From: Phallusia mammillata
Lineage: Eukaryota
Direction of reading: 5' to 3'
DNA length: 64,000 nt
Assembly (NCBI GenBank): GCA_965637545.1
Contig: OZ281494.1
Span: 10,850,001 to 10,914,000 of the forward strand
The translations under genes and the position numbers were made by a program. Shown here in pieces: positions 1 through 64,000 of this stretch (positions are counted from its first letter, which is position 1; every line of letters begins with the position of its first letter). The notes under the pieces are model-generated. The model searched no databases. It had not been told where the DNA came from and was given only the letters and a program-made list of their open reading frames with translations.

Positions 1-483
1 GTAGTAGGCTTGGGAAAACATCAGCGTCAGACCATAGGGTTAAGAAGAGGCGTTAGGGCATTGAATCAGAGTGTTTTGGGGTGTAATACGAAACACAGCA
101 TGGTGTTGGTTTTAAACTCTGTTGTGATTGTGACGTGTTTGTACAATTATTAACTTTTGGCTTCAACTTTCTCGACATTGCTTATTTATGATTTGATGGC
201 GCAATGTTCAGGGCTTACGTATAACTAGTTTGTGTACGGTAGGATAGATTACGTAACGTGTAAATTGTATGACCCGCGCTTAGAGAACGTTTGTTTTGCC
301 GTGCTATTCAATGCTTGACTGCTTTTGTGGTAGTCAGACAGGCCATTGAGCAACATTTTTGACTACAGGCAGATCAAGTGGTAAGGTTTGTTTTGTGACA
401 CTCGTTATTTACTCCAAGAGCGAAGAGCACGTCTATATCCATGACTTTCAAGTTAAGAGTTTAGTCTCTACATCATGAATGTT

Positions 484-3400
484 ATGGCTAGCGGTCAAAA
501 AGACACGACAGACCCCAACCTTGCAGGTAATAGAGTGCATATTTAGAAAATATAAACTGTGCAAGTTGGAAGCATAGCACTCAAAAACAAGGTTGTTTTT
601 ACATTAGCATCAATCATAATAGCCATAAAGCTTGTTGTTGGAATAAGATAACGTGCAGTAGGCAACTCTTGATTTGCTTATTGGTAGTCAACAGTGTAAA
701 AAACAGTACTGCCTAATTTTTTTGTCACTTCAATGTTGATAGCAGAGTTCTTGCCGGTCAGATAGACTTCTAGTTAATATTTTACGAAATTGCAACTACA
801 GCTCAATTGCTTGAAAACAATGAGTATATCAATTTAAGCCACAAACTTAATCACACGGAATTGTGAACTTTTTAAATTCATTGGGTACAACTTTGAGATA
901 TAAAGGAACAGCTGCACTAATGGTATTATGATCAGTGTTGTGTATTTTGTCATACGTATGTACAATAACAGTGATCGTATTCCCACATACCCAATGTAGT
1001 GGGCATGATTCATCAACTGTGGTTAAGGCAGCTTGAGTAAATGCTTGCTCCATACATTCTGTGAGATTGACCAAAGGTAAATTCCTTTCCATATATGACT
1101 CATCAACGTGATTCAATATTATTTATTACGCACGTATCGGGTTTGTGTGTCCAGGAAGCGATTTTCCACACCTTGTGAACGGCCTAGATTTCCAAACCCT
1201 ATTGTGAACTGTAGCTAAACGTGCGTTGAGATGTCTTCAGGATTTTGGCTGTTGCAAACAACGGATGGAAAACATTACTATTGATGTGCAAAAACCGATT
1301 TGATTAAATCCAGAGCTAATTATTGTTATAGGCCTGTAGTTTTAATTTGAATTTTTTACTGCAGAAATGAGGACATTCGAACATTTTTCCGAGGTTCTTG
1401 TATTATATCGGCCGGACCTTGCAAATATTGAACGCGTCAAAATATGCCAATACTAAAAATATATATGAGTACCTTGTTTAAAGTTTGGATTTTTTTATCC
1501 AGCTTGCTGGGACAAGGCCGATATTTTCTACGACGTCATCAAGCAACTTCGAAACTGTGATTTCAAGTATTTTGTTCGCACCAAACTTAAGCTTCCAGAG
1601 CATGAAATTGACAACATTGAGACAGACGTTTCGCGAGATGTGCAAGAACAGCAATACAAGATGCTTCTTAAATGGGAATCCAAGACCGGTGGGTACTGAT
1701 GTTTTAAGCTGGCTGTAGTCATAGCATCAAGTTATCCCGAAGCCAAAGTACAATCGTACATTATGTGTTAACTCAGTGGATTTCAAATGTCGTTCATTAC
1801 TGTGTATTTGTGTCGCCATTTCTCGCAAGTATAAGCGCTCCCTTTATTTTAAGTTTCACAAAGTTGTCCTTTGCGGGTGGAAGTAAGGATAGACTGGGTT
1901 GTTACTTGCTATTTAAACATGTGCATTAAACTACCATTCATCACTTGCTAACTAAACATGTTCATTAAACTACTAGTTCTTTAACTAAATGAGCAAATTT
2001 TAGTTTTCGCTTTGTTTTTCTTATTTCTGCCTTTTGACAAAGGCACTCTTATTAAACACTCCTCTCTTTGTACTTTTGCAGAAGATGCCTCAAAACGACT
2101 GCTAGAGCTGCTACAAGAATACAAAAATGAGTTTACCATGGATCGGGGCTCCGTGGCCGATATGAATGTCATGACACGGTTATTGGGAGTTCAGTAAATC
2201 TATAACGCACCATTGCATTTCTTGCATCTATTTGTTTTTTTAGGTCGGATTTACAGTACAGACTAGTTGTTGAAAAGGTTTGTCAAAAGTTAACAGATGA
2301 AGAACTGGAACGACTCAATAGCATTTATTTTAGGTCAACCCAAAGGTACTTCTAACAGCTGTAGATTCCATATAGTTTAACATCTTTTTGCTTCTGGGGG
2401 AAGAGGGCTGTGATTGTGGCAAAAATAATGTGGTGCTTAAATTGTTATGGTCGTAATGTTTTGCCACTGTCTGATGCTAAAACTATAGACCTGTTGGCTT
2501 AAAGAAGCTTTGTAAACTACTGTTATAAAAAACTTCCTTTTTAACACGGCGTTTTCTGTAGTTCGTTGGCATGATGATCAGTTTTTATGTAACACCAAGA
2601 AGCAAAGTAGGTTTAGTATTTAAGCTGCATACAGTGCCGTATAGGCTAATGTATCCCAAGTTTTACAATACTCCCATACGGCCAATCCCTTGTCACCAGC
2701 TGCACTGATGAGACTGTCTGCAGCTTATTTCTCATAAAAATGGCTCTACGCTTTTACTTTATTGTATCATTTTCCAGTTTGTCAAGTAACACACTCCAAA
2801 TAAGAAATTCCTTTCGTTTATTTTTTAATTTATCATTAACTTTGGGTTGCAGCAACTTCAACAGCGGAAGAGATCTTTTTTATCACATGGAGGATAACAA
2901 CTTGTGGGGTGAAGGGCGGTCAACGACGGGTGAGTATCAAATTCGACCGCATAGCATTTCCTGACATTTGTTCCAATTTTAGACAAGTTGTCACTGGTAC
3001 AGCAAAGCCTTCGAAGTATTGAACGCAACGACCTTGCCCTTGAAATTGATAGGATGAAGAAGGAATATTTAGTTTCGTATTCTATAGGTAGGTGCTACTC
3101 TTGTGCACAATTTATATGATGCATTTCAATCCTTTACCAGTGATGTGCCGAAATTTCAGTTAGCCCAATTGATTCATTTTTTCGGCCGAGTTCTTTTAGG
3201 AATTTTCCAGCCGATTGGCAACTGGGCAAAGGTCCCATTTATGTTATTACAAAACGGGTGTTCACCTTCCAGCCAGTAATACGCGTCTTATTTGTCCAGT
3301 TACAGATCACTGACGAGTTTTAATCTGCGCTGTATCCATTGCACGGTGAACCAAACCCCTGCACACATCTGTACAATTTGTACACTTTCCCAAATAGCCT

Positions 3401-6188
3401 TGTCAAAACGTTTTGGGTAAAAATTGACTAAATTTTAGGGAATGAAGCCCTGAAGGATTTGTTAATCGTCGAGAGATGGTATTATTATGTGCATCTTGCA
3501 AAACTATCGTTGTTTTGATTCAACACAACCTTAATGGCCACTGTTTGTTACTAGACGACTTGAAGGGTCACCGGTGGAGTACAACTGATGTGGAAATAGA
3601 CGATTGGCACCAAAAGGTAAGATTTATACAAACTCGCGCAAAAATTCACTTCATAGCCTTTTCACAACTTCAGGTGGTTATTCGTCGAAATGTTTCTGCC
3701 CCAAACACTCCGCACCGCAAGTCGTTCCGACTCTCAGGTATATCTTATTGCTTCTCATCTGTTGGTCCATGGTGACTTTCATACTATGTTTTCATGTTGT
3801 GGGTTTGGGCCATGTGAGAAGTGGCCGTGTTGGGCGGTGAAACACTGACGCAGTAAAATACTTTACCTTAATAGAAAATGTTTTGTTCTTGTGATTTAGA
3901 CGGTCTAAGTCAGGTGTGCACAACCTGCAGCCGTACGGTCGCATGCGGCCGCATGGATGAGTTTTTATTTTTATTTTACTCTTTAAAACAAAATATAACT
4001 TACAATAGTTTAAAAATTAATGATCAATTAGGTAGATATTTTTTGAAAATGGTATGGTCATTGATATTCTTTAATTAGCCTTGTGGTTCATGACCTGAAA
4101 CAAGTTAAGAATTTTTGATACATACGGTTTTACTGTGTGATAGTGTAATAATGCATTTGTTTGCAGCCACCTCCAGCGAACCACCGTTGCATCTTGAATC
4201 AATGGGTGAAGAACTTGTCGGATATCAAGGTAGGCAGACACAGCCGCTTTTTGTACCATTATAGACAAACCAGCAGCAAAATACATTTATAAAAAAAACC
4301 AGTCAGATTTGATTTCCCTTTCGCTGCCAAGTATATTTATTCTCTCCCTACAGAAAAAAAGCAAGACCAAGTACTTTCGTATACCACCACGTGCCTTAGT
4401 AGGCTTATTTGTATTTGGGACACTTATCGGCTCCGTTATAAATATAATCGAAATTTTACTTATCTTAGCGTGCTTATTTTTATATTCTTTATCTGGGTAA
4501 CTAAATTTGAGTTAACTAAAAACAGTACTGTAATAAAATATATTAAACAAAGATTTTCATTTTGTACACTGCTTATTACTGGCAGATATGTTGCTGTTAA
4601 CTGTTTTAAATGGTTTTGTTATATTGTTTGCGTTGCAGTATCTCACCCTTCCAGATTGTGGAGAAATTCGGAATCGTCCGACCGTTTGTATCTAAAAGGT
4701 AACATTGTCCCTGTTGATCAACGCTAAGCTCGTGCCAACTGAGATATATTTTAAGGGGCATCCAGTGATACGTGCATCGTCCAATTCAAGTTAGAAGAAG
4801 TGATTCCAGTAAAGGGTATAACTAAAAAAAATGTTCTATTACTGTATGATTGATTTTAGTATGTGGTAAACTGAATCTCAAAAGTTTGCAGTTTTTCTCG
4901 TTAAGGTACACTGCGTAAAGCTTGGTAGCAATGAGGTCAAAGTGAATTAATGCACATTGTGAAGACTTTTTCTCTTCTTAAGTGTCGTCGAAAATTAAAA
5001 CAATATCCTTCAAGGGCGTTTAGTCGTCTTTTTGTTTTCGTGTTATAAATCGTTGTTTCAAACAAAAACCTCGGTCTGACTATGCCACTATTTAAGTAAT
5101 CTGATAATTCACAGGAAAAAGGTCGTAAGTCATGAGTCCCTTTCTAAAAGAGACACGTTTTAATTCATTTTGTTTGTTTTTCCTGCAATTTAAATGCCCG
5201 GTAGATTGAGATAAAACTTTAAACGCAACGCGTAGTAAAGCTAAACTCGACTTTTGGTTTAAATCGCACAGGCATGCATTTCCGCTTGCAGTTGCCTTGA
5301 CTACCATAAGTAAATGTATTTACTTCATTAGTTTTATATCACATTTCAGATGAGAATGATCTGGAAAAAGAGGGAAAGTCACAGGAGGCTTTGAGTTTAT
5401 TACGCAAGCAAATGCAACTAGACTCTAATCATCGTGATATTCTGTTGCTCATAAAGTGTTTCCTAATTGCCGTCAAAGCGGGTAACTTCACGGAAGTCAG
5501 TAACGCTCGCGAACGCCTGACAAACCTTATTCAAATCAACATTGAGACCTCTGCGCGAGAAATCAAAACTTTTGCTGAAAAGCTACGAAACACCAACTCC
5601 AACTTAAAAGCAATTCTTTTCTGTTTAATTTCGTCTGATTTCTATGCAAGCGAGCGCTCAGAACAAAACACTACGTCACGCGGTATTGAACGCTGCGCTC
5701 ATGGGATCAAGCAAGCCAGCATACGTATACTTCAGGACGATGCCACTGGTGTACAGGTTGTTAATGGTTTTGTGATACCGGCATTAAAAGAGATGTTCAA
5801 GAAGTTTCAATACCTACATAACGATGATGAAACAAGTCGGTGTATCAACAAAGCGAAGTGCTTTCGTCACCTCAGTGCTATTGAAGGCGCGCTTGGGAAT
5901 CATAAGACACGATTAGAGTTGTTGTTTGAGGCAATAACACTTCTGCGAAGCCAGTTTGGCGAAAACGAAGTTAGTAAGTTTTACGTTTACGGGCGGTGCC
6001 TCAATGCTCTAGGTAGAACTCATATTGCCATGAAGGATCTTCCAAGCGCCAAACATTACTTCCAACTGGCTTTGGAAGCCACAAAGCAAGCTGAAGATTT
6101 TGAAAGCGAGCAGGATCAGATGGTTGAAGTGAAAACCATAGAGAACAATATAAAAAGTGTTGGATCGTTGCATGATACTGTCGTTTAA
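484..6188 (+). CDS. Multi-exon death-fold protein: N-terminal death domain, death effector domain, linker, C-terminal TPR-like helical domain
   Basis: Phase-consistent GT-AG exons 484-526 (MASGQKDTTDPNLA), 1503-1688 (CWDKADIFYDVIKQLRNCDFKYFVRTKLKLPEHEIDNIETDVSRDVQEQQYKMLLKWESKT, DD-like), 2082-2193, 2244-2345 (YRLVVEKVCQKLTDEELERL), 2853-2929 (SGRDLFYHMEDNNL), 2983-3087 (LQQSLRSIERNDL-type RxDL motif of DEDs) and terminal exon 5350-6188 (TPR-like RCLNALGRTHIAMKDLPSAKHYFQLALE). Probable small linker exons at 3555-3616, 3674-3737 and 4167-4229; 4354-4398 and 4639-4698 are uncertain. Confidence 0.75.
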
Positions 6189-6405
6189 TGAAAAATATCC
6201 TGTACTGTAAGACGAAAAATACGCTTGTTATCATAGATTTATTGCAAGTGAAAATGCTGATACGTTTTGTCGTTATTCTTAATCGCTTTTCAGTATTCCT
6301 CATTTCGTGCTTGCATCATTACCAAAAGTATTTTTGCTTTCTTGTATTTATTGGTACAAGACCTGTATTTGATTAAACTAAAAAAAGTTCTGTGGGTTTA
6401 ACGTG

Positions 6406-6419
6406 CCACTAGATGTCGC
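6406..6419 (+). promoter_or_regulatory. CTCF-like motif CCACTAGATGTCGC
   Basis: Close match to the CTCF core CCASYAGRKGGCRS. Lies between the stop codon of the upstream gene and the FoxA regulatory block. Confidence 0.45.
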
Positions 6420-6989
6420 CACTGAGACGAAATCACCCAAGCATAACACGTTTGCAACTTTTGATAAATACAGCCAAGTAGCACCAAATAAACTGTTAAA
6501 CAAAGCAGTTTATCGGAAGTTTTAAATCAAAACACCAAACATTTTCTTCACTCACAACTGTATTTTTGCTGGAAGACATTTTAACATCCAACTTACAATT
6601 CACCATATACCATACCTCAGTCTAGTACGGAGGGTAAAAGACACTTATTGTAAATTTGTTGGCTTGTTTATATATTTAGAAGCACAATGATACAAAAAGT
6701 TTGGAAGCATCATTAATGTATACAGCTTTTTTGCAAATATATCCGCAAAAATGCGATTTGAGGTAAGATTACCACTTTCTCGAAAGGCTGATACATTTTT
6801 GGGCGACTTTGTCTGACTGATAAATATAATATATTTTTCTTTAGTCCAGGGCTCGCATGAAAACAGAGTTTATCAAGCAAATGTTTGATTACAATCCATA
6901 GAAGGAAAACGTTTTTGCAAGCAAAGACTACAAAAAAACAATAATTGACCTATTGGAGCGTCTTGGGCACGAATAGCTGATATCAGCAA

Positions 6990-8120
6990 AAACGGAACAA
7001 TCAATTCAAACATCATTCAAGTTGCAAACCTGGTCGCGGACATTGCACCCGAAGCCGTTCTAATTTAAAACCAGGAACAATCGTACCCAAAAAAACTCGA
7101 TCGATTTTAGCGAAGGCCGTTGCTTGACTCAAGCAGGGTATCACGATCGCAAACAAAACATCAAAAACCTGCGTCCGCGTCCCGAAAACGCGGCTCAACC
7201 ACAATGGGACCCCCCATTGATGAATCGCATGAGGTGCATGATGACGTAGCGGGTGTGGTCCACCGGTTCTCCGATCTTTTGTTCAAATTCTATTGACGCT
7301 CTGGCTGGGGATTGTTTATTCCAAAATGGCCGCCGATTTAGCTCTGCTTAGTCGCAATACGGCGGGTTGAGGGGTGGCGGGCGGAAGAGTGTCGAATGCC
7401 GCTGAAATGGCCCCTCGCCTGGTCAATAATTAATCCAGTATTTGAACGCGCCCAAATCGTGCGAACACAACGAGTCGGCGAACTGGAATGGGAGCGCGGT
7501 GGTGACTCGCAGCGCCCGCAAATGGCAATTAAATGCTGCGCAACGGTAAGGGAAACGTCCGGACGAACACGCGACGCTTCAACCAATCTTGGTGCTTGTA
7601 AAGCGAAAGAGCCCGCGCGAGCGCTGTAAAGCGTCACGACAGGTAAGATCAAATATTTGCTGTCGGATTAATCATCAAACGGGGGAGCTGGGAGCGTTGA
7701 CTGCGCCATCGATGTTTGCTGTGCTCTTAATTGCCCGCGCCGAATCCGTTATCGTTGCCTTGCCTCGTGCTTTATCAAACTCGAAACAGTATGTTCCCGC
7801 TTTTCTTGTAACTGCTTCGCCCCGAAAGCCGCCTTAGGCATCCAGTTATATTAAAACCTGAGATCTTGCGCAATATCCCCCAGCAGGTAGACGGGTAAGC
7901 TCCACAATAGCAAAGATCATTTTCCCCTTTATCGATATCTCCATCTTCACCAAATCAATTGTTGAAAATCAAAGGTTTGTAAGCGATTATTCAACCGCGG
8001 TCGGTTCATCCACGTGCGATAACGCCCCGTGGCTGACCCCAGCGATATGGGGGAACCTCAGACAGTGCGATTTATATCTGAGGGTGCGATTCACATTCCC
8101 ATCACTCACTTGATGCTTGA
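6990..8120. promoter_or_regulatory. GC/CpG-rich non-coding block, putative FoxA distal cis-regulatory module
   Basis: Visibly more GC/CpG-rich than its flanks, with no credible ORF. Contains a YY1-like AAAATGGCCGCC (7323-7334), a Zic-like CAGCAGG (7881-7887), a TCF/LEF ATCAAAG (7968-7974) and GATA sites. Confidence 0.45.
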
Positions 8121-9869
8121 TAACGCCTTTGTCTGTCTACAATCGAAAGCCCATCGGTGCACAGGTGCTGGCTGTTTGACGATCCTAGCCGTTTCTCAAG
8201 GCAAACTCTTTTTGTTTTTGAGAGAGAAATTCGACATCAACAGCAATTTTTTTGGCAAGTTCTATAGATGAACATCCTTTATCAAGACAAAACTGCTTTC
8301 TCAATTCTGATGATTTATACTACTTTGAATATCACATCTGTCAAAAGCAACCTTAGGAAAATAACAACATATATGATTGTTGTATTTTTTTAACAAATAC
8401 AAAACTAAAACTAAGAAGAAACCTTATATATCTTTCCTTATTGACATATATCTTTTTTTTAAACAAATACTGTTTGTTTTCCAGAAGAGTTATAAATGTA
8501 AAAATTGATGACTCGAATGTATCAAATAATATAAATTGCATGCTAGCTGCAACAACTAACAAAAAAACACGTTTGGTTCTGAAAATTAATTTAACAATCT
8601 TACAAAATATATATGCAGCGTATCATTTCTTGAACCTTCTCGATAATCAAACTCATCACAAAAGTTACCATTTCCCGGACAACCTGTATAGTTGTCTTGT
8701 CGGATTATTGTTCATGATCCTCCCAGCATCTAAACTCTCTAATAGTAGAGTGCTGTTTGGCTTGCACAGCCCGATTTGCTCTGGATTGGCCGTGTCCATG
8801 TAAATTTACCTTCACGCTTGGTAATATAGACTTCTGTTTGTGATAGCCAGCAAATCAAATAGCAGGCAGATTCGTGGATAAACTCTCGCTTATTTACAGT
8901 TTCGGATTTATAACTGTATGTTCGGGCGGGACATGTGTGTACCCAGGCTTTGTGAACATACGGTCTATCAACACACATCTAAACGTGTTCAATACGTTTA
9001 ATAAATAGATCTGGTATGGTATCAGTAAATACTCAAAGTTTGCTTGATCTGTTTGAATCAACAGTGCTACGATCGTGGAAATTTTAACAACATATTTGCG
9101 AGAAAATATTGACAAAGAAACCCAAATGCGGCTATGTCTCTTTACATCAGCGCCTCCTAGTCAATGGTACGAAAGCTTGTTTGAAAGTTCAATATTGTAT
9201 CATTTGATCGCTCTGTTGACATGTATAATATGGATTTGGATTCTAAACAGCCTTTCAAGCTTTGTCAACAGCCGTGCCGGTATACTATGTTGACAGTTAC
9301 ACAATTTGATGGGCCATTGCTTTTGACAACATTTGGCGTGAGTACTTTATTTCCAGCTCACCTCTTTCGGAATATCGTGCAGTTCAATTTTAATTATTTG
9401 TTGAAACAGGCTGTGTGAATGGTTTGTGGTCCTCTATCTATATATGCTCGCCTGTGCATTATTGTCTATTCAGTGTTAAATCGTCCACAGAAGGTGCTCC
9501 TGGGTTATAAGCAAAACAAGAGTACTTATTTATTGTTTTGAATTACAAATAAATTGTAACACTTATTTTCCGAATCAAAAATGGAATTTGAACAAAACAA
9601 ACCATTTGTCGTTTTAATGCCTATATTTCTTCCCAATTGAAGATTTTGTACATTAGGCAGATTGGTTCACACGATTTTAATATTTAACATTTTGAACGCT
9701 ACCCGTTTTACAGTCGTAATCTGTGAGGATGTCGTAATTCAGGGCAAGTTGGCGCCAATTCTGGCTCGTAACTCTTACAAGGCTGGTGCAGGTCTTGGAC
9801 AAAATTGTCCTTCAGATTTCGTTGTACCTGTTAGCCCGTGGACGGTATACGGCAAAAACAGGAACGCAA

Positions 9870-10131
9870 GTTAAATATTAAATGCTGCGAGGGTCTCGCG
9901 TCGAGAGAGCACGCCTCATCCCGCCATCCATTTCAGTTTGTTCCTTGCCCATGCGCCAATGGCTTGTGTGTGCCGTGCGTTGTTTGCTAAAGTACGGCGG
10001 TGCTCGTCGACGAACGGGGTGTACGAGAAACGATTGGCAGGGAGCAGCAAACGACATTCCGAATCAGGAAGAAACGTCAAGGTGTCAGCCTCTGTAGCTA
10101 GTTAAAAAATTGCGTTCGAGTTTGCATAGAA
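9870..10131 (+). promoter_or_regulatory. FoxA proximal promoter / 5' leader
   Basis: CpG-rich stretch directly before the ATG, with CCAAT boxes on both strands (gcgccaatgg ~9953; gattggc ~10032) and a forkhead-type site TGTTTGC (~9981). Confidence 0.45.
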
Positions 10132-11769
10132 ATGTACGGCACTACTCCTTCAACCGAGATGCTAGCAGCACCGACAGCAAGATACCCAGTGACTTATCAG
10201 CCCAGCTATTCGACGCCACCAGGAGTACCATCGTCCTACCAGAACGCCGTCAATGTGGTACCAACTTACAGTACTAACCCTTCGGGGGCCATCGCCAGCC
10301 CCATGACTCAAGCATTCGGAGCAAATCTGCCACATCCGTCTTCAGTAACCAACCAGTATTCGCAACAGCTTAACTCGCACGTCGGAATGTCTTCGCCATA
10401 TCCAGTAAGTCCAAATATAGGAATTAGTCCCAATATGGCGCTTGTGCCTGGACACCGACCAGTGGACAAGGGACCCAACGCTTACCGACGTACCTATACC
10501 CATGCGAAACCTCCTTACAGCTATATATCTTTGATCACAATGGCAATTCAGTCTTGCCCATCGAAGATGATGACTCTAAGTGAGGTTTATCAGTGGATCA
10601 TGGATTTGTTTCCATTTTACCGTTCAAATCAGCAGCGATGGCAAAACTCAATCAGGCACAGTTTGTCCTTCAATGACTGTTTCGTCAAAGTTCCGCGGTC
10701 GCCTGATAAACCTGGCAAAGGTTCTTACTGGAGTTTGCATCCAGACGCAGGGAACATGTTTGAAAACGGATGCTACCTACGTAGGCAAAAGCGCTTTAAA
10801 TGCGAGAAGAAGGCTGCTATTAAAGCTGCCCAACAAACCAAAGTAAAGGACGAACCGGATAAGGTTAAAGACGGAGAAAGTTATGAAGAAAACCCGATGG
10901 TGGTTGCCAACAACTCCGCTCAACTTGAAGACCACGAAGGCCACATTGACACCAAACCGGTACTAATTGGTGATCACAATTCACCATCAATGGGACAACA
11001 GCAGGAAACTAATGGTTCGAGTCTTCAGCCTTTGGAGCCAGTTGTGAACCCGTCACAGTCTTCAACCATTGCTCTTACTGAGTCAGGACAAGGTGCGCAG
11101 GCGGTGTTGTCGCCTATGTCTACCACTCTTCTGGTGGGAAACAACCAACAGCAAGCAATGTACGCCGGCTACCATCATCAAACCTTTATGCCACAGTTTC
11201 AGCAGGTGATGCAAACACCAGACGGTTTGATGACGAACTTAGCAGGACACCCGCCTATCCATATGAACGCTCTGAAACAGGACGCACAGTATTCTCGCTC
11301 GCATCCATTCTCTATCAACAGTCTGATTAGCGATCCCGAAAACAAAGACATGCGCGTTTACCAGGATCCACAAATCCAGATGCAATATTACTCTCCTCTT
11401 CAGTCGCATCCTTCCTCAGCCTTGCTTCCACCTCCTCCAGTCAGTGTCCTTCCCCAATATCAAGCCGCTCATCAACAGGAAGCTGCATCTCAGCCGATGG
11501 CGACCTCTGCCTCGTCGCCCACCACAGAACAGCCGCAGCAGCAAAGTTCGAACGCAACGGAGCTGAACCATCACGTGATGCAATCAGTAACGCCGAGTCA
11601 CGTGGCCACACCGCATCACCAACAACAACAACAACAGCAGCAGCAGCAGCAACATCTTCTGACGATGTCAGGTATCAATCAGGCACAGATATCGGAGGCA
11701 TCGTACTACACGGCTAACGTACAATCGTCAGTCATGCAGCCTACACAGGCCCAGCAGTCCCAGAGCTAA
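10132..11769 (+). CDS. FOXA: Forkhead box A (HNF3) transcription factor, intronless, 545 aa
   Basis: Forkhead domain [22 protein letters not shown]...[59 protein letters not shown] is FoxA-diagnostic. eh1-type motif HPFSINSLI starts at 11302. Confidence 0.97.
11620..11652 (+). repeat. (CAA)5(CAG)5CAA polyglutamine tract in FoxA
   Basis: caacaacaacaacaacagcagcagcagcagcaa encodes Q11. Confidence 0.9.
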
Positions 11770-14070
11770 AATGGTGAGATGTTCTAGGAATGGACATAAG
11801 CACTCGTTACTTGCGCGGTTAACGGTTTTTAAATGTGCTTTGTGCTATCAACCCTAAAATTCTCAAAGGCCCGCTTGTTACGTTTTGGTGAAACTGCAAA
11901 ACGCTAAATGTGGGTACCTAAAAATTGTACATATCTAATTCGAATACGCTGGGTATTGGCAATGCTTTGATACAAATGGGCCTATACATATCGAAACACT
12001 TTTACAAGTCTCATGAGCCTTAAAAACTGCTAGCTATGCTTGGGCACGGACTGCGTTTTATGGAAAGGTTGTGTCTTGTGCATGTGTTTGTTGCGAGGTT
12101 ACTGTTTCGCTTTTGCTAGCAAATTAGATACAAAATATATTAGCTTTAATTAAAGTTTGTTGGCATTTTTCGTGTTTTAATGTTTAGAAACACTTTTTGT
12201 ACAAAGCCTTGTTAATAAAGTACTGTGCAAAATCATAGAAATACTGTCTTGATAATTATTTTCACGTACTATCATTTGCGTTGTTTTTATGTCGTTTCAT
12301 TCCCCAAAAACAATTTTTACAAAAACGCGTTTGTCGGTTATAAGTGCGGTGTTGTGTGCCTAAAATTTTTACGTTACTGTGCTCTATTATGTCAACATGC
12401 AGCAACTAAAAACATGCATCGAAAATTTTACTTTATTAGCCGGTTGCGTGAAATTTTAACGCAGCTACATTGCTTGGACTCATTCACTCGGATTTTGATA
12501 TTCCCGCCATTGATATGTGTGCGAATGGTTTGTAAAGCGTCCAAATAAATAAACAAACATGGCAAACTGTTTGAAGAATAAACAGTGGCCGTTTACATTC
12601 CCGTAATACGACGTGTACTCAACTCGCCTCTTTACACCTAGCCTGTCGGTTTATTTATACAAGTTTTGTAAGGTGGCAATCCCGGGGCGTTCCTGATTAT
12701 TATTGGAATATTTGAGTGTAAATAGCTGAGATACACACGGTTTAATGGCAAGTTGAACAAATAGAAGTACAATTATTGGTCTACAATCCTGTATACTCTG
12801 TCAACACGAGTCTTGGGTTACTGAATTAATCGAGGAACATCATCTCGTCTGAAGCGTATAAGTTTGTCAGTTCACGTATGTGCAGATTTGCGTAGTTAAA
12901 GACTCCTGGATATATGTATTGACTTCTCAACAACTTTAAACACAACTGTTTCTTTATACATTGTGGTCCTGGTAAAGGTATGGTCACAGGTGGGTTTGGA
13001 CCAAGTTTTAAATTTTATTAATGTTTAGACTATTTTCCAGATAGCAGCTTTTTGTTTGTTTAGGCTAAAATTGGTGGTAATTTCGCTTTCAATTATTACA
13101 TGGAAAAGTTGTTTTTTGCATTAGTGTTAAATTTAGTAAATTCCAGGTGTACAAACTGCAGTAGAAGGTAAATGTGTGCCAGGTAGTTTACTATGGTACT
13201 TTTCAAAACCTATAGTTTGTAAGTGACGACACACGTCACACTCAATGCGGCAGCGAGCTGGTATAGTTGACACAAACCTTGTCTTGGTCTCTGCCATTTC
13301 ATGCCGCTTAGGCCGGTACGTGTTAAGTTTAAAACATCCCGGAGTTGATTGTTAATTACGTACGTGCTCGTTTTTTGTCTATGCTGATGGCATATTTGCA
13401 TTTGAAGAAAATTGTAAGAAACTTACATATGTTATTTGTTTTGACTGCTATAAAATGCTTGGGTATGTTAGTAAAGTGTTTGTCCCATCTATTTTCCAAC
13501 ATATTAGTGAGGCTAACTATGCATTTTGCTGCGGTTCCGTGACCGACGTTGGCAACATCAACACATGGCTCCGTTGCGAACCAAGTGGTAGTTTGAATCT
13601 GTCAGATGTTCTGCGTTAAACTGCTTATTTATTAATAAACAATTAGTGGATATATAGTTGTAATTGGAACTACGAACATAACTAATCAAACGATATGATT
13701 AAAACGGCTGTACTTTTTAGGACATCATCAATACAAAACTAAAATTTCTGTGCCATAAAATTATAAAATTTTGTTCTGTAAAGACGTAAAGTAAGTTGTA
13801 ACAAAAACTATTAAAGAGTGAAAATTTTAAAATGATCCGTATGCTCTTTCAAGTAGTGCGAGTATTCTTAAAATTTGTTTTCACTTATCTTAAAATAAAA
13901 AGCAAAAAAATCCTTTTTTGTTTGAAAACACTGAAATCATATTAGGGTAAGAACCGAAAGGGGATATTTCGAGTTTCATTGCAGTGGTGAAATAAATTCT
14001 GTCGCGCGTGTCCTCGGTTATCAAAACCAATTTTCTTTGCTTGTCTACGTTGAGACAAGTGGGTTTAACT

Positions 14071-36126
<22,056 letters not shown>

Positions 36127-38124
36127 ACCCTGCTTGTACGATGTTTTTTGTGGCTTTCGCTTGCATTAAACTGCCCGAGTTGAAAAAATGGTGTGATTAA
36201 GAAGAACGTTATGTCACGGTGCATAAGTCAGAGCTGCCGAGAAAGTTAAACGTCAGTGGCAAGAGTGGTTCAGTCGTTACAAAATAAGTTTGTTCCTGCA
36301 CGTTTTTTAGTTTGGATAGTGTTTTTTTTCGTGTTAGGCTGTAGTCCGAACCCCGTACTTTTGAGGTTAGATTGTCGGCTGATGAAGATTGTGTTTCCAC
36401 AACTAAAAGTATTGTTTAAAAGAAGATAAAAATATATTCGAGAAACGTGTCAGGTTTGCCGTTTGCGGAATTATCTTTTTTCTCGTGATGTTTGGCATAA
36501 CAGCTCCATTGTTAAAATGGGTGTGTAGCTCGACCTGCCTCGATGGCGACTTGTTAAAGGCGGCTACAATGTAAACTATGATGTTCATTGCAAATTGTTT
36601 GGTGAGTCTGATCTTTGCATCTCAATAACAGCCACACATATGTCTCTTCTTTCTTTGTATTCTTGAATAACGTTAAAGGCGAACGTTCAAATCAGCTACA
36701 CATCCACATGGGATAAAAATAGTCTAAGAATAGACCAAAAATAGACCCAGAAAAGAGCGGCGACAAAGTCGAAACTAAGCTATATATAGTAGAGCAAAAT
36801 ATTGGCTATTGTGTGAAACCTTTTTTTCCTTTAAGTTATAGAATTTATTTTATGGCAAAGGTGCAATTTATAAAGTCATAGCGCCCTCGACCGAGCTGCT
36901 AATCTTCTTCTCAAGTACGAGCGGCTGTGTTCTACTTTAAACTTGAAACGGAAACGACAGTATAAACAAGAGGAAGTATGCGTAATGATGAACAAACACC
37001 TTATGTTTGTGCAGAACATTCTAGAATAACAAAATGAATCAAAACATCTTATGACTTGCATGAGAACGGAAATACCAACACTTGCATCCAGTTAAAAAGG
37101 GGTTAAACACTTCCCCTACATGCTGTGCAACATTATTGCAAACAACATGCTAACGTTAAACATAAACTTTGTGCACATTAATATCATGACCGCTACAAAA
37201 GCTTCCCCCCAAAAGGGTGTTAAATGTGTTTGAATGAAAAACACATTTCGAAATCCTACAAAATTTGCGTGCGACACTTCACAGCGACAAAAAAAACATA
37301 GCCTACTAAAAACGCTGGGTGACGATGGAATGAAACAATACTTTGCGTTGCAATGATAAATAATGTCATAAATTCTTGTCAAATATGGGTATTGACTCTG
37401 CAATTCTTGTAGTAGATATGGTAGCATGAACGAAAATGCAATGAATATAACAGTGAATATGTCGACAAATATAGACGAGCAAAAATGGTTAAAAACAGGG
37501 ATACCATTACTTTTTTTCGTATGTATATATACCACGTAAATGTAACAATATACTAAATTGTAAGTTGCGCTATTGCCTTAACCACGAAGTTTACCTTAAC
37601 ACTGCGTTCAATAAGTATGATACAATATATACATATTTTGGGTAGCGAGGCAATAGGGAAAATTCTGCACTTGACTAACAATGGCGAAATGGTTCACAAA
37701 CAACATGCAAAATAATTTAATTGTTGGACGTAAAAAGTTAGTGCTATGCAATAAGATATATATTGACTCTTTCCTATAAACTTTAGAAGCTAATTTTAAC
37801 AGGAACGATGTATGAAGTGAAGTAAGATTATATGTGAACAAGGGTAATGTTGGCGTTAATCTATTTACGAGTAAAGGGCTGGCTGAAATGTTAACGCCGT
37901 GTGAAAAGCTCAGATAGCTGATTGTCGTCGAATTGCTTCCTGTTGATCTTGTTGTTGTTTGACGTCTGAGTTCATCTGTTTTTGTACTGTCACGTGTGTG
38001 ATGACGTGGCAGGTAAAAAAGGTGGTTAATAGCACTGCAAAACTGGTCATGGATATGACGATTGCAAATAATTAAGTTGGTGCCAATTGTTGCACGTTGG
38101 TACCCACTCGAGAGAAAGTATCGT

Positions 38125-38270
38125 TCGCTCGTGGCTCATAATTTTGTAGGCTTGTAAATAGTAGGAGCTCGTGGCTCGAAATGTCTGTTTGTAGACTTGT
38201 GAATAGTTGGAGCTCGTGGCTCGAAATGTCTGTTTGTAGACTTGTGAACAGATGGAGCTCGATGCTCGAA
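38125..38270. repeat. 45-bp tandem repeat (~3 copies) inside the LTR element
   Basis: ggagctcg(t/a)(g/t)gctcgaa recurs at 38164, 38209 and 38254 (period 45), with a degenerate copy upstream. Confidence 0.9.
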
Positions 38271-39475
38271 GTGGTATGCACCATGCAGACAAATATGGCG
38301 TAGAACGACGTCGTGTTTCGGTCAGGATGCTTGTTTTCATGGGTTTGGGCAATTGTCTTCAGCGTAACTGAGCTTACTTGTTTTGACAGGTTGGTCGTTA
38401 ACATGTTATATTTGTGTGTGGAAAATGTGTGATCTTATTAAACAGCTCCAGCCAGGGAGTCAATACATATCATGCAGCGTTAGTAGCAAAACAAGAACGT
38501 TTTCGGCATGACAAAACCGTTGACATGAAACGTGAAACATAAATTGACGGTGAGACACATCGAAGAACACGTTTACAGTTTGACACTAGCAAAATATTTT
38601 CTGATTATAAATTATATACACGCACACAGCTTAACATGCAACATACATCGATGAATAAACATAACTAATTTATCTTGAAAAGTGTTATTAAGCGAATAAA
38701 ATATATAAGTTATTTTACAACACAGAAAATTGTCAAGTGCAGATTTTACACGAACTTACTTAACAGAGGAAAAGATGTCATTCGGAGCGACCGCGTGAAT
38801 GTCATTTCCGTGACCTTGGTAGTCGATTTCTTCCTCCTCTTTTGCTTCTGATTCCAATGGGGTGTCGGTGGAGTTGCACATAACTAAAATGTCTGGTTGT
38901 GCTTGAAAAGTCCAATCTGCAAGTAACCCTTGTCCAAATGACGTCTTGTTCGAACTGTTCGGGGCATCACTTTGAACGTGCTGTCCGAACCTTGCTCGTA
39001 AGGTACCAATTTGAAGTGACATCTGCCTGCGCTGGAAGCGAGCTCGGAAGGTGTGTAGTAACTCGTGGGCACCACTTTGTAGGCACCCCTGCCTCGATGA
39101 CGACTTGTAAAGGGCGGCTACAGTATAAACTATAATGTTCATTGCAAATTGTTTGGTGAGTCTGATCTTTGCATCTCAATAACAGCTGACTGATTAACAG
39201 CCACACATATGTCTCTTCTTTCTTTGTTTTCTTGAATAACGTTAAAGGCGAACTTTCAAATCAGCTACACATCCACATGGGATAAAAATAGAAGACTCAA
39301 AAATAGTCTAAGAATAGACCCAGAATAGACCAAAAATAGACCCAGAAAAGAGCGGCGACAAAGTCGATAATAAGCTATATATAGTAGAGCAAAATATTGG
39401 CTATTGTGTGAAATCTTTTTTCCTTTAAGTTATAGAATTTATTTTATGGCAAAGGTGCAATTTATGAAGTCATAG

Positions 39476-39586
39476 TGTAGCGACTGATCACTTGCTAGAT
39501 CTAATCCTTAATTGAAGTCCTTTTTGTGCACAATTATATCCGTAATGACTTTGTATTGGTACGAAAGTTAAGATCATAATCCCACA
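39476..39586. mobile_element. 111-bp solo-LTR-like insertion in the 5' LTR
   Basis: TGTAG...CACA termini with 4-bp TSD atag (39472-39475, 39587-39590). The sister LTR shows the empty site aagtc-atag-cgccc at ~36873-36886. Confidence 0.8.
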
Positions 39587-41080
39587 ATAGCGCCCTCGAC
39601 CGAGCTGCTATGCTTCTTCTCAAGTACGAGCGGCTGTGTTCTACTTTAAACTTGAAACGGAAACGACAGTATAAACAAGAGGAAGTATGCGTAATGATGA
39701 ACAAACACCTTATGTTTGTGCAGAACATTCTAGAATAACAAAATGAATCAAAACATCTTATGACTTGCATGAGAACGGAAATACCAACACTTGCATCCAG
39801 TTAAAAAGAGGTTAAACACTTCCCCTACATGCTGTGCAACATTATTGCAAACAACATGCTAACGTTAAACATAAACTTTGTGCACATTAATATCATGACC
39901 GCTACAGGAGTAACCAAGTCCGGAACAAGAACACATTCTTACAGCACATGTTTCGGTGTTTTATACGAAACACAACACAAAACGTAGGCGAATAAGGTTT
40001 GTGGAACAACATACTTTTTTCGTTACTGAATGAACGAATGCCTTTTTTGGGTTATCAGTGGACTTGTTCCAAACATCTGAATAATTAAATACCTTTGCTC
40101 AAAATTTTTAAGGCCATGTTTTGTTTCAACCACACACGATGTGTTGGTGGTGACCAGGGTTTTTTAAGGTTTGGTTTGGGACCTTTGGGTGACCGCTAAG
40201 TAGTTTTAAGAGACCGCAAGTGTTTCATTTAAATACCAAAAAATAGCCATATTTGCTTAAACGAATTATTTATTAGGCTACTGGCAAATTTTGGGAAACC
40301 GCTGGAGAAATTTGGGGGAACGTTTCGGTCCCCCAAAACACCTTAAAAAAACATTGGTTGGGTGACTACTTACGATACTGCAATCTGAAAGTTCGATAGT
40401 AATTTGTTCACAACATCATTTAATCCTATGACGTCATGCATGTTATACGCCGTTTCAAAATAATTTTAAACCGCTTGAACATGCATGACCCCCTTTCAAT
40501 AGCATTGTTTAAATAACCTTAAGTCCAACATAAGCACACAATATAAATACACGATTACATTTTGGTAAATTCAGAAGGTAAAATTAGTTGTCATGTCTAT
40601 AAAATCTACTAAAATGCATTTGGATTTCTGCACTAAAATTGTTTGGCTGTATCTTAACTTTGACACGCCTTATGTTGACGATTTGTGGTTGATGCTTGAT
40701 TTTGCAGTTGTAGTTTCGTTGTCTTGTACTTGTAGTTTGCAGAAATCAGCTTCGGTCTCTGTTAGGAAAATGTGAAAGCTTAAAAATTACAGCGAAATTT
40801 AGTTTGGAGTTCAAAAAGCGTCATCTTTGTTAAAGTGATCTGAAAATCCAAATTCAGTTACTTGTTGGCTGCTGTTTTCTCTTTGTGTAGAGGTAAGATA
40901 ATAGCCTGAATTTTTTTTGTTTACTGCGATATTTTAACGTTTCATTTAAAAAAAAATTCACACAATGTATTTTCAATGTATTTTCGAGTCATTTGTTTTT
41001 GTAACTTGTTTTCTTTTGTTCACTTGGCTGGTTTTTTATTCAAACTGTTTTGTGTTAGATACTACTTTCCAGTCAATAAA

Positions 41081-44000
41081 ATGATCATGAATTCTCAAGA
41101 AGAATCCCGGGACACACCAGAAGCACTACTTGCTTATTTGCGTCAAAATTGCAAAAAAATCAAATCTTATGATGAGATAGTAAATCTGCTTCATGTGGTG
41201 GGTTATAAACGAAACTGCGGGTTGCATGCTGCTTTTAAAAACAGTTGGTGCTTTGGGTACGCTTGCAGTAAGTAGGTGCAGTCTGTTTTTGGAAGCTCTT
41301 AATTAGGTTACTACATGAGTATAGTGGGCAAATAGGTAGTGATGGGACGATACCAGGTTTTGAAGCGAGTACCGAGTACGAGTACCACATGTATATACCT
41401 TCGATACCGAGTACGATTACCGAGTACTTAGGTGTAGTGTTGTACTTAGTTGTATATCACTGGCTAATTTATCTGCCATGGTCGGGGTACAGGCGTGCAC
41501 ACACACATGCCAAAAAAATGTAATCTCCATGTGATAGCGAAAAGGACATACGTAAACTGGCGGAACTTTTTTCCAATTTTGTGCTGTCCGAAGCAAATAT
41601 TGGCATAAAGTTGCTCGTATTCTTATGGTGTAAATCTGCCTTTGGTACTCACACGTTGGTATCGAAAACTGAGGCAAAATATTTCGATACCGAGTACGAG
41701 TATTGATACCACTGAAATCGTTCGATACCATCGATACCGAGTACCGGGTACCCGTCCCATCACTACAAATAGGCATTAAAGATATTTGTGTGTACAATTA
41801 TTCGTGTTTTTACACAAAAGGCACCAGCAAAAAGCTTCAAGTGCTGTTCCTGTTTGCTACCAGATTACTTGTTTATGAAAGTTGTTTTATGGTCTGGGAA
41901 ATGTTTTTTGATGAAATAACAGATTATACAATACATTAGTTATGGAAAATGCAATTTATGAATATGTCAACTGTCAAACCCACTCCAGTCTAGGAATAAA
42001 ATAACTTATCGAATAACATGGACTTACATGTGTCTTGTTACTGCCATCACAATACCCTAAATCATGATTCTGCTAAAAATACTTGCAAAATGTCAGGTTT
42101 TGCAATTTGTGTTTGCACTTATTTACAATGCTGTGTAGTAAGGAGGAAATCTTTAGTATCAAGTGAACTGTCATGACTTGTAAACTTTTTAAGTGTTGCA
42201 TTTGTGCCTAAACATAGGTTATGTGTTATCAAGTAGGTTATAAAGAGATTTCATTTTTTTATTATATGCCTTTCTGTGTGGTACTATAGATTGCCTCAGA
42301 ACAAAAAACGAGGTCATTGATTCGGTCATGTATGGACAAAGTGCTTATCAACATGAGTGACATTCATAGTCTGCGCGAGATGATTGATCGTTTGCGATCT
42401 GTTGCAAGGACAAATGGGTAAGTTTTGCATTTTTGAAAATCAAAAATTTGTGGTTGATGCTTAAGTGAACTCCCAAAAATGATTTCAGAAGAATTTTAGA
42501 CAGTTTTAACCCATTATTAAATACCAAAAATCTCACAGAGATTTCTCAGAGTGTTTTGTTTTCATCTTTATTTGTGGTTTTAGGTTGAGATTTCAGGTTC
42601 CTTTGGATGAGGCTGTTGGCTCTAATACAACATGCATGATAACGGGCGATATGTTTAAAGTGGAAATCTCATTAAATGGCCAGGATATCCATTTTTGTAA
42701 TGATGTTAAGGTGTATTATTCAGACCATCCTCGAAGCTGTCCTGAACTGCTGGAAATTATCAGGTACATATTTGGTGAATAAAGCACAACTTCAGTAGGT
42801 CTTGGTCAAATTTTACCCACTCACATAAACCAGATTGTACATAGCAATTTTGTCAGTCCAGCATTAACATGTTGGTTTACATTTTTATTGTTTTAATTGT
42901 GTTTTATGATTTGTTGTTTGGTTAACCTTTAAAAAGTATTATATATATACATTTTTTGGCAGAGATGGAAAATTTTTGAAGTTATCCGAATATCTAAAAA
43001 GTCTCATTGATATGTATCCAATAAATATGGATAGGCAAACCAAAACAAGAGTCTACATGGCATTACAGTCACTGGAAATTGACATTTCAAAGATGGGTCA
43101 AATATACAAGCAAGTAGCACTAAAATTAATTTAAATCTCTTAACCTTTACAATAAATTCTTTGATAATGCTACAAATGCATAGGTTTTTGTACAACAAAA
43201 TTCTGAGATTGAGGGGCAACCTTTTATATAATTAACACAGTCACTCGTCTGTGTGGTATAAAAGAACATACTGTTGTATTTTTGCCACGAATGAAGTGTT
43301 TGGGAAAATTACTGCGTGAAAATTTGGCATGTTATTTCTAACCAGAGCAAGAGCATTTAAAAACAAAAAAGGAAAGAAATTGTATCTTTACAGAGAATCC
43401 CACCAAGACTGTGACAACCTGCAGTTGGTAAATCATGGCTCCGTTGGCATTCTTGCTCCTCATGCTGTTGGAAAAAACCTTCAACTTAATTACTTCCTCT
43501 CTCCTTATGACCTCATTGACCCTGTTACAAAACAATTGGTGACAATTTTTGAAAACAGTAAGTTAAATTCATAATATGCTGTCACCCTAAACTGAAAGTT
43601 TCCTAGGAAGTGCATCTATTTTGCAGTGCCGGAAACCAAGGGTCTGCATGCAGAGATAAAAGTTGTGTCCCAAGATTCTTTAAGAGCTCTTCCAATCTCA
43701 CCACTGATTTCAAACAATCACCCTATCGATGGCACAGGGTATGCATCATAACAAATCTTCATTTTTTGTGTATCCGGTACTTGTTTTTGTGTATCCGGTA
43801 CTTGGCCAAATGGCCAAGTTCCAATGTTGAAACCTTCATTGATGCATTCTACCTTTTTAGGAAATTACTATTGAACCACTACCTTGATTTGTTTGTTTGT
43901 ATGTTTACATAACATACATGCCTTTGTTTACATTTGCATTTTGACTGACAAGTTTTACTCAGTGGGACAGTATGTTTACTGATTTCTAATGGATTTCAAA

Positions 44001-47000
44001 TTGTCTTTAACAAAGTTACATATGTAACAAATACAGGAAACCTTGGTTAATCCGGACCCCTTTGGACCAAAAACATTGTCCAGATTAGGCAAAGATTAAC
44101 TGATGTCCATTAGTTAAAGCCTTCCCTCATTACTAATCATTTGTACCTCAAGTTTTGTCTGAATTAGGCAAAAATCCAAACTGAGGTTTACTGTATATTT
44201 ATTGCACTGAAAAGATAGTTATGGGTCCCCTTCTAGAAGGGGACACATATTGTTTTTGTCCTTATTTTTCTTTTTTTCTTTTTTCTGTCTAATGCTGGTT
44301 TGTGACGCTCGTTTGGTCAAGAAAGAGTGCTTTAAATTTATTCAAATTTGGACATATGTTAGTTATTAATCCAAACTTGATCCTCCGGAAGTTTGACCCC
44401 GAATAACCCAGCGGTTCACCCACAGGCCCCCGAAACGTAAAATTTTAACGCTGGTTTGTAACGCTGATTTGGTAAAGAAAGAGTGCTTCAAATTTATTCA
44501 AATTTTGACATATGTTAGTTATTAATCCAAACTTGATCCTCCAGAAGTTTGACCTCGAATTACCCTGCGGTTCACCCACAGGCCTCCGAAACGTAAAATT
44601 TGTAACGCTCGTTTGTAACGCTTGTTTGGTAAAGAAAGAGTGCTTCAAATTTATTCAAATTTTGACATATGTTAGTTATTAATCCAAACTTGATCCTCCA
44701 GAAGTTTGACCCTGAATGACCCAGCGGTTCACCCACAGGCCCCCAAAACGTAAATGTGTCTAATGCTCAAATTTTTCAAATTTTTTTTTTAACAGATGAA
44801 CAAATTCATCTGTTCAAAAAATTCATCTGTTTTAGATGAACAAATTTTTATTATTTTTGGGTTAATGCTTTCTAAAAAATTGTCCTTAAGAATCTAAAAA
44901 TAACCGCAACATTTGTTTACCGTAAATCCGCACAAACACGCGTGTGGGGACCCATTAGTTTTTGTTTACAAAAACAATCATATCTGTAGATCAAATGATG
45001 TGTATAAGTAAATTGGTAAATATCGTATAGAATATATAAAATGGAAGTATATCAGAAAGCCACTCTTCTAGTTAAATGTGATTTTAACAGAAAACCAAGA
45101 TTTGCTGAAGTTAACCAACACAACTCTATTTCACTCCCTGCATGTTTTGTCATGAAACTGAAGCCAGCAATCGTGTTGACCAGCAAAATTGCCACAGAAA
45201 TCCAAACAGAAACAGGTACATGAGTTATACTATCATATGTAGAAGGGTAAACTGGTCTAAATTTACCTGCCATATATACAGGAATTTCGGTTTTTCAAAA
45301 TGGAACTCTATTACAATCCTATGTGTCCCTGATTGTCAAGGAGGGCTTGTGCTCAGAGGTACAAAGAACTGCATAAAGTTGTGCAAAAGCAAGCGATTAT
45401 TTTAAAAAAAGCACAAATATATTTTTTGTGGACTTAATTTTGTAATTGTTGTAAAATATTGGGTAATTGTGGCAGTCAATTTATACCTTACATATAGTGA
45501 ATGCATTTGAGATTACCCTGTGGTTGGAGCACTTTTTTTCATTTTTCAGGTCACTTTTGGTGAACACACACACCGTTATCATCTGGGTTTTAACCATTTA
45601 AAAGCTGCACTGGTTGAGGAAATCCACTTTACCCATCCTGGACACATTGCTGCAACACTGACACTATTAAGAAAACAAGCTTACTTTAATGCCATTATAA
45701 CGAGTTGTGTTAGACCTAAAAAAGAAAACCACAGTAAGCTTTACATATATGTAAATGAATGTTTTCAATTTTTAGTATTTAGCTGGAAAACAGAATTTTT
45801 TTAACTTGTATTACAACTGTTTGCAATGGCGTGCAAACATATTTTTCCTTTTTAAAAAAGAACATAATTATAGTTGTATGTTTCATGAATCTTCTGCTTT
45901 GCAACCTTGCGGCATGTATAAAATTTAAAATGATGCTTTTCTTAACAGGTACAGAAGCCACAGAATGGTACTTCGACGTGTCTACAGATAACTTATTGAC
46001 AAAGCTGAATATTACATTTGAGCACCCTTTATGTTCAAACTCAACAGCTTTTGGCAAGTATTTAAATATGATAAATTTCTAATGAAAATATTACAGTATT
46101 ATTAACTGTTCGCAAATTATTTCCGATTTCAAATAGCAAATTTGGGAAATGTTCTCTTCAGTAAGAATCTTGCTTGACTAGCAAGAACCTATTTATCTGT
46201 TTTTGCCATCTCTCAAAAAAATATTTTTCTTATAGCTGAAATTCTGTTTTCTGCTGATGGATACTCAGCATGTCATTTGTTCACTGGCAGAGGTGACCCA
46301 CCCTTGTGCACTGACCAATATGCAACCAAGGTTTTGCAGAAATCATATTCCTTACCTATTACAATGAGGTATGTGTTGTCAGTCTCTGTGTCTTCGATTT
46401 TTGTATTTTTTTCTAACAAATTTTACAATAGAATTTGTAAATAGAAAACTGTTTGCATATCTTACCTTATGTAGCATATTGACGAATTTAAACAGACTTT
46501 TTGTTCTTGACTTTATTATTATTGGTTTGTTAAACAAATTTGTTATTGAATTACTTATACCTGGTTTGTCATAGTCATACAAAAGCAAGGCTGTGTTTTG
46601 ATCCAAATTACTTTCTGATCAATACATATGACTTGAAAAATATGTTGTTTTTTCTCACTTGTTCAGGAATCTAATGAAACAAACTAAGCAGCAACCTCGC
46701 AAAGAACCAGACCGAAATCGTCTACCACCCTTGCGCAATTCAATGCTCCACCCAGCAGCTTCAGGGGGTTACAAGAAGCAAGCTCCTGTGCCCCCAAAAC
46801 CCCCTCAGCCTGCCCCAACACACAATTCACAGTTTAGTTCACTTCCGAAACCAGCAATCACCACCCAAACTTCATCAGGTGATAAACCTAGTTATGTCTG
46901 CAAAACAAAATGCAGTTGTTGGTAATATTTGTGTTTTTGTGTAATGCAAATTTATGGATAATAGGTCGAAAACTAAAACAGTATCACAATAAAGAAAAGT

Positions 47001-50000
47001 TGTTAGTGACAAAACCGTTGCAAACCATAATAAAGTTCCATTTAATACATGACATGATAACAGTTGAGGCTGAGATATAATGGTTTTAACATAATCTTCA
47101 ATCCGGTCTGACTGAAAGTTTCAAAACGTGATTCTTAAGTATTTTCAACTTTCCTACTATGTGGAAAATTGTGATTTAGCCCAAGAGTCGCCACGCCAGG
47201 AGGCAGGAAAGGAGACGAACCATCCGATGCTTGCCAACCTCCTCAAACCATCACATGAACAATCTGTGGCTCCAAAACCAAGTTCCACAGCAGTTCAAAC
47301 CAAGGTAGCGAATGGTGTCAGTGCCAATCAATGTACACAAAGGATAGCTATTATATATGAAAGTTAATTGGTCGGTGTACAATTTTCTAGAACTCATTTT
47401 TTAATAGTGCTGGTATCTTAATGTTAAGTATTGTGGAGTTATAAAACCATTTGCATTTTAGCTTAGCATTTATAATTCCAAGTTTGTAACCTCATTTTAA
47501 CAACCTGGAAATTAAATTACATTACAGAAGCACCCAATGTTGCTGAACCTGCTAAACGACTCGGACAAGACCAGCAGTAACACGGCAAGCAGCAAAACCA
47601 CAACTACTAGTCAACCGGTTTACAGCCAATCACAGTCATTTCAACAACCCACACCTGACCAGTATAATAACATCAGTAATGTACCCCACTCCATCCAAAG
47701 TTATTTTAACCCACAACCAACAGGGGTAAACCCCATGCCCCCACCCCCAAGTTACCCCAATTCGATTCCAATGAAACCGGTCCAGCAACCTTATCAGGTT
47801 TTACACAGTTTGTACATTTTATATTCCTGTTTAAAACGTATCTTTTTACACAGATGCAGCAACTCTATCAGTCCCCTCTGAACCTAGATGACCTATCCAC
47901 CCCTACACCTATGACGCCATCATTGACGTCACCAAGCTTTAACACGCAACCAAACATGGGTCACTCCATGACCCCACCCCTGATGCCAGTTCACAATATA
48001 CCACAATCACCTAATACTTCATCCATCCCCTCACCCATGTACTCGACCCAGTCTTCACCCATGCAGCCCCCTATGAACACCCCCCAACCTCTGCCCATGG
48101 CGTCACCAATGCATCCAGCTATGACGCCACCGCTTGCGTCACCACGAAAGGTTGGACGCAGGGGGTCGCGTCAGAAGTCACATTCCATGGAGGTCGCGAA
48201 TCCGAATTCCATGGATATTAAATCCGAGCTTTCTGAATTCAACTTTGACGTGAGTAGATCGGTGATGGACAATCGTAAAACTAACGTTCCCGACTAATTG
48301 TTTCAGTGCCTAAAACAGTAATTATAAGTTTCACTTTATTTTGTTTAAGTATGCAGTATTACATGTAAAACCATTGACCATTAAAAAATATTTAAAACCA
48401 TTAAAAAGAACATCTAAAACCTATGTTAACCCGCACTTAGGGACTTAGGGGTTGGTAAAATGGCAACGGTAATGTATGCTAAAATTCGGAATACGAATTT
48501 CTTGCCCTCGTTTTGTTTTGTTTTATCGCTGACATGGGCATCAAATAAACTTGTTTATTTCTTTTACAGGAGACGGACTTTTTCAATCCAGGTAATATTA
48601 ATTAGTAAAGAATCGTTGAAATAATCAATATGTATCGATCTGAACTTGTGATTCCCAACCTTCTTGTTTTGAATTTACGAACTCGCTCCTGGTGTAACAT
48701 TTATGGTTGTTTTGTTGAACTACGTTGTTCATTTATTGAAATATGCAATTGTTGCAACATAAAAATGAAAAGATCACTTTTTTCACTCTTCAGACAACTA
48801 ACTTACATTGGTGATAACTTGTTTAATTTGACGGATCCTTTAGAGATCAGCGAATTCCAGATTGGAAACCACTCAATGTAGGCCTCTGAATATTATATAT
48901 CTTCCTAATGGCTTTACTTTTTTTAACTCAGGTACCAGTCCTGCTCCAGGCAACGCTTACATGAACACAAAACTCGTGTCGCCCAACCTTATGCGCGGGG
49001 AGATGCCTTCGTTTGGTAACAGTTTCTCTTTTGATTCTGATTTTGGGACTGACACTGATCGAACATTGGGAAGGTAGAAATAACTTCAATACATCATATG
49101 TTTGCCTGTTTGTTTTGCTCGTCTTTATAGCGGTTTGCGGTAAAACAATACCGGGCATTGACCTATAGGCAGGGTTGCCATCGACTTGAAACTAAAACTA
49201 AGGACAACCGAAAAATAAAATTTCATACGAAACGAAACAAACGTTTTTGAACAAATCTTTGCGTTTATACGAGACATGACATACCCAATCCCGTATTTTT
49301 TGGCCAGAAACCATCTGTTCCAGCAACTACTTCATGCATCTCACGACAGCTCAGGTCTAGGTTTACTTTTACTTGTAGCAGGGATTTGACTAGTAATTAT
49401 TGAAAATAAGACAAAAGAAGGACTCAAGTCAAAAATAAGGACAATTCTTAGAAATAAGGACAACAAAATTTACTAAGACATTGCCCTTCAAAATAAGGAC
49501 AAATCTTAGAAATAAGGACGATATGGCAACCCTGCCTATAGGTATGCTTAAACACTATAAAGGATCTCCAATACAATAAAATGACATTGTCGCTTGTCAT
49601 TTTGTACCAGATAATCGCCAACGCTACAGCAAATAAAAAGTATGTTGATATTGATGATTTTTTTAGAAAAGCGCAAAATTATTTTTTGCCATAAAAGTCG
49701 ACTTTTCCTTTGTTGCTAAACAGAGTTTTTATGCACCATTGTCCAAGACCATAAAAGCAAATTGCATATTTTTTCATGGTTTGAAGCAATTTAAGGGGTT
49801 CAAATTTAAAACTTTTTAAAATGGATCAACTTGGCTTGAATCAAACGGTGGTGCTAATGTAAACATAAGATCTCTAAAAAATAAAACTACTTGGCGAAGT
49901 TTTAAACTATTTCTTATTTTTGGCAGAAAAAATTCCTTGGGCCGCCGTCCTTCGGGTCAGGCATTTACGCCGCAACCTTCCATGGGTCAAGACAATCAGG

Positions 50001-53000
50001 TACGTATATAAAAACGAAATTAAATTACAAATTGATTTAACTTATGATTGTCTTCTATAGGACTTTGGAATCAAGTCGGAATTCATTCAACATCAGGAGA
50101 TGCAACAATTTCGTCCCATTTTTCCAAACTATCCACAACAACAAATGACACAGCAACAGCACGGGGTTAGTGAAAAAATGCGCTTTTGTTTGTTGCACCC
50201 GATTTTGTTTGGTGAACTTGGCTGAACTGAACATTCTACCACCAGGGAAGTATGGATATGCAAGATGAACACTCAATTTCTATTAAAACCCCAACTTCTG
50301 TGACGCGATCAATCAGTCAATCGTCCGAACAACCAGAAGCTGATCCGTTCAAGTTCGACGATAACAGGTAAGTTTAGAAGTGTTGCACTTATGTTTAGAG
50401 CGTAACCAGACCCAAACGCAAGTATGCTCACACAACTTCCCAGAGGTAAACTGACACATAACTGATTTATATCTCAATGGCTGTTAAAAGATACAAATTT
50501 TGATGTAATATTTTCGGGATTTAGGATATTTCAACTATTCCTAAAAAAATGTGTGTGCTTATATTTTAGCAATTCACATACATATCGACGTCGAATTGTC
50601 GATTGAACAACATTAAAGTGCTATTGTGTTTTTTTTAATACAAGCTCTAGTAGGCCCATACATGTGTTGCTAAACCAATTGTAGCTGTTTTTAACCCAAT
50701 GATCACTTCATTTATTCTTCTTTGGGGAATTATTCTCTTGCAAATGTACTTGGCCTCGCACTATTATAATGCAGAGTTTTTAGTTTTAGGTATAAGACTA
50801 GTAATTAACACGTCACGCACAACCAGTAGTATTCCGTTTATTATGCTGCCTTTTTTATTTAACTCGTGGTGTAAAGACGCAAGGTGCGCAGCTGAACAAT
50901 CGCTGAAGTGCATTACACACTTGTTTTACGACGTTTAACAAACGTTCGTTTTCAGAGCTCCGTCTAAGATCAGTATGTCTGACAGCAGTGGAAACCTGCA
51001 AAGATCCGGATCGCTCTCTCGCCAATCGAGCTCTTCATCGCTCATGGGTAGGAGGTTTGATTTAGCTCACTACCAATTGTCTGTGCCAATATGATTGCTT
51101 GCTTTGTTTTTACCTTTACACCCAGGGCGACTGATGATACCCACATGGGCGAAATATATGTCGTGTTAACACTATTGTTGACGGATTTTGAATTTTACTG
51201 TTGCTCCGTCAAATAGTGTCACAGAAAGTTACGCACATAATCAGTGATCGTCGACATACGACATCTACTATTTGCGGGAAAGATCCTGTAACAAACGCTA
51301 AACCTTTTATCTAGGATACACATTAAGGATTTTTGTTATTTGCTCAATTCCATCATATTAATCATTGATTGTCGGCATATGATACCTACTGCTACTATTC
51401 ATGGGAAAGATCATGTAACTACCACTAAATACCTTTTATGTATTATTTGTTGAAACAGATGACTCCACACTAAAGGGATTGTTAGTAAGCCCAATATCTG
51501 GCGGCAATGGGAACAAGTCGGCCATGATGAAAGGGGAAAAAGGTGGAACGGTGCTACATAACCTCCTCAGCAAAAGTACAGGACTAATGCATGTGTAGCT
51601 TGCAACTATTGATGAACTTTCCTATTCCAGATCTAAGTAACATCGGACAAAGACGAGCTTCGGAGGAATCATTAGCTGGTAGCAGTCAACAGAGCATGGG
51701 TGGACACAAACCGCTGGTGCGACAAAACGCGGTGTCAAAACCGGGCATGGTGAAAAGTGCAGCCAGTCTACCGGTAATCTTACCCAACTGGAACAATGGT
51801 TGGGGGGATATATTTACATGATTTTTCCAACGCGATTGCGATTTTTTACAGATCCATTATTATTTTTTAATTCGTTAAAAACTAGTGATAGACCGAAACC
51901 AACTTAAAAAGTTCGGACCAAGACCGAAACAGGCCGAACCAAAACTTTCTCGGCATAATGGATGTTTTGAACAAAATCGTATGTTCGTAGTGCAAGTAAA
52001 CTCTTTTTTGACGTCCCGATATGGCCGAAATCTTTCGACCAGCCGAAACTTTGGTGCGAGAACATTAAAAAAAATAAAAACGCGTTTTATATATTTGTGA
52101 TTAATGTCACAAAAACTCAGGAAACACTATTGACGGAAAATTGAAAAAAAATACTGTAATAATTAGACTTTCAAATTTTTGATAGTTGACGTTTAATAAG
52201 TCATGAAAAACAAACAACACGATTTTTAAACCACGGTTAATAGAAACGTTGGGGGAATTTATACCATTTTATATTAGGCGAAGGCGGCAGATGGTAAAGA
52301 GAAAGCACGAAAACGGGCAGCAGGAAAGGATGACGCAGCTAAAGGTCCTCCTAAACGCAGGGGAAGACCACCATCTACAGACAAGAAGGAGCATACGGGT
52401 AGGTTCGACACTCTTTTACTTTTCCACAGTTTTTATCACTAAAACTACACTTTCTTGACTTACGATCTACAGTACAAGGCTTTTGACATAAATCACATGC
52501 ATTCGCAAATTAAGGAGCAATCCTATCGCAAAAGTGTTTTCTGGGGTCTTTCCGAATCTGATTGCCACAGTTTTAACCCACAGACCATTGGTTCCCAACA
52601 TTTTTCGACGAATTTCTCCCGTAACAATTCAAAACATTTTCGTTGGTCTCTATTATACTACATAGTAGATGCTAAACCATACAAAGATCATTTAAAATTG
52701 GGCCAAAAACTTCACGGGGTATTTTCCCAGAACTTTAGGGTATATTTACAAACACATGTACAAATTAACTTAAATTCCTCCCATCATGTTGTAAAATACC
52801 TCCATGGGGTTACTGCCATAGACCGTTCTAGTCCTTCTGTTGCCGAACACACTTTGTGGTAGCTTAAGGTAAAAGAATACAACTTAAATTCAAAAAGTTG
52901 ACCTATGTAGAAAGACAAGGTTTAACCGGCTGTGGTATTATTTTACCCCCTATTTTGAACTTCATATTAATACTACGTCAAACTTCTTATGTTTGTTTTT

Positions 53001-56000
53001 TCGAAAATGAATCGATTTCGTACCACGTGTGGTTTTTAAATACGTCACGTGACTATTTAAGCGGTCAAGCGGAAAAAGATGGATGACGATTCGGAATCTC
53101 CACGTGGCAAGATCGTGTTGAACGTGCAGCTGAACAAGGGAATGCCGATTTCATCCACAACCAAAACGAAACCCAACCAGCCTCAAACACCGAACACAAT
53201 CGAAAAACCTGCGGGTAGGTCCACTGTGTTCTAGGATACGAACTGAGGGCGCAAAAACTAATATTGAAATAAGTTTAACGGGTGTAACTGATGTGTCCTT
53301 CATATCACTGATGATGGCATGAGCATTTGCCGAAACGTTTGAAAAAATTAAGCATGTCGCTTTTTACGTCTATTTGGGCCGTTATTTTCACCATTAATAT
53401 TGAAATAAAATTTAAACATCAACCTTTTATCTTGTTTATCCCTTGGAAACTTTTCAACAAAAATTTTACCCCATTTTTTTCATTACTCTTATTCCGCAAA
53501 GAAAACATTTTTACCGACATGTGTTTCCAAAATATACCCAATCCAAAATAGTCATCTAAGGGGGTAAATACAAGTTAGTACTCCATCAGAAATGAACATT
53601 ATTTTCCAAATGCTTGGAACAAACTTGATGTCCAAAATATCAATTTTTGCGAAACCTTTTTCGTCACCGACCTATACAACACAACTTCAATGCCCGTCAT
53701 ATAGTTTTGTCTTCTGAATTTGTTTACAACGGTTAAGTACACATACTAAACCTTTACAATCGAAGTTATCCTACTTATAATTCCACAGCCTCTGTACCCC
53801 CTCCTCCACCCCCGCCGGCCCCCACTGGGGCGCCAGCAACCCTAGCAGAGATCGGAAAATACTCTCCCGACATGCAGCGATACTTCAAAACCCAAGTGGA
53901 AATGAAAATGAAGAAAAAAGAGCGAAAATTAGGCAGCGGTTCTGCTTCACCGGTCACAGCTGGGACATCAAAGGCCAACGGGAAATTCCCTACACCGCAG
54001 TCGGCCAAATCGGGAACTAATGGGGCCAAGGTCCCTGCACCCGCGCCCCAGAAGACCCAAGTGTCTCCCCAACAAAAGCCGGCTGCTCCTAAACTAAAGA
54101 GAAACTCTATTAATGATGTTGTTGAAATGTTACAAGGTAAGTTATTTCCCTTTATTTTCGGGTTAAGGAGTTACTTAATAACATGACTGAAATGTTGTCA
54201 AAAAAAAACCATGAAAGGCCAAAAAATCTCCTACAGATCTTATTACACAAAATCAAGGATTTAAAACATATTTTTATTTCTTCGACATATTTTGACATAT
54301 CGACACTCGCACTAAACACGGTCAAGATTGCCGAGATAGAACAATCCTGACCTTGTGGACCCTAATGCTGGTTTAGATTTTACAAATCTGACTAAAAATG
54401 TCATTTTAGATGTGGCTGTCCAGAAAATGAACGAAAAACCTGCCACGTCCACAGCGGAAAACCCTGGTCTCCCAAAGCTGAAGCCCATAGGTGTTCCACC
54501 AGCAAGAATGGCGGTTGGCAAATCCCCTGCAGCGAAACCAACCTCAATTCTGAAGCAGGGATCGAGCAAAAGTCCGAGCCACTCCTCTTCTAAGCCAATG
54601 GCTGGACCTGGCCGCGTGCAGCAGAATGTGAAAAAGGACCAAAAACCGCGACCTGTGACCCCACAAAGAGATGAAAAAGGAGCCTTTGTTAGTCCACCTC
54701 TAGCTAAGACCTCGCCGAAGACACAAATGCAGACGACATTGCTGAGCCAAGACCCTAAAATGAAGACTACTTTGAATAGGATAACTGAGAGCGCAGCAGC
54801 AGCAGCAGCCAAAATTGGAAACTTACCGTCCACGAGTCCAAACGCGGGAGTCGCGAAGCAGCGAATGGCGGGAATTGGACGCCTGAATAGCGGCAGCAAG
54901 TCACCCGGTCGCTCGGTCACCCCGCCTCATGCGAAGGTGCCGTTTCCAACTGGGATACCCGAGGTTCATATTCAACACGATCAACGTGTGCATAATTTAT
55001 TATTAAAAGGCAGAAAGTCCCCAGCTCATGCTGTACCAAACCCAGGTAAGCCTATTTGGCCACTTGTTAACTAAAACACAATTGCGAACATCCATATGTT
55101 TTGCTTATCCTTAGATGTGTCGACTAAAGGTGGCGAGGCAAGCGACGACCGATCGTCAGCAGTGAGAACATCAGCTGCTGTTTCTCATCCCAGGAAATCT
55201 ACTTCATCAGATTCCGCTATGAATGCTCCACCAGCCAAGCGCCAGTCTATTTCACCAGGTCTTACAATGATTACCTCTGTGTTATAAACGCAAAACCGAT
55301 AGGCGGCAGCGTGATGCTTTGAAATTTTTAGAAAGAAAATTTGTGTGACCAGATTTATCAAAGTTGGCAGTATATGTGGTTGATTATAAAAAGTTGGTAG
55401 TATATAGGTTTAGATAAATAAAGTGATTTAACTGTAAATATTATTTAAATATTAATGGAAAATTACTGTAACTCTGACGTAAATGTAACCTAACAGTCGC
55501 TAATGAGGACATTTTCCCATTTTTTAAGCCTTATCTTTAGCAGTTTCGTGTATTGATGTGCCTCATTGCAGTTAGTGTGGTAGGAAATTTATTGCGTAAA
55601 CGTTCCAAAGTTGTTACAATATCAACCACAGTGTTTCATTTGTGCGATGACGTCATCATTGCCAAAAGGTGCCACTGTTTATCGCAGTAAATCATCCTTT
55701 TCCGAAAACCATACAATTGCTTTACAGCACTGACTACAGGTCAAGTCACATCATCGTCGGTAACAGTAAGTCCGATGAGTCCCACTGACCAACTTGTGAT
55801 CGACGACGAATCTGCACCGAAATTAAGTCGGAGCGTCACTCCTGTTCAAGCTGCTGCGTCTTCTTCTGCAGTTCGAGAAAGTTCTCCTGTTGTCAAGCAG
55901 CCACCAGCAACATCAGGTAAATAACGTACAATGTAAAATAACACAGGTTTATAGATTTGTTTTGCGGATGGGTTTCATTCATGTATTTTAAAATAATAAA

Positions 56001-56715
56001 CGCCTAATTTTGGAAACGTCATTGGTGTAGCGATGATGGGTTTAAATATCAAATTGATCCTAATTGTTTTGATATTTTGATAAAAGCCATAAAAATGTAA
56101 ATTGTGTACCCAAATGTAAAATCGCGTTTCCACTATTTTTGTTTAACATTTACAGCACTTTGTATCTCTCAAATAACAGTAACAGGCGCAGACCAGGGAT
56201 GGGATGGGCCGATTCGGTACCGAGCATCGCTGTTTTTTGATGCTCTATTCTCGGCCAAGCAGTTGCACAAACTGACCCAAGCATTAAATTTTCATATTTT
56301 TGCCCTGCTATCATACGAAACTAGTGTTCGAAGGGGTATTCAAGAACATAGAAGACTGTTTTTTGCGTTAAATGGTGGAAAACGCGTACTTCCAGGGCCT
56401 TTACGGCTTAATACACCGCTGGAGACGGAAGAGACCGTGGAAAGCTACAAAACTTGCGTGGAGTTGGAAACGTTTGTGACGTCACCATGTACCGAGCTTG
56501 CCAAACAAAACATTTTCAGTTTTGGCCCATCTCCAGCGCAAACAGTCCAAAAATCGAAAGGCTTAAATAAGTTATATGTTTATATTGCAGAACCCACCCC
56601 GCCAAACTTTGCGACTCTCATGAAGAAGGGATCGAGTGAAATTGATTTTTCTCCCATTGTTTCGGGGAGCCCATGTGTGATAGATGATGCTTTAATGGAC
56701 GAAGCAGTTTCTTGA
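41081..56715 (+). CDS. MED1: Mediator complex subunit 1, ~30 exons, ~1668 aa
   Basis: N-terminal Med1 domain (MIDRLRSVARTNG, CMITGDMFKVEI, SCPELL, YMALQSLEIDISKM, HGSVG, LPACF, FTHPGH, LPITMR), NR boxes HPMLANLL and HPMLLNLL, and conserved C-terminus VIDDALMDEAVS. Exons: 41081-41197, 42290-42417, 42584-42763, 42963-43109, 43394-43557, 43627-43738, 45091-45215, 45282-45358, 45550-45733, 45949-46053, 46236-46368, 46667-46878, 47180-47304, 47528-47797, 47854-48249, 48570-48591, 48932-49073, 49927-49999, 50061-50165, 50246-50367, 50956-51047, 51459-51575, 51631-51773, 52278-52398, 53062-53214, 53789-54136, 54410-55045, 55115-55258, 55728-55916, 56591-56715 (5007 nt, in frame). Some boundaries in the low-complexity region are uncertain. 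Confidence 0.93.
41337..41765. mobile_element. hAT (Ac-like) MITE
   Basis: TIRs tagtgatgggacg / cgtcccatcacta; subterminal gagtac/gatacc repeats; perfect TSD caaatagg. Confidence 0.9.
44219..44990 (+). mobile_element. HINE-like element, copy 3, with 3 x ~156-bp array
   Basis: Starts ttatgggtccccttctagaaggggacacatattg. The unit gaaagagtgc recurs at 44321, 44477 and 44634. SubTIR ggggacccat at 44946-44955. Confidence 0.7.
49170..49534. mobile_element. hAT (Blackjack-like) MITE
   Basis: TIRs cagggttgcca / tggcaaccctg; aaataaggac subterminal repeats; perfect palindromic TSD cctatagg. Confidence 0.9.
51128..51165 (+). ncRNA. Degenerate type I hammerhead-like motif (Penelope/retrozyme-type)
   Basis: CTGATGA-t-a-CCCA ca TGGG-c-GAAA-tatat-GTC. 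The G10.1:C11.1 pair and stem I are broken. Confidence 0.35.
53305..53342 (+). ncRNA. Minimal type I hammerhead-like motif (Penelope-type)
   Basis: tca-CTGATGA-t-GGCA(tgagcatt)TGCC-GAAA-CGTT-tga: intact catalytic core, 4-bp stem II, palindromic AACGTT stem III and a 3-bp stem I. Confidence 0.5.
56194..56495. mobile_element. Truncated copy of the Ac-like MITE family seen at 34390
   Basis: Collinear similarity to 34390-34700 (agggatggg, ggtaccg.gcatcgctgttttt, cagttgcacaaact, cttaatacaccgctgg, gtgacgtcac). No right TIR or TSD found. Confidence 0.7.
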
Positions 56716-57499
56716 TCCTTCCATCGTGGTCCTTGGCCGTTGCACTAAAGTATTCGTTTTTACTTTGTGTTGTATCGTATTTTTCGCTTTTGCTATGAGA
56801 ATTTTGACATTCATTTTAAGCGAATAATGAATTTGTCGCTTTTTGGCGAATAATGCATTTTTCTGCACGAATGAATTGGGTTAAATTAAACGAATAGGTG
56901 CACATGCATGTTACATCGACGTTCGTCAACAATGCTTTACAGTTTTTGGCTGCTTGTTGAACACAAATTACCTTACAGTGGTGCACATAAAATCGTCAGC
57001 ACAAACGATTTTGACTTTTGGCTTTGTTTACCCGGTTTCTATGGCTAATAAACCGCGTCTTATATTTACCTTTAAAGGGCTATTAAAAGATTTCCTATCG
57101 ATCAACGTACAACAACATAACGTTAAGAATCTTCATCTTGTGAGTTTCTTGCTCTGCATGCTACCTATACTGAAGAGATATTTTCTGTGAAATTTACTTT
57201 GCAGTATTTTGTGATTGTTATAAGTATGTTGTTGCACTGGCTGCTGCGGGGCGCTTGCTTTGCTTATAAACTCTGCGAGTCCTGCTGCAATCACAAACTA
57301 ATAAAAATTGCATTCCTTACAGAAGTTTACATTGCTCAATATGCGTTGGGTTACTTCCCTCGGAATTTGAAAGTAAATTAGATGATTATTTTCTTACATA
57401 ACAATGAACTAGGCCAACTAAACACTTAAATTCTAAACTAATTGGACATTGCAAAAGTGTGAAGCAAGGCGAGGTTGGTTCAATCAAACTGTCATTGAA

Positions 57500-57860
57500 T
57501 TGGTCATGTTCTTGCTGCCCTAATGCTATTTCCTGATGAGCACTTGACCAAATTCCATGCTCAACTGGTAGATCACAGTCGCAACAACTTATCACTAAAA
57601 TTTGACCATGAGGAAAGAAGGCAATCTTTGCAGCTCGATAAAGCCACCAAAGCAAGCAAACTGAATGCTGGATGTAGTGTACATGGTATTCATGAACTTT
57701 TGTGCCTACACAGTACGCTACCTTGCCCAGTGATTCATGATGATCAACTATATTTTACAGTAAAGATGCTTTCCAACGTAACCGCTTCACAACTCACGTT
57801 CCTACGGACTTGGCTAGGTTTTAACACGAGTTTTTTCAATCAGCTATACCATAAGCACCA
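57500..57860 (+). pseudogene. Degenerate Penelope-like element RT fragment
   Basis: EHLTKFHAQLVDHSRNNLSLKFDHEERRQSLQLD resembles the PLE RT segment (F..HLN..H.NIKFT.E.E...LPFLD). After a frameshift, VFMNFCAYTVRY...RCF...VLTRVFSISY resembles the PLE RT C-terminal region. Contains stop codons. Confidence 0.55.
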
Positions 57861-58110
57861 GCACCACCTTGAAAATTAGCCTATATATGAACGAAATTTC
57901 CTCTGAAGTTGCTTAAAACGTACTCAAGACGTTTCGATCATTTTGCTGACAACGACAATAGTTTTGTCGAAAAGTCTGAATAAAAAAGATAAGTGATCAA
58001 ACGTTGCAAACAATTTATTGCAATTAAAACGTGTTGGCGACACATCGGGCTATAGTGATTGTATAAATTTCGTCTTGAAGCAACGCTATCAGAACATGCT
58101 TTCACAGCAT

Positions 58111-61100
58111 TTAGTCGAACTTGATGATTCCTCGACCTCTCATTGTCCCTTTCTTTAACATCATTAAAGCATCAGTGACTTGGTCCAGTTTAAAGTAGTT
58201 AAGTGGCGGTGGGATAAGCTGTGGTGTTAAAATCAAAATTAGTATTTTTTTCTGGCTGTAACAAGTACTGTTGTTTAGTCCGGTGTGTTAACCCCACATA
58301 AAGCGTACACAGCATTGGTTCATACCAAAGAAATCCGAGTTCACCAAATTAAAACAATTCACTATTATAAACCAAACTATAGGGTAATGTTCCCACCCTT
58401 TGAAAAGCTGTAAATTTAAACCAATCATAAGCTTACAACAAAATGGATAAAACTTTTTGATTTACTTTGCCAAAGCAAAATTTAAATGCTCCAGTGCCAC
58501 AATGGCAATGTTCTTACCACCATAATAATGACAGTAAATTACCTTCTGTGTTGCGACCAGTTCGATTAACTCCTGAAGATGATGAAGTTTTCCGACGAAA
58601 ACACCTGTCACTTGATTCGACCACAGGACCATGCTTGGCAGTGAATATTGGCCACAACCTCCAAATAAGCCAACCATTGCCAGCATCCCGTTCTGCATCA
58701 AAAAATGTTTTAAATGTTGGCAACCTATATCTGTCATATTGGGGTTTGACAGGGTCGCATGGCCAAAATAATGATAAAAATACGTCTGAATGTAACATAA
58801 ACTGGCAAATAGAGTGATTAGTAAAGTATACGACAAAAAAATCTTAACCACATTTTAATTGAAAATATAAACTCTCTTTTAAGTAAAATAATATATCAGT
58901 CTGTGAATAAAAATGAAACATATTCATTTCGTCTAAAATGGCATCTTTTAAATCGTTTAAAATTTCAGGACAAAGATTAATAAAAGTCTAAGCCCAATGA
59001 CCTGAAGCAGATTACTGGACACGTTGCTGGAGCTATCGCTGTAAAACTGGTTGGGCAAATAACGAGTTTTGTAGGCAAATACGTCAAAGACTTAAAAGTT
59101 ATTTGTTTGCATTAAAATGTAAACCTTGCGACAATTGTTATTCTTACCGGCCTTAGACATTTAAAGACTCGAGTGCTTGTCACCGACGTATTGACGTAAT
59201 CCATGATGGCGTCAAACCCTCCGTCTCTTCCCTTGCTCTTAGTGAGTTCTATGATGTCTTCCTCTGTCATTCCCTTCTTCCACACCACAGTGTCGTCGCA
59301 ACCACGCTCGCGCGCCACCGCCAACTTTTCATCCTGTCAATCAATTATGAAGTTTTTTTTACGGGGTTCGACCCAGGACACCCACGGTGACGAATCCCGA
59401 TCAAGGTTTTTTTTTATGTCTGTATATGGTTTAGGCGCGCCAGACCATTCAGTCAAGTTCCTACGAATCAAGAAGTGAATCAGTGGATTCAGTGCACGTT
59501 CTCAAATAGAACTCCGGCGCCCTCTTGTGGCCCTTGCGCTCAGAGAAGTCGTCCAAATAAACATTATTCTCTTCAAATTACCTATAGCAATTGAAGCGAA
59601 TACTTTCCTAACATTTACTTTCTCTATATCATAAAACCGATGTTGAAAAACAAGTATTAAACCCGCGTTAAATAATACAATTCATATTATAATGTAAAAG
59701 CATTTTAATACATAGATATTAACCTTAAAATTTGATACACGCTTTGTTTATTATAAAAAATATGTATTAATCATTTTAAGTTGGTATATATGAAGGTCTT
59801 ATAACAAACGCTGTACATGCTGTGTCCTTTTACCCTTGTCCCAAGCAATGATTAACTGTTTAATATGCAAACGCAGAGAAAAAGTGCCAATTTAAACAGT
59901 CAGGGCTAATATATGTCCTTTTAACCCTCCCGGCAGCCGGGTCGCAGTAGTCACGTTTATAAAGGTACAAATATTTGCCTGTATCGACTGAGTAACTTTG
60001 GCGGTGAGACAGAAAAACAGCAGCTGTTACTTACAGAGAGATCGGCAATCACTATCTTCGTTTCCTTGGGCAAGACAGCCTTGGCAATTTGCAAACTCCA
60101 TAGACCAAGACCTCCAGCACCCACGATCAAAACGCTTGCCTTTCCTTGATAACACAGTTGCAATGTTAGCAAAAAAATATGTACATTAGTATTTTACTCA
60201 ATGTTAAAAAAAGATGTCTAAGGTATTTGATTGAACTGTACCTTAATATTTCAAAATCCGTTCGTTTTAAACTTGTAATTCTTACAGGGCGTTAGGCATG
60301 AATTACATTGCCATTTTGGTTTATACTGAATGCATTTGATGCAATCGTCAGAGTTACAACAGTAAATGCACTACAGGAAAAAATCTATACACAGCAATGC
60401 ATTGAATAGGCAACGTTGTGTGGTATTTCTACCACAGAACAGCAAAATACCGTGATTCAGCAAAACTAGAAAATTTTTGCCTGGGAGGAAACAAGGTAGC
60501 TACAAAACCACTTTAAAGAACCTTCAAACTTTACAAATCGTTCCACAACCGGTTTGATGGTCGTCACAGCGTTGTATGTGGTGATGCCGGAACAGGGTAA
60601 CATGCATCCGACCTCAAACGGAATCGAGTCTGGTAGCTTGAGCGCGTGTTTGGCTTCAGGTACGACAACAAAGTTCGCGTAACTGTGAAGTTCACAAACA
60701 AAGTATTGCTTTCATAGATCGTACTCGTTGTTTACCAGAAAATTTTGTAGTAGGTGAAATGTGTCCTATTTGCACAAGAAGGTGGGAATTGTAACCTTTG
60801 TATAATGCTTTATCTGTAAAGTGGCAAAGTTTGAGGCCAAATTTTTGCGTTTAATCGTGTCAAATTGCGATACAAATCAGTAGTAAAACTAAAGTTTATA
60901 ACAACACAAGATTTTTGACTTTTTTAGACATATAAGAACTAAGACAATGAATCAACTTACACATTTGTTGAAAATTCGTTATTCTAAAATCTACATCTTG
61001 TATTTACACATTTATGCATACCCGCCAGGAATGCCAAATCCATAGCAGCGCAATCGTTCTGGGCACATATTCGACCAATCCTCGTCACAATACTTGCAAT

Positions 61101-62312
61101 GACCACATGCAGCCCACGAATACACGACTACGCGGTCGCCAATTTTATGATTCATGCCTACAAATGTACAGAAATGCTTGCACTTTTTTGCAACAGAAAT
61201 GCTTGCACATTTCGTAATTGTAAAAACATTTTTTCGCAATTGTACTTTTTTTATGGAATGATGCAAAACAGGCGTTAATTCGTAGACATTTACTCCAGGG
61301 TTTAAAAAAAGGGTGCAAATTTAAAACGTTGTCCTTACGAACCGATTACAGCGATCTTAAAAACAAATTAACGGATGTTTGCTTTTCTTTTCCTTAAATT
61401 GTTTGCATTGTTAACAATCAACCCTTCTGTTATGTTTCGACGATGCTTGACTATGCGATAAGCAACTCACACCATATGTTAAGCGTTGTGCTATTAAGGG
61501 ACCTATAATTGTTTGTGGTAGCTCTAAAATTTTGATAAGGTCCGATGTTTTTCATCCTAAACGCAATGAATCCAAATACTTGACCAACGGCCTTTTCCCC
61601 AAAATTCTCTAGTAGGCTATATGTCCAATAAATTTCACTAAAAACAAAAACAATATATTATGTCCTTGGTTTATGTTTGGTTTGTGTTTACATATTATGC
61701 ATTTATTTTCTTAAATATGTGAATGATATTTCGTTGCTGGAACAAAAAATTGCAATGCTTTTTAAGTTGGGCAAAATTCCAAAACTGATTTGCTGGTCAC
61801 AATTTTACCTGCGTTGTTAGACCCGATGGAGTAAATCGTTCCTGCGATTTCGTGTCCTGGGGTAACCGGAAATTTGTAATATTCGACCTCAGTAAACTTG
61901 AAGACACTTCCGTCTCCCATCGAAACCTCATCCTCCCATTGATGCAGATCCGAGTGACAAATACCGCTATACGTTGTCTGAAAAGTGTAATTTTCGGGAC
62001 CTAAATTATCAGGTGCTTAGTGGTCATTGTTTGCCCTTTACTTTTGTAGTTATTGCGACAAGAACTAAACATTTTACTCTGAACAAATTTCGAATCAAAT
62101 TCAAAAGGTCGACATAAGCACATCGCGATTGAGCACAATAAGTAAAACAAATTTGCGGAAACCAATTTGCGAAATTCGTGTGCAACTTTTGTTGACCATC
62201 ACAAATAATATAACCTCACCTTGATGACCACCCCTCCTGCAGGAGCCTCTGGGATCTTGGTTTCATTCAGATCCAGAGGTTCGTACGCTTTGGTAATTTG
62301 TGCTCTCTTCAT
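58111..62312 (-). CDS. Zinc-dependent MDR-family alcohol dehydrogenase (6-hydroxyhexanoate dehydrogenase-like / bacterial AdhP-like subgroup), 8 exons, 370 aa
   Basis: Exons 62312-62220, 61977-61809, 61157-61022, 60682-60522, 60144-60035, 59333-59148, 58692-58543 and 58218-58111 (1113 nt). Catalytic GICHSDLH and PGHEIAG, structural Zn site CGHCKYC...C, third ligand LPCSG, Rossmann IVGAGGLG, and DAIMDYVN. Confidence 0.93.
59517..59530 (-). promoter_or_regulatory. CTCF-like motif CCACAAGAGGGCGC (minus strand)
   Basis: One mismatch to CCASYAGRKGGCRS. Lies in ADH intron 5, in the opposite orientation to the 6406 and 33549 motifs. Confidence 0.4.
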
Positions 62313-63629
62313 GATTAACGTTTGGTGGCAAACTTACTACGAAGCTACAACTCTATCTATTAACCTGTAAACAAAATGTTGTTTTTGTTACTTTTTTCGA
62401 ACCGGTGATTGAAATTAATGCACAATATGTTATAACAGTAACAGGTGTAAGTTGTCTGAAATTTTGCTCGTGTGAATTGCCAGAAATCTTATTTTTTAAT
62501 GATTTTATTAATGCTGTATGATGCATTTTCCCGTTTTCAATTTTGGCAAAAAAACACACTTAAAAATAATGAATCGGCCCATCTGAATTCAATCAGTCCC
62601 GTCACGTTACAATGATTGAACAACACGCTCCAAGCGCTCCTTATACGCCAAAAAGGTTACAAAAATTATGTATGTACTTATCCCTTCTGATTACCCTCTG
62701 CTTTCAGCATCGTCTCGTACGATTTACTGAACATCCCAGTCACCTTACGTTGTTTAAATAAGGTGAGGTTAAGGGGTTTCTACGTGATCAAGCTGCCTTC
62801 AGACATGTCGGCGTTTAATGTGTAACCAAGTCGACAGGTTGCAGATTTATCAATGTGGTTTTAGCAAACTATTGTTAACCGGTAGCTTCCGTTGTACAGG
62901 AATTTGACTTTTTAACCGCTTACTTCGCAATGAACTTGTTTTCCTCAACCCAACAAAGTTTTGTGGTGTACGCTGGTGCCTTTTGCTAAACCACGTGACC
63001 GGTTTAAACGCAGCGTCGGCAATCGTAACTTGCAGAGTCACAACATAAAACTGTTATTATATCCAATGGCTATATTGAAGTGGTGAAGTTTTTATCTGTA
63101 TGTGCAGAACTACGGTTAAATGGCCATAAATATACTTTGGCGTCCAGCTAAAATCAAGTTGACATGCGTTGAGGGGCAAGAACTACAAACAACACACAAG
63201 AGTTTTTACAGCTTCCGAGTTGTAATGTTTATTTACTAAGCACTATTTTACAAGTCCTGTTCAATGGTATCATTTGCAGCAATACTTCATGCAGCACAAA
63301 ACGAATTAGCATCGTATTGTGTAGTTGTATCCAATTATTTCTAAAATGCGCGTTTAGCTGTTTTCTGCGCAATTGCGGCAATACTCAGACTGCGTGAGAC
63401 CCACAATTTAGTCTATGGAAGTATGTTTAGTTCACAAAAACATTTATTTTCTGCTGTGCCGAAATCAACCGATCCCTACAACATAGATACATGTGTATAC
63501 AGGGTACCATTTGTAAGTATTTTCGTTTAGTCAACATCGCGTGGAGCAAAACAACCGCCAACTGTACCACGCACCAATGTACCACGCACCCAACGCATGT
63601 TGCTCTGCTTGCACAGTATGCGCCAAGCT

Positions 63630-63665
63630 TAACTTGGCCAATCAGTAGCGCTTGGGCCGGCCACA
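63630..63665. promoter_or_regulatory. CCAAT box in a GC-rich patch, possible promoter of a neighbouring gene
   Basis: ggccaatcag (63636-63645) matches the NF-Y consensus RRCCAATSR. No downstream CDS is recognisable within the window. Confidence 0.3.
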
Positions 63666-64000
63666 CCTTTATGACAACCCGTCGCATACTTGTATATAAA
63701 CTGGGATTTTCTGAGCAATACTCATTTCCCAGGTAACGTTGGGGTGAGCAGGAGAAAATACGAGGACAGTCAATTTAGGAAGAGCATTTGTAAATTGTTG
63801 AGATGCGGGCTCGGTCAAGTAAAAACGCCGGGGATTAGGATAACTTTGCCGTTGCTTACAAATTCAAATATGCAAACCAGCGCTGCCTTTTGCTCGGCCC
63901 GTTGATTGCAGGTTTCCGTCTTTTCTGTGTCTTTATATTACGACTTGTGCATAATCTGACAGTTTAATTTTTTGCTTTCAGTGTTCACCTCGCAACCTCG

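What the first reader, a model, noticed from the sequence alone, without database searches (positions are those of the whole stretch)
484..6188. Death-fold adaptor with inverted DD-DED order fused to a TPR-like domain
The ORF track misses most of this gene because the domains are split over small exons. The exons join in phase into DD, then DED (RxDL motif), then a linker, then one large 839-nt exon with TPR-like helices. Established: FADD is DED-DD, DEDD/PEA15/caspase-8 lack a DD, and TPRs are peptide sensors or scaffolds. Inference: this is a lineage-specific innate-immune or apoptosis adaptor that could couple TPR ligand sensing to both DD- and DED-type partners. The 186-nt exon carrying most of the DD is symmetric phase 1-1, and the TPR domain is one exon, which suggests exon shuffling.
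Basis: partly seen in the sequence, partly recalled or inferred. Interest (0 to 1): 0.72.

Follow-up and report, generated by a model that had tools for sequence, protein, structure and literature searches.

The report
Sea-squirt death-domain adaptor with TPR tail
This sea-squirt gene most likely encodes a cell-death adaptor that carries a death domain, a probable death effector domain and a helical docking domain found only in sea squirts, a combination not seen in any relative examined, but no RNA evidence could be obtained and its function is untested.

Summary
Eleven + strand exons (484-6188), all GT-AG, join in frame into 565 residues. The 186-nt exon is phase 1-1 and on its own passes Pfam's Death-domain threshold (E 2.8e-7); it is closest to the TNFR1 death domain, not FADD's. 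The death effector domain (DED) is only partly shown. Its last exon, which carries RNDL, is that exon's only Pfam hit, to the end of the DED profile, and it falls below threshold (E 0.058). The joined protein has no reference, so it was not searched or folded.

The 839-nt last exon folds confidently (pLDDT 93) into a 12-helix TPR-like solenoid. It belongs to a family whose named members are all sea squirts. In Ciona, Styela and Clavelina the same domain is also one 821-827-nt terminal exon entered in phase 1, which supports exon shuffling.

Relatives carry other heads, such as a kinase end or a Sushi-like membrane segment. None of 35 scanned has a death domain or DED. Earlier notes of this scan describe the same tail family on RIPK-like kinases elsewhere in this genome.

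No orthologue was found. The adaptor role is inferred.

The parts
484..526 (+). Exon 1: start codon and 14 residues. An in-frame ATG also lies at 475 and an in-frame stop at 454.
   Evidence: donor CAG|gtaata
1503..1688 (+). Exon 2, 186 nt, phase 1-1: most of the death domain.
   Evidence: Pfam Death E 2.8e-7, above cut-off; TNFR1 DD E 2.9e-5 in PDB
2082..2178 (+). Exon 3, 97 nt: probable last helices of the death domain and the spacer between domains.
   Evidence: In frame. No hit of its own. The assignment is inferred from its position after Death profile position 56.
2244..2345 (+). Exon 4, 102 nt: probable DED helices 1-2.
   Evidence: In frame. No Pfam or PDB hit alone. Inferred from its position ahead of exon 6.
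2853..2929 (+). Exon 5, 77 nt: probable DED helices 3-4 (SGRDLF...).
   Evidence: In frame. No hit alone. Inferred.
2983..3087 (+). Exon 6, 105 nt: DED helices 5-6 with RNDL (RxDL) at 3024-3035. It leaves in phase 1.
   Evidence: The exon's only Pfam hit is DED PF01335, profile 57-82/82, E 0.058
3555..3737 (+). Linker exons 7 (3555-3616) and 8 (3674-3737). The 57-nt intron between them is in frame and free of stops, so it could be retained.
4167..4229 (+). Linker exon 9, 63 nt, phase 1-1. It has the best coding score of the linker.
   Evidence: top candidate among 762 AG..GT open segments
4639..4698 (+). Linker exon 10, 60 nt, phase 1-1. Its coding score is weak.
5350..6188 (+). Exon 11, 839 nt, entered in phase 1: the TPR-like tail domain (12 helices) and stop TAA at 6186-6188.
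   Evidence: the cassette is conserved in Ciona, Styela and Clavelina
6372..6492 (+). Candidate poly(A) signals: ATTAAA at 6372 and AATAAA at 6487.

Best explanation
One gene on the + strand (475/484-6188, 11 exons) encodes a protein of about 565 residues. It has an N-terminal death domain of the TNFR1/DR3/RIPK1 type, then a death effector domain, then a roughly 85-residue linker built from 60-64-nt exons that looks unstructured, then a C-terminal six-repeat TPR-like domain. The tail is a mobile 3' exon cassette whose named relatives are all sea squirts. In other genes it ends proteins with a kinase, a Sushi-like membrane segment, or no recognised head. Inferred mechanism: the tail docks the protein onto a peptide or onto other members of that tail network. 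The DED then recruits a DED-caspase (Ciona has a caspase-8/10), and the DD recruits DD proteins, so the protein links a sea-squirt-specific sensing or docking module to the extrinsic cell-death machinery. Shown here: the exon structure, the DD, the TPR fold, family membership and the shared exon cassette. Inferred: the complete DED, the splicing in vivo, and every functional step.
For: The exons are in frame with canonical sites. The DD passes the Pfam cut-off on one exon and matches the TNFR1 DD. Exon 6 matches the DED profile end and carries RxDL. The 60 residues of exons 4-5 fit the missing profile positions 1-56. The tail gives 170 hits at E<=0.001, with Ciona proteins at 1.9e-77 and 1.4e-30, and named members only from Ciona, Phallusia, Clavelina and Styela. 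AlphaFold gives pLDDT 93 and 12 helices, with best PDB folds LGN/Pins, KLC, CTPR and NASP TPRs. Four species share a phase-1 single terminal exon of 821-839 nt. The tail exon has no in-frame ATG before the domain starts, so it needs upstream exons. Exon 6 leaves in phase 1 and exon 11 enters in phase 1, so head and tail join in frame whatever the linker is. Linker codon usage scores 13.8 bits against a stop-free intron null of -18.9 +/- 7.9, and 0 of 3000 null samples reach it. There is no poly(A) signal between 2051 and 4532. Relatives carry other heads: the end of a kinase domain in P0007 and a Sushi-like segment plus a hydrophobic stretch in P0012 and P0155.
Against: No protein 50% or more identical to the tail exists among 1.84 billion representatives, so no annotated or transcript-derived copy of this gene was seen. 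None of the 35 scanned relatives has a DD or DED, and none matches the head exons, so the combination rests on one locus. The DED is below Pfam's cut-off exon by exon, and exons 4 and 5 give nothing alone. Linker exon 10 scores poorly, and alternative linker exons exist. No copy lies beside the forkhead gene in Clavelina or in two metagenome sea-squirt contigs.
Confidence: 0.6

Rival explanations
1. There are two genes. One is a roughly 210-residue FADD-sized DD-DED protein ending shortly after exon 6. The other is a linker-plus-tail gene, perhaps the downstream member of a sea-squirt operon that receives a spliced leader.
For: Reading through the exon 6 donor gives a stop after 10 codons. Exon 9 holds an in-frame Met. 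Many relatives of the tail are annotated with short heads that have no recognised domain. Operons with spliced leaders are known in sea squirts (established knowledge).
Against: There is no AATAAA or ATTAAA between 2051 and 4532. Exons 7 and 8 are open and coding-like in the frame set by exon 6. Exon 6 has a strong donor, TAG|gtaggt. The phase-1 exit of exon 6 matches the phase-1 entry that the tail exon has in four species.
Confidence: 0.15
2. The second helical module is not a DED but another or a degenerate death-fold (CARD- or PYD-like), or an unrelated helical segment. The protein would then be a DD-TPR protein without caspase-recruiting ability.
For: The only tool support is a 14.1-bit, E 0.058 hit on one exon. 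PDB searches with exons 4, 5 and 6 gave no DED.
Against: DED is the only Pfam family that exon 6 hits. The hit covers exactly the profile's last 26 positions and includes the RxDL motif. The upstream 60 residues are the right length for the rest of the domain. As a test of one pre-stated family, the per-family chance is about 0.058/24736.
Confidence: 0.12
3. The locus is an unexpressed or decaying chimera left by exon shuffling, with intact frames only because it is young.
For: No transcript-derived or annotated protein was found. No orthologue was found.
Against: All 11 exons are open with canonical splice sites. The tail is only 28-29% identical to its nearest known relatives yet keeps the family's nearly invariant residues and folds at pLDDT 93. 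That pattern indicates long-term constraint rather than a recent copy.
Confidence: 0.08

Closest known systems
FADD (vertebrate and ascidian FADD-like adaptors)
   Same: It has one death domain and one (probable) death effector domain in a single chain without an enzymatic domain. By analogy it should bridge DD partners and DED-caspases.
   Different: The order is DD then DED, not DED then DD. The DD is nearest to TNFR1, DR3, RIPK1 and Fas, and FADD is not among the PDB hits. It carries an extra 85-residue linker and a 278-residue TPR-like domain. Ascidians are reported to have a separate ordinary FADD-like gene (PMC1903365, PMC10923776).
Sea-squirt TPR-tail family (uncharacterised Ciona, Styela, Clavelina and Phallusia proteins such as XP_026692798.1, XP_078483285.1 and CAB3263277.1)
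   Same: The C-terminal domain is homologous (E down to 1.9e-77), has the same length, and has the same single terminal exon entered in phase 1.
   Different: The head differs. Relatives have a kinase end, a Sushi-like membrane segment, repeats of the tail itself or no recognised domain. None of the 35 scanned has a DD or DED.
TPR peptide-docking domains of LGN/Pins and kinesin light chain
   Same: It is a right-handed solenoid of about six helix pairs. These are the best structural matches (Foldseek probability 1.0, TMq about 0.5).
   Different: Sequence identity is only 9-14%. No Pfam TPR model reaches its cut-off on the window's copy. The TM scores are moderate.
Death-fold-NACHT/NB-ARC-TPR sensors of cnidarians, sponges, sea urchin and amphioxus (PMC2575513, PMC3879445)
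   Same: A death-fold head and a repeat tail sit in one protein, and these are lineage-specific expansions in invertebrates.
   Different: There is no NTPase domain here. Only about 85 residues with no Pfam hit lie between the DED and the tail.

Membership tests
Death domain (Pfam PF00531) | Profile match above the gathering score | tested here: met
   31 bits against a 22.6 cut-off, E 2.8e-7, on exon 2 alone. TNFR1 DD E 2.9e-5.
Death effector domain (Pfam PF01335) | Profile match above the gathering score over the six-helix domain | tested here: inconclusive
   Only exon 6 could be scored alone: 14.1 bits against 35.9, E 0.058, profile 57-82/82. The joined domain has no reference and was not scored.
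Death effector domain (Pfam PF01335) | RxDL motif in helix 6 | tested here: met
   RNDL at 3024-3035 lies inside the matched stretch.
FADD | DED at the N-terminus and DD at the C-terminus | tested here: not met
   The DD exon (1503-1688) precedes the DED exons (2244-3087).
FADD | DD of the FADD type | tested here: not met
   The PDB hits up to E 10 are TNFR1, DR3, RIPK1 and Fas. FADD is not among them.
FADD | About 200 residues with no further domain | tested here: not met
   The model has 565 residues with a 278-residue TPR-like tail.
Sea-squirt TPR-tail family | Homology across the whole domain of about 260 residues | tested here: met
   42 hits at E<=1e-10, most covering query residues about 5-270. 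The nearly invariant positions are kept.
Sea-squirt TPR-tail family | Domain encoded by one terminal exon entered in phase 1 | tested here: met
   Window 839 nt, Ciona 824, Styela 827, Clavelina 821, all phase 1.
TPR superfamily | Sequence match to a TPR profile above its cut-off | tested here: not met
   The best is TPR_12 at 22.7 bits against 30.1. Some relatives do pass.
TPR superfamily | Helix-pair solenoid fold | tested here: met
   pLDDT 93 and 12 helices. The top 50 Foldseek PDB matches are almost all TPR proteins.
NLR/STAND sensors | NACHT or NB-ARC NTPase between head and repeats | tested here: not met
   No NTPase hit on any exon, and the linker is only about 85 residues.

The most novel reading that the evidence does not exclude
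The sea-squirt TPR tail may be a previously undescribed signalling connector. It would do in sea squirts what DD and RHIM contacts do in vertebrates, bringing RIPK-like kinases, membrane receptor-like proteins and this DD-DED adaptor into one complex. This gene would then be the link from a large, diversifying sensor-kinase family to caspase activation.
Probability: 0.25. Interest if true: 0.8.

Novelty: new variant of a known kind. Interest (0 to 1): 0.58.

Why it matters
Sea squirts are the closest invertebrate relatives of vertebrates and are usually described as having a small cell-death toolkit. Here a death-fold adaptor shares its tail with kinases and receptor-like proteins. That gives the uncharacterised, expanded tail family a first recognisable output, namely DD and DED partners, and so a testable link to caspases. 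It is also a clear case of phase-1 exon shuffling creating a new adaptor architecture.

Tried and rejected

2. A word search with the tail exon found nothing in the 153-486 aa range. The full search found only relatives at 31% identity or less over the domain.

3. I looked for the head in relatives by tblastn of all 160 fetched proteins against the window. None matched the DD, DED or linker exons.

4. Synteny: the neighbouring forkhead gene's relatives were fetched in Clavelina and in two metagenome sea-squirt contigs. No DD, DED or tail exon lies within 10 kb. Weak collinear hits in L002 were judged to be noise.

5. Metagenome scans with the tail exon and the DD exon found nothing.

6. A word search from a Phallusia paralogue's tail, meant to sample head domains, returned only two Phallusia paralogues.

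7. PDB searches with exons 3, 4, 5 and 6 gave no death-fold hit.

8. No local Pfam library exists on the script machine.

9. Left out: Pfam, PDB and AlphaFold runs on the joined (spliced) protein or the joined DED, because a joined sequence has no reference. The joined frame was only checked and scored inside scripts.

10. Literature searches found no paper on a DD-DED-TPR protein or on this tail family.
Full report
**Observation**

Eleven + strand exons all have AG acceptors and GT donors. They are 484-526, 1503-1688, 2082-2178, 2244-2345, 2853-2929, 2983-3087, 3555-3616, 3674-3737, 4167-4229, 4639-4698 and 5350-6188. Joined, they give a 1698-nt open frame of 565 codons ending in TAA at 6186-6188.

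- Donor and acceptor contexts look normal. Three introns are 53-65 nt.
- An in-frame stop lies at 454, and ATGs lie at 475 and 484.
- The ORF track shows only the last exon as a sizeable ORF.

**Domains, searched exon by exon by reference**

The joined protein has no reference. I therefore did not send it, or the joined DED, to Pfam, PDB or AlphaFold, and that step is left out.

- *Death domain.* The 186-nt exon alone passes Pfam's Death-domain cut-off (31 bits against 22.6, E 2.8e-7). Its best solved relatives are the death domains of TNFR1 (E 2.9e-5), DR3, RIPK1 and Fas. FADD is not among the hits.
- *Death effector domain.* Exon 6 has a single Pfam hit, to the last 26 positions of the DED profile. 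The hit includes the RNDL (RxDL) motif, at E 0.058 and below the cut-off. Exons 4 and 5 give nothing alone. Their 60 residues have the right length for profile positions 1-56. From memory, which makes this a lead and not a test, they resemble the FADD DED pattern. I call the DED probable.
- *Linker.* The linker exons have no hits.

**The tail**

The last exon's Pfam hits are all sub-threshold TPR models. A full HMMER search found 170 representatives at E<=0.001. The best are Ciona proteins at 1.9e-77 (four tandem copies of the domain) and 1.4e-30, at 28-29% identity. Every named member comes from Ciona, Phallusia, Clavelina or Styela.

With an alignment of 40 relatives, AlphaFold gives pLDDT 93 and twelve helices. 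The best PDB folds are the TPR domains of LGN/Pins, kinesin light chain, consensus TPRs and NASP. So "TPR-like" is right by fold, and the domain is a sea-squirt family.

**Heads of relatives**

Pfam scans of 35 relatives found no DD or DED, and none matches the window's head exons. Other heads do exist:

- Phallusia P0007 starts with the very end of a kinase domain. About 100 weak PDB hits are nearly all to the C-terminal end of kinase domains.
- P0012 and P0155 have Sushi-like hits and a hydrophobic segment.

Many hits of about 270 residues are probably bare terminal exons called as ORFs on unannotated contigs.

Earlier notes of this scan describe more than 100 RIPK-like kinase, mini-exon linker and TPR-tail genes in this same genome. 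They also name the genome as Phallusia mammillata. I could test that only partly.

**Exon shuffling**

I mapped annotated relatives onto their loci. The tail is one terminal exon of 824 nt in Ciona, 827 nt in Styela and 821 nt in Clavelina. In each it is entered by a phase-1 intron a few residues before the first helix, as in the window at 839 nt.

In the window, exon 2, exons 3-6 together, exons 7-8 together, exon 9 and exon 10 are all phase 1-1 units.

**One gene or two?**

- The tail exon lacks an in-frame ATG before the domain begins, so it needs upstream exons.
- Exon 6 leaves in phase 1, so it joins exon 11 in frame even if every linker exon is wrong.
- The linker exons score 13.8 bits of coding codon usage. 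The null from stop-free intron pieces is -18.9 +/- 7.9, and none of 3000 samples reaches the observed value. Exon 10 is weak, and other candidate exons exist.
- No poly(A) signal lies between 2051 and 4532. Two follow the stop, at 6372 and 6487.

No annotated or transcript-derived copy exists in the protein collection. No orthologue was found by synteny or metagenome scans. I put the single-gene model at about 0.8.

**Mechanism (inferred)**

I read this as an adaptor. The TPR tail docks on a peptide or on other members of the tail network. The DED recruits a DED-caspase; Ciona has a caspase-8/10 and a separate FADD-like gene (PMC10923776, PMC1903365). The DD recruits DD proteins.

It is not a FADD orthologue, because domain order, DD type and size all fail the membership test. 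It is not an NLR, because it has no NTPase.

**Novelty**

I found no paper on this combination or on the tail family. Invertebrate deuterostomes are known for new death-fold combinations (PMC2575513). I therefore rate it a new variant of a known kind and moderately interesting.

Noticed in passing
window 10132-11769 (+): An intronless 545-residue forkhead gene of the FoxA type with a long glutamine run near its end. Its best database relatives are only 54% identical (an unnamed contig) and 51% (Clavelina). Phallusia's known Fkh matches only over the forkhead domain, so this looks like a second, divergent FoxA-type gene.
   Followed up: partly
window 3617-3673: The 57-nt intron between linker exons 7 and 8 is in frame and has no stop. 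Retaining it would add 19 residues without breaking the protein.
   Followed up: no
window 457-475: An AG (tttag) lies 12 nt upstream of the first ATG and just after the in-frame stop at 454. It could be a spliced-leader or 5'-exon acceptor, so the true 5' end may lie outside the window.
   Followed up: no
L004 (Ciona intestinalis AP043569.1) 7337-7651, 12249-12617, 14378-14749: The Ciona relative P0002 carries an extra copy of the first half of the tail domain as a separate exon. Further copies of that half-domain exon, 62-75% identical, lie downstream in the same locus. The tail is therefore itself being duplicated piecemeal.
   Followed up: no
L005 (Styela clava OZ123523.1) 6169-9516 and 18644-22424: Two tandem tail genes have tail exons that are 80% identical. 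One annotated model spans both.
   Followed up: no
window 4307-4390: An open 84-nt AG..GT segment in intron 9 has a mildly coding-like score. It is a possible extra or alternative linker exon.
   Followed up: no
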